Shown here in pieces: positions 1 to 64,000 of a stretch of DNA of 64,000 nucleotides. Source of the stretch: an uncultured Jatrophihabitans sp. (lineage in GTDB: Bacteria > Actinomycetota > Actinomycetes > Mycobacteriales > Jatrophihabitantaceae); NCBI RefSeq assembly GCF_964252635.1, contig NZ_CAXUNP010000009.1:40548-104547 (forward strand), in the 5' to 3' direction. Positions within the stretch are counted from its first letter, which is position 1, and each line of letters starts with the position of its first letter. The notes under the pieces were generated by a model. That model was not told where the DNA came from. It saw only the letters and a list, made by a program, of their open reading frames with translations, and did not search any database. The position numbers and the translations under genes were made by a program.

Positions 1-2
1 TG

Positions 3-413
3 ATGAAGGAGTCGCTGCGGCTCGTCGTCCCGGTGCCCGGCGTCATGCGGTGGGCCTCGACGGACACCGAGCTGCTCGGCTACCGCGTGCCCGCCGGCAC
101 CCACGTCGCAGCGAACCTGTGGGGGGTGCACCACTTCGAGGAGTGGTGGCCCGACCCCGAGCGCTTCGACCCCGGCCGGTTCGCCGACGACCGGCGCGAG
201 GACAAGGTGCACCGGCACGCCTTCATGCCCTTCGGCAACGGGGTGCACAAGTGCATCGGCATGTACTTCGGCGGTATGGAGATCAAGGCGACGATGCACC
301 AGCTGCTGCAGCGTTACCGCTTCTCGGTCCCCGACGGGTACGAGATGCCGATGGACTGGTCGTCGCTGCCCCGACCCAGGGACGGGCTGCCCGTCACGCT
401 GCACCGGCTGTGA
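3..413 (+). CDS. Cytochrome P450, C-terminal part (gene begins left of the window)
   Basis: ORF is open to the window edge. Heme-thiolate signature FMPFGNGVHKCIGMYFG (FxxGxxxCxG) lies about 60 aa before the stop at 411-413. Confidence 0.85.
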   Translation: MKESLRLVVPVPGVMRWASTDTELLGYRVPAGTHVAANLWGVHHFEEWWPDPERFDPGRFADDRREDKVHRHAFMPFGNGVHKCIGMYFGGMEIKATMHQLLQRYRFSVPDGYEMPMDWSSLPRPRDGLPVTLHRL

Positions 414-460
414 CGGACCAGCTGTGACGGACCGGCTGTGAAGGACCGGCTGCAACCGAC
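405..460. repeat. 14-bp tandem repeat, 4 progressively diverged units (CGGCTGTGACGGAC / CAGCTGTGACGGAC / CGGCTGTGAAGGAC / CGGCTGCAACCGAC)
   Basis: Read directly from the sequence. The first unit contains the P450 stop codon (411-413). Confidence 0.8.
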
Positions 461-517
461 GCGACCACGCCACGCGGTACGGCGCGGTCCGTGCCACCAT
501 GACCGCGTCCCGAACCG

Positions 518-1372
518 ATGCGAAAGGCAGCGCCTGTGACCTCCTCCCCGTCCCTCTCCGGCCGCACCATCCTCATGTCCGGCGGCAGCCGGGGCATCGG
601 CCTGGCCATCGCCGTGCGCGCCGCTCGGGACGGCGCGAACGTCGCGCTGCTGGCAAAGACGGACACACCCGACCCGCGGCTGCCCGGCACCGTGCACACC
701 GCCGCCGAGGAGATCACCGCGGCCGGTGGCACCGCGTTGCCGCTCGTGGGCGACGTGCGTGACGACGACTCGGTGGCCGACGCGGTGGCCCGCACCGTCG
801 AGCGCTTCGGCGGCATCGACATCGTCGTCAACAACGCCTCGGCCATCAACCTGTCCACGATCGGTGACCTGCCCCCCAAGCGCTACGACCTCATGCTCGA
901 CATCAACGCCCGGGGCACGTTCCTGCTGACCAGCGCGGCGCTGCCGCACCTGGCCGAGTCCGACAACCCGCACGTGCTGACGTTGTCGCCGCCGCTGAAC
1001 CTCGACCGCAAGTGGTTCGCCGACCACGCGCCGTACACGGTGAGCAAGTACGCGATGACGATGCTGACCCTGGGCGTGGCCGAGGGCCGTCGCGAGCAGG
1101 GCATCGCCGGCAACTGCCTGTGGCCCCGGACGCTCATCGCCACCGCCGCGGTGCAGAACCTGCTGGGCGGCGACGAGAGCGTGGCCAAGGCCCGGCGACC
1201 CGAGATCGTGGCCGACGCCGCCTACGCGATCCTGACCCGCTCGGCCCGCGAGTGCACCGGCAACACCTTCATCGACGACGAGGTGCTGGCCGCGGAGGGC
1301 GTCACGGACCTGAGCCCCTACCGCTACGGCGACGGCACCGAGGACGACCTGGCGCTCGACATCTTCCTCTGA
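518..1372 (+). CDS. Short-chain dehydrogenase/reductase (SDR) family oxidoreductase
   Basis: N-terminal dinucleotide motif MSGGSRGIGLAIA, NNAS motif (VVNNASA), catalytic YxxxK (YTVSKY). ATG at 518. Confidence 0.85.
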   Translation: MRKAAPVTSSPSLSGRTILMSGGSRGIGLAIAVRAARDGANVALLAKTDTPDPRLPGTVHTAAEEITAAGGTALPLVGDVRDDDSVADAVARTVERFGGIDIVVNNASAINLSTIGDLPPKRYDLMLDINARGTFLLTSAALPHLAESDNPHVLTLSPPLNLDRKWFADHAPYTVSKYAMTMLTLGVAEGRREQGIAGNCLWPRTLIATAAVQNLLGGDESVAKARRPEIVADAAYAILTRSARECTGNTFIDDEVLAAEGVTDLSPYRYGDGTEDDLALDIFL

Positions 1373-1401
1373 GCGCCGACCTCCGACCGGACATCGCGCA
1401 C

Positions 1402-2154
1402 GTGGCACCCAACGGATTCCTCGACACCGACGGGCCGGTCGCGTTCGCCCACCGCGGCTTCGCCGTCGCGGGTGGCGAGAACTCGATGGCCGCGTTCCAG
1501 GCCGCGGTGGACCTCGGCTACCGGTTCCTCGAGACCGACGTGCGGGTCACCGCCGACGGGGTCGCGCTGGCCTTCCACGACGCGACCCTCGACCGGGTGA
1601 CCGACGCCCACGGCCGGATCGACCGGCTGCCGTGGTCCGCGGTGCGGCGAGCGCGGATCGGCGGGACCGAGCCGATTCCCCTGCTCAGCGACGTGCTGGC
1701 CACCTGGCCCGACGTCTGCCTCAACCTCGACGTCAAGTCCGGTCCGGGCGTGGCCGCCACGGCCGCAGCGGTCCGCGCCACGGGTGCGCTCCCGCGGGTG
1801 TGCGTCGGCGCGTTCTCGGCCCGGCGGGTACACGCCGTCCGTCGACTGCTCGGACCGCGTCTCGTGACGGGCCTGGCTCCGCACGAGGCCCTGGGGCTGA
1901 GGGCCGCCCGCGGCCGCGTCGCCGCCGGGCTGCGTGGCCGCTGCGCCCAGGTACCGCCGCGACTGGGTCCCGTGACACTCGTCGACCGCAGCTACCTGGC
2001 CGCTGCACACCGGCTCGGGGTCCGGGTGCACGTCTGGACGGTCAACGACCGTGCGGAGATGACCAGGTTGCTCGACCTCGGCGTCGACGGCGTCATGACC
2101 GACCGGGCCGACGTCCTGCGCAACGTGCTCCGCGAGCGCGGGCAGTGGACCTGA
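1402..2154 (+). CDS. Glycerophosphodiester phosphodiesterase (GDPD) family protein
   Basis: Motifs FAHRGF..GENSMAAF, FLETDVRVTADGVALAFHD and C-terminal VHVWTVND..GVDGVMTD. The long ORF from 1012 overlaps the SDR gene; GTG 1402 is the first plausible start after the SDR stop (start uncertain). Confidence 0.8.
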   Translation: MAPNGFLDTDGPVAFAHRGFAVAGGENSMAAFQAAVDLGYRFLETDVRVTADGVALAFHDATLDRVTDAHGRIDRLPWSAVRRARIGGTEPIPLLSDVLATWPDVCLNLDVKSGPGVAATAAAVRATGALPRVCVGAFSARRVHAVRRLLGPRLVTGLAPHEALGLRAARGRVAAGLRGRCAQVPPRLGPVTLVDRSYLAAAHRLGVRVHVWTVNDRAEMTRLLDLGVDGVMTDRADVLRNVLRERGQWT

Positions 2155-2252
2155 CGGCCGGGCGGACCCGGTAGCCTCGCCGCGTGGTCGAGCCCCGCGA
2201 CGACGGAGCGCTGTCCTCCGTCCCCGCCGCCGGGAACCGGCGGGCGACGCCG

Positions 2253-2906
2253 ATGCCGGCCCAGCTGAAGTTCTTCTACGGCCCGATGGACTGCGGCAAG
2301 TCCACGCTCGCCCTGCAGATCGACCACAACCAGGCCCGGCAGGGCCGCCGCGGGCTGCGCCTCGTGCGGTACGACCGTTCGGGGGGCGCCAGCATCACGA
2401 CCCGGGTGGGTCTCGCCCGCGACGCGATCGAGGTCGACGACGACACCGACGTGCGGAACCTCGTCAGGGACCGCTGGGCAACGGGGCAGCACGTCGACTA
2501 CCTCATCGTCGACGAGGCCGGCTTCCTGACCGCCGCGCACGTCGACCAGCTCGCCGAGCTCGTCGACGACTGGCACGTCGACGTCTACTGCTTCGGGCTG
2601 GTCACAGACTTCCGCACGATCCTGCTGCCCGGCGCGCAACGGCTCGTCGAGCTGGCCGACGAGATCGCGCCCGTGCACGTCGAGGTGCTGTGCTGGTGCG
2701 GCCGGCCCGGGCGCCTGAACGCGCGCGTCGTCGACGGGCGCGTCGTGCGCGAGGGCGACACCGTCGTGGTGGCCGACACCGCGGCGCCCGAGGACTCCGG
2801 CGCTGTCGAGGCTGCGGTGCACTACCAGGTGCTGTGCCGTATGCACCACCGCCGCGGTGACCTCGGCACGACCACGGTGCGCGGTCAGCTCAGCCTCGAG
2901 GTCTGA
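2253..2906 (+). CDS. tdk: Thymidine kinase
   Basis: LKFFYGPMDCGKSTLALQ P-loop, IVDEAGFL Walker B, C-terminal Cys cluster (CWCG...LCRMHH). ATG 2253 is the internal Met of ORF 2184-2906. Confidence 0.9.
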   Translation: MPAQLKFFYGPMDCGKSTLALQIDHNQARQGRRGLRLVRYDRSGGASITTRVGLARDAIEVDDDTDVRNLVRDRWATGQHVDYLIVDEAGFLTAAHVDQLAELVDDWHVDVYCFGLVTDFRTILLPGAQRLVELADEIAPVHVEVLCWCGRPGRLNARVVDGRVVREGDTVVVADTAAPEDSGAVEAAVHYQVLCRMHHRRGDLGTTTVRGQLSLEV

Positions 2907-3009
2907 TCGCGGGGTCGCGCGGGCCCGCTCGGACCCCCACTCCACCGGTGCGACTGGCACGCCACTGAGTCGCAAGGGCTTGACATCGTTACCTCGGGCA
3001 CCATAGGGG

Positions 3010-3035
3010 GGAATCCTGATGTCGAGTGGCTCGTT
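3010..3035 (+). promoter_or_regulatory. Candidate SigR/SigH-type promoter (GGAAT-N18-GTT) upstream of rbpA
   Basis: GGAAT at 3010-3014, exactly 18 nt spacer, GTT at 3033-3035, about 70 nt upstream of the rbpA ATG. As I recall, rbpA is a SigR target in Streptomyces. Confidence 0.45.
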
Positions 3036-3105
3036 GAACCATTCGTACGCGAGCCCACGAACATCCTGGTAGGGCTCACCACTACCGCCCGAGGAGGTGC
3101 CCACC

Positions 3106-3453
3106 ATGGCAGATCGCACTTTGCGGGGCAGTCGGCTCGGTGCCATCAGCTACGAGACCGAGTACGGGGCAGAGCCTGCCCCGCGCAACGTCGCCGCGTA
3201 CCGCTGTGAACGCGGCCACGAGTTCACCGTGCCGTTCTCCGAGGAAGCAGAGATCCCCAGCACGTGGGACTGCCGACTCGACGGCACCGTCGCCAAGTTG
3301 ATCGACGGCCCGGAGCCCGAGGCCAAGAAGGTCAAGGCTCCGCGCACGCACTGGGACATGCTCATGGAGCGTCGCACCATCGCCGATCTCGAAGAGGTCC
3401 TGGCCGAGCGGCTCGACGTCCTGCGCGCCCGACGGGGCCAGAAGAGCGCCTGA
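3106..3453 (+). CDS. rbpA: RNA polymerase-binding protein RbpA
   Basis: MADRTLRGSRLGAISYETE...PRTHWDMLMERRTIADLEEVLAERL is near-collinear with mycobacterial/streptomycete RbpA as I remember it. SD GAGGAGG lies upstream of ATG 3106. Confidence 0.95.
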   Translation: MADRTLRGSRLGAISYETEYGAEPAPRNVAAYRCERGHEFTVPFSEEAEIPSTWDCRLDGTVAKLIDGPEPEAKKVKAPRTHWDMLMERRTIADLEEVLAERLDVLRARRGQKSA

Positions 3454-3476
3454 CCCACTGATCCGGCCTCGGCCGG

Positions 3477-4550
3477 TCAGTCGAACAACGACAACTGCTC
3501 CACCGCGGGCCGCTTCGGCGGCAGCGGTGGCAGTCGTCGGGGCGCACCTGTCCGCCACCAGCGCCGCTCGCCGGGAGCATCCGCATAGGCCGGTGCCGGT
3601 GTGACGGTCTCGCCGGCGTCGGCCGGTTCGACGTCGGCCAGCACACGCACCGCGTTCGCCGCCGACCAGGTCAGGTTGTGCTCGCGGAAGACCGCGGCGA
3701 CCGGGTCCGCGGCCAAGGGCAGCACACCCACTCCCCCAGCCAGCTCGAGGCCGAGCTCGACGTCGCGATGCATCGTCATGACCTGGCAGTTGAGCTCCCA
3801 CGCCTCGCGGGCGCCGTCACAGGCCATCCTGCGGGCGGCGCCCTGACCCAGCCGGGCCGTCACCGCATCCAGGTCGTCGAACGCGGCACGCGCCGAGCCG
3901 AACTCACCCAGCAGGCGTGCCGCCAGCTTGGGCCCGACCCCGCGGACGCCGGGCAGGTTGTCCGACGGGTCACCACGCAGCGCCGCGTAGTCGCGGTACT
4001 GGTGCGGGTGCACGCCGAGCAGCAGCACTAGACGTTCGGCGGTCATGGTGGGTGAGGCGTCGACCCCGCCGTTGATGATGCGCAGCACGTGCGTGTGCTC
4101 GTCGATGAGCGCGAAGGCGTCACGGTCCGAGGTCACCACGACCGTCCGGGCGCCGTGGCGGGGTGCGTACTCGGCACACGAGGCCAGGACGTCGTCGGCC
4201 TCCAGACCGGCGGGCACGACCACCGCGACGCCGATCCGGCGCAACACGTCGACGGCCTCCGCCAGCTGCTCCACGAGGGTGTCGAGCTTGTCGACACGGT
4301 TGGCCTTGTAACCCGGCCACCGTTCGCGGCGCGTCGAACGGTCGGGGTCGTCGAAGCCGACCACGACCACGGCCGGGCGGACCCGCTCGACGGCCGCCAC
4401 CAGCTGCGTCAGCAGCCCCCGGACCGCCCACGACGCCTGCCCGGTCTGGGCCTGGGCGTGGAAGCTGCGGTGGACGAGGGAGTTGCCGTCGACGGCGAGG
4501 ACGACCGGCTGCTGCACGTCGACCACTCTGCCACCTGCCGCCGACGACAT
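3477..4550 (-). CDS. 5'-3' exonuclease / flap endonuclease (FEN/Pol I N-terminal domain family) with C-terminal QLSLF tail
   Basis: LAVDGNSLVHRSFHA, acidic metal-site clusters (GFDD, TSDRD), H3TH motif LRGDPSDNLPGVRGVGPKLAARLL. The protein ends ...EQLSLFD. ATG 4550 lies 3 nt after the ppm1 stop. Confidence 0.85.
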   Translation of the reverse strand: MSSAAGGRVVDVQQPVVLAVDGNSLVHRSFHAQAQTGQASWAVRGLLTQLVAAVERVRPAVVVVGFDDPDRSTRRERWPGYKANRVDKLDTLVEQLAEAVDVLRRIGVAVVVPAGLEADDVLASCAEYAPRHGARTVVVTSDRDAFALIDEHTHVLRIINGGVDASPTMTAERLVLLLGVHPHQYRDYAALRGDPSDNLPGVRGVGPKLAARLLGEFGSARAAFDDLDAVTARLGQGAARRMACDGAREAWELNCQVMTMHRDVELGLELAGGVGVLPLAADPVAAVFREHNLTWSAANAVRVLADVEPADAGETVTPAPAYADAPGERRWWRTGAPRRLPPLPPKRPAVEQLSLFD

Positions 4551-4553
4551 GTC

Positions 4554-5294
4554 TCAGCGACGCCCGCGGACCAGCCCACGCAGCTGGTCGGCGCGGTGCC
4601 GGACCCCCCATTGCGTCACCCGGGTGAAGGCCTCACGCACGATCTCGCTGCTCATCTTGGACTCGCCGCGCTCGCGCTCGACGAAGGTGATCGGCACCTC
4701 GACGACCCGGAACCCGGCGTCGAGGGCGCGGCGGGCGAGGTCGACCTGGAAGCAGTACCCCTGCGAGGCCACCCCGGCGTAGTCGATGCGTTCGAGCACC
4801 TCGCGCCGGAACGCACGGTAGCCGCCGGTGGCGTCGCGCAGCCGCAGCCCGAGGGCGAGCCGGGTGTAGAGGTTTCCGCCGCGCGAGATGAGCTCGCGCG
4901 AACGGGGCCAGTTCACGACGGACCCGCCCGGGACGTAGCGCGAACCCAGGACGAGATCGGCCCGGTCGAGGGCGGCCAGCAACCGCGGGAGCTGCTCGGG
5001 CGCGTGCGAACCGTCGGCATCCATCTCGACGAGCACGTCGTAGCCCTGGTCCAGCCCCCAGCCGAAACCGGCGATGTACGCCGCCCCGAGGCCGGCCTTC
5101 GCGGTCCGGTGCAGGACGTGGATGTGGTCGTCGCCGTCCGCCAGCTCGTCGGCGATCTTGCCCGTTCCGTCCGGGCTGCCGTCGTCGACCACGAGCAGGT
5201 GCGCGTCGGGCACGGACGCCCTGACCCGGCCGATGATCCGCTCGATGTTCTCGCGCTCGTCGTAGGTCGGGACGACCACCAACACCCGGCTCAT
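4554..5294 (-). CDS. ppm1: Polyprenol-monophosphomannose synthase (GT2, dolichyl-phosphate mannosyltransferase-like)
   Basis: GT2 motifs [34 protein letters not shown] at 5294 overlaps the lnt stop (ATGA). The rest of ORF 4554-6092 is out-of-frame overlap with lnt. Confidence 0.9.
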
Positions 5295-6955
5295 CGGTGC
5301 GCAACCTCCTCCTGCTCGACCCCGCTCGCTGTGCCCTCGTCCCGCTGGCGCGCCGACGCTGCGGTCCGGTCGCCCCGGCGGCGCCAGACCGCGAACAGCA
5401 GACCGGCGAGCGCGGCTGCGCTCAACACCCATTCGGGTACCGCGCCGATCCGGGTCGCCAGCGTAGTGGCCGTCCGGACGGGCACGGCGTGGACCAGGAT
5501 CGCCGAGCGGTACAGCGGCCCTGAGCTCAGGATCACCCGGCCGTCCGGGCCGATCAGGGCCGACTTGCCGGTCGTGGCCGCCTGCACGACCGTGCGGCCC
5601 AGCTCGACGGCCCGCAACTGGCTCATGGCCAGCTGCTGGTAGGTCTCCGGGGTGTGCCCGAAGGTGGCGTTGTTGGTCTGCACGACGACGAGCCGGGCTC
5701 CGGCCGCGACCGACGAGCGGACGAGGTCGTCGTAGGCGACCTCGAAGCAGATGACGTCGCCGATCGGTACCGGGCCGCCCCGCAGCAGCCCGTTGCCCTT
5801 GCCCGCCACCATGTCCTGGGTGACCGTCTTGGCGTCGGAGCTGACGGCCTGCGCGATACCGCGCAGCGGGATGTACTCGGCGAACGGCACCGGGTGCCGC
5901 TTGACGTAGCGTGCGCCGGGGCCGGTGGTCGGCGACCACAGGATGCCGACGTTGCGGCGGTGCGTCGGGCCCGGCCCCTGCAGGATGGCCCCGACGAGCA
6001 CGGGCGCGCCGACGGCCTTCACGGCCCGGTCGATCTTGGCGTAGGCGCCGGCGTCCTCGAACGGGTCGACGTCGGAGGCGTTCTCGGGCCACAGCACCAG
6101 GCTCGGCCGGGCCACCGTCCCGGCCTTCACCTCGGCCGCGAGCTTCAGCGTCTGGCGGACGTGGTTGTCGAGGACCTGCTCGGCGCGGGTCTCGATGTCG
6201 AGGGTGCCGGTGTCGGGCAGCCCGCCCTGGATGACGGCGACGGTCTCCTGCCGGCCGCCGTCACCGGGGTCGAGCGGGACGGCCAGCACCAGCCCGACGA
6301 CGGGCACCGCCACCAGCGCGACCAGGCCCGCGACGAGCGGCCGTCGCAGCGTGGGCCACGCCGCCAGGCCGGCCTCGGCCAGCCCGGCCCCGGCCACCGC
6401 GACCACGAACGTCACCAACGGTGCGCCGCCCAGTGGCGCGAACCACTTGAGTGGCGAGCTCGCCTGGCTGAACGCGAGTCGGCCCCACGGGAACCCGCCG
6501 AACGGGATGCGGTCGCGCAGGAACTCCTGCCCGACCCACGCCGCGCCGACCCAGAAGATGCGTCCCGGCAGCCGCACCAGCACGGTGAGCGCGGCCCCGA
6601 GGACGGCGAAGAACAGCGCGAAGAACAGGCCCAGGATGAGCCAGGGAACGGGGCCGACGTAGATGCCCGTCCAGTGCACCAGCGGCAGCAGGAACGCGGC
6701 GCCGTAGAGGTAGCCCAGCCACGCCCCGGTGCGCGCGCGGCGACCGTCGACGGCCACCGACAGGGCGGCGACGCTGAGGAACGCGAACGGCCACCATCCG
6801 AAACGCGGGAACGCCAGGACCCCCGCCGCGCCGCCTCCGACGGCGGCGAGCGCGGCCCAGCGCGCCGGGAAGCGCGGCGCGCGGACGGGGTGCATCGGAC
6901 CAGTATCGCCGAGCCCCGCTGAGGCGACACCGACCTCGCCGACCGCCGCCGTCAC
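5291..6955 (-). CDS. lnt: Apolipoprotein N-acyltransferase
   Basis: Multi-TM N-terminal half plus CN-hydrolase domain (LVLWPENA, catalytic Cys in VICFEVAY). GTG 6955 overlaps the stop of the upstream amidohydrolase reading frame; an alternative ATG is at 6895. Confidence 0.9.
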
Positions 6956-8474
6956 CCCGTCTCGTGCAGCACGTGGCCGCGCAGCACCGTGGCCCGGCAG
7001 GTCGGCAGGCCGGCCGGGTCGTCCAGCGGCGGGAGGTCGTGCCCGTCGTCGGCGGTCCGCCAGACGCGAACGTCGCCGGCCGGCCGGGCGCCAGCACGCC
7101 CTCGACGTCGTGCCCCGCCGCCTGCCACCCGGCGCGCGTGTGCGCCTCGAACGCGGCCTCGACCGGGATCGAGGCAGCCGGGTCGTGATGGTGGGTGGCG
7201 GCGCGCACCGCGGCCCAGGGGCCGAGCTCGGTGACCGGCGAGTCCGAGCCCAGGACCAGGGGCACGCCGGCGGAGACGAGGTCGGCCAGCCGGTTCAGAG
7301 CCAGCGAGCGGTCGCCGCCGAGACGCTGCGCGTACATGCCGTCGCGCCCGCCCCACAACGCGTCGAAGCAGGGCTGCATCGAGGCCGTCAGCCCGGACGC
7401 GGCGAGCCGGGCCGGGTCACGGACGTACTCGGCGTGCTCGATGCGCTGACCCGCGCCTGCCGTCCGTCCCAGCCGGGCCGAGGCCAGCTCGTAGGCGTCC
7501 AGCACCTGGTCCACGGCGGCGTCGCCGATCGCGTGGAACCCGGACTGCAGGCCGGCGACGGCGCAGGCCTCCACGTGCGCGGCCATGTCCTGCGTGGCGA
7601 AGCGCAGCAGGCCCGTCTCGCCCGGGTGGCTGGCGTACGGCTCACGCAGCGCGGCGGTCGCCGAACCGAGCGAGCCGTCGCAGAACAGGTCGCCGGCGGC
7701 TCCGACGGCGCCCAGCTGGCGGGCTTTCTCGACGGCCCCCAGCTCGCCCCAGTACGGCGTCACGTCCGGCAACGACGGGTCCGCGGCCAGCACGATCAGC
7801 TCGACCAGGTCGTCCTCGGTGCTGATGACCGGCCCGGCCATCTCGTGCACGGCGGCGATCCCGAGTGACGCCGCCCGGCGCAGCATGGCCAGCTGCGCGT
7901 CCCGGCGTTGCGCCCGAGTCAGCGACGCCAGGGCCACCTCGCGCACCCGGTCGTGCGCCGGCTCGCGGATCCAGCCGTTCTCGCCGACCCCCGCCCCGGC
8001 GAGGCCGGGCACCGCGGCCCGCAGCGCCGACGACACCACCGCCGAGTGCACGTCGACCCGCGCCAGGTAGACCACGCCGCCGTAGGACGCGCGGTCCAGC
8101 TCCGCCGACGTCGGCGGCCGCCCCTCAGGCCAGTCGGTCTCACTCCACCCGCCGCCGAGCACGGGACGGCCCCGCGCCGACCGGGCGGCGTCCTCCACCG
8201 CCCGCAGCGCCTCGCCCAGGGAGCGGCAGCCGCTGAGGTCCAGCGCGGTCAACGCCAACCCGGTGGACGTCGCGTGGACATGCGCGTCGACGAACGCCGG
8301 CGCGACCCATCCCCCGTCGAGGTCGACGACACGTGTCCCGACCCGGCCGGCATCGGCCTCGGCCCGGTGCTCGTCACCGACCCACTCGATCATCCCGTCG
8401 TCGCCCACCATCAGGGCCGTCGGCCGTCGTGCGGCCGGGGTGTGGATTCGTCCGTGGCGGTAGAGGGTGGGCAC
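6952..8474 (-). pseudogene. Metal-dependent amidohydrolase (YtcJ-like, amidohydrolase 3), reading frame broken near 7073-7090
   Basis: N-terminus VPTLYRHGRIHTP..., FVDAHVHA metal motif and GFHAIGD are in one frame. The expected C-terminus PG(RP)ADVRVW...[11 protein letters not shown]-stop (6952) is in another frame. The switch falls in the GGCCGGCCGG run. The uninterrupted frame would read through lnt as Arg/Gly-rich junk. Confidence 0.6.
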
Positions 8475-8603
8475 CCGTCCGAGTGTGCCAGCGCGGTCGG
8501 TGCGCACCCGGCGGGCGATCACCGGCGCCGGACGGGCCGGGGACCGGTAGCGTTTACGCGACCCGGCGGCCGCAGCCGGCGTCACCACCGACAGGAGCAC
8601 CGC

Positions 8604-9635
8604 GTGGTCGCGAGCATCGAGGACGTCGCCCGCCGGGCCGGCGTGTCGATCGCGACGGTCTCCCGGGCGCTGCGCGGGCTCCCGGACGTCGCGGCCGGCA
8701 CCCGCGACCGCGTCCTCACCGCGGCCAACGAGCTCAACTACGTGGCCTCGCCGTTCGCGGCCCGGCTGGCCAGCGGACGGACGGCGACGATCGGGCTCGT
8801 GGTCCCGTTCGTCAACCGCTGGTTCTTCGCCGAGGTCATCGCCACCGTCGAGGCCGAGCTGCGCCAGGCGGGTTTCGACCTCCTGCTCTACAACCTGGGC
8901 GACGAGGACGGCCGGCGTCGCTTCTTCGACGAGATGCCGATGCGCAAGCGCGTCGACGGCGTGCTGGTCGCCAGCCTCGTGCTCGAGGACGCCGAGTTCG
9001 ACGCGCTCACCGCCCTGCACCGCCCGGTCGGGCTGCTCGGCATCGAGCGGGAGGGTTTCCTGTCGGCCGGCATCGACGACGTCGCCGCCGCCCGCGCGGC
9101 CGTCGACCATCTCGTGAGCCTGGGACACCGCCGCATCGGGCTCATCGGCGGCGACACCGACGACCCGATGCGGTTCACGCCGCCGCTGCACCGCCGCGAC
9201 GGGTACCGGCACAGCCTCGCCGCGGTCGGCGTCGAGCCCGACCCCGACCTCGAGCGGCTCGGCTACTTCACGGTCGAGGGCGGCCGGTCCGCGACCCGGA
9301 GCTTCCTCGAACTGCCCGACCGGCCGACCGCGATCTTCGCCGAGAGCGACGAGATGGCCTACGGCGCCATCCGCGAGATCTACCGCTCCGGGCTGGTGCC
9401 GGGCGAGGAGGTCGCGGTGATGGGCTTCGACGACCAGCCGTTCGCCGAGCTCATGGACCTGTCCACCGTGCGTCAACCGGTCGGCGTGCAGGCCCAGGAC
9501 GTCACCACCAGACTGCTCGCCCGGATCGCCGGGGCCGACGACGACGACGGGGACCCGCGGGACCCGGCGGTGGTGCTGCCCACCGAGCTCGTCCTGCGGG
9601 CCAGCACCCAGGGCCCGGACGGAGCCTCGTCATGA
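8604..9635 (+). CDS. LacI family transcriptional regulator
   Basis: N-terminal HTH VASIEDVARRAGVSIATVSRALRG, sugar-binding-fold C-terminus (GFDD). SD AGGAG is 6 nt upstream of GTG 8604. The stop overlaps the next gene's ATG (ATGA at 9632-9635). Confidence 0.9.
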   Translation: MVASIEDVARRAGVSIATVSRALRGLPDVAAGTRDRVLTAANELNYVASPFAARLASGRTATIGLVVPFVNRWFFAEVIATVEAELRQAGFDLLLYNLGDEDGRRRFFDEMPMRKRVDGVLVASLVLEDAEFDALTALHRPVGLLGIEREGFLSAGIDDVAAARAAVDHLVSLGHRRIGLIGGDTDDPMRFTPPLHRRDGYRHSLAAVGVEPDPDLERLGYFTVEGGRSATRSFLELPDRPTAIFAESDEMAYGAIREIYRSGLVPGEEVAVMGFDDQPFAELMDLSTVRQPVGVQAQDVTTRLLARIAGADDDDGDPRDPAVVLPTELVLRASTQGPDGASS

Positions 9636-10534
9636 CCTTGATGCTCATCGACGCCGCCAACCTGTACTTCCGCGCGTTCCACGCCATCCCCGACACCGTC
9701 ACCGCGCCGGACGGCCGCCCCGTGAACGCGATCCGCGGCTTCCTGGACATGTCGGCCTCCCTCATCGACAAGCGGCGTCCGTCCCGCTGGGTGGCCTGCC
9801 TCGACCTGGACTGGCGACCCGCGTTCCGCGTCGAGCTCGTCCCGACCTACAAGGCGCACCGGGTGGCACCCGACGGCGGCGAGGAGGTTCCCGACCTGCT
9901 GAGCCCGCAGGTGCCGCTCCTGCTCCAGGTGCTGACGGCGTTCGGTCTCGCGTGCGCCGGCGCCGAGGGTTTCGAGGCCGACGACGTCATGGCGGCCCTG
10001 GCGCGTCGCGACCGCGACCGGGTGGAGGTCGTCAGCGGCGACCGCGACATGCTGGCCCTGGCCGACGACCGCGTCACCGTGCTGTACACCGGCAAGGGGA
10101 TCGCCAAGATGGAGGACATGACGCCGGCCGCGGTGCGGACGAAGTACGGCATCCCGGCCGAGAACTACGCCGACTTCGCGGTGCTGCGCGGCGACCCCAG
10201 CGACGGCCTGCCGGGCGTCGCCGGCGTCGGCGAGAAGACCGCCGCCGCGCTGGTGTCCCGCTTCGGCACGATCGAGCAGATCGTGGCCGCGGCGACCGCC
10301 GGCGACGACGGGTTCCCGGCCGGCGCCGCGGCCAAGGTGCGGGCCGCGACCGACTACCTCGCGAAGGCGCCGTCAGCCGTCCGCCTGCGCAGCGACGCCC
10401 CGGTGCCGGAGGTTGACGACGACCTGCCCGCCCGTCCGCGAGATGCGGACCGGCTTGCCGAGCTGGCGACCGAGCTCGGCCTCGAGAGCTCGGTCGAGCG
10501 CCTGACGAAGGCAGTGGCCGCCGCGCGCGGCTGA
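9632..10534 (+). CDS. 5'-3' exonuclease (second FEN-like paralog)
   Basis: MTLMLIDAANLYFRAFHA, VVSGDRDM, H3TH LRGDPSDGLPGVAGVGEKTAAALV. Only the last 300 codons of ORF 8333-10534 look like protein. Confidence 0.85.
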   Translation: MTLMLIDAANLYFRAFHAIPDTVTAPDGRPVNAIRGFLDMSASLIDKRRPSRWVACLDLDWRPAFRVELVPTYKAHRVAPDGGEEVPDLLSPQVPLLLQVLTAFGLACAGAEGFEADDVMAALARRDRDRVEVVSGDRDMLALADDRVTVLYTGKGIAKMEDMTPAAVRTKYGIPAENYADFAVLRGDPSDGLPGVAGVGEKTAAALVSRFGTIEQIVAAATAGDDGFPAGAAAKVRAATDYLAKAPSAVRLRSDAPVPEVDDDLPARPRDADRLAELATELGLESSVERLTKAVAAARG

Positions 10535-10548
10535 CGCAGACCCGACCG

Positions 10549-11742
10549 TCAGCTCGTCGGCTGCACCGTGTACTTGGCGTCGCTGGTCTTGGTGATGGTC
10601 ACCCGGTAGGTCGCCTTGGCCGAGGTCGTGCACGTGAAGGTGGCGTCCTTCTTCACTGTGATGTCCTTGCCGTTGTTGCACGAGACGCCGCTGCGGCTGA
10701 ACGTGCTGGCGATGTACTTCTCGACCGCGGTGTGGCTGAGCTTCTTGTCGGCGAAGGGTTTGAACACCGCGAAGATCAGCACCAGCGCGACGGCGACCAC
10801 CACGACGACGGCGACGAGGGCGATCAGCAGGCCCTTGCGACTCTTGCGCTCGGGCTGCGGCGTCGACGGGTAGGCACCGCCCTGGCCGTAGCCCTGCTGG
10901 CCGTAGCCCTGCTGGCCGTAGCCCTGCTGGCCGTAGGACTGCTGGCCCTGCCCGTAGTTCTGCTGGCCGTAGGACTGCTGGCCCTGCCCGTAGGACAGTT
11001 GGCCGTAGCCCTGCTGGCCCTGCCCGTAGGACTGTCGGCCGTAGCCCTGCTGGCCGTAGGACTGCTGGCCGTAGCCCTGCTGACCCTGTCCGTAGGACGG
11101 CTGGCCCTGGCCGTAGGACTGCGCACCATGGTTCTGCTGGGCCTGCTGGCCGTAGGACTGCTGGCCGAACGAGCCGCCGGCGGACAGCGCCGTCGTCTCG
11201 TGTCCAGAGTCCGGCCCGGCCGCGTCGCTCGGCTTGCTCCACGGGCTCGGCGCCGGGCCGGACCCCTGGGGTGACGGGCTCGGCCGCTGCTGGCTGCCCT
11301 GGTCCCCCCAGGAAGGCTGCTGCTGACCCTGCTGCTGATCGCCCTGCTGCCCCCAGGAGGGCTGCTGCGCATTCTGCTGCTGGCCGGCCTGCTGGCCGCC
11401 CTGCTGCCCGTAGGACTGCTGGCCGCTCTGCTGCCCGTAGGACTGCTGACCGCCCTGCTGCCCGTACGACGGCTGCTGGGCAGCCTGCTGCTGGCCGAAC
11501 GGCGGCGGCGTGCCCTGGCCGGCGGCCTGGCCACCCGGAGTCGGATCACCGGCCAGTCGCGGCACCACCCGCGTCGCGTGGTCGTCGTCCTCCGCACCGG
11601 CATCGGACCGTGCGTCGGGCTCCTCGCGGGGGTTCTGTGCCTCGGGCGCAGGTGGCGGCGGCGGCCACGACTGCTGCTGCGGCGGCGTGTTCTGCGGCCA
11701 CTGCTGGCCGGGGTTGCCGCCCTGGTTGCTCTGGTCGGACAT
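10549..11742 (-). CDS. Membrane-anchored protein: Gln/Gly/Ser/Tyr-rich low-complexity N-terminus, one TM helix, C-terminal DUF4333-like domain
   Basis: ATG 11742 ([10 protein letters not shown]...). About 18 [S/G/N]-Y-G-Q repeats. TM helix [25 protein letters not shown]-terminal about 85 aa with two Cys ([20 protein letters not shown]) resembles actinobacterial DUF4333. The upstream part of ORF 10549-12825 overlaps helY and is rejected. Confidence 0.75.
10866..11175. repeat. Coding tandem repeats (15-bp GGCCGTAGCCCTGCT-type units and variants)
   Basis: Read directly, e.g. three consecutive perfect units at about 10884-10930. They encode the YGQQG/SYGQG repeats on the minus strand. Confidence 0.8.
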
Positions 11743-11876
11743 GCGCCACCTCACCGATCGGGTCGTTCGAGCCGCGATCACGGTAGCGCCTGGACCTACG
11801 CGGTGTCCGGGCCGACACCGTCCCGGCCGACATTCTGGGGCCACGTCGCCCTGGCCCGTGCTGTTCGGTCTGCAGG

Positions 11877-14615
11877 TCAGGGCTGCATGCTCTGCGCGAC
11901 CACGCCGTGCCTGATGGCCGCGGCGGCGCTGCGGGCGACGGCGCCCACCGTGGACGCGCCGCCGTTCGGGCCGGGCGCGGCGGCGAGCTGCTCGAGCAGG
12001 TCCAGCACCTGCTTGCACCAGCGGATGAAGTCTCCGGCCGACAGCTCGTTGCCGCGTTCGGCAGCCACCCCGAGTACGCGGTCGAGACGCTCCTGCCGGG
12101 CCCAGCGGTACATGGCCCAGACGAAGCCGAGCTGCGGCTCGCGGCTGGGCGGCAGCTGCCGCTGCTCCTCGACGTCCGCGAGGTCGGCCCAGATGCGTTC
12201 GGTGGCGGCCAGGGCGTCGCGCACCGCCGAGCTGGGCATGGCGTCGACCAGCAACTCCTCGCGGCGCGCCTCGTACACCAGCGACGAGGCCACCGCGGCG
12301 AGCTCGGCCGGGTCGAGCCCGTCCCAGACCCCGGCGCGCAGACACTCGGCGGTGAGCAGGTCGGTCTCGGACCAGATGCGGGCCAGCTGCCGCCCGGCCG
12401 GCGTCGTCTCGTCGCCGTCGAGGTAGCCGCGCTCGTCGAGCAGGTCGCAGATCCGGTCGAACGTGCGGCCCAGCGAGCCGGTGCGGCCGTCGATGCGCCG
12501 GCGCAGCCCCTCGTTCTCGCGGGCCAGGCGGCTGTACCGCTCGCCCCAGCGGGCGTGCTGCTCGCGGTCGGTGCACTGGTGGCACGGGTGCGCCCGGAGC
12601 GCGCGTCGCAGCCGCTGGACCTCGGCGTCGCCGTCGCCGGTCACGTCCGCGCCCGCGCGCCGGGGCCGTCGCGGGACGTCGTCCGGCAGGTCCAGCGCAC
12701 GCAGGCTCGACGCGAGGTCCCGACGCTCCTGCGGTGAGCGGTGGTTGACGTGCTTGGGCACGCGCACCGAGCCCAGCACGTCCACTGCCATGGGGAAGTC
12801 GACGAGCGACAACCGACCCGACCACCGGCCCTCGGTGACCACCAGCGGACGCGGATCGTCGCGCGGGGCGACCCCCGGGTCCAGAACCACCGCGAGCCCG
12901 GCGCGCCGACCGCGCGGCACCCGGATGACGTCCCCGCGCCGCAGCGCCTCCAGCGAGGCGGCGATCGCTCCACGCCGCTCCCGTGCACCCTCGCGGGCGA
13001 GCAGGGTCTCGCGCTCGCCGAGTCGCCGACGCAGGTCGGCGTACTCGGCGAAGTCACCGAGGTGGCACTGCATCTGCGCCGCATGCTGGCGCAGGGTCTC
13101 CTCGTTGCGCCGGATCTGGGCGAGCAGCCCGGCCACCCCGCGGTCGGCCTGGAACTGCGCGAACGACGCCTCGAGCAGGGTGCGGGCCTGGCCACGCCCC
13201 ATCTGCCCGACGAGGTTGACGGCCATGTTGTACGACGGCCGGAACGACGAGCGCAGCGGATAGGTGCGGTTGGACGCGAGCCCGGCGACCCGCTGCGGAT
13301 CGACGTCCGGCGACCAGACGACGACGGCGTGCCCCTCGACGTCGATGCCGCGGCGACCGGCCCGGCCGGTCAGCTGGGTGTACTCCCCCGGCGTGACGTC
13401 GGCGTGCGACTCACCGTTGAACTTCGTGAGCCGTTCGAGCACGACTGTACGGGCCGGCATGTTGATGCCCAGCGCCAACGTCTCGGTGGCGAACACGGCG
13501 CGGACCAGGCCGCGGACGAACAGTTCCTCGACGGTCTGCTTGAACGCCGGGATGAGCCCTGCGTGGTGGGCGGCCACGCCCCGACGCAACCCGTCGCGCC
13601 ACTCCCAGTAACCCAGCACCTCGAGGTCCTCGCGAGGCACCTCGGCGGTGAGTTCGTCGACAACCTCGTCGATCTCCGTGCGCTCGTCCTCGTCGGTGAG
13701 CCACAGCCCCGCCCACACGCACTGCTTGGCCGCGGCGTCGCACCCGGCCCGGCTGAAGATGAAGGTGATTGCCGGGAGCAGGCCCTCGCGGTCGAGGCGG
13801 GTGATGACGTCCGGTCGGTGCGGCGGTCGCCAGCCGCGTCCCCCGCGCCCGCCCCGCCGGTTGGGCACCGGGTCGACGTAGCGGGTGCGGTCGGCGACCT
13901 GGCGCAGCAGCTGCCCGTCGACGGAACTGCCGTCGGGCCCGAACAGGTCGAACATCCGCGTGCCGACCAGGACGTGCTGCCACAGCGGCACCGGCCGCTC
14001 CTCGTGCACGATCACCCTCGTCTCGCCCCGCACCGACACCAGCCACTCGCCGAACTCCTCGGCGTTGCTGACCGTGGCCGACAGCGAGATCAGCCGCACC
14101 GCGGCCGGCAGGTGGATGATCACTTCCTCCCACACGGCGCCGCGGAACCGGTCGCCGAGGTAGTGCACCTCGTCCATGACGACGTACCCGAGCCCGGCCA
14201 GCGCGGGGCTGCCGACGTAGAGCATGTTGCGCAGCACCTCGGTGGTCATCACGACCACGGGAGCGTCCGGGTTGATCGCGGTGTCGCCGGTCAGCAGCCC
14301 CACCTGTGCGGTGCCGTACCGGTCGACGAGGTCGTTGTACTTCTGGTTCGACAGCGCCTTGATCGGCGTCGTGTAGAAGCACTTCTGGTGCGCGGCGAGG
14401 GCCAGGTGAACGCCGAACTCCCCGACGACGGTCTTGCCGGCACCCGTGGGGGCGCAGACGAGCACCGAGTACCCGTCCTCCAGCGCCTCGCAGCCCTGCT
14501 CCTGGAACGGGTCGAGCGCGAACGGCAGTTCGGCGCGGAAGTCGACGAGGATCGGGCGCCCCCGGCGGCGCCGGGACGCGGCGTACCGCTCACTCGGCGA
14601 CGACATGCCCTCCAC
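11877..14615 (-). CDS. helY: Ski2-like DEAD/DEAH-box ATP-dependent RNA helicase HelY
   Basis: Walker [16 protein letters not shown] box (VMDEVHYL), SAT (SLSATV), helicase C motifs ([16 protein letters not shown]), long C-terminal Ski2-type region. The first ATG is at 14606. Confidence 0.9.
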
Positions 14616-14652
14616 AGTAGGCGGGCGGACCCGACGGCCGGACCGACAGCCG

Positions 14653-15576
14653 TCAGGTCGTGTCGGACCACGCGTCGCCGGCGACGGGCAACGACCGCGG
14701 GATGGGGTCGACGACGGACGGCTCGTCGTCCTCGAGGTGCTGCTCGGCGCGCTCGATCGCCTTCCGGCGGGCCTTGCGGCGGTCGTGGACGACCGCGAAC
14801 AGCACCGCGCCCTCGAAGAGCACGACCATGGGCACGGCCATCGCGCACATCGTGAACGGGTCCGTGCTCGGGGTGGCGACCGCTGCGAACAGGAAGATCA
14901 GGAAGATCGCGATGCGCTGCGACTTCTTCAGGATGCGGGCGGACAGCACGCCGGCCATGTTGGCCATCACCACGAGCAGCGGCAGTTCGAAGGCGGCGCC
15001 GAACACCACGAGCATCAGGGTGACGAAGGAGATGTAGTCGTTGATCGTCAGCTGGGCCTGGGTGCCGTACCCGGACTGCTCGAGCAGCACCTGCAGGCCC
15101 TTGGACAGCACGGCGTAGGCCAGTGACATGCCTGCCGCGAACAGCACCGTCGAGACCGCGATGAACGAGATCGTGTAGCGGCGCTCGTTCTTGCGCAGGC
15201 CGGGGGTGATGAAGGCCCAGATCTGGTACAGCCAGAACGGTGCGGTGAAGATCGCTCCGGTGATCACCGAGACCTTCAGGCGGGTGGTGAACCCGTCCAG
15301 CGCGCCGTGATAGATCAGAGCGCACTCGGGCGCGTCCTTACCCGCCGACACGACCCGGTACTTCTCGGGAACCGAGCAGTAGGGGTGCCGCAGGAACTCG
15401 AGCGTGTGCGGGTACAGGAACCACCCGACGACCGCGCCGACGGCGATGAACACCAGCGCCCACACGATGCGACGTCGCAGCTCCCGCAGATGGTCCATGA
15501 CGGCCATCCGGCCGTCCGGGGTCTTGGCCGGGCGCTGCTTCTTCGCCTTGCGCGTCCGCACCTGCTTGTCGACCAT
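14653..15576 (-). CDS. tatC: Twin-arginine translocase subunit TatC
   Basis: MDHLRELRRRIVWALVFIAVG... with six predicted TM segments typical of TatC. ATG 15576. Confidence 0.95.
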   Translation of the reverse strand: MVDKQVRTRKAKKQRPAKTPDGRMAVMDHLRELRRRIVWALVFIAVGAVVGWFLYPHTLEFLRHPYCSVPEKYRVVSAGKDAPECALIYHGALDGFTTRLKVSVITGAIFTAPFWLYQIWAFITPGLRKNERRYTISFIAVSTVLFAAGMSLAYAVLSKGLQVLLEQSGYGTQAQLTINDYISFVTLMLVVFGAAFELPLLVVMANMAGVLSARILKKSQRIAIFLIFLFAAVATPSTDPFTMCAMAVPMVVLFEGAVLFAVVHDRRKARRKAIERAEQHLEDDEPSVVDPIPRSLPVAGDAWSDTT

Positions 15577-15594
15577 CGGCGTCAGCCAGCCCTG

Positions 15595-15810
15595 TCAGCG
15601 CAGGCCGGCGGCGCTCAGGCGGGCCTGCGCGGCGGAGATCCCGCCCTGCAGGTCCACCAGCTGCCCGTTGAGCTCCTGCAGCTGCGCGAGGTCGCGCCGG
15701 AGCCGGCGGGCCTTCCAGCTCAGTTCGTAGGCGCAGAAGCCCAGCACGACGACGGCAACGACGGCCGCGCCGATCCAGGCACCGATCGGGATCCACTCCA
15801 CGTGCAGCAC
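15595..15810 (-). CDS. Small membrane protein (one TM helix plus coiled-coil tail), function unknown; occupies the position where tatA is expected
   Basis: 71-aa ORF: WIPIGAWIGAAVVAVVVLGFCAY followed by an Arg/Leu/Gln-rich helix. It lacks the TatA hinge/amphipathic motif (..LLFG.KKLP..). GTG start(s). Coding status is not proven. Confidence 0.4.
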   Translation of the reverse strand: MLHVEWIPIGAWIGAAVVAVVVLGFCAYELSWKARRLRRDLAQLQELNGQLVDLQGGISAAQARLSAAGLR

Positions 15811-15837
15811 TCTACGTCGCCGCAGCCGTGAACAGCC

Positions 15838-16785
15838 CTACGTGTAGGCAGCAAGGGTGCGTACGGCCTCGGCGCGAACGTCCTCGGCCAGCCACTCGGG
15901 CGAGAGCACCTCGACCTGGCCCGCCGAACCGAGCACCAACGCCCGCACCCATCCGGGGTCGGCCACCCGCAACTCGATGCGCAGGCGGTCGCCGTCCTCG
16001 TGCAGGTTCTCGATGGCGTAGTAGTCGGCCACCCAGGCGTAGGCCGGGCCCAACCGCAGACCGACGAGCAGGTGCTCGACCGCGGGCTGGAACACCCCCT
16101 CGGAGAGGTCCCGCGGCTCGACGCCGGCCGGCACCGAGGCCGGCTCGTCCAGTTCGACGACGTCCTCCATGCGGTCGAGCCGGAAGACGCGCATGCCCTC
16201 CACACGGCGGCACCACGCCTCGACGTAGGTGTTGTCGTCGGCGACGAACATCCGCACCGGGTCGATGGTGCGCTCGGTGGTCTCGTCGCGGGAGGCGCTG
16301 TAGTACCGGATGCGCAGGGCGCGGCCGCGGTCGAAGGCGTTGCGGACGACCGGCAGCAGGCGCTCGGCGTCGTCGAGCTGCACCGCGACGGTCTCGTCGC
16401 GCACCGCCTCCCCCGCCACCGACTCGACCTTGGCCAGCGCGCGTTGCACGGCGTCGGTGTCCGCCAGACCCGGCGTCTCGGCGAGGGTGCGCAGAGCCAC
16501 CACGAGGGCCAGCGCCTCCTCGGCGGTCAACCGCAGGGGCCGCGACATACCCGCGTCGAAGACGACCTCGACGTTCTCGCCCTCGAAGGACAGGTCGATG
16601 AGGTCCCCCGGGCCGTGGCCGGGCAGCCCGCACATCCACAGCAGGGTCAGGTCGCGGCGCAACTGCGCGTCGGTGATCCCGAAATCGGCGGCGGCCTGCT
16701 CGACGCTGATGCCCGGGCGGGCCTGCAGGTACGGGACGAGGGCCAGCAGTCGGGGCAGGCGCTCCTCGTTGGAGTTGGTGGCCAT
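15838..16785 (-). CDS. pafC: Proteasome accessory factor PafC (HTH-WYL regulator)
   Basis: N-terminal winged HTH (RLLALVPYLQARPGISVEQAAADFGIT), WYL-type C-terminal half, third gene of the pafA-pafB-pafC order. The start overlaps the pafB stop. Confidence 0.85.
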   Translation of the reverse strand: MATNSNEERLPRLLALVPYLQARPGISVEQAAADFGITDAQLRRDLTLLWMCGLPGHGPGDLIDLSFEGENVEVVFDAGMSRPLRLTAEEALALVVALRTLAETPGLADTDAVQRALAKVESVAGEAVRDETVAVQLDDAERLLPVVRNAFDRGRALRIRYYSASRDETTERTIDPVRMFVADDNTYVEAWCRRVEGMRVFRLDRMEDVVELDEPASVPAGVEPRDLSEGVFQPAVEHLLVGLRLGPAYAWVADYYAIENLHEDGDRLRIELRVADPGWVRALVLGSAGQVEVLSPEWLAEDVRAEAVRTLAAYT

Positions 16786-17741
16786 CACCCCACCGGGCCC
16801 GCGACGGCACGCAGCCGCTCGACGACCGCGGCGGCGAGGTCGGCGGGCTCGATCACCCGCGCTGCGGCGCCGCTGCCGGCCACCAACCGGGCCAGCCAGC
16901 CGGTGTCGGTGAAGTCCACCGTCAGCACCCCGTCGCGCTCGGAGCGGGCGATGCGGCGCAACTGGCCGGCGCCGCCCTCGCTGACCTGGATGCGCGCGAC
17001 CCGGTCGCGCTCGGGTTGGGCGCCGGCCACCATGTCGAGCAGGTCGACGTGGTCGGGACGCTCGAACGCGCCGGGCCCGCCCACCGTCTGGACGCTGCCG
17101 ATGATGCGGCCGAGCCGGAAGCTCCGCGGCTGGTCGCGGTCACGGTCGAAGCCGGCCACGTACCAGCGCCGGCGCCAGGACAGCACGCCCCACGGCTCGA
17201 GGGTGCGGGTCTCGGGCGCCGAAGACCCGGCCTTGGTGTAGTCGAACCGGACGACGGTGGCCGAGCGGGACGCGGCCAGCAGCGGCGGCAGCGCCGGGTC
17301 GCTGGCGTCGAGCTGGGGCACTGCTCCCGGCGCGTCGGCGGCGCGGACGTCGGTACCCGCCGCGCGCAGCTTGATCAGCGCCTGCCGGGCCGGCTCGCCG
17401 AGCGTGGCCGACTGCCAGAGCCGGGCGGCCAGGCCCACGGCCGCCGCTTCAGCCGCGTCGAACTCGATGGCCGGCAACTCGTAGTCGCGGCGCCGGATGC
17501 GGTACCCGTCCTCGGCATCGAAGTGGCTGTTGCGGCCGGTCTCGAGCGGGATGCCGAGGTCGCGCAGCTCGGCCTTGTCGCGCTCGAACATCCGCTTGAA
17601 CGCCTCGTCCGTCGCCTTCGCACCGTCGGCGGCCTCGTAGCCGGGCACGGCGTCGCGGATGCGCTCGGCGGTGAGGAACTGGCGGGTCGAGAGCAGGCAG
17701 ATGACCAGGTTCACGAGTCGTTCCGCGCGCCGGGCTGCCAT
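16785..17741 (-). CDS. pafB: Proteasome accessory factor PafB (HTH-WYL regulator)
   Basis: MAARRAERLVNLVICLLSTRQFLTAERIRDAV... HTH, WYL-like segment (LSWRRRWYVAGFD). ATG 17741 is the internal Met of ORF 16785-17861. Confidence 0.85.
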   Translation of the reverse strand: MAARRAERLVNLVICLLSTRQFLTAERIRDAVPGYEAADGAKATDEAFKRMFERDKAELRDLGIPLETGRNSHFDAEDGYRIRRRDYELPAIEFDAAEAAAVGLAARLWQSATLGEPARQALIKLRAAGTDVRAADAPGAVPQLDASDPALPPLLAASRSATVVRFDYTKAGSSAPETRTLEPWGVLSWRRRWYVAGFDRDRDQPRSFRLGRIIGSVQTVGGPGAFERPDHVDLLDMVAGAQPERDRVARIQVSEGGAGQLRRIARSERDGVLTVDFTDTGWLARLVAGSGAAARVIEPADLAAAVVERLRAVAGPVG

Positions 17742-17888
17742 GTCCTCAAAGCTAATCCGCGCGCGCGGCCTGCGCTGCTCGGCACGCCTGGAACCCATGG
17801 GCCCGATCATTGCCGATCGGGCGGCTGCGCGGGTAACGGGTATCGAGGCTCGGCGCGTCACGACAGGTGTCCCGGCCGCAGCCGTGGC

Positions 17889-19247
17889 TCACATCGAGGC
17901 GATGAGCTTCTCGACCCGCTCGTCGACGCTGCGGAACGGGTCCTTGCACAGCACGGTGCGTTGCGCTTGGTCGTTGAGCTTGAGGTGGACCCAGTCGACG
18001 GTGAAGTCGCGGCGGCGTTCCTGGGCCCGCTTGATGAAGTCACCACGCAGCTTGGCCCGCGTGTTCTGCGGCGGCACGCTCTTGGCCTCGAAGATCTCCA
18101 GGTCGTTGACGACCCGTTCGACCGCGCCCTTGCGCTGCAGCAGGTAGTACAGCCCGCGGGTGCGCGAGATGTCGTGATAGGCGAGATCCAGCTGGGCGAC
18201 CCGGGGTGAGCTCAGCGGCAGGTCGTGCTTGGCGCGGTAGCGCTCGATGAGCTGGTACTTCGTCGCCCAGTCGATCTCGCGGTCGATGAGGGTGAGGTCC
18301 TGCTTCTCGACGGCGTCCAGGGTGCGGCCCCAGAGCTCGAGCACCCGCTTCGACGACGCGTCCTCACCGGTGCGGGCCACGAAGTCGACGGCCTTGGTGT
18401 AGTACTCGCGCTGGATCTGCAGGGCCGACGCGCTGCGCCCGGCGGCCAGCCGCACGGCGCGGGTGCCGGTGAGGTCGTGGCTGATCTCGCGGATGGCGCG
18501 GATCGGGTTCTCCAGCGTCAGGTCGTTGAACTGCACGCCGTTCTCGATCATGCGCAGGACGAGGTCGGCCGACCCGACCTTGAGGAAGGTGGTCGACTCG
18601 TTCATGTTCGAGTCACCGACGATGACGTGCAGGCGGCGGTAGCGCTCGGCGTCGGCGTGCGGCTCGTCGCGCGTGTTGATGATCGGTCGGCTGCGCGTGG
18701 TGGCCGAGCTGACGCCCTCCCAGATGTGCTCGGCACGCTGGCTCACGCAGTACACGGCGCCGCGGGGGGTCTGCAGCACCTTGCCCGCACCGCAGATCAG
18801 CTGGCGGGTGACCAGGAACGGGATGAGCACGTCGGCGAGACGGCTGAACTCGCCGTGCCGGCCGACCAGGAAGTTCTCGTGGCAGCCGTAGGAGTTGCCG
18901 GCCGAGTCGGTGTTGTTCTTGAACAGGTAGATGTCGCCGGCGATGCCCTCGTCGTGCAGGCGCTTCTCGGCGTCCACCACGAGGCCCTCGAGCACGCGCT
19001 CGCCGGCCTTGTCGTGCGCCACCAGGCTTTCCAGCGAGTCGCACTCCGGGGTGGCGTACTCGGGGTGGCTCCCGACGTCCAGGTAGAGCCGCGCACCGTT
19101 CTTGAGGAAGACGTTCGACGAGCGGCCCCAGGACACGACCCGACGGAAGAGGTAGCGCGCAACCTCGTCCGGCGACAGCCGGCGCTGACCGTGGAACGTG
19201 CACGTGACGCCGTACTCGTTCTCCAGGCCGAGGATCCGCTTGTGCAT
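17889..19247 (-). CDS. pafA: Pup--protein ligase PafA
   Basis: [16 protein letters not shown]...[21 protein letters not shown] is the classic PafA/Dop N-terminus. 452 codons from ATG 19247. There is no Dop-specific insertion that I can see. Confidence 0.95.
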
Positions 19248-19439
19248 ACCTTGCAGAGTAACCACGCGATGCCGGACGGGCGGGCACGACGGGGCCGTCG
19301 GGACGAGTGGCGACGGCGCCCGCCGACCACGGTGATGCGGTCGTCCGAACCGCCGCGCTCCGGGTCCGTCGACGGTGTGCGGACGCACGGGTTCCGACCC
19401 GTGTGCGCGCGCACCGCCGTTTACCCGTGACGGCCCGTC

Positions 19440-19468
19440 TTTACAATCAGACGTCTTCTGTCTAACCT
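19440..19468 (+). promoter_or_regulatory. Candidate sigma70-type promoter for alkB with embedded palindrome
   Basis: TTTACA (19440-19445), 17-nt spacer, TAACCT (19463-19468) in a locally AT-rich patch. The spacer contains the palindrome AGACGTCT (19449-19456), a possible TetR operator. Confidence 0.4.
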
Positions 19469-19507
19469 CTGGATTCACCGGCTTGCCGTGTCAACCGAGG
19501 AGGCAGC

Positions 19508-20725
19508 ATGCGCGAGGGGTCCCTGTCCGCCAATCTGAGCGGCACGACGTCGGCGGCCCGGCCGCAGTGGCGCGACCGCAAGCGCTACCTCTGGCTGCTC
19601 GGCACCGTCGTCCCGCTGTTCCTGTTCCTCGGCTGGGGGTTGGTGAATCTCACCGGGTCACCCGTGTTCTGGTGGATCGGGCCGATGATCATCTACGTGC
19701 TGATCCCCTCCCTGGACCTCGTCATCGGCGACGACGCGTCCAACGCCCCCGAGGAGGCCGTCGCCTGGCTCGACCAGGACCGCTACTACCGATGGGTCAC
19801 CTACCTGTTCCTCCCGTGCCAGTTCGCCGCCTGGTTCACCGGCTTCTGGCTGATGACGCGGCACGGGGGGCTGGGCGTCGTCGACCGCATCGGCATCGCG
19901 GTGACCCTGGCCATGCTCAACGGCGTCGCGATCAACACCGCGCACGAGCTGGGGCACAAGAAGGAACACCTGGAGCGGTGGTTCGCGCGGATCGCGCTCG
20001 CCCCGTGCGGCTACGGCCACTTCTTCATCGAGCACAACCGCGGCCACCACGTGCGGGTCGCGACGCCGGTCGACCCCGCGTCCAGCCGGCTCGGTGAGTC
20101 GTTCTGGCGGTTCTGGCCGCGCACCGTCGCCGGCAGCGTGCGCAACGGGTGGCACCTCGAGCGCACCCGGCTGCGTCGCCTCGAGAAGTCGGTCTGGTCG
20201 TTGCGCAACGACGTCCTCAGCGCCTGGGCGATGACCGTCGTGCTGTGGGCGGTCACCATCGCGCTGTTCGGCGTGGGCATCTGGCCCTACCTGCTGCTGC
20301 AGGCCTTCCTCGCGTTCAGCCTGCTCGAGGCCGTCAACTACCTCGAGCACTACGGCCTGCTCCGCGCGTCGTTGCCCAACGGCCGGTACGAGCGGGTGAC
20401 CCCGCGGCACAGCTGGAACAACAACCACCTGACCACGAACCTGTTCCTGTACCACCTGCAGCGGCACAGCGACCACCACGCGAACCCCACCCGCCGCTAC
20501 CAGTCGCTGCGTCATTTCGAGGAGTCGCCGCAGCTGCCCGCCGGCTACGCCGCGATGATCCTGCTGGCCTACGTCCCGCCGTTGTGGCGTCGCGTCATGG
20601 ACAAGCGGGTGCTCGCCCACTACGGCGGTGACGTGACGCAGGCCAACATCGCACCGCACGCGCGCGAGCGGGTCCTGGCCCGCTACGGCGCGGGCACCTC
20701 GGCCACTGCGGCCGAGGCCGCCTGA
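19508..20725 (+). CDS. alkB: Alkane 1-monooxygenase (integral-membrane di-iron hydroxylase)
   Basis: His boxes HELGHK, EHNRGHH, LQRHSDHH plus NYLEHYG. SD GAGGAGG lies upstream of ATG 19508. Confidence 0.95.
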   Translation: MREGSLSANLSGTTSAARPQWRDRKRYLWLLGTVVPLFLFLGWGLVNLTGSPVFWWIGPMIIYVLIPSLDLVIGDDASNAPEEAVAWLDQDRYYRWVTYLFLPCQFAAWFTGFWLMTRHGGLGVVDRIGIAVTLAMLNGVAINTAHELGHKKEHLERWFARIALAPCGYGHFFIEHNRGHHVRVATPVDPASSRLGESFWRFWPRTVAGSVRNGWHLERTRLRRLEKSVWSLRNDVLSAWAMTVVLWAVTIALFGVGIWPYLLLQAFLAFSLLEAVNYLEHYGLLRASLPNGRYERVTPRHSWNNNHLTTNLFLYHLQRHSDHHANPTRRYQSLRHFEESPQLPAGYAAMILLAYVPPLWRRVMDKRVLAHYGGDVTQANIAPHARERVLARYGAGTSATAAEAA

Positions 20726-20761
20726 CCGGTTGTCACAGCGAGCGACTGTCACACTGGGTCC

Positions 20762-20950
20762 ATGGCCAGGTTCCGCTGCGAGGTGTGCGACTACACCTAC
20801 GACGAGGCGGTCGGCGAGCCGCGTGAGGGCTTCCCGGCCGGCACGCCCTGGACCGACGTGCCCGACGACTGGACGTGCCCCGACTGCGGTGTGCGCGACA
20901 AGGTCGACTTCGTCGCCGTCGACGGACCCGACGAACGCGCCGACGGGTGA
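20762..20950 (+). CDS. Rubredoxin
   Basis: 62 aa with CEVCDY...WTCPDCG (two CxxC pairs) and conserved FPAGTPW..PDDW. Confidence 0.95.
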   Translation: MARFRCEVCDYTYDEAVGEPREGFPAGTPWTDVPDDWTCPDCGVRDKVDFVAVDGPDERADG

Positions 20951-21579
20951 CCCCGGGTGCACCGGTGCCCGGGCGCGGGCCGGTGGCCGGCGAGCCCGTG
21001 CGCTACGCGACCGCCGCCCGCGGCCTGCTCCGCGACACGATCGTCGACTCGGTCGATGCGCTCGCGCGGTCCCGCGGCTGGGCGGCCACCACGATGTCGG
21101 ACGTCGCCCGCACGGCCGGGGTGAGCCGGCAGACGCTGTACAACGAATTCGGGTCGCGCCACGCCCTCGTCGAGGCCTACGTCGCGCGCGAGATCGAGCG
21201 GCTGGTCGCGGCGGCGTCCGAGGCGGTGCGTCACCACGCCGACGACGCGAAGACCGCGCTGCGCGAGGCCTTCGCCCTGTTCCTGCGCCTCGCGTCCGAC
21301 GAGCCGGTCGTGAAGATCATCGTTGCGGACACCTCGACCGAGGGCGAACTGCTACAACTGCTCACCGGGGTGGGCCAGGCGGTGGCCGGCGGCCGGATCG
21401 CGACGCTGATCCAGGAGGTGTGGCCGCAGGTCGGTCCGGCCGACGCGCAGGTGGTCGCCGAGACCCTGGTACGTCTGGCGATCAGCCACGCGCTGCTGCC
21501 CGTCGCGGACCCCGACGTCGTCGCCGGCGACGTCAGCCGGCTGCTGGCCCCGTTCGTCGACTCCGTCCTCGGCCCCTGA
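20947..21579 (+). CDS. TetR family transcriptional regulator (alkB-cluster regulator, AlkU-like position)
   Basis: HTH TTMSDVARTAGVSRQTLYNEFGSRHAL. GTG 20947 overlaps the rubredoxin stop; other in-frame GTGs up to 20998 are possible. Confidence 0.85.
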   Translation: MTPGAPVPGRGPVAGEPVRYATAARGLLRDTIVDSVDALARSRGWAATTMSDVARTAGVSRQTLYNEFGSRHALVEAYVAREIERLVAAASEAVRHHADDAKTALREAFALFLRLASDEPVVKIIVADTSTEGELLQLLTGVGQAVAGGRIATLIQEVWPQVGPADAQVVAETLVRLAISHALLPVADPDVVAGDVSRLLAPFVDSVLGP

Positions 21580-21585
21580 ACCCGT

Positions 21586-22284
21586 TCAGAGGGTCAGCTG
21601 CAGGATCGCGGTCCCGTCGGGCAGGGTGATCTGCACCCTGGCGATGCGTTCACGGCGCACCGCGGTGCCGCCGGTGAAGTAGGTGGTCCCGTCGGGCACC
21701 AGCGACCACGTGCCGACGTCGTGGCTGCGGTGGTCACGGTCGATGACCCGCAGGCCGTAGTCGCCGCGCAGCGACGCGGCGTAGCGGGCGTAGGTGCACC
21801 GGACGTCGATCTCGGTGCCCCAGGGCTTGGCCACGAGGCGGGCGGTCGCGTGCACCGGGGTGGTGCGGACGGCGGCCAGCGCCTGCGGCGCGGGCCGCGA
21901 CGGCGTGGACGACGGCCAGAGCACGACGACCAGCGTGACCAGGCACGCGGCCGCGACGGCGGCGATGCCGGTGACCGCCCAGCGCCGCCGCCGACGCTCA
22001 CGTCCGGCGCGGCGCAGCAGTCCGGGCAGCAGCGTGTCGGGAACGGGTCCGGCACGGTCCCGGTCGTCGGCACGCCGGTCATCGGCGGCTTCGTCGTGGC
22101 CCACCCCGGCCGTCACGCCTGCGGCCCTGGCCGCGGCGAGCACCCGGACGGTAGGTCGGAGCTCGTCCACGCGGGCGCGGCACGCGGCGCAGGTGCGAAG
22201 GTGCGCCTCGAACGCGGCGAGGTCGTCGGAGTCCAGCGCGCCGAGGACGTACGCGGCGTCGAGGTGGGAAAACGCGTCGCTCAT
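21586..22284 (-). CDS. Anti-sigma factor (zf-HC2 type, single-pass membrane)
   Basis: N-terminal HLRTCAACR (HxxxCxxC), central TM helix (WAVTGIAAVAAACLVTLVVVLW). ATG 22284 overlaps the sigma-factor stop (ATGA). Confidence 0.75.
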   Translation of the reverse strand: MSDAFSHLDAAYVLGALDSDDLAAFEAHLRTCAACRARVDELRPTVRVLAAARAAGVTAGVGHDEAADDRRADDRDRAGPVPDTLLPGLLRRAGRERRRRRWAVTGIAAVAAACLVTLVVVLWPSSTPSRPAPQALAAVRTTPVHATARLVAKPWGTEIDVRCTYARYAASLRGDYGLRVIDRDHRSHDVGTWSLVPDGTTYFTGGTAVRRERIARVQITLPDGTAILQLTL

Positions 22285-22835
22285 GCCGTCACCCCCAGCT
22301 CGTCGAGGGCCAACCGCAGGGCACGCAACGCGTAGTGGGTGCGCGACTTCACCGTGCCGGGCGGGATGCCGAGGGCCTGCGACGCCTCCTGCACCGACGA
22401 CCCGCGGAAGTAGCACTCGTGCAGCACGGCCCGGTGTTCCAGGGACAGCGCCCCCATGGCCTGCACGACGAGCTGGTGGTCGACCGCGTGGTCGGTGGGG
22501 TCGGGCACGGGCTGCTCGGGCACCTCGTCGGTGACGCGTTCGCGGCGGGAACGGGCGGTGCGCCAGTCGTCGATGACCAGCCGCTTGGCCACCGTGAACA
22601 ACCAGCCGCGTGCCGAACCGTTGGCCTGGGCCAGGATGTGCGGGTTGCGCCAGGCCCGCAGCATCGTCTCCTGCACGACGTCCTGCGCCCGCGCGCGGTC
22701 GCCGTTGGTCAGCCCGACCGCGTACGCCCACAGCGCCGACCCGTGCTCGGTGTGCAGCTCGCGCAGCAGCTCGGCGTCGTCGGTGCGCACGGCTCCCTCG
22801 CGGTGTCTGTCGGCCAGGCGGTCGAGCGTCCTCAC
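22281..22835 (-). CDS. ECF (group 4) RNA polymerase sigma factor
   Basis: Region 2 (DRARAQDVVQETMLRAWRN) and region 4 HTH (SVQEASQALGIPPGTVKSRTHYALRAL). GTG 22835 was chosen because longer starts would overlap the divergent Rieske gene. Confidence 0.85.
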   Translation of the reverse strand: MRTLDRLADRHREGAVRTDDAELLRELHTEHGSALWAYAVGLTNGDRARAQDVVQETMLRAWRNPHILAQANGSARGWLFTVAKRLVIDDWRTARSRRERVTDEVPEQPVPDPTDHAVDHQLVVQAMGALSLEHRAVLHECYFRGSSVQEASQALGIPPGTVKSRTHYALRALRLALDELGVTA

Positions 22836-22841
22836 AACCGG

Positions 22842-22869
22842 ACTACGGCGCACGGGCCGATCCGGTTCA
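22842..22869 (-). promoter_or_regulatory. Candidate ECF-type promoter TGAACC-N16-CGTAGT in front of the sigma gene (leaderless geometry)
   Basis: On the minus strand, TGAACC is at 22869-22864, the spacer is 16 nt and CGTAGT is at 22847-22842. The -10 element ends 6 nt before GTG 22835. Confidence 0.4.
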
Positions 22870-22882
22870 ACGGTGGTCCGGT

Positions 22883-22910
22883 TGAACCTAGTAGAACGCT
22901 CAACCGTGGA
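22883..22910 (+). promoter_or_regulatory. Candidate ECF-type promoter TGAACC-N16-CGTGGA in front of the Rieske gene (leaderless geometry)
   Basis: TGAACC at 22883-22888, 16-nt spacer, CGTGGA at 22905-22910. The -10 element ends 7 nt before ATG 22918. Same architecture as the divergent motif. Confidence 0.4.
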
Positions 22911-22917
22911 GAACCAC

Positions 22918-23439
22918 ATGGACATCACTTCAGCTGTGAGCAGGCGAGGAATCCTGGTGGCCGGGGCCGGTGTGGCCGGTGTCGCCGTCCTCGCGGCCTG
23001 CTCGGGGAACTCGTCGGGATCGAACGACACCGGTAGTGCGGACGGCAGCGGCACGGACGTGATCTCGCCGCCGGCCGGCGCACCGACACCGACCGCGGAC
23101 ACCTCGTCGGAGACGTCGTCGCAGGCGGGAAAGGGCCCGGCCGGGGACGCCCTGGTCTCGCTCGACGATCTCGGCGTCGGCACGTCGAGGGCCGTGAAGC
23201 TGGCCGACGGCAAGCCCGCCATCGTCACCCGGACGGGAACGGCGACGGCGGTCTGCTTCAGCGCCATCTGCACCCATCAGGGCTGCACCGTGAAGCCGAA
23301 GGGCAAGGAGTTCGACTGCCCGTGTCACGGTTCCCGGTACGACGCGACAACGGGGAAGGTGCTGGGCGGTCCGGCGCCCTCGCCGCTGCCCAAGATCACG
23401 GTGACCGTCACGGACGGCAAGGTCAGCGAAGCCGGCTGA
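22918..23439 (+). CDS. Tat-exported Rieske [2Fe-2S] domain lipoprotein
   Basis: Twin-arginine signal SRRGILVAG, lipobox LAAC, Rieske boxes CTHQGC and CPCHGS. ATG 22918. Confidence 0.85.
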   Translation: MDITSAVSRRGILVAGAGVAGVAVLAACSGNSSGSNDTGSADGSGTDVISPPAGAPTPTADTSSETSSQAGKGPAGDALVSLDDLGVGTSRAVKLADGKPAIVTRTGTATAVCFSAICTHQGCTVKPKGKEFDCPCHGSRYDATTGKVLGGPAPSPLPKITVTVTDGKVSEAG

Positions 23440-23483
23440 ACCGGCGCGGGTCGGCCCGATAAATCGGGGCGGGTCGAGCGACC

Positions 23484-24251
23484 TCAGTCGGTCGTCTCGT
23501 CGTGCGGCGGGGTGTCGGCCGGTGCCGGGTCGGCCGTCGGTTCGTCGGCGGCCGGCCGGGGCAGCAGGTCGGTCAGCGCCAGCCCCACGATGCGCCGGAA
23601 CTTGCGCTGGCCCCGGTTGCGGTCGAGCACCGCGACCTCGAGCTGGTTGGCGGGGATGGCGCGGTGCTCGCCGTCCGGGCCACCCACGGACCCGAGCGTC
23701 GTGACCGCCACCTGCAGCGCCTCGCGCAGCGGCTGCCCGGCCACGAAGTTGTTCTTGACCTCCGTGGTCAGCTGTTCAGCCTGCCCGCCCATGACCATGA
23801 ACTGCGGCTCCTCGACGATGGTGCCGTCATAGGTGAGCCGATACAGCTGGTCGCCGTCGGCGGTGTCCGCCACCTCGGCGACGCAGAGCTCGACCTCGTA
23901 GGGCTTCTGCTGCTCGGTGAAGATCGAACCCAGCGTCTGGGCGTACGCGTTGGCCAGCGCACGGGCCGTGACGTCACGGCGGTCGTAGCTGTAGCCCCGC
24001 AGGTCGGTGAGCCGGATGCCGGCCACCCGCAAGCTCTCGAACTCGTTGTAGCGACCGACCGCGGCGAAGCCGATGCGGTCGTAGATCTCGCTCACCTTGT
24101 GCAGCGCGTTGCTCGCGTTCTCGGTGACGAACAGGACGCCGTCGGCGTAGGTCGACACGACGACGCTGCGCCCGCGGGAGATGCCCTTGCGGGCGTACTC
24201 CGAGCGGTCGCGCATGATCTGCTCGGCCGAGGCGTAGAACGGCATCGACAT
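23484..24251 (-). CDS. prcA: 20S proteasome alpha subunit
   Basis: [31 protein letters not shown]... is the typical actinobacterial PrcA N-terminus. ATG 24251 is the internal Met of ORF 23484-24614. Confidence 0.95.
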
Positions 24252-24316
24252 GGCTGCTCCTTCGGTCTCGGTCGCGCGTCGGCGCGGGTCGGGCTGGTTC
24301 GTTGGTGGCCGGCGGG

Positions 24317-25162
24317 TCAGGCGCCGGGGTGGGCCTCGCGGTCGACGAGCAGCTCGCGCACCACGTCGCCCAGGGCGTCGTCGTCGATGCGTTCGGTGCC
24401 CGACGCGGTGGCGGTCATGACGACCGGGTAGATGCCGCGGGTGACGTCCGGGCCGCCGGTGGCCGAGTCGTCGTCGGCGGCGTCGTAGAGCGCTTCGACG
24501 GCGACCCGCACGACCTCGTCGCGGGTCAGGTCCGGGCGCCAGCGCTTCTTCAACGAGCCGCGGGCGAACAGCGAGCCGGAGCCCACGGAGTGGAAGTAGC
24601 GCTCGGTGGAGCACGAGCCGGTGATGTCGTAGCTGAAGATCTTGCCGGCCGACGCCGCGTCGGCGGCGGTGACGTCGAAGCCGGCGAACAGCGGCACCAC
24701 CGACAGGCCCTGCATGGCCATGGCCAGGTTGCCGCGGATCATCGTCGCGAGCCGGTTCGCCTTGCCGTCGAGCGTGAGGTCGGTGCCCTCGATCTTCTCG
24801 TAGTGCTCCAGCTCGACCTGGTAGAGGCGGACCATCTCGAGGCCCAGGCCGGCCACGCCCGCGAAGGCGATCAGCGTGTGGTCGTCGGCCGGATAGACCT
24901 TCTCGATGTCACGCTGGGAGATGAGGTTGCCCATGGTGGCGCGGCGGTCGCCGGCCATGACGACGCCGTCGGCGTACTGCGCGGCCACGATGGTGGTGGC
25001 GTGCGGCAGGGTGACGTTGGACGGCGGGGCGGAGGGCAGCAGTTCGGGGGCCGCGCCGGCCAGGAAGTCGGTGAACGACGACGAGCCGGGCATGGTGGCG
25101 TAGCGCAAGATGCCGTGGGCACCGGTCGGTCCGCTCGGTGACCCGGATCGGTCGATGCTCAA
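24317..25162 (-). CDS. prcB: 20S proteasome beta subunit (with propeptide)
   Basis: Propeptide ..SSFTDFL..PELLP.. followed by the processing site [23 protein letters not shown]. The start is uncertain (TTG 25162 or ATG 25093). Confidence 0.9.
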
Positions 25163-25241
25163 CGTCGCTCCTCGCTGCGGCTTGCTGGGGTGTCTTCGAC
25201 CCTACCCAGGCCGCGCGCGCACGCGAGTCGGTGGGACCGGC

Positions 25242-25931
25242 TCAGGCGGGCGCCGGCTCGTCGGCCGGGCGCGCGCTCTCGAACTCGCCGAAGCTCAGGC
25301 TCATGCCGAACGGCGCGGTGTCGAGCACCGCCTGCGGGCCGCCGTCCAGGTACATCGCCGCGCGGAGCATGAGGTCGCGGCGGTCGCGGAACTGGCCCAG
25401 CGCGCCGTTGCAGTTGAAGCAGAGCAGGCCGCGGACGCGGTCGGTAGCGTGGTCGTGATCGACGTGCTGGGCCGGCGCCTCCCGACAGATGGCGCACAAC
25501 CCACCCTGCTCGGCCAACATCCGGTCCGCATCCTCAGCAGTGATCCCGTACCGACGCCGTAGGTGATAGTTACGCGCCCCGCCGTGCTTTTCCTTGTCCC
25601 GCCGAGTGATCGTGTTGTGGCACGGTTTGCAATACGTGCCAAGACCAGTTTTTGAACTTCGGTTCCGCGGAAATTCATGGACGGATTTGGTCTCGCGGCA
25701 CTCCGGACACCACTTGTTACCCTCGGCCACATCGGCAGGCCCCTGGCCATTCCGGGTTCGTGGTGGGCCGAGGCGTGCGCGACGACTAGCCACATGACGA
25801 GCACGGGCGCAGGGTGCGCAGTAGAAGGCCAATCCGTCGCGGTTACGTCGATTCAACGTGAACGCTGACACCGGCAAATCCTGACGACAATCGGGACAAA
25901 ACTTCGTCTCCCCAGGGTCGTTCAAGATCAA
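25242..25931 (-). CDS. Endonuclease VII (T4 gp49-like, HNH-related) domain protein with two N-terminal zinc-ribbon repeats
   Basis: C-terminal GGLCAICREAPAQHVDHDHATDRVRGLLCFNCNGALGQF is the Endonuclease_7 signature. Upstream is a duplicated module K[FW]CP[DE]CR..N17-20..YC.PC. The start is uncertain: TTG 25931/25925 just after the pup stop, or ATG 25979 overlapping pup. Confidence 0.8.
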   Translation of the reverse strand: MILNDPGETKFCPDCRQDLPVSAFTLNRRNRDGLAFYCAPCARARHVASRRARLGPPRTRNGQGPADVAEGNKWCPECRETKSVHEFPRNRSSKTGLGTYCKPCHNTITRRDKEKHGGARNYHLRRRYGITAEDADRMLAEQGGLCAICREAPAQHVDHDHATDRVRGLLCFNCNGALGQFRDRRDLMLRAAMYLDGGPQAVLDTAPFGMSLSFGEFESARPADEPAPA

Positions 25932-25932
25932 C

Positions 25933-26139
25933 TCATTGGCCCCCTTTCTGGACAAATGCCCTGACGAAGTCCTCTGCATTGACCTCGAGCACGTCGTCGA
26001 TCTCATCGAGGATCGCGTCCACGTCCTCGGTCAGTTTCTCGTGCCGCTCGCTGACGTCGGACGAGGTCTCGACGGTCTCCTCGACCTCGTCCTCGTGGGT
26101 GCGCTGGGGCCGGTTCTGGCCGCTGTCGTGGGTAGGCAC
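25933..26139 (-). CDS. pup: Prokaryotic ubiquitin-like protein Pup
   Basis: 68 aa, acidic, C-terminus ...AEDFVRAFVQKGGQ-stop. GTG start preceded by SD GAGGAGG. Confidence 0.95.
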   Translation of the reverse strand: MPTHDSGQNRPQRTHEDEVEETVETSSDVSERHEKLTEDVDAILDEIDDVLEVNAEDFVRAFVQKGGQ

Positions 26140-26225
26140 GGCGGCCTCCTCTCCTCGGTTGGATCAACCCTAGCTCGGACGGGTGACAATTCCGCGTCGA
26201 AGCGACGACGGACGGCGACCGGCCG

Positions 26226-27656
26226 TCAACGCGGTCCGAGGTCCTTGACGAACTCCGTCAGCTGCGCCAGGTTGCGGCACTCGGTCATCGGCAGCACGGC
26301 GTCGAAGTCGCCGGCCCGCGAGTCACCGGTGTCCCACATCGCCCGGCGCTCCGGGTTGAGCCAGTACGCGTGCTTCGCGGTGGACGCGAGCCGGGTCAGC
26401 TCGTCCAGGCCCAGCGCCCCGTAATTCGAGCGGGCGTCGCCCAGCACCAGCAGCGACGACTTGGGCCCGACCGCGTCGGGGAAGCGCTGCGTGAACAGCT
26501 GGAAGGCCCGGCCGTAATCGGTGCGCCCGAGCAGCCAGGTGACGTCGGCCTCCCGGGTCAGCCGCGTCACCGCGTCCAGCACGTCGCCGCCCGGGGTGAA
26601 GAACCGGGTCAGCTCGTCGAGCTCGTCGACGAAGCCGAACGCCCGCACCCTGCTGAACTGCTCGCGCAGCGCGTAGACGAACAGCAGCGTGAACTGCGCG
26701 AACGCGGCCACCGACTCGCTGAGGTCGCAGATGACGACCAGGTCGGTCTTGTTCGGCCGTCGCGGCTTGTGGTGCGTCTCCATCGGTACACCGCCGAACG
26801 ACAGCGAGCTCCGCACCGTCCGGCGGAAGTCGAGCTGGCCGCGACGCCCACGGTGCTGGTCCTGGGTCAGCCGGGCGGCCAACCGCCGAGCCAGCGGCTG
26901 GATCTCACGCCGCAGCGCCGCCAGGTCCTCGCGGTTGGCGTTCAGGAACGACACCCGCTCCAGGCTGGGGCGCACCGACGTCCGGGCGATCCGTTGCGGG
27001 TCCCCGTCCGCGTCCTCGGCCAGGCGTCGGCGCACGTCCGCCTCGACGCGCTGCTCGAAACGCCGGACCCGCCCGTCGATCATCGTGCGGGCGCGTCGTT
27101 CGGCGAGCCCGCCCCGGTCCCCCGGGCCGAGCACGGCGTCCAGGATGCGGGCCATGAGGGTCTGCGGCGAGACACGCTGCAGGGTGGTCAGCCGCGAGTA
27201 CGTGGTCTCGCCGCGTCGACGGCCCGGCACCTGCCCGAACGTCGCGACGGCGTCACGGGCCAGCGCGTCCAGCCGGCCGTCGTCGCCGGACTCGAGGTAG
27301 TCGGCCAGGTCCTCCCGGAACCGGTCCCGCTCCGCGTCCTCGAGCGGCCCGCGCGCCGCCGCGTCCGGATCGCGCTCGGGCGCGCGGGTGTCGCTCGGCG
27401 GCGCCGCCGACGCGCCCGTGACACCCGGCCAGAACAGGTCGAACAGGGTGTCGAACGTCGGCCGTTGCAGTTGCCGCTTGACCAACGTGGCGGCCAGCGC
27501 CCCGCGCAGCTGCTCACGGTCGAGCAGGTCGATGCGTCCGATCGCCCGGACCGCGTCCAACCCCTCGGCCACCGACACGGTCAGGCCCGCGGTCCGCAGC
27601 GCGTCGACGAAGGCGACCTGCCGGTCGAGCAGCGTGCGCGGCACGTCCTCGGTCAC
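26226..27656 (-). CDS. VWA domain protein, CoxE-like
   Basis: N-terminal FVDALRTAGLTVSVAEGLDAVRA.. and C-terminal VWA core (LVVICDLSESV, LVLGDARSN) are typical of CoxE-type partners of MoxR ATPases. Confidence 0.8.
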   Translation of the reverse strand: MTEDVPRTLLDRQVAFVDALRTAGLTVSVAEGLDAVRAIGRIDLLDREQLRGALAATLVKRQLQRPTFDTLFDLFWPGVTGASAAPPSDTRAPERDPDAAARGPLEDAERDRFREDLADYLESGDDGRLDALARDAVATFGQVPGRRRGETTYSRLTTLQRVSPQTLMARILDAVLGPGDRGGLAERRARTMIDGRVRRFEQRVEADVRRRLAEDADGDPQRIARTSVRPSLERVSFLNANREDLAALRREIQPLARRLAARLTQDQHRGRRGQLDFRRTVRSSLSFGGVPMETHHKPRRPNKTDLVVICDLSESVAAFAQFTLLFVYALREQFSRVRAFGFVDELDELTRFFTPGGDVLDAVTRLTREADVTWLLGRTDYGRAFQLFTQRFPDAVGPKSSLLVLGDARSNYGALGLDELTRLASTAKHAYWLNPERRAMWDTGDSRAGDFDAVLPMTECRNLAQLTEFVKDLGPR

Positions 27657-27662
27657 GACGGC

Positions 27663-28571
<909 letters not shown>

Positions 28572-28607
28572 CCTCCCCCGCGCCCACCCCGTCCGTACGG
28601 TGAGGGC

Positions 28608-29141
28608 GTGACGCACCGGTGGCGCAGGCGGGCACTCGCGATGCTGCTGCCCGTCGCGGTCGTGCTGGGTGGCTGCAGCGGCGGTGACCCGAAACCGGGC
28701 AGCGCGGACCGCACCTTCCTGTCCCGGATGATTCCGCACCACGAGCGCGCCATCGAGGTGGCCCGGGTGGGCATCGACCGCGCCACCGACCCGCGGGTGC
28801 GGGCCTTCGCCCGTCGCATCGTGCGGGAGCAGGCTCCCGAGCTGTCGCGCATGCAGGCCCAGGCACGGGCGACCACGGTCGACACCGTGGCGGGCGCGCG
28901 GACGGCCATGCACCGCGTCAGCGACACCGACCTCGCTGCCCTGCGCGCGGTGTCGGGCGCCTCCTTCGACCGCCGCTTCCTGATGCTGAACATCAGCAGC
29001 GAGCAGGGCGCGGCCGCGATGGCGCGCGTCGAGCTGTCGCACGGCCGGGCTCCGGACTCACGCACCGTGGCGAAGGCCATCGCCGGGGCGCCCACCAGCG
29101 AGATCCCCGAACTGCAGGCGCTGTTGAGCGCGATCAGCTAG
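28608..29141 (+). CDS. DUF305 family lipoprotein
   Basis: Signal/lipobox LGGCSG; DRTFLSRMIPHHERAIEVA and FDRRFLMLNISSEQGAAAMA are the duplicated DUF305 helix motif. GTG 28608; the rest of ORF 26370-29141 is antisense junk. Confidence 0.8.
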   Translation: MTHRWRRRALAMLLPVAVVLGGCSGGDPKPGSADRTFLSRMIPHHERAIEVARVGIDRATDPRVRAFARRIVREQAPELSRMQAQARATTVDTVAGARTAMHRVSDTDLAALRAVSGASFDRRFLMLNISSEQGAAAMARVELSHGRAPDSRTVAKAIAGAPTSEIPELQALLSAIS

Positions 29142-29162
29142 TCGGCCGGTCCTCGACGGTGG

Positions 29163-29771
29163 TCAGCCGACCCACTGCGGACCGGTGGTACCGCTGACGT
29201 ACCAGCGCCCCCGATGCCAGCGCAACACCAGCGTCTGCCCCTGGCCGCAGAGGCTGCCGCACTGGGTCTCCATCTGCAGTCGGGCAATGACGTGCCCACT
29301 CCGGCCGCCCACCCGCAGCGGGCCGAAGGTCACTACGGGCACCCCGGTCTCGCTCGACGTCGGCGGGTCCGTGCGGAACACGACTGCGGGGCCGAGGACC
29401 TGGCTCACCCGGCGTTGCACCTGCTGCGGCACGGCCGGGCCGTGGCAGCGGGAGACCGCCACGCTCACGACGTCGGCGCACTGCCGGTCGCGGACGTACA
29501 CGCGGCGCGCGAGGCGGTGCGGCGCCGGGCCCCCGGACAGGGCGGCGACGTAGACCGCGGCCTGGCGAGCGGGGCCGTCCCCCGCCGGCCCCGGGCCGTC
29601 CGCGCTGGTCGATGTCCGGTCCGACAGCACGGTCGGCACCGCGACGGCGAGGGCCGACACCAGTACCCCGAGGGTGACGAGCAGCCAACCGCGTCGTCGC
29701 TGCTCGACCTCGTCGAGGAGCAGGTCGGCGGCCCGCGCGTCGTCGGCGTCGTGCACCTGCTCGACCACCAC
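29163..29771 (-). CDS. Hypothetical membrane-anchored protein
   Basis: 202-aa ORF with one TM helix (WLLVTLGVLVSALAVAVPTVL) and a non-repetitive C-terminal domain with several Cys. No family recognised. Confidence 0.45.
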   Translation of the reverse strand: MVVEQVHDADDARAADLLLDEVEQRRRGWLLVTLGVLVSALAVAVPTVLSDRTSTSADGPGPAGDGPARQAAVYVAALSGGPAPHRLARRVYVRDRQCADVVSVAVSRCHGPAVPQQVQRRVSQVLGPAVVFRTDPPTSSETGVPVVTFGPLRVGGRSGHVIARLQMETQCGSLCGQGQTLVLRWHRGRWYVSGTTGPQWVG

Positions 29772-29804
29772 GCGCTGCCGCCTCCCCCCGTCTGCTCCCA
29801 GGGG

Positions 29805-30977
29805 TTAGACGCGCACCGACCCCCCGGTGGTTGCACGTCGGGCCGAGGGAATTCCGCGGACCAGCGGCAGGCCGGCCACGACCAGCGCCGCGAGCACGGC
29901 GAAGGCGACGTGCGGGCGGTGGTCCAGCACCTGCACCACCAGCGCTGCGACGAGTCCCGCGGCGTTGCCGGCCAGCCAGATCAGCGCGCTCACCGTGGCC
30001 CCGGCCGAACCGGCACGTCGCTCGGCGAGGTCGAGGATGACCGGCAGGTCGCTCAGCAGGAACACCCCCAGCGCGAGCACCGCCGCCAGCCCGGTCCACA
30101 GGCCCGGGGCGATCGCGAGCAGCGCGAACGCCGCACCGCCGACGACCACCGACACGAACAGGTAGCGGGCCTCGCCGGCGCGCCTCGCGACGACCGGTGG
30201 CAGGGTCGCGGACGCCACCACCCCGGCCAGCACCATGACGAGCAGCAGCACGCCCGCCGCCGTCTCCCCGACACCCGCCGGACGCAGCAGCGTCTGCAGC
30301 CAGGTGGTGACGGCCACGAACGCCCCGAACCCCACGCAGACCAGCCCGACGAGCACCCGCACCTGCCGGTCGGCCCACACGACCCGCAGGCGGACGGCGG
30401 CCTCGGGCGTCTCGACGGCCGCCGCCGGCCGACGCAGCTCGAGGACGAGCCAGCCGGCGGCGAGGACGGACAGGACGCCCTGGACGAGGAGCAGCGCCCG
30501 CAGGTGGCCGGCGCCGAAGACCGAGCCGGTGCCCAGCGCCAGCACCATGCCGGCGAAGATGCCGGCCGACGACACCGCGATCCCGCCCGCGCGGTCGGCC
30601 GGTTCGAGGTGGCGCGCCGACATGCGCGTCACGGCGTTGAGCACGAGCGGCTGGGCCACCGCGACCAGCACCTGGCCGGCCAACGCGGTGCCGTACGCGT
30701 CACCGGTGAGCCGGACGACGGCACCCGCGGCCGTCAGCACCGCACCGGCGCCCAACCAGAGCGGCAGGTGCCGGTCGACGAGGCGGCCCGCCGGCAGCGC
30801 CAGGACCACGTACAGCAGGGGGAACAGCTCGGCCAGCCAGCCGATCGCGCCCTCGGAGACGCCGTAGTGGTGGGCCGAACCGGTGGTGATCGGCGCGTAC
30901 GTCAGCCAGAGCATCTGGTTGGCCGCACTCAGCGCGGCGTAGGCGAGGACCGGGCGCCAGCCGGCCGCGCGGTTCAC
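29805..30977 (-). CDS. MFS transporter
   Basis: About 12 predicted hydrophobic segments; loop motif LPAGRLVDR between TM2 and TM3. GTG 30977 is 17 nt downstream of the fur-family gene. Confidence 0.8.
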   Translation of the reverse strand: MNRAAGWRPVLAYAALSAANQMLWLTYAPITTGSAHHYGVSEGAIGWLAELFPLLYVVLALPAGRLVDRHLPLWLGAGAVLTAAGAVVRLTGDAYGTALAGQVLVAVAQPLVLNAVTRMSARHLEPADRAGGIAVSSAGIFAGMVLALGTGSVFGAGHLRALLLVQGVLSVLAAGWLVLELRRPAAAVETPEAAVRLRVVWADRQVRVLVGLVCVGFGAFVAVTTWLQTLLRPAGVGETAAGVLLLVMVLAGVVASATLPPVVARRAGEARYLFVSVVVGGAAFALLAIAPGLWTGLAAVLALGVFLLSDLPVILDLAERRAGSAGATVSALIWLAGNAAGLVAALVVQVLDHRPHVAFAVLAALVVAGLPLVRGIPSARRATTGGSVRV

Positions 30978-30993
30978 CGGAACGGCCGCTCGG

Positions 30994-31398
30994 TCAGGCG
31001 GCCGCGCACTGCGGGCACAGGCCGAACAGCTCGATGGTGTGGTCGACGTCGGCGTAGCCGTGCTCGCGCGCCACCTCGCCGGCCCACCGTTCGATGGCGC
31101 GACCCTCGATCTCGGCGGTGTTGCCGCAGCGCCGGCAGACCAGATGGTGGTGGTGGCCGGAGCCCTGGTCGCCGCAGTAGCGGTAGGTCGCCTCGCCCTC
31201 GGGCGTATGGATGACGTCGACCGTGCCTCCGTCGACCAGTGCCTGCAGGTGCCGGTAGACGGTGGAGAGGCCGACGTTCGAGCCGTCGCGTCGCAGAACG
31301 GCGTACACGTCCTGCGCGCTGCGGAACCCGCCGCACCCGCTCAGGGCCTCACGGACCGCGTCGCCCTGACGGGTGGCCCGCTGGCGCGCCGGGCTCAT
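30994..31398 (-). CDS. Fur family transcriptional repressor
   Basis: STVYRHLQALVDGG winged helix, HHHHLVCRRCG and C-terminal CPQC zinc site. ATG 31398. Confidence 0.9.
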   Translation of the reverse strand: MSPARQRATRQGDAVREALSGCGGFRSAQDVYAVLRRDGSNVGLSTVYRHLQALVDGGTVDVIHTPEGEATYRYCGDQGSGHHHHLVCRRCGNTAEIEGRAIERWAGEVAREHGYADVDHTIELFGLCPQCAAA

Positions 31399-31442
31399 CT
31401 CACGACTCCGTCGACCATGCACTCAGCCTAGCGGTAACCGTT

Positions 31443-31531
31443 ATCAACTACGCGTCACTGCCGACCGCCACCATCTGGCCGGTGATCAACTACGTCGCGG
31501 TGGAGCAGCAACCCCGAGCCGCAGTTGATCA
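31443..31531. repeat. ATCAACTACG direct repeat (31443-31452, 31485-31494) plus inverted copy; 9-bp inverted repeat TGATCAACT / AGTTGATCA (31483-31491 / 31523-31531)
   Basis: Read directly. Lies between the gcvP stop (31551) and the fur-family start (31398). Could be a gcvP terminator stem and/or an operator. Confidence 0.6.
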
Positions 31532-31550
31532 CAGGAGAAGGAGCGGCAGG

Positions 31551-34436
<2,886 letters not shown>

Positions 34437-34459
34437 GACGCTCCGGAAGGACGGCTCGA

Positions 34460-34610
34460 CGCGGTCACCGAAGGGCGACCGGTCCCCGTCTGTCGGGAGG
34501 TGCCCCTTCAGACTGGCCTCGTCCGCTCGGTCCTGGTGCCTGAGAGGTTCCGGGGAGGTTGCCCCTTCGGCGCCGGCTCGCAACAGTGCGGTCGGCTCTC
34601 CCGAGCGTGG
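34460..34610 (-). promoter_or_regulatory. Glycine riboswitch in the gcvP leader
   Basis: The minus strand reads CGGGAGAGCCGAC...GGCGCCGAAGGGGCAACCTCC...CCTCTCAGGCACCAGGACCG (a canonical aptamer), followed by a weaker second element ...GTCTGAAGGGGCACCTCCCGAC.... The boundaries are approximate. Confidence 0.8.
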
Positions 34611-34718
34611 TCGTCAGCCGTCTCCGACGGTACCAGCGTCGGCGGCCGGAGGGCGGGTCACGACGCTCCCGAGGGGTCGAATGTGACCCAGATCAGGCGG
34701 GTCGGTCGAACACGCCGG

Positions 34719-35285
34719 TCAGGCGGTGGCCGAGCGGCGCTGCCGGCGCTGCGACAGCTCGTCGCGCGCGGCGGCACCGGCGGTCTCGTCGACCTCGACG
34801 AGGCCGGCCCGCTCACCCGGGAGGTGGGCCAGCGACCCGCGCAGCTCGCGCAGCGCTCCGCTGACCGCGATGCCGAACACGCCCTGCCCGCCCTGCAGCA
34901 GGTCGACGACCTCCTCGGAGGACGTGCACTCATAGACCGTCGCCCCGTCGGACAGCAGCGTCACCTGGGCCAGGTCGTCGACGCCGCGGGCGCGCAGCGC
35001 CTCGACCGCGACCCGGATGTTCTGCAGCGACACCCCGGCGTCGAGCAGTCGCTTGACGACCTTGAGGACCAGGATGTCCTTGAAGGAGTAGAGACGCTGG
35101 CTGCCGGAACCGGTGGCCGTGCGCACCGTCGGCAGCACGAGGTCGGTGCGGGCCCAGTAGTCGAGCTGGCGGTAGGTGATCCCGGCCGCGGAGCAGGCGG
35201 TGGGGCCGCGGTAGCCGACGATGTCGTCACCGTCGGGATCGGACGGGTCGGCGAACAGCGCGCCCTGCTCCGGATGGTCGCTCAT
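34719..35285 (-). CDS. MerR family transcriptional regulator
   Basis: [21 protein letters not shown]..., [35 protein letters not shown] 35285. Confidence 0.8.
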
Positions 35286-35382
35286 CAAGTCCCCGCCTCT
35301 GTTGCGCCCCGCGAATTGCACGCTCGTCATTTGCTCGGCTGACGGTAGGACGGCAACGGTGCCGTGGTCAATGCGACGCGCC

Positions 35383-35414
35383 GCATTTCATAACCCTCAC
35401 GTTGACGTTGAGGG
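35383..35414 (-). terminator. Possible intrinsic terminator after the DUF151 gene
   Basis: Minus strand: CCCTCA-N9-TGAGGG stem-loop followed by TTATGAAAT. The stem is short. Confidence 0.3.
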
Positions 35415-35429
35415 ATCGAGCCGGTCCAA

Positions 35430-35900
35430 TCACCCCTCGGAGGCGAAGTCCTCGGGCGAGATGTTGTCGAGGAACTCCTTGAACTTCTCGACCTCGTCCT
35501 CCTGCTCGTCGGGGATCTCGATCCCGGCCGCGTCGAGCACGGCGTCCGAACCCAGGATGGCGACGTCGCTGCGCAGGGCCAGCGCGATCGCGTCGGACGG
35601 ACGGGCGCTGACGGTCACCCCGCCGGTGAAGCGCAGCTCGGCGTAGTAGATGTCGTCCCGCATCTCGGTGATGTGCACGGCCTCGAGACGCACGCCGAGG
35701 GCCGAGATGACATCACGCAACAGATCGTGGGTGAGCGGCCGGACGGTCTGCACGCCCTGCTGCTGGAAGGCGATCGCCGACGCCTCGACGGCGCCGATCC
35801 AGATCGGCAGGTAGCGCACGCCGTCCTCTTCGCGCAGCAGCACGACCGGGCTGTTGGCCGGGAGCTCGACCCGAACGCCGACCACTCGCATCGGATGCAC
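35430..35900 (-). CDS. Bifunctional nuclease family protein (DUF151)
   Basis: VVLLREEDGVRYLPIWIGAVEASAIA...RPLTHDLL is the characteristic DUF151 N-terminus. Position between two MerR genes as in mycobacteria. Confidence 0.8.
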   Translation of the reverse strand: MHPMRVVGVRVELPANSPVVLLREEDGVRYLPIWIGAVEASAIAFQQQGVQTVRPLTHDLLRDVISALGVRLEAVHITEMRDDIYYAELRFTGGVTVSARPSDAIALALRSDVAILGSDAVLDAAGIEIPDEQEDEVEKFKEFLDNISPEDFASEG

Positions 35901-36004
35901 GATGGGGACCTCCTGCCGTACCGACCCTCGACGTCCCGGGAACCCGCGAACGCGTTCCGGACGACTTCGACGCTACACGTCGGTCGGTAACGTCCGGCGG
36001 TGTC

Positions 36005-36760
36005 TCATGACCCGCCGGTGACCTCGCGCAACCCGATCTGCACGAGGGCTGCGTGCAGCCGGACCGAGAGGGCGGCGAGCTCGCGGACGGTCTCCTCCGC
36101 GCGGGCCTTCGCCTCTCCCCCGCGCTGACGGCCCGTCGGGCCGACGACCTGCGCGAACAGGCCGACCTCGCGTTCGGCGGCCGTCCGGAACGCCCGCAGG
36201 TGACGACCTTCGAGCCCGAAGCGGGCGAGGTCGGCGACGATGGTCGCCACGGCCAGCGCGTCGTCGTCGTAGTAGCCGCCCGGCCTCGCGTTGACCAGGC
36301 CGAACTGCTCGAGTTCGCCCAGCTGGTCGGCCCGCAACCCGGCCGCGTTGCACAGCTCGTCCTTCGACATCCGCATCGCCGCCGGAGCGGGCCGGAAGTG
36401 CTCGGCGGTGGGCGCGTTGTCGGGGATGCTCGCGACGGCCACGTGCGCGGCACGCGGGCTGTCCGGCGACGTCCCCGGCGGGACGAGGCCGCGGTCGATG
36501 GCGTCGAGCTGCTCCTTGATGACCCGCAACGGCAGGTAGTGATCACGCTGCTGGGACAGCACGTAGCGCAGACGGGCGACATCGCCGGTGGAGAACTTGC
36601 GGTAGCCCGACGGCGTGCGTTCGGGCTGGACCAGACCCTCGGTCTCGAGGAAGCGGATCTTGCTGATCGTCAGATCGGGGAAGTCGACCTTCAGATGGGC
36701 GAGCACGTCGCCGATCGTGAGCGTGGACGGATACTGCTCCGCGGTCGCTGCCCTCGTCAT
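36005..36760 (-). CDS. MerR family transcriptional regulator
   Basis: LTIGDVLAHLKVDFPDLTISKIRFLETEGLVQPERTPSGYRKFSTGDVARLRYVL. Confidence 0.8.
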   Translation of the reverse strand: MTRAATAEQYPSTLTIGDVLAHLKVDFPDLTISKIRFLETEGLVQPERTPSGYRKFSTGDVARLRYVLSQQRDHYLPLRVIKEQLDAIDRGLVPPGTSPDSPRAAHVAVASIPDNAPTAEHFRPAPAAMRMSKDELCNAAGLRADQLGELEQFGLVNARPGGYYDDDALAVATIVADLARFGLEGRHLRAFRTAAEREVGLFAQVVGPTGRQRGGEAKARAEETVRELAALSVRLHAALVQIGLREVTGGS

Positions 36761-36791
36761 GCGCGCACTCCCCGAGACGTGGAACGGGTGA

Positions 36792-37310
36792 TCATGCCTT
36801 GGCGCCGACGCCGGTACGAACCGCCGCCGTCAGATACACCAGCCGGAACTTGCCGATCTGCACCTCGTCGCCACCGGACAACGGTGCCGCGTCGATGCGC
36901 TCACGGTTGACGTACGTGCCGTTGAGCGAGCCCACGTCATGGACCGTGTAGCCGCTGCCTTCGCGGCGGAACTCGGCATGCCTGCGGGACACGGTGACAT
37001 CGTCCAGGAAGATGTCACTGTCCGGGTGGCGACCCGCCGACGTGACGTCCTGGTCGAGCAGGAATCGGCTGCCGGCGTTGGGTCCGCGCTTGACGACGAG
37101 AAGGGCCGAGCCCGGGGTCAGCGCGTCGACGGCGCCCTGGTGGGCCTCGGCCGAGAACTCGTTGTCGGAATCGGGCAGCGAGCCGCTGGTGGTGCTGCTG
37201 ATGGTCGTGGTGACGTCCGGTCCCGGGGTCGAGACCGGAAGGGCCGCGCCACAGTTGGCGCAGTAGTGGCTACCGGGAAGATTCTCGGTGCCACAGGCGG
37301 TGCAGAACAC
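36792..37310 (-). CDS. FHA domain protein (GarA/OdhI-like position) with N-terminal zinc ribbon
   Basis: FCTACGTENLPGSHYCANCG, Thr/Ser-rich linker (TTTISSTTSGS), FHA core GRHPDSDIFLDDVTVSRRHAEF...SLNGTYVN. Confidence 0.9.
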   Translation of the reverse strand: MFCTACGTENLPGSHYCANCGAALPVSTPGPDVTTTISSTTSGSLPDSDNEFSAEAHQGAVDALTPGSALLVVKRGPNAGSRFLLDQDVTSAGRHPDSDIFLDDVTVSRRHAEFRREGSGYTVHDVGSLNGTYVNRERIDAAPLSGGDEVQIGKFRLVYLTAAVRTGVGAKA

Positions 37311-37434
37311 GCGGTCACCCTTCAGTTCAGTGACGGCCGATCGGGGGAACGCCGCCGCAAGCAGATGCGGAAGTCGAGCGGTGCGCCGAGCCTAGGACGG
37401 GCCCGATGCGAGGGTCAATCGCAGGTCGAGGGCG

Positions 37435-37830
37435 TCAGCCCGCGAGCGTGCCGTACGCTCCCGCGTCCAGCAACGAGTCCAGCTCGCCCGGTTCGGCGAC
37501 CTCGATCTCGAGGATCCAACCCTCGCCGTACGGGTCGGAGTTGATCAGCTCCGGCTGGTCGTCGAGAGCCTCGTTACGGGCCGTGACCGAACCGGTCAGT
37601 GGCGCGAACACGTCCGAGACGCTCTTCGTCGACTCGACCTCGCCGATCGTGGCCCCGGCGGCGATGTCGGCGCCGACCTCCGGCAACGACACGTAGACGA
37701 CGTCGCCCAGAGCCTGCTGCGCGTAGTCGGTGATGCCCACCCGGACCGTGCTGGAGCCGCCCTCGCCGAGACGCACCCATTCGTGCTCCGCCGTGTACTT
37801 CAGCGTGTCGGGCACCTCGGACATGGGCAC
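37435..37830 (-). CDS. gcvH: Glycine cleavage system H protein
   Basis: Lipoyl-lysine motif GEVESTKSVSDVFAP; YTAEHEWV N-terminal motif. Confidence 0.95.
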   Translation of the reverse strand: MPMSEVPDTLKYTAEHEWVRLGEGGSSTVRVGITDYAQQALGDVVYVSLPEVGADIAAGATIGEVESTKSVSDVFAPLTGSVTARNEALDDQPELINSDPYGEGWILEIEVAEPGELDSLLDAGAYGTLAG

Positions 37831-37884
37831 TTCCTCCCTGCTGGACGTCGTAAACCGCCCTGACCCTACCCACCGGGGTCACGG

Positions 37885-38685
37885 TCAACGCGAGGGCTTC
37901 ACGTACTTCGCGCGCGGCAGCGGCCGGGTGACCGTGATGGCGATCTTGCTGCGCTCCGAGACGGTGAGCTCGCCGCCCTTGAGGCGCAGGGTCGCGGCCA
38001 CCCCGCCGGGGATGTTCAGGGCGGTGTCGAGCGTCTTCGCCTCGCCGATGGCCGACACCGTGTACGGCGGCCGCAGGGTCCTGCCGTCGACGCGCACCGC
38101 GCCGGGCGATCCGGTGAACGCCGTGTCGGTGCTGACCCGCACCCCGGCCGACGAGCCGGAGCCGAACGAGATCGCCTCGGCGCCCGCGCCGCGCAGCTCC
38201 TCTGCGACGTCGAGCAGGTCCTCGCCGTTCAGGCGGCCGTCCGGGTCGGTGACCGTGACCCGCACACCCGGCCCGGTGGCCGGCAGCGTGCCGAGCAGCA
38301 CGCCCAGGGCCTGGGCCTCGCTGCGGGCCTGCTCGCGTGCGGCCGCCGACCGGTCCCCGGAGTCCTTGAGACGGCGCAGGCTGCCCTGCAGCTGCGTGAT
38401 CTGCTGACGCAGGCGGTCGGCCCGGTTGTTCTGGTTGTCGAGGATGTTGACGAGGTCGTCCTCGCGCAGGCCGCTGAGGTTGTCCGACGACGAGTTCGCC
38501 CTGACCTGGACGACGATGGCGAAGCCGAGCAGAAGGGTCAGCACGCCGATGACCGCGGCGGACGCGTGCCGGCCGCCGAGCAGCCCGCGGTGCCGATTCG
38601 GGGGCCGGTCGGCAGCGAGGTTCTGCTCGTCGGGCGCGGCGTCCTCCGATCCGACGCCGTCCGACGCGGGCTGGTCGTCACTCAT
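37885..38685 (-). CDS. DUF881 domain protein
   Basis: TM helix plus coiled coil, then GPGVRVTVTD...GAGAEAIS...PPYTVSAIGE, typical of DUF881. Confidence 0.7.
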   Translation of the reverse strand: MSDDQPASDGVGSEDAAPDEQNLAADRPPNRHRGLLGGRHASAAVIGVLTLLLGFAIVVQVRANSSSDNLSGLREDDLVNILDNQNNRADRLRQQITQLQGSLRRLKDSGDRSAAAREQARSEAQALGVLLGTLPATGPGVRVTVTDPDGRLNGEDLLDVAEELRGAGAEAISFGSGSSAGVRVSTDTAFTGSPGAVRVDGRTLRPPYTVSAIGEAKTLDTALNIPGGVAATLRLKGGELTVSERSKIAITVTRPLPRAKYVKPSR

Positions 38686-38688
38686 CGG

Positions 38689-39021
38689 TCACGCCCGGAA
38701 CAGGTGTCGGCGGATCGCGGCGGCGTTGCCGAAGATGCGGATGCCCAGGACGACGACGACCGCGGTCGACAGCTGCGCGCCCACGCCGAGCTTGTCGCCC
38801 ACGAAGACGATCAGCGCGGCGACCAGGACGTTGGAGATGAACGAGACGACGAACACCTTGGCGTCGAAGATGCCGTCCAGGCGCGCCCGCAGGCCGCCGA
38901 AGACCGCGTCGAGCGCCGCGACGACCGCGATCGGCAGGTAGGGCTCGAGCCAGCCCGGCACCGTCGGTCGCAGCACCAGGCCCAGCACGATGCCGACGAC
39001 CAGCGCCAGCGCGGCGATCAC
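38689..39021 (-). CDS. Small basic membrane protein (Sbp/DUF1290-like)
   Basis: 110-aa hydrophobic protein between two DUF881 genes, as in the conserved actinobacterial/Firmicute arrangement. Confidence 0.7.
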   Translation of the reverse strand: MIAALALVVGIVLGLVLRPTVPGWLEPYLPIAVVAALDAVFGGLRARLDGIFDAKVFVVSFISNVLVAALIVFVGDKLGVGAQLSTAVVVVLGIRIFGNAAAIRRHLFRA

Positions 39022-39908
39022 CGGGACGTCCGGCTGGGGTGCGGCGAGGTGGGGACGGCGTAGCGCAACGTGCCGGGCACGCCGGCCTTCAGGTCGACGC
39101 GCGAGTGGGTGTCGAAGGAGAAGCCGATGCCGGACGCGCTGACCAGCGTCTGGTAGCGGCTGGCGACCGCGCTCTGCGCGAACGTGGTGGACAGCAGGTC
39201 CGCGTCGCCCAGGGCGGTGATCGTGTACGGCGAGGTGATGGGCTGGAAGTCCACGAGCACCGCCTCACCCGCGAACCGGATGGCGCTCGTCGGGGTCAGC
39301 CTGATGCCGTTCACCGCGATCGCCTCGGCGCCGTCGGACCAGAGCTCGTTGACCACGCTGCGCACATCACGGTCGGTGAGGATATGCGTCGCCGCGACCG
39401 GCGTGCTGCCGACCCGTCCGTTGGCGGCGGTGGTCTTCGACGCCTTGGGTTCGCGGAGGGTGACGGTCAGGCCCGGCCCGTGCACGGCCACCTGCCCGGC
39501 CGCGACCTGCGCCGACTGTTGGGCGCGGGCGGCCGCGTTCGAGCTGGGCAGCACCCGGTTCTGCTCGCTCGAGAGCGAGCGTTCGGCCCGGCCGAGTTCG
39601 GCGGCGAGCCGGTTCGCGCCGGACTGCGCGGCCCGGGCGCGGTCGACGAGCGAGTTGTGCACCCGTTGCGTCTCGGGTGCGCTGCGGTGCGTGTGGTCGT
39701 AGGCCACGACGAGGACGAAACCGATCAGCAGGCAACCGAGCGCCACGGCGGGACGGTCCCACCATCGACGGGAGCCGCCCGGCCCGTGCCGCGCGGCGGC
39801 GGAACGGTAACCCGGGTCGAGCGTGTTCGTGACCAGATCGAGGATGAGCTGCGCGGACTCGCGGTTCGTGCCGCGACTCGGCACGCGGTCCTCAGGCGGC
39901 GCGGGCAT
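39018..39908 (-). CDS. DUF881 domain protein
   Basis: GPGLTVTL...VVNELWSDGAEAIAVNGIRL...SPYTITALGD. Confidence 0.7.
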   Translation of the reverse strand: MPAPPEDRVPSRGTNRESAQLILDLVTNTLDPGYRSAAARHGPGGSRRWWDRPAVALGCLLIGFVLVVAYDHTHRSAPETQRVHNSLVDRARAAQSGANRLAAELGRAERSLSSEQNRVLPSSNAAARAQQSAQVAAGQVAVHGPGLTVTLREPKASKTTAANGRVGSTPVAATHILTDRDVRSVVNELWSDGAEAIAVNGIRLTPTSAIRFAGEAVLVDFQPITSPYTITALGDADLLSTTFAQSAVASRYQTLVSASGIGFSFDTHSRVDLKAGVPGTLRYAVPTSPHPSRTSR

Positions 39909-39921
39909 CGACCGTACCTCG

Positions 39922-40542
39922 TCAGGTCCGTGCCGGCGTCGCGACGGGACGCCGGATCAGTCCGGTGACCTGCACGAAGTACACCGCTCCCGCCCACACG
40001 TACAGCGCGCTGCCCCAGATGGTGAAACCCCAGGCGATGGCCTTGGCGACGTACGCGGTCTGGTTGTCATAGGTGCCGAGCAGCAGCAGCGGGAACGCGT
40101 AGAGCAGGCAGAACGTCGCCGCCTTGCCGAGGTAGTGGACGGCGGGCGGCCCGTAGCCGGCCCTGCGCAGCAGGGGCAGGGTGAGGCCGAGTACGAGGTC
40201 CCGGCCGACGATCACGATCGCGAGCCACAGCGGCATGATGTGGCGCAGGACGAGGCCCACGAGGGTGGCCAGGATGTAGAGCCGGTCGGCGAGCGGGTCC
40301 AGCAGGGCTCCGAGGCGGCTGGTCTGGTTCAGGGCCCGGGCCAGCACGCCGTCGAGCCAGTCGGTGAAGCCCGACACGGCCAGCACGACCACGGCCCAGG
40401 CGTTCTCGTGCGGGCCGAGGACCAGGTACAGGAACAGCGGGACACCGAACAGGCGCAGGATGCTCAGCGCGTTCGGGATCGTCCACAACCGGTCGGGTTC
40501 GAGGTCCGGTTGGTCTCCGGTGACCGGGACGGTCTCGCTCAT
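39922..40542 (-). CDS. pgsA: CDP-alcohol phosphatidyltransferase (PgsA-type)
   Basis: DWLDGVLAR...GALLDPLADR (D-G-x2-A-R...D-x3-D). ATG 40542 with SD GGGGAGG. Confidence 0.9.
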   Translation of the reverse strand: MSETVPVTGDQPDLEPDRLWTIPNALSILRLFGVPLFLYLVLGPHENAWAVVVLAVSGFTDWLDGVLARALNQTSRLGALLDPLADRLYILATLVGLVLRHIMPLWLAIVIVGRDLVLGLTLPLLRRAGYGPPAVHYLGKAATFCLLYAFPLLLLGTYDNQTAYVAKAIAWGFTIWGSALYVWAGAVYFVQVTGLIRRPVATPART

Positions 40543-40565
40543 AGAGACCTCCCCGTAACCCACAA

Positions 40566-40611
40566 TCTGTCGGGACGACAGGATTTGAACCTGCGACCCC
40601 CTGACCCCCAG
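40566..40611 (-). repeat. Orphan copy of the 3' part of tRNA-Pro (distal att repeat)
   Basis: 46/46 identical to 43612-43657. Covers the anticodon loop through the acceptor 3' end plus 4 nt. No matching 5' half (no CGGGACG acceptor strand), so it is not a functional tRNA. Confidence 0.9.
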
Positions 40612-40716
40612 GCAACGGAACCCCGTCCATGGGTGGCCACCGACGACACCCTATCCCGCGAACGCGGGCCTCCATGTCATCGGTAGACACCCGACGACAG
40701 GGGTGCAATCGCAGCC

Positions 40717-40739
40717 GTTGCTACATGCGCTGCTACACG
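40717..40739 (+). repeat. TGCTACA-N5-TGCTACA(CG) motif pair, left arm of the islet
   Basis: GTTGCTACAtgcgcTGCTACACG; same motif and 12-bp phasing as at 43522-43544. Confidence 0.75.
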
Positions 40740-40816
40740 AAGCGGCCTCGGCCGGTGCGCTAACACCGGACCGAGGCCTTGACCGAACCAACCTGCCTTC
40801 TCAGGAGGAACGACCC

Positions 40817-41038
40817 ATGCGAGACCGTACCGACGTGCCTGCCGGCTCCCCGGCTGCAGGCACGCAGCAGCTTTGCGCACCTTGGTGCGCAAACCAACAT
40901 CACCTCACGTTCTTCGGCGACGACGACCCCACCTGCTACGGCGGAGAACTGCACGTCCCGCTCAGCCTCGAGCCGCAACAGCTGGTTGAGGCGCTGCAGC
41001 TGGTGCTCGGCCAGCTCGCAGGCGGGGGCGTCCGTTGA
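40817..41038 (+). CDS. Hypothetical small protein (73 aa) with CAPWC..H motif
   Basis: SD AGGAGG 7 nt upstream of ATG 40817. Its stop overlaps the TTG start of the next gene. No family assigned with confidence. Confidence 0.5.
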   Translation: MRDRTDVPAGSPAAGTQQLCAPWCANQHHLTFFGDDDPTCYGGELHVPLSLEPQQLVEALQLVLGQLAGGGVR

Positions 41039-41562
41039 TCGCCGGAAGGCGCTGCCATGGCCCGGGTGGCTGGGTTGACCGGCCAGCGGCCGGAACGTCG
41101 CCTTGGGACTGGTATCGGGCCCAAGCTGAGCGCGACGGGGTGGCGATCCGCGTCGCCGAGCTTAGGAGCGGCAGATGGGCCGAAGCGAGCTGGACGGCCA
41201 CCGGCCCCGTCATCTGGTTCTCGCCCAAGTTGGGGCCGCGTGATCGTCGCTGCGCGCTCGCTCACGAACTTCACCACCTGGCCCTGGGAGGCATCTGCAG
41301 GTCCTTCTGCCTGCGGAACGAAGTGAAAGTGCGGCGGGCCACAGCTCGGTGGCTGCTACCAGCTATCGAACCCGTCGGCGCCCTGCTGCGAGCTGGGACG
41401 GTGGTCGATGCCGCAGCCCTGCTGAACGTTGTCCCGCCCATCGTGTGGGACAGGCTCGGCTGCGCTACAGAACGGGAGACGAACCATCTGCGAGAAGTAC
41501 TCGGCGACGACCGCCTATGCAGTGTGACGCCGCCGCGCTGGGACGCGGTTGGCGGCAACTAG
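41035..41562 (+). CDS. ImmA/IrrE-like zinc metallopeptidase (DUF955-type)
   Basis: HExxH in RRCALAHELHHLALGG followed by E..V.RRATARWLLP, the usual ImmA/IrrE downstream pattern. TTG start 41035 (uncertain). Confidence 0.6.
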   Translation: MIAGRRCHGPGGWVDRPAAGTSPWDWYRAQAERDGVAIRVAELRSGRWAEASWTATGPVIWFSPKLGPRDRRCALAHELHHLALGGICRSFCLRNEVKVRRATARWLLPAIEPVGALLRAGTVVDAAALLNVVPPIVWDRLGCATERETNHLREVLGDDRLCSVTPPRWDAVGGN

Positions 41563-41585
41563 GTCACGCTCGGTCCTCAACTGAC

Positions 41586-41619
41586 GCTGCCCCGGCTGGT
41601 TCAATCCGGCCGGGGCAGC
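41586..41619 (+). terminator. Intrinsic-terminator-like hairpin after the ImmA-like gene
   Basis: Perfect 11-bp stem GCTGCCCCGGC / GCCGGGGCAGC, 12-nt loop, followed by GTTATGT. Confidence 0.5.
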
Positions 41620-41633
41620 GTTATGTCGCAACC

Positions 41634-41936
41634 ATGACGCTTCCACCTGAACCCACAGGCGCCCTAGAGGCGCTGCTCAGCGAGCTTCGTCAACTGAATG
41701 CCACCCTGGCGCGCCGACCGACCCCGTCCGCGGTACGCGGGCCTGCAGTCGGGCAGGACAAGGCGCTGCTGGACAGCCCGTGGCTCGTCGTCGGCGAGGT
41801 GCAGGCCTACGCCCGCGCCGGCAAGCGTGAGGTGCTCGCCGCCCTCGCTGACGGCAGCCTCCGCGGCTACCAGGCACGGCCAAACGGTCGGTGGCGCATC
41901 CACCGCGACGACGTCGACGCGTGGCTGCGAGGTTAG
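41634..41936 (+). CDS. Excisionase-family helix-turn-helix protein (Xis/HTH_17-like)
   Basis: The C-terminal half LVVGEVQAYARAGKREVLAALADGSLRGYQARPNGRWRIHRDDVDAWL matches the MerR-superfamily excisionase pattern. ATG 41634. Confidence 0.6.
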   Translation: MTLPPEPTGALEALLSELRQLNATLARRPTPSAVRGPAVGQDKALLDSPWLVVGEVQAYARAGKREVLAALADGSLRGYQARPNGRWRIHRDDVDAWLRG

Positions 41937-41982
41937 GTTCGGGGCCCTTCCACTGTTCCTTCCTCCGGCCGTCAGAAACGAG

Positions 41983-42016
41983 AACGCCCGCCTAGCCGGA
42001 GGACTAGACGGGCGTT
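41983..42016. terminator. Bidirectional intrinsic terminator between convergent islet genes
   Basis: 13-position stem AACGCCCGCCTAG / CTAGACGGGCGTT (one mismatch), 8-nt loop, T-rich run on both strands (TTTATAT downstream on plus; CGTTTCTG on minus). Confidence 0.6.
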
Positions 42017-42031
42017 CGAGCTTTATATGCC

Positions 42032-42313
42032 TCAGGAGTTGACGGCACCGCCCCACGACGAGTTGTAGATGATGCGGCTGCCGTCGGTGGGCCCGCCGTT
42101 CACGATGCCCGCGACGACGTTACGAGCGGAGTTCATTGGCGTCGCTTGCGCGCCCGGCAGCGCACACTCTCGAAGTAGGGCGGCGACGGGCTTGCCCTCG
42201 ACCTTGGCGCGCTCCTCGATGGACCGCAGCTCGTCAGACGTCATGCGCACGCTTACCACCTCATTTCGGCGACGCTTCTCCGACTTGCCTCTTGGCTGGT
42301 GATCGATTGCCAT
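42032..42313 (-). CDS. Ribbon-helix-helix (MobC/CopG-like) DNA-binding protein
   Basis: KRRRNEVVSVRMTSDELRSIEERAKVEGKPVAALLRECAL is the basic patch plus beta-strand plus two-helix pattern of RHH/MobC N-termini. ATG 42313. Confidence 0.55.
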   Translation of the reverse strand: MAIDHQPRGKSEKRRRNEVVSVRMTSDELRSIEERAKVEGKPVAALLRECALPGAQATPMNSARNVVAGIVNGGPTDGSRIIYNSSWGGAVNS

Positions 42314-42370
42314 CAGATCCTTGGTCCTCTCGATGTCTGGTGACTTTGGTCCCGCAGTCCTCCATCTTCA

Positions 42371-42493
42371 CGGACGAAACAGGCCGTCCGCCAGTGGAAG
42401 GCGCGTAATCCACGAAGTCGTGATGGTAAACGTCGTCTTTACGACGGAAGTTCCGTCTACTGCTATGGTATGACCGTCAGCTAGGACGGAAAA
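42371..42493. promoter_or_regulatory. Divergent control region with multiple GACGGAA / TTCCGTC half-sites
   Basis: Inverted repeat CGGACG-N8-CGTCCG (42371-42390), hairpin CGTCGT-cttt-ACGACG (42431-42446), palindrome GACGGAAgTTCCGTC (42443-42457), GACGGAAAA (42485-42493). Lies between the RHH gene and the 159-aa gene. Confidence 0.5.
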
Positions 42494-42509
42494 CATCGAG
42501 GAGGACGTC

Positions 42510-42989
42510 ATGAAGGTATCGGCGACGCTGTGCAACCACGTGGAGGCTCTGAACAACCTGCTTTACGTGTCGGGAGGAGGCATTGACCGGTCCATCGTCC
42601 CCCCCGGCGCCCCATCGCCCTACGGCGTGACCCTTGGCCTGGGCATCATCATCACAGTCCCGTGGCAGCAGACCAATCAACAGCACAAGCTGAACATTGG
42701 CCTGGTCGATGCTGACGGGCAGCCAGTCCTAGTACCCACGGGCCCCGACGTCATCAGTCCGTTGAAGGTCGAAGCTGAGTTCAACGTTGGGCGCCCCCCG
42801 GGGCTTGCGACCGGCGAAGATCAAAACGTCGCCATGGCAGTAAATTTTCCCGGCATTCCGCTGCCGAGCCTGGGGCGCTACCGGTTCTTGGTAGAACTCG
42901 ACGGATCGCTGGAGGAGGAGATCTCTTACCAGGTTGTGTCGTTGAACCAGACCATGGGCATCGGACCGAGCGCCCTTCCGCGATTCTGA
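42510..42989 (+). CDS. Hypothetical protein, 159 aa (islet cargo gene 1)
   Basis: Strong SD GAGGAGG 6 nt before ATG 42510; lower-GC codon usage. Motifs YVSGGGI, VPW..TN..H, FNVGRPPGL, GRYRF recall a widespread uncharacterised actinobacterial family that I cannot name reliably. Confidence 0.65.
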   Translation: MKVSATLCNHVEALNNLLYVSGGGIDRSIVPPGAPSPYGVTLGLGIIITVPWQQTNQQHKLNIGLVDADGQPVLVPTGPDVISPLKVEAEFNVGRPPGLATGEDQNVAMAVNFPGIPLPSLGRYRFLVELDGSLEEEISYQVVSLNQTMGIGPSALPRF

Positions 42990-43025
42990 CCTGTTCTACG
43001 CGGATACGGCAGGGAGGCTGCGACG

Positions 43026-43439
43026 GTGGAACGGGTGCGGTTCATCGCACGGTGCACCAGATCAGGCTTGAACGCCGTCACAAGGGTGTGGCAGTGGGTC
43101 CTGAGCGTCCTGAGTTTGCTGTTGGTCAGCGGCATCGTCCTTCAGAACCACCTGCCGCATACCGGACCGGTTTGGCTCAAGGCCAGTGTGCTGGTGGCCC
43201 TCGCCGTTGCCGTACTAGTCGAGGGCGCGTTCCAAGAGTCGACAGTGGCGCCACCTCCCACCTTGCCCGCTGGGCCTCCAATTCACATGCAAGCGAACGT
43301 GATCAACTACAACGTGATCGATGCCAGCAGCGCGCAGAACGTGTCGATGCCCCCGTCGCTACAAGACCAGGAACCTCCACCCGACCCCGTGCAAGAAGAT
43401 GACAACGCGCAGTACGGCGGCCCTGCCAGCTCTGGCTGA
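43026..43439 (+). CDS. Hypothetical membrane protein, 137 aa (islet cargo gene 2)
   Basis: GTG 43026 with SD GGGAGG. Two hydrophobic helices (WVLSVLSLLLVSGIVL; ASVLVALAVAVLVEGAF) and a Pro/Gln/Asp-rich tail. Confidence 0.55.
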   Translation: MERVRFIARCTRSGLNAVTRVWQWVLSVLSLLLVSGIVLQNHLPHTGPVWLKASVLVALAVAVLVEGAFQESTVAPPPTLPAGPPIHMQANVINYNVIDASSAQNVSMPPSLQDQEPPPDPVQEDDNAQYGGPASSG

Positions 43440-43521
43440 CTCCTATTGGACATTCCACCGGCAGGTGTGCGCCGCTGGTTTTCCGCTGCTCGGGTGCGCG
43501 GCGTGCGCGTGATGAACGAGC

Positions 43522-43544
43522 GTTGCTACACCGGTTGCTACACG
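43522..43544 (+). repeat. TGCTACA-N5-TGCTACA(CG) motif pair, tRNA-proximal arm of the islet
   Basis: GTTGCTACAccggtTGCTACACG, about 70 bp from the tRNA-proximal att repeat. Confidence 0.75.
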
Positions 43545-43615
43545 CAGGCCCGCCGAGCACGTATCGGCCGGCGGGCCCACGCCCTCCGTGCCCGGTTTCC
43601 CGGGCCTTCGTTCTG

Positions 43616-43689
43616 TCGGGACGACAGGATTTGAACCTGCGACCCCCTGACCCCCAGTCAGGTGCGCTACCAAGCTGCGCCACGTCCCG
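43616..43689 (-). tRNA. tRNA-Pro (anticodon GGG)
   Basis: The minus strand reads CGGGACGTGGCGCAGCTTGGTAGCGCACCTGACTGGGGGTCAGGGGGTCGCAGGTTCAAATCCTGTCGTCCCGA. 7-bp acceptor stem, anticodon arm CCTGA-CTGGGGG-TCAGG, T-loop GGTTCAAATCC. CCA is not encoded. Confidence 0.95.
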
Positions 43690-43726
43690 CTCTCGTGAAG
43701 AACCGCCGGTAACTCTAGCCGACCGG

Positions 43727-45082
43727 CTACTTCGTCCTGCGCTCGCGCACCTTCACCGAGATCTCGATCGGCGTGCCGGTGAAGTCGAAGTCCTCGCGCA
43801 GGCGCCGCTCGAGGAAGCGCCGGTAGCCGGCCTCGAGGAATCCGGTCGTGAACAGCACGAAACGCGGGGGCCGCGTGTCGGCCTGCGTCGCGAACAGCAC
43901 GCGCGGGGCCCGGCCGCCGCGCGCCGGGGGCGGGGTCCCCGCGACGACGTCGGTCAGCCAGGTGTTGAGCCGGCCGGTCGACACGCGCCGGTCCCAGGAC
44001 TCCAGAGAGGTGCGCAGGCTGCCGGCGAGCTTCTCGACGGCGCGCCCGGTGCGGGCCGACACGTTGATTCGCGGGGCCCACGCGACCCTGGCCAGATCGC
44101 GTTCGATCTCGCGCTCCAGCTGGTCACGACGGTCCTCGTCGACCAGGTCCCACTTGTTGAAGGCGATGACCAGCGCGCGGCCGGCGTCGACGACCTCGGC
44201 GATGACCCGCTGGTCCTGCTCGCTGAGCCGCTCCGAGGCGTCCAGCAGCACGACCGCGACCTCGGCGGCCTCGATCGCCGCGGCGGTGCGCAGACTGGCG
44301 TAGTACTCCATGCCGCTGGCCTGGTGGACGCGACGGCGCAGCCCGGCGGTGTCGACGAAGCGCCACACCTCGCCGCCGAGCTCGACCAGGCTGTCGACCG
44401 GGTCGATGGTCGTGCCGGCGACCGAGTCGACGACCGAGCGCTCGTCGTGGGTCAGCTTGTTCAGCAGGCTGGACTTGCCGACGTTGGGACGCCCGACGAG
44501 GGCGACGCGGCGCGGACCGCCCTCGATGTCGGTGTCGGCGGGCGCGTCGGGCAACCGGTCGAGCACCGCGTCGAGCAGGTCCCCGCTGCCGCGACCGTGC
44601 AGCCCGCTGACCGGGAACGGCTCGCCGAGCCCGAGTGACCAGAGCTCGGCGGTGTCGGGTTCGAGGCGCTCGTCGTCGACCTTGGTGACGGCCAGCACGA
44701 CGGGTCGCTTCGCCCGGCGCAGCGTGCGGGCCACCGTCAGGTCGGTGTCGGTGGCGCCGGTGCGCCCGTCGACCACGAACAGCACGAGGTCGGCGGTGGT
44801 CACCGCGCGTTCCGCCTGGGCGGACACCATGGCCTGCAGCCCGCGTGCGTCCGGTTCCCAGCCGCCGGTGTCGACCAGGGTGAAGCGTCGGCCGTTCCAC
44901 AGCGCGTCGTAGGCGATCCGGTCGCGGGTGACTCCGGGGACGTCCTGCACGACGGCCTCGCGGCGGCCCAGGATGCGGTTGACCAACGTCGATTTGCCGA
45001 CGTTGGGTCGGCCCACGACGGCGACGACCGGAGCGGCCGGGACGTCCTCGTCGGTGGGGAGGTCGTCAGGCGGCTCGGTCAT
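43727..45082 (-). CDS. der: Ribosome-associated GTPase Der (EngA)
   Basis: Two tandem G domains ([12 protein letters not shown]; [12 protein letters not shown]; DTGG/DTAG) plus a KH-like C-terminus. Confidence 0.95.
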
Positions 45083-45743
45083 GCGGGGTCCTCACATCGG
45101 GTGGAGCGCTGTTCGCGACGAGGGCGGCCAGCGACGCGCGGACGCGCTCGGTCGCCGCGGCCACCGTGCGGCGGTGGAGAGGCTGGGCGTCCGGGGCGCG
45201 GTCGAAGGCGATCGCCGGGCCGAACACGATCCGCGCGTCCGGCCGGGCCCACGGGCGGCGCAGCAGCACGTCGGTGCCGTGGCAGGCCACCGGGACGACC
45301 TGGGCCCCGGAGCGCAGGGCCAGGTAGCCGACTCCCGGCTTGGCGGTGCGGGCCAGGCCGTCACCCCGGCCGCCCTCGGGAAAGATCCCCACCACCCCGC
45401 CACGACGGAGCAGCTCGACCGTGAGCCGGATCGGCGCGCGGTCGACGCGGTCCCGGACGATCGGTACCTGGCCCGCGCCGCGCAGCAGCGGCACGAGCGG
45501 GCCGGTGAACGCCTCGTCCTTGACCAGGAAGGTCGGGGGGCGGGGTGCGAAGGCGAAGATCAGCGGGCCGTCGAGGGCCGAGAGGTGGTTGCCGGCGAGC
45601 ACCACCGGCCCGGACGGCGGCAGGTTCGCGAGCCCGAGGAGCCTGACGTGGCCCAGCCCGGACGCGATGCGGCGACCGATCGCCTGCCGACGGCGCAGCT
45701 CGGCGGAACCGGAGACCCGGTCCGCCATCGTGGGGGCGTACAT
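45066..45743 (-). CDS. 1-acyl-sn-glycerol-3-phosphate acyltransferase family protein
   Basis: HxxxxD motif ([11 protein letters not shown]) and FPEGGRG motif. Confidence 0.85.
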
Positions 45744-45753
45744 CAGCGGGGCA

Positions 45754-46428
45754 TCACTTCGCGGCGTGCGCGAGTTCGACGAGCCGGTCGACGACCTGGT
45801 CGATGTCCAGGTCGGTCGTGTCGAGTTCGACGGCGTCGGCCGACTGCGTCAGCGGGCTGGCGGCACGGCTGCTGTCGAGGCCGTCGCGGCGGGCGATGTC
45901 CGCGGCGATGGCGGCGACGTCGGCCTGGAGTTCGCCCGCCCGGCGGGCGGCGCGGGCCTCGGCGCTGGCGGTCAGGTACACCTTGGGTCGCGCGCTCGGC
46001 CACACGACCGAGCCGATGTCGCGCCCCTCGACGACGATGCCACCGTCGCCGATGAGGTCGCGCTGGGCGGCGACGAGCTGGGCGCGCACGGCAGGCACGG
46101 CCGAGACGGCGCTGACCGCGGCGGTGGTCTCGGCGCTGCGGATCTGGGCGTCGACGGGCTCGCCGTCCAGGAGCACGGACACGGCCCCGGGGTCGGTCGA
46201 GATCTCGATCTCGGCGGTCTCGACGACCCGGGTCACCGCGACCCCGTCGTCGAGGCCGACGCCGGCACGCAGGGCCGCGACGGTGGCCGCCCGGTACATC
46301 GCGCCGGTGTCGAGGTAGCGCGCGTCGAGCCGTTCGGCGAGCCGGCGGGCGACGGTCGACTTGCCCGTTCCCGACGGTCCGTCCAACGCGACGACCCCGG
46401 TGAACGCCGGCGAACTCTCTGTGGACAC
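45754..46428 (-). CDS. cmk: Cytidylate kinase
   Basis: VVALDGPSGTGKSTVARRLA..LDTGAMYRA. GTG 46428. Confidence 0.95.
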   Translation of the reverse strand: MSTESSPAFTGVVALDGPSGTGKSTVARRLAERLDARYLDTGAMYRAATVAALRAGVGLDDGVAVTRVVETAEIEISTDPGAVSVLLDGEPVDAQIRSAETTAAVSAVSAVPAVRAQLVAAQRDLIGDGGIVVEGRDIGSVVWPSARPKVYLTASAEARAARRAGELQADVAAIAADIARRDGLDSSRAASPLTQSADAVELDTTDLDIDQVVDRLVELAHAAK

Positions 46429-46477
46429 ACGGCAAGGATACGGATGCCCGCCGCCTGCCGATGCCAGGCCGATGCGC

Positions 46478-46840
46478 CTACTGGGGCAGGTCGGTGCGCA
46501 GCGCCGCCGCGCCGCGCAGGTACACGTGGCGGATCTCGGCGCGCGGGCGCTGCGTCTCGACGTGGGCCATGAGCCGCAGCACCCGCGGCATGGCTCCCGG
46601 CACGGCGATCTCGGTGGTACACAGCAGCGGGACGTCGACCAGCCCGAGCAGGCGCGCCGCGTAGGCCGGGAAGTCGGCGTTGAGATCGGGCGTCGCGGTG
46701 AACACGATGCTGATGAGGTCCTCGGCGTCGATCTCGTTGCGGCGCAGCACCTCCGTCACCAGCTCCGATGTTCCCTGCAGGATGTCGTCGCGCTCGTTGG
46801 CGTCGACCTGGATCGCCCCGCGTACCGCCCGTACCGCCAC
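46478..46840 (-). CDS. aroH: Chorismate mutase, AroH class
   Basis: MAVRAVRGAIQVDANERDDIL...IVFTATPDL...PLLCTTEI..PG is the monofunctional AroH pattern. 120 aa. Confidence 0.85.
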   Translation of the reverse strand: MAVRAVRGAIQVDANERDDILQGTSELVTEVLRRNEIDAEDLISIVFTATPDLNADFPAYAARLLGLVDVPLLCTTEIAVPGAMPRVLRLMAHVETQRPRAEIRHVYLRGAAALRTDLPQ

Positions 46841-46841
46841 G

Positions 46842-47627
46842 TCAGTCCTCCGGGTCCATGTCGTCGTCGATCGGCCCGGACGTCGGGGTGCCCTCGACCA
46901 GGCGATGCAGCTCGGCGAGCTCCGGCCTGGTCAGCGGCCGGAGGGCGCCGGCTCGCAACCCACCGAGGCGGACCGGCCCGATCCGGGTGCGCACGAGGCG
47001 GGAGACCGGGTGGCCGACCTCGGCCAGCATCCGGCGCACGATGTGCTTGCGGCCCTCGTGCAGGATCACCTCGACGATGGCCTGGTCCCCCTGGGTCTGG
47101 ACGATCTTGAAGGCGTCGGCGGTGGCCGGACCGTCCTCGAGCTCGACGCCCGCCAGCAGCCGCCGCCCCACGTCCTTGGCGACCGGTCCCGGGACGGTGG
47201 CCAGATAGGTCTTGAGCACCCCGAAGGACGGGTGCATCAGGTGGTGTGCGAGGTCACCGTCGTTGGTGAGCAGCAGCAGGCCCTCGCTGTCGCTGTCCAG
47301 GCGTCCGACGTGGAACAGCCGTTCCTCGCGGTCGGCGACGAGATCGCCCACCGTCGGACGGCCCCGGTCGTCCGACATCGCGCTCAGCACGCCGCGCGGC
47401 TTGTTCAGCGCGAGGTGGGCGAGACCCTCGCGGACCACGATGCGGTCGCCGTTGACGTGGATGACCGCGGTCTCCGGGTTCACTCGGGCGCCCAGCACCG
47501 CGACCTCGCCGTCCACGGTGACGCGGCCGGCCGCGATGAGGTCCTCGCTGACGCGGCGCGAACCGACGCCGGCCGACGCGAGCACCTTCTGCAACCGGAT
47601 GCCGTCGGGCAGGTGGGCGTCAGGCAT
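46842..47627 (-). CDS. rluB: rRNA pseudouridine synthase (RsuA/RluB family)
   Basis: S4 domain RLQKVLASAGVGSRR; catalytic VGRLDSDSEGLLLLTNDG. Confidence 0.9.
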   Translation of the reverse strand: MPDAHLPDGIRLQKVLASAGVGSRRVSEDLIAAGRVTVDGEVAVLGARVNPETAVIHVNGDRIVVREGLAHLALNKPRGVLSAMSDDRGRPTVGDLVADREERLFHVGRLDSDSEGLLLLTNDGDLAHHLMHPSFGVLKTYLATVPGPVAKDVGRRLLAGVELEDGPATADAFKIVQTQGDQAIVEVILHEGRKHIVRRMLAEVGHPVSRLVRTRIGPVRLGGLRAGALRPLTRPELAELHRLVEGTPTSGPIDDDMDPED

Positions 47628-48366
47628 CGCCGGCCACGCCCGCCAAATCGTCGATGCCGTCGAGGTCGGGCAGCAGCGGGGCGAGCGAGGGCAGCTCGTC
47701 CAGCGAACGCAGGCCCATCTTCTCGAGGAACATCTCGGTGGTGCGGAACAGGCCGCCGCCGGTGTCCGGGTCCTGGCCGACCTCGACGACGAGCCCGCGG
47801 GCCAGCAGGGTGCGGACGACGCCGTCGACGTTGACGCCGCGGATCGCGGACACGCGCTGCCGGGTGACCGGCTGGCGGTAGGCGATGACGGCGAGGGTCT
47901 CGAGGGCGGCCTGCGTCAGCCGGGTGCGCTGGCCGTCGTGCAGGAAGTGCTCGACGATCTCGGCGTGCTGCGGACGGGTGAACAGCCGGACTCCCCCGGC
48001 GATCTCGCGCAGCTCCATGCCCGCGTCACGCTCGTCATAGGCGGCCCGCAGGGTGTCCAGGCCATCGGTGATCGCGTCGGTGGTGAGCTGCAGCGACGCG
48101 GCGAGGGTGGCCACGCTGACCGGTGCCTCGACGACGAACAGGATGGCCTCGAGCGCGGACACGAGGTCGGCGGGGTCGGCGAGGCGCAGCGCGAGGTCGT
48201 CCGGCAGCTGGGTCTCGTCGGCCACGACCGCGTCGGTCGCCTCGTCGTCGCCCGGCACCGTGGTCGACGCCCGGGCGTCCGTCGGCTGGGAGTCGGCGGG
48301 CTGGGAATCGACGGGCTCGAGATCGGTGGGCCGGTGCTCACTCGGCTGGGGCTCGGACTCGGTCAC
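47620..48366 (-). CDS. scpB: Segregation and condensation protein B
   Basis: [51 protein letters not shown]. Confidence 0.9.
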   Translation of the reverse strand: [248 protein letters not shown]

Positions 48367-49265
48367 TGGTACTCCTCGTCGGCGTCCACGGACGCCTCGT
48401 CCTGCTCGTCGTGGTCGGTGCTGCCCGTCCAGCGGATGCGCAGCTCGGCCAGCGCGGCGGCCTGGTCGAAGGCCACGGACCCGTCGCGGTAGAGCTCGAG
48501 CAGCCCGAGGAAGCGGGCCACCACCTCCAGGGTCAGCTCGCAGTCGCCGACCAACGCCCGGAAGGTGACGGAGCCCTGGCGACGCAGCCGCTCGCGGATG
48601 ATCGCCATGTGTTCGGTGACGCTGACCTGCGGGGCGTGCACGTGGTCGGTCATGACCACCGGCACCGGTTTGGGTGCCAGCGCGGCCGCGGCGATGGCGG
48701 CGAAACGTTGCGGGTCGACGCCCAGGTAGACGTCGGGCAGCAGCTCTGCGAAGCGCGTCTCCAGCTCGACGGCCCGGCCGTGGCGCCGGGCCTGGGCGCG
48801 GTCGAGCTCGGCGAGGTAGGCGGCCGCGAGCTTGTACGCGCGGTACTGCAGCAACCGGGCGAACAGCAGGTCGCGGGCCTCGAGCAGGGCGAGGTCCTCC
48901 TCGTCCTCGACCTCGGCCGCAGGCAGCAGCCGCGCCGTCTTGAGGTCGAGCAGGGTGGCGGCGACGACGAGGAACTCGGTGGCCTGACCCAGATCCCAGG
49001 TGTCCATGCCGGCCAGGTGGCTGATGAACTCGTCCGTCACCTGCGACAGCGCGACCTCGGTGACGTCGAGCTGGCGGCGGCTGATGAGGTTGAGCAGCAG
49101 GTCGAAGGGGCCCTCGAAGTTGTCGAGGGTCACCCGGAACGCGCCGTCGTCCGGGCGGCCTGCGGCCTCCGGCGCCCCGGCGGTCAGCTCGGAGGCGAGG
49201 TCGGCGAGCTCGATCTCGTCCTCAAGCGTCGCCACCGTGTCCACCGGCACGTCGTCCGGGCTCAC
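48363..49265 (-). CDS. scpA: Segregation and condensation protein A
   Basis: FEGPFDLLLNLISRRQLDVTEVALSQVTDEF. Overlaps the scpB start by 4 nt. Confidence 0.9.
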   Translation of the reverse strand: MSPDDVPVDTVATLEDEIELADLASELTAGAPEAAGRPDDGAFRVTLDNFEGPFDLLLNLISRRQLDVTEVALSQVTDEFISHLAGMDTWDLGQATEFLVVAATLLDLKTARLLPAAEVEDEEDLALLEARDLLFARLLQYRAYKLAAAYLAELDRAQARRHGRAVELETRFAELLPDVYLGVDPQRFAAIAAAALAPKPVPVVMTDHVHAPQVSVTEHMAIIRERLRRQGSVTFRALVGDCELTLEVVARFLGLLELYRDGSVAFDQAAALAELRIRWTGSTDHDEQDEASVDADEEYQ

Positions 49266-49284
49266 GGCCGACCCGTGCTGCGCT

Positions 49285-50178
49285 TCATGATCGGGCGATC
49301 ACTTCGCGGGCCAGGGCGCGGTAGGCCTTGGCGCCCGTCGAGTTCGGCGCCCAGGACGTGATCGGCTCGCCGGCGACCGTCGTCTCGGGGAAGCGGACCG
49401 TGCGGGCGACGACGGTCTGGAACACCTTGTCGCCGAACGCCTCGAGCACGCGCGAGAACACCTCGCGGCCGTGGTTGGTCCGTCCGTCGTACATCGTGGC
49501 CAGGATGCCGTCGAGCGTCAGCTGCGGGTTCAGGCGGTCCTGCACCTTCTCGATGGTGTCGACGAGCAGCGCGACGCCGCGCAGGCTGAAGAACTCGCAC
49601 TCCAACGGGATGATCACGCCGTGCGAGGCGGTCAGCGCGTTGACGGTCAGCAGTCCCAGGGAGGGCTGGCAGTCGATGAGCACGTAGTCGTAGTCGCCCA
49701 GCGCCGGGGCCAGTGACCGGGCCAGCGTCTGCTCGCGCCCGACCTCGGTGACGAGCTGGATCTCCGCGGCGGACAGGTCGATGTTGCTGGGGAGCAGGTC
49801 GACGCCGGGGATGCCGGTCTTGAGCAGCACGTCGTCGATGTGCACCGACCGCTCGAGCATCAGGTTGTAGGTGGTGCGCTCGAGCTGGTGCGGCGCGATG
49901 CCGAGGCCGGCCGACAGCGCACCCTGCGGGTCGAAGTCGACGAGCAGCACCCGGCGGCCCAGCTCGGCCAGCGACGCGCCCAGGTTGATGGTGGACGTCG
50001 TCTTGCCGACGCCGCCCTTCTGATTGCACAGGGAGATGACCCGCGCCGGCCCGTGCCGCTGCAGGGGCGGTGGGTCGGGGATCTCACGCCGCGGGCGGGC
50101 GGCGGCCGGATCGGTCGGCGTCTTCGGCTCCGCCGGGAACAGTCCCCCGGCTGCGTCGTCTCGACCCGAGCTGGTCAT
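49285..50178 (-). CDS. ParA/Soj-family ATPase (chromosomal, scpAB-linked)
   Basis: Deviant Walker A CNQKGGVGKTTSTINLG, DFDPQG. ATG 50178 is the internal Met of ORF 49285-50457. Confidence 0.9.
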   Translation of the reverse strand: MTSSGRDDAAGGLFPAEPKTPTDPAAARPRREIPDPPPLQRHGPARVISLCNQKGGVGKTTSTINLGASLAELGRRVLLVDFDPQGALSAGLGIAPHQLERTTYNLMLERSVHIDDVLLKTGIPGVDLLPSNIDLSAAEIQLVTEVGREQTLARSLAPALGDYDYVLIDCQPSLGLLTVNALTASHGVIIPLECEFFSLRGVALLVDTIEKVQDRLNPQLTLDGILATMYDGRTNHGREVFSRVLEAFGDKVFQTVVARTVRFPETTVAGEPITSWAPNSTGAKAYRALAREVIARS

Positions 50179-50228
50179 GTACTGAGCCGCCCTCCCGTCG
50201 GATTGGTTCGCCTCGCGCCCCGGCGAAT

Positions 50229-51188
50229 CTACCGTGCGCGGGGGTGGGCCGTGGCGTACACCTCGCGCAGCCGGTCGACCGTCACGAGGGTGTAGATCTG
50301 GGTCGTCGTCACCGAGGCGTGTCCCAGCAGTTCCTGGACCACCCGCACGTCCGCCCCGCCCTCCAAGAGGTGAGTGGCGAAGGAGTGCCGCAGCGTGTGC
50401 GGCGACAGCCCGTCGGCCAGCCCGGCCCGTTCGGCCGCGGTCCGCAGCACCACCCACGCCGATTGGCGCGACAGCGGCCCGCCCCGCGAGTTCAGGAAGA
50501 CCCGCGACGTGCCGCGGCCCTCCGCGGCCAACACCGGCCTGGCCTGCACCAGGTAGGCCGACAGCGCGGTGGCCGCGAACGAGCCGACCGGCACCCGGCG
50601 CTCCTTGCCACCCTTGCCGCGCAGCAGCACCGTGCCGTCCGCCAGGTCCAGCTCGTCGACGTCCAGCCCGACCGCCTCGGAGATCCGCGCGCCGGTGCCG
50701 TACAGCAGCTCCAACAGGGCCCGGTCGCGCAGCGCCAGGGCGGTACGGGCATAGCCGGCGGCCTCCAGCAGCCGCTCGACCTCCTCGACCGTGATCGCCT
50801 TGGGCAGTCGTCGGGGCGGCGCCGCCGGCCGCACCTCACGCGACACGTCCACCTCGACCAGCCCCTCGCGCAGCGCGAACCGGTGCAGGCCACGCACGGC
50901 CACGACGGCCCGGGCCGCCGAGGACGCGGACAGCGGCGGGTGGTCGGCGTCGCCCTCGCGCAGGTAGGACAGGAAGCCGCCGACCGTGGCCGCCGTGACG
51001 TCGTCCAGCCTCGCCACGCCGTGGGCCCCGAGGTAGTGCGCGTAACGCTCGAGGTCGCGTCGGTAGGAGCTCAGGGTGTTGGCGGCGACGCCGCGCTCGA
51101 CCGCGAGATGGTCCAGGAAGCCGCGCGTGACGACGATCGGCGCACGCCGATCGCCGGCCCGTGCCGCACCGGTCCTGGTCGAGGTCAT
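50229..51188 (-). CDS. xerD: Tyrosine recombinase XerD
   Basis: [48 protein letters not shown] (R..HxxR..Y). Conserved position beside nudix-pyrG. Confidence 0.85.
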
Positions 51189-51198
51189 CGGCGGGGGG

Positions 51199-51810
51199 TC
51201 ACAGGCCGGGTTTCGCGGGCCACGGGGAGTCGGCCGGGCGCAGGTCGCGCCAGTCCGTGGCCCGGCCGTGGATCGCGGCGAGCAGCCCGGCGACCGCGGC
51301 GGCGTTGGTGATGTGTCCGGCCAGCGCGCGGCGCACGGCGTCGGACAGCGGCTCGCGGTCGACGGTCATGGTGATCTCCTCACCCGACGCCTCGAAGCCG
51401 TCCTTGCCGACGGGCTTGAGATCACGGGCCAGGAACACGCGGATGGCCTCGGTCGAGAACCCGGGCGAGGTGAACAGGTCGAGCAGGACGTCCCAGCGTC
51501 GGGCCTCGATCCCGGCCTCCTCGCGCAGCTCGCGCTGCGCGGCGGTCAGCGCCGGCTCGCCGGGCACGTCCAGCAAGCCCGCGGGCAGCTCGTCCAGCCG
51601 GGCCCGGACCGGGTGGCGGTACTGGTTGACGATGACGACGCGGCCGTCGTCGTCGAGCGCGACGACGACCACCGCGCCGGGGTGGTCGACGACCTCGCGC
51701 ACCGAGGTCGACCCGTCGCTCATCCGGACCGTGTCCCGGCGCAGGGAGATGATCTTGCCTTCGAACGCGGACTCCGACTCGACGAGCTCGTACTCGTCCT
51801 GTTCGCTCAT
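51199..51810 (-). CDS. NUDIX hydrolase (ADP-ribose pyrophosphatase-like)
   Basis: Nudix box [23 protein letters not shown]. Confidence 0.85.
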
Positions 51811-51820
51811 GCCCGTCCGG

Positions 51821-53626
<1,806 letters not shown>

Positions 53627-53656
53627 TCACGCTAACACGCACTCGACGCCTCCCGC

Positions 53657-54082
53657 TCACCACGGCCGCGGCGCGCGGCGGGTGCCGGCTCCGGCCGGCT
53701 CCGCGGTACGACCGGCGGCGGTGCGGTCCTCGCCGACGCGATCCTCCACGGTGCGTTCCTCCACGGTGCGTTCCTCGGCGTCGAGCACGATCGCGGTGCG
53801 GCGCACCTCGTCGTCGGTGAGCAGCCCCGATGCGTGCATCTGGCGGATGAGCCGGGCCCGCGAGTACGCGGTGGGCGCGAACGGGGCCGCGGCGCCGACG
53901 ATCACCCCGGCCAGCTGGCGGGCCTGGTCGATCACCGACCGGTCGTGCTCGGTGACGGGCACGACGTCGAGTTGCCCCCCGCGGATCAGCAGGGGCGCGA
54001 TCGTGCCGGACACCTCCGAGAGCCGGTCACGGACGAACGACGCCAGCGCGGCGACGGCCTGCGGCGGAGAGGGGATGTCCAT
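53657..54082 (-). CDS. Hypothetical protein (141 aa)
   Basis: Non-repetitive N-terminal 100 aa, then an Glu/Arg/Thr-rich tail encoded by a 15-bp tandem repeat (53742-53771). No family recognised; coding status is uncertain. Confidence 0.4.
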   Translation of the reverse strand: MDIPSPPQAVAALASFVRDRLSEVSGTIAPLLIRGGQLDVVPVTEHDRSVIDQARQLAGVIVGAAAPFAPTAYSRARLIRQMHASGLLTDDEVRRTAIVLDAEERTVEERTVEDRVGEDRTAAGRTAEPAGAGTRRAPRPW

Positions 54083-54130
54083 GCGGCTCCCGAACGGCTC
54101 GATTGACGGTCGGTTCAGCGGGCGGGCGGC

Positions 54131-55051
54131 TCAGTTGGCGGGTGCCGGGAACAGGGCGTCGGCGCCGTTCTGCGTCCCGTACTGTCCCACGCGGCCGGAG
54201 ATCGCGTCCGCCAGGGACAGCACCGCCGACACCTGCCCGAACGCGTTGTCGGCGTTGTCGACGGTGGCCACCGCGGTGCGGTTGCCGCTGGGTGCGCGGA
54301 CGAGCCCGACGAGGCCGGTCTTGTCCGCCGACAGGTCGTTGCCCGCCACCACGACGTGCCCGCCGTTCTTGGCCAGGGCGCTGACGAACGCGAGCTCGCT
54401 GGCCTGTCCGTAGGTGTTCTTGCTGCCCAGGGCGCCCTTCGCGACGACGACGACGTCGGTGCTGGCCTTCAGTCCCGCCTCGGCGTTGACCATGTGCAGC
54501 TGGCTGAAGCCACCGAGCACCTGGGTGAGGTCGGACGGCTGGCCCTTGCCGACCAGGACGAAGCCCAGCAGGGCGGCGCTGAGCTGGGAGGCGTCGCTGG
54601 TCTCGGGCAGCGTGATGTCGACGGGCCGGGTGGCGGAGGTCGTGGCCAGCGAGACGATCGCGTTGCCCTGGCTCGCGTCGATGTAGTCCCTGGTCAGCGC
54701 GACCTGGCCGCTGACGGCGGCGCCGGCGGCGGTGATGCGGTTGCGGACGCCGTTGAGCATCGTCGTGCTCGTCCCGGGCATGCTGACGACCAGCACGTTG
54801 CGGCCCTTGAGCCGTCCGGCCACCAGCTGGGACCCGTAGGTCGACGCGAACTGGCCGGCGTCGCTGACCTGGCCCTGCAGCGACTTCACCTGGGTGGCCA
54901 GCTTGTCGCGCTGGTCCTTGGTGTCGTTGACCTGGTTGCGCAGGTCCTTGGTGATGGGTCCGTTGAGGGCGGTGGTGCCGACGACGATGCCCAGCGCGAG
55001 CGCCAGGAAGACCGCGACGACCGAGACGAGGTGATAGCGGAAAGAGATCAC
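54131..55051 (-). CDS. MctB/SteB-like (copper transport outer-membrane-associated / DUF3186-type) protein
   Basis: MISFRYHLVSVVAVFLALALGIVVG N-terminal anchor plus coiled coil. Positional equivalent of Rv1698 next to steA. Confidence 0.7.
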   Translation of the reverse strand: MISFRYHLVSVVAVFLALALGIVVGTTALNGPITKDLRNQVNDTKDQRDKLATQVKSLQGQVSDAGQFASTYGSQLVAGRLKGRNVLVVSMPGTSTTMLNGVRNRITAAGAAVSGQVALTRDYIDASQGNAIVSLATTSATRPVDITLPETSDASQLSAALLGFVLVGKGQPSDLTQVLGGFSQLHMVNAEAGLKASTDVVVVAKGALGSKNTYGQASELAFVSALAKNGGHVVVAGNDLSADKTGLVGLVRAPSGNRTAVATVDNADNAFGQVSAVLSLADAISGRVGQYGTQNGADALFPAPAN

Positions 55052-56226
55052 GAGAACGAGTCCTGTACCCAGTTGACGAAATGGTCCCAGCCGTCGCCGA
55101 TGCTGGTCAGATAGGTGTGGCCGGTGTCGGACACGGTGAGCGCCGCGACGATGGCCACGAAGGCCGCGATGACCAGCAACAGCAGCGCCGCGGCGGTGAT
55201 GCGTGAACGGTAGAGGTGGGTCACGCTACGCGCGTCGACCACTTTGCTGCCCAGTCGCAGCCGGGTCAGGAACGACGACGCCATGCCCTCGCGTCCGCGG
55301 TCGAGGAAGTCGGTCAGGTCGGCATGGCTGCCGACCGTGACGACCAGCTCGGCGCCGGCCTTCTCGGCGAGCAGCAGCGCCGCGTCCTCGCTGCCGCCGG
55401 CCATCGGGAAGACCGTCGCGTCGACACCGAGGTCCTGGACGCGCAGCAGTCCGGGCGCGCGGCCGTCGGCGTGGGCGTGGACCACCACCTCGGCGCCGGT
55501 GCCGAGCGCGGTGTCGGACACGGCCTCCATGTCACCGACGATGACGTGCGGCCGCATCCCGGCCTCGATCAGCGCGTCGGCCCCGCCGTCGACGCCGATG
55601 AGGACCGGTTTGAACTCGCGGATGTAGTGGCGCAGGGCCTTGAGCTGCTTGGCGCAGTCCTGCCCGCGGACCACGACGAGGACGTGCCGGCCCTTGGCGG
55701 AGGTCGAGAGCTCGGGAACGCCCTCCCCGTCGACGAGCAGGTCACGCTGCCGCTGCAGGAACTCGGCGGTGTCGGCGGCGAACGCCTCGAGCTGGGCCGA
55801 CAGCCCCGCCCTGGCTCCCAGCATCAGTTCGGCGATGCTGGCCGCGTCCTGCATGGTGCCGGAGACGATCGGTTCCTCGCCCAGGTAGAGCGTGTCGCCG
55901 TCGAGCCGGATCTTGGTGCCCTCCTTGACCGTGCCGAAGACGTCGCTGCCGACGCCGTCGAGCAGCAGGATGCCCCGGTCGACGATGAGCTCGGGACCGA
56001 GGTTCGGGTAGCGGCCGGAGATGCTGGGCTGGACGTTCACGACGGCGACCGGCTTGGCCTGGATCAGCGTCTCGGCGGTGATCCGGTCCAGGTCGACGTG
56101 ATCGATGACGGCCACGTCGCCGGCGTTGAGCCGGGTGGCGAGCCGGACGGTGCGCCGGTCGAGGCGGGCCACCCCGCTCACGCCGGGCAGCACGTCGCCG
56201 CGACGGCGCAGGGTTGCGATCTTCAT
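55048..56226 (-). CDS. steA: Putative cytokinetic ring protein SteA (thiamine pyrophosphokinase-like domain)
   Basis: MKIATLRRRGDVLPGVSGVARLDRRT..., C-terminal TM helix. ATG 56226 is the internal Met of ORF 55048-56667. Confidence 0.75.
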   Translation of the reverse strand: MKIATLRRRGDVLPGVSGVARLDRRTVRLATRLNAGDVAVIDHVDLDRITAETLIQAKPVAVVNVQPSISGRYPNLGPELIVDRGILLLDGVGSDVFGTVKEGTKIRLDGDTLYLGEEPIVSGTMQDAASIAELMLGARAGLSAQLEAFAADTAEFLQRQRDLLVDGEGVPELSTSAKGRHVLVVVRGQDCAKQLKALRHYIREFKPVLIGVDGGADALIEAGMRPHVIVGDMEAVSDTALGTGAEVVVHAHADGRAPGLLRVQDLGVDATVFPMAGGSEDAALLLAEKAGAELVVTVGSHADLTDFLDRGREGMASSFLTRLRLGSKVVDARSVTHLYRSRITAAALLLLVIAAFVAIVAALTVSDTGHTYLTSIGDGWDHFVNWVQDSFS

Positions 56227-56297
56227 GGGCGCCGATGCTGCCATCCGCCCGGCCGTATCCCGGGATGCCACGCGGGGCGGCGGGCGGCCGCTCCGTG

Positions 56298-58088
56298 TCA
56301 GCCCGAGCGGTCGGCCGCGGCGTCGGCGAGCAGCTCGGCGGCGTGCTCGCGGGCCGTCGCGGTGTCGGAACCGGCCAGCATGCGGGCCAGCTCGAGCACC
56401 CGCTCGTCGTCGGTGACGACGCGGACGTCGCTGGCGGTGACCCCGACCGAGGTGCCGCCGTCGGCACCCGGCTTGTCGACGATGACGTGCCGGTCGGCGA
56501 AGGCCGCGACCTGCGCGAGGTGGGTCACGACGAGCACCTGACGGTCGCGGGCGAGCCGCGCGAGACGACGGCCGACCTCGACCGCCGCGCGTCCCCCGAC
56601 ACCCGCGTCGACCTCGTCGAACACGAGCGTCGGGACACCGTCTCCGGCCTGGTCGCCGACGAGGCACACCTCGAGGGCGAGCATGATGCGCGACAGCTCA
56701 CCACCCGATGCGCCCCGCCCGATCGGCAGTGCGGGCGCTCCCGGGTGCGGACGCAGCCGCAGCTCGACCTCGTCGGCCCCGTCGGGACCTACCGCCAGCT
56801 CCCGACCGTCCAGCACCACGGTGGGCGAGCCGGCCGACGGGGTCCGGGGGCGGACGTCCACGGCGACACCCGCGGCGCCCAGGGCCAGCCCGGCCCGCTC
56901 GGCGGTCCCCGCCGCGCCGAGACGGGCCCCGGCCCCGACCCGGGCCGTCGAGAGCGCGTCGGCCAGCCCGGCGAGCCGCACGGCCGCGGCGTCCCGGCGC
57001 TCCCGCAGCGCGGCGATCGCCTCGTCCGAGACGTCCAGGTCGGCGCGGCGCGGGCGCGCCGCGGCGGCCCCGCGCCGTACCCCCGCCCGGCGCGGCGCGG
57101 GCGCGGGGGCGGACGTGCGGATGAGGGCGGCGAGCGTGGCCCGACGGGCCTCGACCTGTTCCAGGCGAGCCGGGTCGTTGTCGATCCCGGCCGCGTAGGC
57201 ACCCAGGTCGGCACCGACGTCGGCGACCAGGGAGCTCACCTCACCGAGCCGCGTGGACAGGGCGTCGAGATCCGGGTCGTCGCCCTGTTGCTGCGCCAGC
57301 GCCCGACCGGCGCGGGCCAGCAGGGAGAGCACGTCGGCGGCGTCGGCGGCCGGGTCGTCGGCATCGCCGAGCAGCGCGTCGTGGGCGGCCCGCGCGGCCA
57401 GGGTCAGGGCGTCGGCATGCCCGAGGCGGGCCGCCAGCCGCGTCAGCTCGTCGGCCTCGTCGGCCTCAGGGGCGACGGCGTCGATCTCGGCCAGGCCGTG
57501 GGTCAGCAGGTCGGCCTCGCGGCGCAGCTCGGCGGCCCGCGTGGTCCGGTCGGTCAGCTCGGCGTCGGCCCGCCGCCACGCCGCGTACGCCTGCTCGTAG
57601 TTGCCCAGGTCGTGGCCGGCGTAGTGGTCCAGCGCCGCGCGCTGGGCGCCGGGGCGGGTCAGGCGCAGCTGGTCGGACTGCCCGTGCACGGCGATGAGGT
57701 GGTCGGCGAGCTCGGCCAGCACACCCAGGGGCACTGCGGCTCCCCCGGCGAAGGCGCGGGAGCGGCCGTTGACGCCGACGGACCGGCGCAGCACGACCTC
57801 GTCCGCGTCCGCGTCCTGTTCACCGTCGACGTCGCCGCCGGCCTCGACCACTCGCTGGGCTGCTGCCGAGCCGCGCGGCAGGACGAGACGGCCCTCGACG
57901 CCGGCCTGACGGGCGCCGGTGCGGACCCGCGTCGCGTCGGCACGGGCACCGAACAGCAACATCAGCGCGGTGACGACCATGGTCTTGCCGGCTCCGGTCT
58001 CGCCGGTGACGACGGTCAGGCCCGACCCCAGCGGAAGGGTCGCCTCCTCGATCACTCCGAGCCCGCTGATCCGAAGCTCCTCCAGCAC
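56298..58088 (-). CDS. recN: DNA repair protein RecN
   Basis: LEELRISGLGVIEE...LTVVTGETGAGKTMVV, C-terminal SGGELSRIMLAL and VFDEVDAGVGG. Confidence 0.95.
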   Translation of the reverse strand: MLEELRISGLGVIEEATLPLGSGLTVVTGETGAGKTMVVTALMLLFGARADATRVRTGARQAGVEGRLVLPRGSAAAQRVVEAGGDVDGEQDADADEVVLRRSVGVNGRSRAFAGGAAVPLGVLAELADHLIAVHGQSDQLRLTRPGAQRAALDHYAGHDLGNYEQAYAAWRRADAELTDRTTRAAELRREADLLTHGLAEIDAVAPEADEADELTRLAARLGHADALTLAARAAHDALLGDADDPAADAADVLSLLARAGRALAQQQGDDPDLDALSTRLGEVSSLVADVGADLGAYAAGIDNDPARLEQVEARRATLAALIRTSAPAPAPRRAGVRRGAAAARPRRADLDVSDEAIAALRERRDAAAVRLAGLADALSTARVGAGARLGAAGTAERAGLALGAAGVAVDVRPRTPSAGSPTVVLDGRELAVGPDGADEVELRLRPHPGAPALPIGRGASGGELSRIMLALEVCLVGDQAGDGVPTLVFDEVDAGVGGRAAVEVGRRLARLARDRQVLVVTHLAQVAAFADRHVIVDKPGADGGTSVGVTASDVRVVTDDERVLELARMLAGSDTATAREHAAELLADAAADRSG

Positions 58089-58183
58089 CCCCCGAGGCTA
58101 TCCGGACGGCACCGGCACCGACCCGTGCCGGTGGGTCCGGGCCCCGCGGGCCCGGGCCGGGTGCGTGCGTCCGGACTGGGTGC

Positions 58184-59083
58184 TCAGTCGTCGGCCGGCG
58201 GGGGCGACGCCTCTCGCAGGCTGCGGACGGGAAGCTGGAACTTCGAGACCAACCGGTCGGTGAAACTGACATCGCCCAGCCGCACGACCCGCACGGGCAG
58301 CGCGCCGCGGCGGATCCGCACCCGCGCGCCGGCCTGGACCGGGAAGGACCGGCGTCCGTCGCAGCTCAACACCGCCTCGTGGGTCGCGCTGACCAGTTCG
58401 ATGTCGACGGTCGAGGTCGGTGAGACGACGAACGGTCGCGCGAACAGCGCGTGCGCAGCGTTGGGCACGATGAGCATGGCGTCGACGTCCGGCCACACGA
58501 TCGGGCCGCCCGTGGAGAACGCGTAGGCGGTCGACCCGGTCGGCGTCGCGCAGAGCACGCCGTCGCATCCGAACCGCAGGAAGGGCCGCTCGTCGACGGC
58601 CACCGCGACCTCGAGCATCCGTTCGCGGTTGGTGCGTTCCAGCGAGGCCTCGTTGAGGGCCCAGGCCCGGTCGACGATCGCGCCGTCGACGATGACCTCG
58701 GCGTCGACGGTGACGCGCTCCTCCACCTCGAACCGGCCCGCGGTGAGGGCGGCGATCGTGTCGTCCAGGGTGGCCGGCTCGGCCTCGGCCAGGAACCCCA
58801 CGTGGCCGAGGTTGACCCCGAGCATGGCCACGCCTGCGGGGCGGGCGAGCTCGGCGGCCCGGAGCAGGGTGCCGTCGCCGCCGAGGGCGATCATGAACTC
58901 GCAGTCGCGGGCGGCGTCGGCCTCGTCCAGGACGCGTACCTCGTTGCCCAGGCAGGCAGCGGCCTCGCTGGGCAGCATGCGCACCTCGTAGCCGGAGGCG
59001 CGCAGCAGCTCGCTGGTACGGGTGGCCAGCTCGATGATCTGCCGTCGCGAGGTGTGCGCGACCAGCAACACGGACTTGGTCAT
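58184..59083 (-). CDS. nadK: NAD kinase
   Basis: GGDGTLL motif (IALGGDGTLLRAA), NLGHVGFL. The ATG overlaps the tlyA stop. Confidence 0.95.
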   Translation of the reverse strand: MTKSVLLVAHTSRRQIIELATRTSELLRASGYEVRMLPSEAAACLGNEVRVLDEADAARDCEFMIALGGDGTLLRAAELARPAGVAMLGVNLGHVGFLAEAEPATLDDTIAALTAGRFEVEERVTVDAEVIVDGAIVDRAWALNEASLERTNRERMLEVAVAVDERPFLRFGCDGVLCATPTGSTAYAFSTGGPIVWPDVDAMLIVPNAAHALFARPFVVSPTSTVDIELVSATHEAVLSCDGRRSFPVQAGARVRIRRGALPVRVVRLGDVSFTDRLVSKFQLPVRSLREASPPPADD

Positions 59084-60018
59084 GTCGCGCTCGTTCCGGT
59101 CCGCGGCCCGCGATCGCCGGAACCGGTGTCGGCGGTGGACGCGCGACCCGTCTCACCGGTCGCCGCGGCGTCGGCATTTCGGGTCGGCACGGCACGAGAC
59201 GCGTCGTGGCCGTCGGTGTGGTCTGCGATCACGGTGGCTGCGATCTCCTCGGAGCTCAGGCGGGCGCCGTCGCTTCGGCGCAGCCAGAGGAAGAATTCCA
59301 CGTTGCCCGACGGGCCGGGCAGCGGGCTGCGAACCACGCCCTGCGCGGCCCAGCCTGCCGCGGCCGCCACGTCCGCGACGTGCACGACGGCATCGGCGCG
59401 GTGCGCGGGGTCGCGCACGACTCCGCCGGCGCCGAGTCGTTCGCGTCCGACCTCGAACTGGGGCTTGACCATGGGCAGCAGATCTCCGTCGTCCGCCGTG
59501 CAGGCCATCAGTGCGGGCAGGACGATCGGTAGGGAGATGAAGGACAGGTCGGCGACGGTCAGCTGCGCCGGCCCGCCGATGGTGGCCGCGTCCAGGGCGC
59601 GGACATTGGTGCGGTCGACGACCTGCACCCGTTCGTCGGTCCGTAGCGACCAGGCCAGCTGCCCGTAGCCGACGTCGACGGCGACCACCCGTTCGGCACC
59701 GGCTCGCAACAGGACGTCGGTGAACCCGCCGGTCGAGGCACCGGCGTCCAGGCAGCGACGCCCGGTCACGACGATCTGCGGGAACGCGGCCAGCGCGCCG
59801 GCCAGCTTGTGACCGCCGCGGGACACGTAGCCGGGGTCGTCGTCGTCGGCGACGACCCGCACCGACGCATCGTTGTCGACCCCGGTCGCGGCCTTGGTGG
59901 CCGTGACGCCGTGCACCTCGACCCGACCCTGGGCGATGAGAGCGGCGGCCTGCTCGCGGGAGCGGGCCAGGCCGCGTCGCACCAGTTCGGCGTCGAGCCG
60001 CTGCAGTCGTCGGGCCAC
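59080..60018 (-). CDS. tlyA: TlyA family rRNA (cytidine-2'-O)-methyltransferase
   Basis: S4-like RLDAELVRRGLARSREQA, SRGGHKL, SAM motif LDAGASTGGFTD. GTG 60018. About 45-aa low-complexity C-terminal extension. Confidence 0.9.
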   Translation of the reverse strand: MARRLQRLDAELVRRGLARSREQAAALIAQGRVEVHGVTATKAATGVDNDASVRVVADDDDPGYVSRGGHKLAGALAAFPQIVVTGRRCLDAGASTGGFTDVLLRAGAERVVAVDVGYGQLAWSLRTDERVQVVDRTNVRALDAATIGGPAQLTVADLSFISLPIVLPALMACTADDGDLLPMVKPQFEVGRERLGAGGVVRDPAHRADAVVHVADVAAAAGWAAQGVVRSPLPGPSGNVEFFLWLRRSDGARLSSEEIAATVIADHTDGHDASRAVPTRNADAAATGETGRASTADTGSGDRGPRTGTSAT

Positions 60019-60022
60019 GCGG

Positions 60023-60397
60023 TCAGGCGTCGTCGATCGTTCCGAGCGCGTTCTGCAACTCGGTGTGCACCGACTGGTAGAGATCGGCCTGCTCGTGGGT
60101 CGGCCGCTGATGAATGCCGTCGAGGCGACCGAGCGCGACCTGGAGCGGCGTGGCCGATCCGGTCTCGGCGGGACCCGACGCAGCCATACCGTCAGGACCC
60201 GACGCAGCCGCGAGGTCAGAAGTCGGCGCACCTGGGGCACTCACGTCGTCAGGACCCGGCCCACTTGACGTAGCCGCGTCGTCGGAGGTCGGCTCGGACG
60301 TGGTCACAGGCTCTCCTGACGTCGGGTCGGCCGGGCACCCACCGGTGGCGGGCGGTGCCGCGTTGCTGCACGTGCTTGCTGGCGAACGGAGCGGCAC
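60023..60397 (-). CDS. Hypothetical protein; Pro/Ser/Ala/Gly-rich N-terminus, conserved-looking C-terminal about 40 aa
   Basis: The C-terminus LQVALGRLDGIHQRPTHEQADLYQSVHTELQNALGTIDDA looks structured. Position upstream of tlyA as for the small Rv1693-type ORF. The start is uncertain. Confidence 0.4.
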   Translation of the reverse strand: MPLRSPASTCSNAAPPATGGCPADPTSGEPVTTSEPTSDDAATSSGPGPDDVSAPGAPTSDLAAASGPDGMAASGPAETGSATPLQVALGRLDGIHQRPTHEQADLYQSVHTELQNALGTIDDA

Positions 60398-60505
60398 CGT
60401 GCGTCGACGGTACTAGTCGAGGGCTGCGGTAGCGTCGCAACAGTCCTGACCGGTTGGCAACACAGTCGCCGCGAACAGGCCCCGTCTGGGTGGAACGGAG
60501 TCCTG

Positions 60506-60841
60506 GTGGCGAGTCTGCAGGAGTGCGAACAGGCGCTGCACGTCCTGGCCGACCGGCTTGCCGCCACGGACCCGGCCCGTCGAACCGCCGGGTTCGACCG
60601 CACCCTGAGCTGCACGATCCGTGACCTGCACGTCGTGTTCGGCGGCCGGCTGCACGACGGTCTGTTGCTCGACATCGCCCGGGTGGATGCCGCCACCGGA
60701 CAGATCACGTTGGACCTGACCGGCGACGATCTCCTGGCTCTGGTCGACGGTTCTCTCAACCTGGCGTCGGCCTGGGCCGGCGGACGGGTCAAGGTCAGCG
60801 CCGGCGTCCGTGACCTGATGAAGCTCCGCTCGATCTTCTGA
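60506..60841 (+). CDS. SCP2 sterol-binding-domain protein
   Basis: 111 aa; the C-terminal ...LNLASAWAGGRVKVSAGVRDLMKL is the SCP2/alkyl-sulfatase C-terminal pattern. GTG 60506. Confidence 0.7.
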   Translation: MASLQECEQALHVLADRLAATDPARRTAGFDRTLSCTIRDLHVVFGGRLHDGLLLDIARVDAATGQITLDLTGDDLLALVDGSLNLASAWAGGRVKVSAGVRDLMKLRSIF

Positions 60842-60864
60842 GCACACCCGACACGCGACCGCCG

Positions 60865-60924
60865 CACCGTGGCACCGTGGCACCGTGGCACCGTGGCACG
60901 CATGATCACCGTGGCACGCATGAT
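60865..60924. repeat. Compound microsatellite: (CACCGTGG)x4 then 18-bp unit CACCGTGGCACGCATGAT x2
   Basis: Read directly. Fills the 3' intergenic space between convergent genes. The last unit abuts the HAD stop codon (60924-60926). Confidence 0.9.
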
Positions 60925-62096
60925 CAGGACGTGTCGAGGCCCAGCGCGGCCAGCACCGAGCGAGCATCGTCGGACGTCCCGGCTCGGACCCGGGTCTGAT
61001 CGCCCCCCGCCGTGTGCCGGGACCAGATCCCGGCACACAGCGCTCTGATCGCGTCGAGCTGGTCCTCGTCGTACACGGGTTCCGTCGCCCCGTCCTGCGA
61101 GCGGGTCCCGGTCTGCAGCCCTGCGCCGTTCTCCACCGTGCGGTGCTCCCCGGTGGTCTCCAGTACGACCTCGGTCTTGTCGGAGGCTCCCCGGCCCGGC
61201 TCGCCCGTGGTCGAGATCGTCGCCCGCCATCGGCCGCATGACGCCCCTGTGGTCTCGACCTCGACTGGAGGGTGCACCACGAGAACATCCCTCAGGTCCG
61301 ACCCGACGTACGTCGGTCGATGCTGCGGGACGGCCCGCAGCAGCTCGGGGACGGTGGTCACACCCGAGAACACGATCATGCTGTCGCAGCCCACCGCATT
61401 GGCGCCCTCGATGTCGGTGTCGAGGCGGTCGCCGACCACGAGCGGGCTCGCGGCTCCGGTGCGCAGCAGCGTCTCGCGGTGCATCGTCGGGTCCGGCTTG
61501 CCGGTGACGACAGGGTCCGCACCCGTGGCGTGCTGCAGGGCCTTGACCAGCGACCCGTTGCCCGGCAAGGGGCCGCGCGGGGACGGCACGGTCGGATCGA
61601 TGTTCGTGGCCACCCACGGCGCGCGGCGATTGATCGCCACCGCGCCCTCGCTGAGCAGCGCCCAGTCCATCGTGGGCGAGAAGCCCTGTACGACGGCATC
61701 GACCCGGCCGTCGGCGTCGTGCACCGGGGTCAGACCTCGTTCCCGCAACGCCTCGATCAGACCATCCGTGCCCAGCACGAGGACCCTCGCGCCGGACGGC
61801 AGGCGGTCGGACAGATACCGTGCCGCGGCCTGGGCCGAGGTGATGACCTCCGTCGCCTCGGCCGAGATACCGAGCTCGGTCAGGTGCGCCGCGACTGCTT
61901 GCGGAGGCCGGGCGGCGTTGTTCGTCACGAAGGCGAGACGCATCCCCTCCTCGCGGGCTCGACGCAGAGCCTGAGGCGCCCCCGGCACGGCATCCGGCCC
62001 CACGTAGACCACGCCGTCGAGATCGAGCAGCGCCACGTCGTAACGCGTCGACAGCGGACCATCGGAACCGCGCAGCGTGGAGCTCACGGGTCGCAT
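60924..62096 (-). CDS. HAD-IIA family hydrolase (NagD/Rv1692-like phosphatase) with C-terminal extension
   Basis: DLDGVVY, VTNN, and GDRLDTDI motifs. About 120 extra C-terminal residues. Confidence 0.85.
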   Translation of the reverse strand: MRPVSSTLRGSDGPLSTRYDVALLDLDGVVYVGPDAVPGAPQALRRAREEGMRLAFVTNNAARPPQAVAAHLTELGISAEATEVITSAQAAARYLSDRLPSGARVLVLGTDGLIEALRERGLTPVHDADGRVDAVVQGFSPTMDWALLSEGAVAINRRAPWVATNIDPTVPSPRGPLPGNGSLVKALQHATGADPVVTGKPDPTMHRETLLRTGAASPLVVGDRLDTDIEGANAVGCDSMIVFSGVTTVPELLRAVPQHRPTYVGSDLRDVLVVHPPVEVETTGASCGRWRATISTTGEPGRGASDKTEVVLETTGEHRTVENGAGLQTGTRSQDGATEPVYDEDQLDAIRALCAGIWSRHTAGGDQTRVRAGTSDDARSVLAALGLDTS

Positions 62097-62133
62097 GATC
62101 GCACGGGCCCGTCACTGCGTACGATCGCCAGAC

Positions 62134-63423
62134 ATGCAGGCAGACGGCACCGCCGACGTCGACGTTCCCGGGCTGTCCCTCGAGCCCTTCCGAGCCATCC
62201 GACCGCAGGGCTCTTCGGAACGCATCGCTGCCCTGCTCTGCCCGCCGTACGACGTCATCGATGCGGCGCAGAGGGCCGAGTTGCTGCGCCGCGACCCGGA
62301 CAACGCGGTGGGCGTGATCCTGCCCGAGCCGACGCCTGCGGGATACCGCCAGGCCGCGGACGAGCTGACGCGCTTGGTGCACGACGGCGTCTACCGCGTG
62401 GACGAGGCGCACGCGCTGTACGTCTATGAGATGGCCGACGACGACGGGCAGGTGACGCGTGGCCTGGTGGGCGCGGTGGAGCTGCGCGACCCGGGCGACG
62501 GCGTGATCCTTCCCCACGAGAACACCATGGCCGGGCCGGTCGCCGACCGTCTCGCGGTCATGACGGCGACGGACAGCGACCTCGAGCCCATCTATCTCGT
62601 GTACGACGGCGGCGGCGAGGCGTCCGCAGTCGTCCGGGACGTCGAATCCGACACCCCGCTCGTGCAGGCGCGCACGCCGGACGGCCTGACCCACCGGCTG
62701 TGGGCCGTGACCGACCCCGAGGCCCACGCCGTCGTCCGGGCCGACCTGGCAACCCGTCGTGCGCTCATCGCGGACGGGCATCACCGGTACGCGACGTACC
62801 GCGAACGTGAGCGTCAGCGACAAGAGGCGGACGGACCAGGCCCGTGGGACCGCGGCATGGCGCTGCTGGTCGACTCGACCGACTACGGGCCACAGGTACA
62901 CGCCATTCATCGCGTGATCCCGGGCCTGACCCTGGCCGACGCGATGGCACGGATCGAGGGCGTGGGCGCCGTCCAGACGGTCGGCGACGTGGCGACGGGA
63001 CTCGACCGCGCCGAACGGACTGCCGGTTTCGCGCTCGTGCTGACCGACGGCGACCAGGTCGCATTGGTCACCGACCCGGACGCCACCCTGCGCAGCGCCG
63101 CTCGGCGGGGGGGCGACGTCCCGGCCCTGACCGAGCTCGACGTCACCGTGTTGCACCGTGGCCTGGTCGAACGGGTGTGGGGGCTGGTCGACGACGTGGA
63201 CACGGTCCGATACGCACACTCGGTGGGCGAGGCCGTCCGCGATGCCCGCGCCGCGGGTGGCACAGCCGTGCTGCTGCGGCCGACCCCGGTGCAAGCCGTG
63301 ACCGCAGTGGCGGCTGCCGGCGCCCGGATGCCACGCAAGTCCACGCTATTCACCCCGAAGCCGGCATCGGGACTGCTCATCCGGCGTCTCGCCGACCAGG
63401 GCGGAGGACCCGCACCGTCGTGA
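62134..63423 (+). CDS. DUF1015 domain protein
   Basis: LEPFRAIRP, CPPYDVI, ILPHENT, ADGHHRY are DUF1015 hallmarks. ATG 62134. Confidence 0.8.
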   Translation: MQADGTADVDVPGLSLEPFRAIRPQGSSERIAALLCPPYDVIDAAQRAELLRRDPDNAVGVILPEPTPAGYRQAADELTRLVHDGVYRVDEAHALYVYEMADDDGQVTRGLVGAVELRDPGDGVILPHENTMAGPVADRLAVMTATDSDLEPIYLVYDGGGEASAVVRDVESDTPLVQARTPDGLTHRLWAVTDPEAHAVVRADLATRRALIADGHHRYATYRERERQRQEADGPGPWDRGMALLVDSTDYGPQVHAIHRVIPGLTLADAMARIEGVGAVQTVGDVATGLDRAERTAGFALVLTDGDQVALVTDPDATLRSAARRGGDVPALTELDVTVLHRGLVERVWGLVDDVDTVRYAHSVGEAVRDARAAGGTAVLLRPTPVQAVTAVAAAGARMPRKSTLFTPKPASGLLIRRLADQGGGPAPS

Positions 63424-63727
63424 CGTCGACCGCGTAGCGACTGGTCGGCCCGGCGGGACTGCGCCAGAACCGACGTTGCAGGCTCCCCCGGATCTCGAGA
63501 CGGTCGCCGGGCGCGGCGGCCACCACGGAACGGTGGACCCGGACCCGGGTACTGACGCAGTCGATGCTGTCGACCTTGACCCGGCCTCCGGGCCGGCGGT
63601 CGACGGTCAGGCGGAACGTGGCCAGCAGATCACCGCTCGGCAGTTCGCGCAGGACGGGCTCGTCGGCCAGGCGGCCGCGGAGGAACACGCAGTTGTCCGC
63701 CTCGGGCGGAGCGTCCGTGGAAGTCAT
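63377..63727 (-). CDS. Single-stranded DNA-binding (OB-fold) protein paralog lacking an acidic tail
   Basis: NCVFLRGRLADEPVLRELPSGDLLATFRLTV...LEIRGSLQRRFW is an SSB-like OB-fold pattern. It ends ...RPGRRDAG (no D-D-[IP]-P-F tail). Its 3' end overlaps the DUF1015 3' end by 47 nt. Confidence 0.65.
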   Translation of the reverse strand: MTSTDAPPEADNCVFLRGRLADEPVLRELPSGDLLATFRLTVDRRPGGRVKVDSIDCVSTRVRVHRSVVAAAPGDRLEIRGSLQRRFWRSPAGPTSRYAVDVTTVRVLRPGRRDAG

Positions 63728-63845
63728 GGGTCCAGCTTGCTGCGGCACGGCGACGGCCGGGGCAAACCGGGTGACGTTGTGGACGGTAGGAGTTGCTGTG
63801 GACGCGCACCAGCGGAACGGTCGGTGGGCCGTGCTATCGCGAGCC

Positions 63846-64000
63846 TCAGAGCAGGGCTGCGGCCCGATCTGCGGCGTCGAGCTCGCCGTCCGGGTCGAGC
63901 GCTGCGCTGGCGGCGAACCAGGATGCCGCTTCCTCGGTGCGACCCGCGGCTTCCAGCGCGTCCGCGTAGGCGTACCAGAGACGCACCGACCCCGGACGCG
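63846..64000 (-). CDS. C-terminal fragment of a TPR-like protein (continues right of the window)
   Basis: My own translation of the minus strand: ...WYAYADALEAAGRTEEAASWFAASAALDPDGELDAADRAAALL-stop (TGA at 63848-63846). Not in the ORF track. Confidence 0.3.
   Translation of the reverse strand, partial: RPGSVRLWYAYADALEAAGRTEEAASWFAASAALDPDGELDAADRAAALL

Follow-up and report, generated by a model that had tools for sequence, protein, structure and literature searches.

The 3,000 bp enclosed by two 46-bp repeats in the window (the whole stretch of 64,000 nucleotides analysed, from an uncultured Jatrophihabitans sp.) are a genuine site-specific insertion into tRNA-Pro(GGG), in the segment between anticodon loop and 3' end. 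The inserted islet is probably an integrase-less remnant, of the type called CIME, of a temperate-actinophage-like integrative element in a Jatrophihabitans-like actinomycete. Integrase-less islets between att sites are a known class and fairly ordinary. The new result is the presence of arm-site pairs at both islet ends, in the geometry of a phage attP.

An intact tRNA-Pro(GGG) was located on the minus strand by ARAGORN (43615-43689) and as a tRNA by Rfam (43616-43689), in agreement with the earlier note. The perfect copy of its 3' part that the note had described 3,000 bp away, lacking the 5' half of the gene, was recovered with a repeat finder, which aligned 40566-40614 with 43612-43660 at 48/49 identity, the initial 46 nt being perfect. 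The proximal att core (attL-type, 43612-43657, minus strand) lies inside and slightly past the intact tRNA gene. The distal core (attR-type, 40566-40611, minus strand) matches it at 46/46 positions and consists of tRNA-Pro positions 33-75 and 3 nt past the 3' end; exactly 3,000 bp separate the two cores (40612-43611). To the left of the distal core lies the chromosome with a pgsA-like host gene for a CDP-alcohol phosphatidyltransferase (39922-40542, minus strand; PF01066, 9e-40), whose probable ATG at 40542, read off the sequence together with its Shine-Dalgarno site, is 23 nt from the att copy; to its right lies the islet. On the other side the tRNA gene is flanked by the host gene der/engA (43727-45082, minus strand; profile match). 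A third copy of the 46-mer was not present in the window, even with up to 14 mismatches allowed.

The same attachment site is used elsewhere. The tRNA of five metagenome loci (L088, L089, L091, L096 and L100) matches this tRNA-Pro over 78-79 nt at 100% identity, and several unrelated metagenome elements part from the tRNA at the identical ...CCCCCAG boundary as the 46-mer; a distal-arm class (L087, L098, L102) shares 7 further nt of tRNA identity beyond it. Tandem junctions between different elements at the exact 46-mer were found in the metagenome loci L098 and L102 by comparison with L087 and L100. The core spans the tRNA between its anticodon loop and its 3' end, as in actinophage attachment sites of the Giles/L109 type, and the claim of an insertion into a tRNA 3' end is supported.

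Each inner flank of the islet carries two tandem copies of a candidate integrase-binding site with the consensus YTGCTACACG. The P'-arm pair GTTGCTACATGCGCTGCTACACG (40717-40739, plus strand) lies 151 nt from the core start, and the P-arm pair GTTGCTACACCGGTTGCTACACG (43522-43544, plus strand) ends 67 nt before the core; these are the only two occurrences of the paired motif in the window, with 0 expected. The intact attP of the uncultured phage contig IMGVR_UViG_3300042934_000727 (loci L109 and L112; L109 in the following) has the same arm units at distances of 66 nt in P and 152 nt in P'. Tandem sites in both arms, predicted to bind integrase, are a trait of Giles/L109-type attachment sites, as is a cognate int adjoining attP, which the islet does not have. 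In L109 the P' motif overlaps the stop codon of int (341 aa), and beyond int follows an HTH_17 Xis-like gene. The place where int begins in L109 is occupied in the islet by a G+C-rich inverted repeat of putative function between the P' arm and orf1 (40746-40787), and neither int nor a trace of it was found at the equivalent position abutting the P' arm. A terminator search located a terminator-like hairpin directly before the proximal core (43590-43605, plus strand), a feature also present in the attP of L109 and Gilesvirus.

The islet is less rich in G+C than its surroundings, as had been noted before (GC 0.650 compared with 0.720 for the window), and the GC3 of its ORFs is likewise lower (0.75-0.80) than that of the flanking host genes (0.92-0.96), so that the enclosed DNA is foreign by its composition. 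It also interrupts a conserved pgsA/der neighbourhood: in the comparison with relatives that the note had proposed, der, tRNA-Pro and pgsA were contiguous in relatives L003 and L006-L010 and in metagenome loci L084, L086, L090 and L093. Homologues of the islet proteins were absent from 100 related loci (80 der loci and 20 att loci), the 3-kb unit as a whole had neither a second copy nor a relative in the sequences compared, and two islet proteins that were looked up were each singletons among 15 billion sequences.

The left half of the islet resembles, in its predicted genes, control modules of temperate actinophages, with a small ORF, an ImmA-like peptidase and an HTH protein. The ORF orf1 (73 aa; 40818-41038, plus strand) has AGGAGGA upstream and no family match in domain and profile searches; its stop overlaps the start of the following gene (TTGA). 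The latter (41035-41562, plus strand) encodes an ImmA/IrrE-like metallopeptidase with a HELHH motif, matched by Pfam M78 below the cutoff (1e-3) and by phrog_87 (7e-7), labelled metalloprotease in PHROG, and is 51.5% identical over 132 aa (E 2e-33) to an ORF of the phage-like contig L081. A 16-nt inverted repeat with 94% complementarity (41584-41621), possibly an operator or attenuator, separates it from the gene of the excisionase-family HTH_17 protein WP_375482873.1 (41634-41936, plus strand; PF12728, 6e-7; TIGR01764, 2.3e-6). This protein, a candidate recombination directionality factor or regulator, shares 64-75% identity in its C-terminal part with HTH_17 genes of phage contigs L081-L083 and 31% with the Xis-like gene adjoining int in L109. 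A hairpin with a 16-bp stem and a T tail (41982-42017) lies where the HTH_17 and RHH genes converge and is, with the hairpin at 43590-43605, one of two hairpin-plus-T terminators located, a feature the note had pointed out.

The right half reads as a portable RHH and DUF6941 cassette. The RHH protein (42032-42313, minus strand; PF21983, 2.5e-8) is NikA-like or antitoxin-like, and its gene is divergent from that of the DUF6941 protein WP_375482877.1 (42510-42989, plus strand; PF22091, 5e-19), a putative cargo protein with 78 homologues. The AlphaFold model of the latter (pLDDT 92) is a predicted beta-sandwich whose matches in the PDB were only generic beta-sandwiches (TM 0.25-0.44). The RHH protein is 48-58% identical to products of DUF6941-paired RHH genes in L104 and L105, and 30% in L106. 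A NikA-like RHH protein was considered as a sign of mobilisation and rejected, since the partner of its homologues is a BrnT-like toxin: of three related contexts, two (L105 and L107) have such a toxin gene beside the homologous RHH gene. In the islet no toxin gene lies directly upstream of the RHH gene, as it would in a BrnT/BrnA-type pair; the gap measures 196 bp, and neither the L105 nor the L107 toxin gave a match in tblastn. The last ORF (137 aa; 43026-43439, plus strand) has no family in domain and profile searches and two hydrophobic segments, which suggest a small membrane protein. The excisionase-like HTH, ImmA/IrrE-like and RHH proteins anticipated from the first reading were hence all recovered.

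A set of searches was directed at recombinase and mobility functions. A six-frame Pfam search of the islet at E<=1 returned only M78, HTH_17, DUF6941 and RHH-type families and one non-significant VIR_N match, while tblastn with nine diverse tyrosine integrases and a custom, unfiltered HMM gave no match. Profile searches, including six-frame searches, likewise detected no replication, packaging, cos/pac or transfer functions. The HMM search of all frames of 40612-43611 suggested in the earlier note thus detected no recombinase, and its statement that no frame encodes a tyrosine or serine recombinase, a Rep or an FtsK/Tra protein held. The note had also named two observations that would speak against a mobile insertion, a recombinase inside the islet and a fixed locus of ordinary composition; both were examined and neither was found.

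Since both recombination sites are complete and a recombinase is absent, the islet is most likely a stranded remnant, mobile only with borrowed help. The parent would have entered by a tyrosine integrase of the L109 type that bound YTGCTACACG arms and exchanged strands in the anticodon loop, and later deletion would have removed int and the remainder of the phage genome. Left over would be a regulatory and excision module (orf1, the ImmA-like peptidase and the excisionase-family HTH) and a cargo cassette consisting of an RHH regulator or orphan antitoxin, DUF6941 and the small membrane protein. Excision or integration driven by the islet itself would not be possible; excision, or accretion with an incoming element, would require an arm-recognising integrase supplied in trans, which the HTH_17 protein might assist as directionality factor. 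The toxin gone from the RHH and DUF6941 cassette is a signal of decay. Several observations sit less easily with a remnant: none of the six ORFs is interrupted, a TTGA overlap suggests translational coupling of orf1 with the ImmA-like gene, the terminators and both arm pairs are intact, the repeats are perfect, and at least two deletions that spared all else are needed. The family match of the ImmA-like gene is weak. Moreover, no element was found that combines the same arms with a tRNA-Pro core, so the parent is deduced from an attP whose core differs and probably stems from tRNA-Thr.

Att-flanked islets of 3.7-7.5 kb at tRNA-Pro in other actinomycetes did not support the argument drawn from intact repeats, ORFs and terminators for a still-functional element. 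These islets, one in Umezawaea (L053) and two in Gordonia (L068 and L077), have repeats that begin at the identical anticodon-loop position and are still nearly perfect. The integrase is truncated in L053 and shortened in L077, where the N-terminal part is missing; the repeats of both carry one mismatch, and L053 retains both arm-site pairs. L068 has a capsid fragment and repeats that are perfect over 30 nt, and an integrase was not detected. Such control islets weaken the case for activity of the present islet, and the preference for a still-functional element over old debris is further weakened by the absent cassette toxin and the two singleton proteins.

The main rival, to which we give a low probability, is an adapted minimal satellite equipped with a full attP, an ImmA-type switch and a directionality factor of its own, which would excise and reinsert through the borrowed integrase of an L109-type helper phage, co-resident or infecting, and spread by transduction or alongside the helper. 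It would account well for arm sites that are complete at both ends and have the exact phage geometry, for perfect repeats, for six ORFs with Shine-Dalgarno sites, translational coupling and terminators, and for the retained excisionase-family gene; in addition, this att site is heavily used, with different elements lying in tandem (L098 and L102), which makes integrases acting in trans plausible. The demonstrably decayed islets, however, retain the same features, and a satellite is difficult to reconcile with the lack of all replication, packaging, cos/pac and transfer functions, with the loss of the toxin from the cargo cassette, and with a unit that has no second copy or relative, two singleton proteins and matches in 0/100 related loci. 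Nor was any helper or parent element found that combines matching arm sites with a tRNA-Pro core. If true, the core and four arm sites would have been kept and the arm specificity of the helper mimicked, and such an integrase parasite would be the site-specific-recombination counterpart of non-autonomous transposable elements. Between the two origins offered in the earlier note, a decayed stump or a cis-mobilisable satellite, the evidence leans towards the stump.

Less probable still is a recombinant of att x att exchange in a tandem array, its halves derived from different elements. Tandem junctions at the exact 46-mer are known from L098 and L102 against L087 and L100, and the two halves differ both in GC (0.69 and 0.615) and in kind, a phage module beside a portable RHH and DUF6941 cassette. 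Against this, an internal att copy or remnant was not found at the junction of the halves, the single arm-site type on both arms indicates that both ends come from one attP, and att x att recombination alone cannot make an internal fusion. A local duplication of part of the tRNA gene beside ordinary, non-mobile lineage-specific DNA, for which the missing integrase and nothing else speaks, deserves almost no credence and is effectively refuted by a repeat edge that is the recombination boundary of many integrase-bearing elements and of Gilesvirus, by the arm sites, by the foreign composition and by the empty sites in relatives.

An integrase-less remnant places the islet near the CIMEs, cis-mobilisable elements which keep attL and attR and have lost the recombinase (PMC5704250) and are listed in ICEberg 2.0 (PMC6323972). 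CIMEs of Streptococcus ICE/IME systems lie at the 3' end of the target gene without integration or transfer genes of their own, and are mobilised only by the integrase of another element, typically after accretion (PMC5704250). The islet likewise keeps attL and attR, with perfect 46-bp cores and arm pairs on both inner flanks, and lacks recombinase and transfer genes, while an excisionase-like gene is kept. The label fits less well in that CIMEs were defined for derivatives of conjugative or mobilisable elements (ICE/IME) of Firmicutes, whereas the present islet belongs to an actinomycete, its module looks phage-derived and its cis-mobilisation is presumptive; its relatives are phage contigs, its RHH protein is antitoxin-like, and conjugation or relaxase genes were not found. 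Of the Int/Xis, Rep and FtsK-like Tra proteins that mark an actinomycete integrative conjugative element of the pSAM2 type (AICE), the islet has only an Xis-like HTH.

Phage satellites such as P4-like elements, PICI, PLE and PICMI carry their own integrase and functions for replication or the hijacking of packaging. The islet is comparable in being small, integrated, equipped with phage-related regulators and helper-dependent, but differs in that no frame encodes an integrase or genes for replication or packaging redirection. The prophage remnants L053, L068 and L077 are similarly bounded by the tRNA and an incomplete copy of it, beginning at the identical anticodon-loop position. Their genes are unrelated to those of the islet, and two of these remnants still show an integrase fragment, of which nothing is seen here.

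In tyrosine-integrase mycobacteriophages attB generally overlaps tRNA genes (PMC9262239). Gilesvirus (Giles, HH92) targets the same tRNA-Pro with a core that ends at ...CCCCCAG and is 92% identical over 46 nt, and in HH92 each arm likewise has two tandem repeats, with a hairpin closely preceding the core; Giles, in contrast, has int and an RDF beside attP and the arm repeat ATTGGGGTCAAA instead of YTGCTACACG. The core of L109 comes from another tRNA, probably tRNA-Thr CGU as read from its sequence, and the contig has an intact tyrosine integrase, capsid and early genes and, besides HTH_17, no homologue of the islet proteins. L109 shares with the islet the arm consensus, the arm-core distances and an HTH_17 Xis-like gene past the position of int.

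The islet between pgsA and der is a genuine site-specific insertion in a tRNA-Pro(GGG) gene. The tRNA itself is intact (43615-43689, minus strand; ARAGORN, with Rfam concurring), and a repeat finder paired 40566-40614 with 43612-43660 at 48 of 49 positions, the first 46 nt being identical. The distal copy comprises tRNA positions 33-75 and three bases past the 3' end, i.e. the gene from the anticodon loop to its end; no third copy of the 46-bp repeat was detected within the window with up to 14 mismatches allowed. The repeats enclose exactly 3,000 bp of compositionally foreign DNA, with a GC content of 0.650 against 0.720 for the window and GC3 values of 0.75-0.80 in its six ORFs against 0.92-0.96 in flanking host genes. 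Hairpin-plus-T terminators are located at 41982-42017 and 43590-43605. Every point that the earlier note had observed on tRNA, repeat, spacing, composition and terminators was confirmed. Upon excision, the circular attP form would read ...GGGCCTTCGT-46-mer-GCAACGGAACC... and the restored attB ...CCCACAA-46-mer-TCAGGTGCGCTACC....

The empty site that the earlier note had expected in relatives is present. Entries of the genome collection share no more than 90% identity with the der protein, the best matches being MAGs of Jatrophihabitans and Jatrophihabitantaceae. In closer relatives (comparison loci L003 and L006-L010) pgsA directly follows the tRNA, and the site is therefore empty there; the metagenome loci L084, L086, L090 and L093, which carry the identical 46-mer, are empty sites as well. 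Homologues of any islet protein were absent from all 80 der loci. Neither a locus fixed throughout the genus nor a hidden recombinase was found, the two outcomes which the note had held to speak against its reading. In the window, only 23 nt separate the att copy from the probable pgsA start (ATG at 40542, Shine-Dalgarno sequence CCTCC on the plus strand at 40548-40552). The islet's left arm has replaced the native upstream region, the tRNA, so pgsA transcription must now either begin inside the islet or come through it; a consensus scan gave no sigma-70-like promoter.

Elsewhere in the window, a tRNA-Ser(GCU) gene (10220-10311) adjoins dense 15/21-nt tandem repeats (10861-11500; at least 11 CTGCTGGCCGTAGCC-like copies), whose minus-strand product would be a repetitive protein rich in Gln, Gly and Tyr; no duplication of tRNA-Ser was observed. 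A 1010-aa ORF (31551-34583, minus strand), presumably the glycine cleavage P protein, has a glycine riboswitch aptamer (34518-34613, minus strand; Rfam RF00504, 58.5 bits) at its 5' end.

The islet genes begin with orf1 (40818-41038, plus strand; 73 aa, no family match), which is preceded by AGGAGGA and whose stop is overlapped by the start of an ImmA/IrrE-like metallopeptidase gene (41035-41562, plus strand; HELHH motif; Pfam M78 1e-3, below cutoff; PHROG metalloprotease 7e-7). They continue with an excisionase-family HTH_17 protein (41634-41936, plus strand; PF12728 6e-7, TIGR01764 2e-6), an RHH protein (42032-42313, minus strand; NikA-like, 2.5e-8), a DUF6941 protein (42510-42989, plus strand; 5e-19) and a 137-aa ORF with two hydrophobic segments and no family match (43026-43439, plus strand). 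NCBI lists the HTH_17 (WP_375482873.1) and DUF6941 (WP_375482877.1) proteins under 'uncultured Jatrophihabitans sp.', and exact-protein look-ups of these two and of the host der returned no contig on record. DUF6941 was predicted with high confidence to form a beta-sandwich (pLDDT 92); a fold search gave generic beta-sandwich matches and no informative structural relative, and a literature search retrieved no paper that mentions the family. PADLOC made no convincing defence-system assignment, and the whole islet matched phage and plasmid collections only through the 46-bp tRNA core.

The claim that no frame of the islet encodes a recombinase held in three kinds of search. A six-frame comparison of 40612-43611 with Pfam (E ≤ 1) gave no recombinase, transposase, Rep or FtsK/Tra family and yielded only M78, HTH_17, DUF6941 and RHH-type families besides a non-significant VIR_N. 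Neither tblastn with nine diverse tyrosine integrases nor an unfiltered HMM built from them matched the islet. An origin of orf1 and the ImmA-like gene as artefacts antisense to a dead integrase gene was ruled out, the ImmA-like ORF being conserved at protein level in locus L081 and the opposite strand being free of an integrase signal. The sole recombinase-like gene of the window (50229-51188, minus strand; 32% identity to phage integrase queries) is located in a core-gene cluster, a position which suggests XerC/D rather than an islet integrase.

Just inside the islet ends lie two tandem unit pairs with the consensus YTGCTACACG, GTTGCTACATGCGCTGCTACACG on the left (40717-40739, the putative P' arm) and GTTGCTACACCGGTTGCTACACG on the right (43522-43544, the putative P arm). 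The paired motif has no other match in the window, 0 being expected by chance. A scan of viral contigs for the arm-pair pattern gave four matches (L108-L111), and L109 was the sole match when the arm geometry was searched for. L109 is a 70-kb uncultured phage contig of similar GC content (0.67), in which the same units flank a partial core from a different tRNA on both sides. An intact tyrosine integrase gene (341 aa) has its stop codon overlapped by the P' pair; a 67-aa HTH_17 gene lies beyond int, and capsid genes are found on the other side. Arm-to-core distances agree within one base: the P units end 66 nt from the core in L109 and 67 nt in the islet, and the P' units follow the core start by 152 and 151 nt, respectively. 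A hairpin directly precedes the core in both. In the islet, all parts of an attP apparatus persist, divided between attL and attR. As protein query against viral_contigs, the L109 integrase retrieved only itself. The other three matches were accompanied by no tRNA gene, att-like core or integrase match; L111 is on a contig with a GC content of about 0.42, and L108 and L110 share one contig (IMGVR_UViG_3300035070_002905; 172 kb, GC about 0.49). There a GTTGCTACA...TGCTACACG pair occurs twice (L108, 3579-3601; L110, 12735-12757), each with further TGCTACA/TGTAGCA units nearby, and is probably an unrelated repeated regulatory motif.

An exact scan of metagenome contigs with the 46-mer yielded 20 loci in three classes when oriented like the window: empty sites with chromosome, core and tRNA (4 loci), element, core and tRNA (6), and a core between two element ends, i.e. 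attP or a tandem junction (10). The same scan of viral_contigs gave no match. Among the 20 loci are at least five different distal flanks, most of which leave tRNA identity at the same 46-mer end (...CCCCCAG), while one class (L087, L098, L102) has 7 further nt of tRNA identity; the repeat boundary is a recombination boundary. The core is adjoined by a tyrosine-type integrase family in L085, L087 and L096 and by a second, unrelated tyrosine-integrase family in L088, L092, L099 and L101, hereafter family-2 elements. The element of L087 (23-12106; with L098 from the Ga0302311 / Ga0302314 metagenomes) encodes a tyrosine integrase of its own next to the identical 46-mer and carries a DUF2397 / DUF2398 / 1908-aa SMC-SbcC-like gene cluster that may serve in defence.

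The left half of the islet has relatives in phage DNA. Its HTH_17 protein shares 64-75% identity in the C-terminal part with phage-contig genes, and L082 is a typical temperate actinophage region with int, M78 peptidase, HTH_3 repressor, HTH_17, Dam, RecT, WhiB and RusA. In L081 an ImmA homologue (51.5% identity, E 2e-33) is followed by an HTH_17 gene, and a tape-measure-like gene adjoins. The ImmA-like protein had zero matches among GenBank phages. A search of 5.8 billion clusters was empty for it, self included, its neighbours being recorded at NCBI; the L081 homologue is likewise missing from the set of called genes. In the source record the islet gene may have been left unannotated or treated as a pseudogene.

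In the right half, the DUF6941 gene has counterparts divergent from a homologous RHH gene in three independent contigs, beside transposases or integrases. This conserved, portable cassette was located at L104 1017-3812, L105 7288-8483, L106 7246-8477 and L107 1473-2704, with transposases or three grouped tyrosine recombinases as neighbours; in L104 RHH and DUF6941 are separated by an inserted rve transposase. Beside the RHH gene, between it and DUF6941, L105 and L107 carry a BrnT-like toxin gene, which is absent without trace from the islet. Since RHH homologues pair with this toxin, the islet RHH is better read as an antitoxin-like regulator, and a NikA-like relaxosome/oriT protein was ruled out.

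The earlier note took intact repeats, ORFs and terminators as favouring a functional element, an argument weakened by three islets at the same tRNA. In Umezawaea (L053), a 4.3-kb islet with a 104-aa integrase stub keeps a one-mismatch repeat and both arm-site pairs. These are tandem TTGGGGACC pairs at both ends (13531-13551 and 17628-17648), the reverse complement of the GGTCCCCAA-type arm repeat of family-2 elements sharing the 46-mer, which links this repeat to the family-2 integrases. In Gordonia soli (L077), a shortened 249-aa integrase ORF without its N-terminal part accompanies a repeat with one mismatch. The 7.5-kb islet at tRNA-Pro(GGG) of Gordonia sp. OPL2 (L068, 11812-19296) has a repeat perfect over a 30-nt probe, a phage capsid-family fragment, DUF4145 and an EcoRI-type restriction-modification pair, with no integrase detected. 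The cis apparatus thus routinely outlives the recombinase, and perfect att repeats and intact arm sites are no proof of activity, because clearly decayed neighbours keep both.

The islet is probably an integrase-less remnant of a temperate-actinophage-like element, of the CIME type, a cis-mobilisable element with attL and attR kept and the recombinase lost (PMC5704250). An integrase recognising YTGCTACACG arm sites could in principle excise it or carry it along. Every ORF is open, orf1 and the ImmA-like gene show translational coupling, and a phage of L109 layout would have had to undergo at least two clean deletions to give rise to the islet, all of which would suit an adapted satellite parasitic on foreign integrases, unusually small if real. 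Such an adaptation appears unlikely, however, as functions for replication, packaging and transfer are missing from the islet, a gene of the cargo cassette has been lost relative to two of three related contexts, the islet's HTH and DUF6941 proteins each occur once among about 15 billion sequences, and 46-mer and arm-pattern scans of viral contigs found no helper combining matching arm sites with the tRNA-Pro core. Still less probable is a chimera from a tandem array. Tandem accretion does occur at this tRNA: in L098 and L102 the distal end of the L087 element meets, across the 46-mer, the proximal end of a different element. For the islet, the absence of an internal att copy ruled out a composite made of two accreted units. 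A non-mobile origin is effectively excluded.

As a CIME-type remnant, the islet would be a clean, well-delimited example of tRNA-linked islet formation in actinomycetes, in which core, arm sites and terminator hairpin outlive the recombinase and leave small cargo-bearing units that could be reactivated in trans. Tyrosine-integrase mycobacteriophages use attB sites overlapping tRNA genes (PMC9262239). GenBank Gilesvirus phages match the core at 92%, end it at the same position and have int and an annotated RDF alongside. The anticodon-loop site of tRNA-Pro(GGG) is a crowded hotspot common to several unrelated integrase families and Gilesvirus. Because the units, spacing and hairpin of L109 and the layout of Gilesvirus HH92 agree with the islet, its motifs are read as putative arm-type sites that an L109-type integrase would bind, which would link YTGCTACACG to a class of uncultured-phage integrases. 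The complete arm-site geometry and the hotspot are instructive, yet unsurprising for specialists. HH92 has the same layout as the islet but its own repeat, ATTGGGGTCAAA, twice per arm, and the family-2 elements at the tRNA-Pro core have GGTCCCCAA-type arm pairs.
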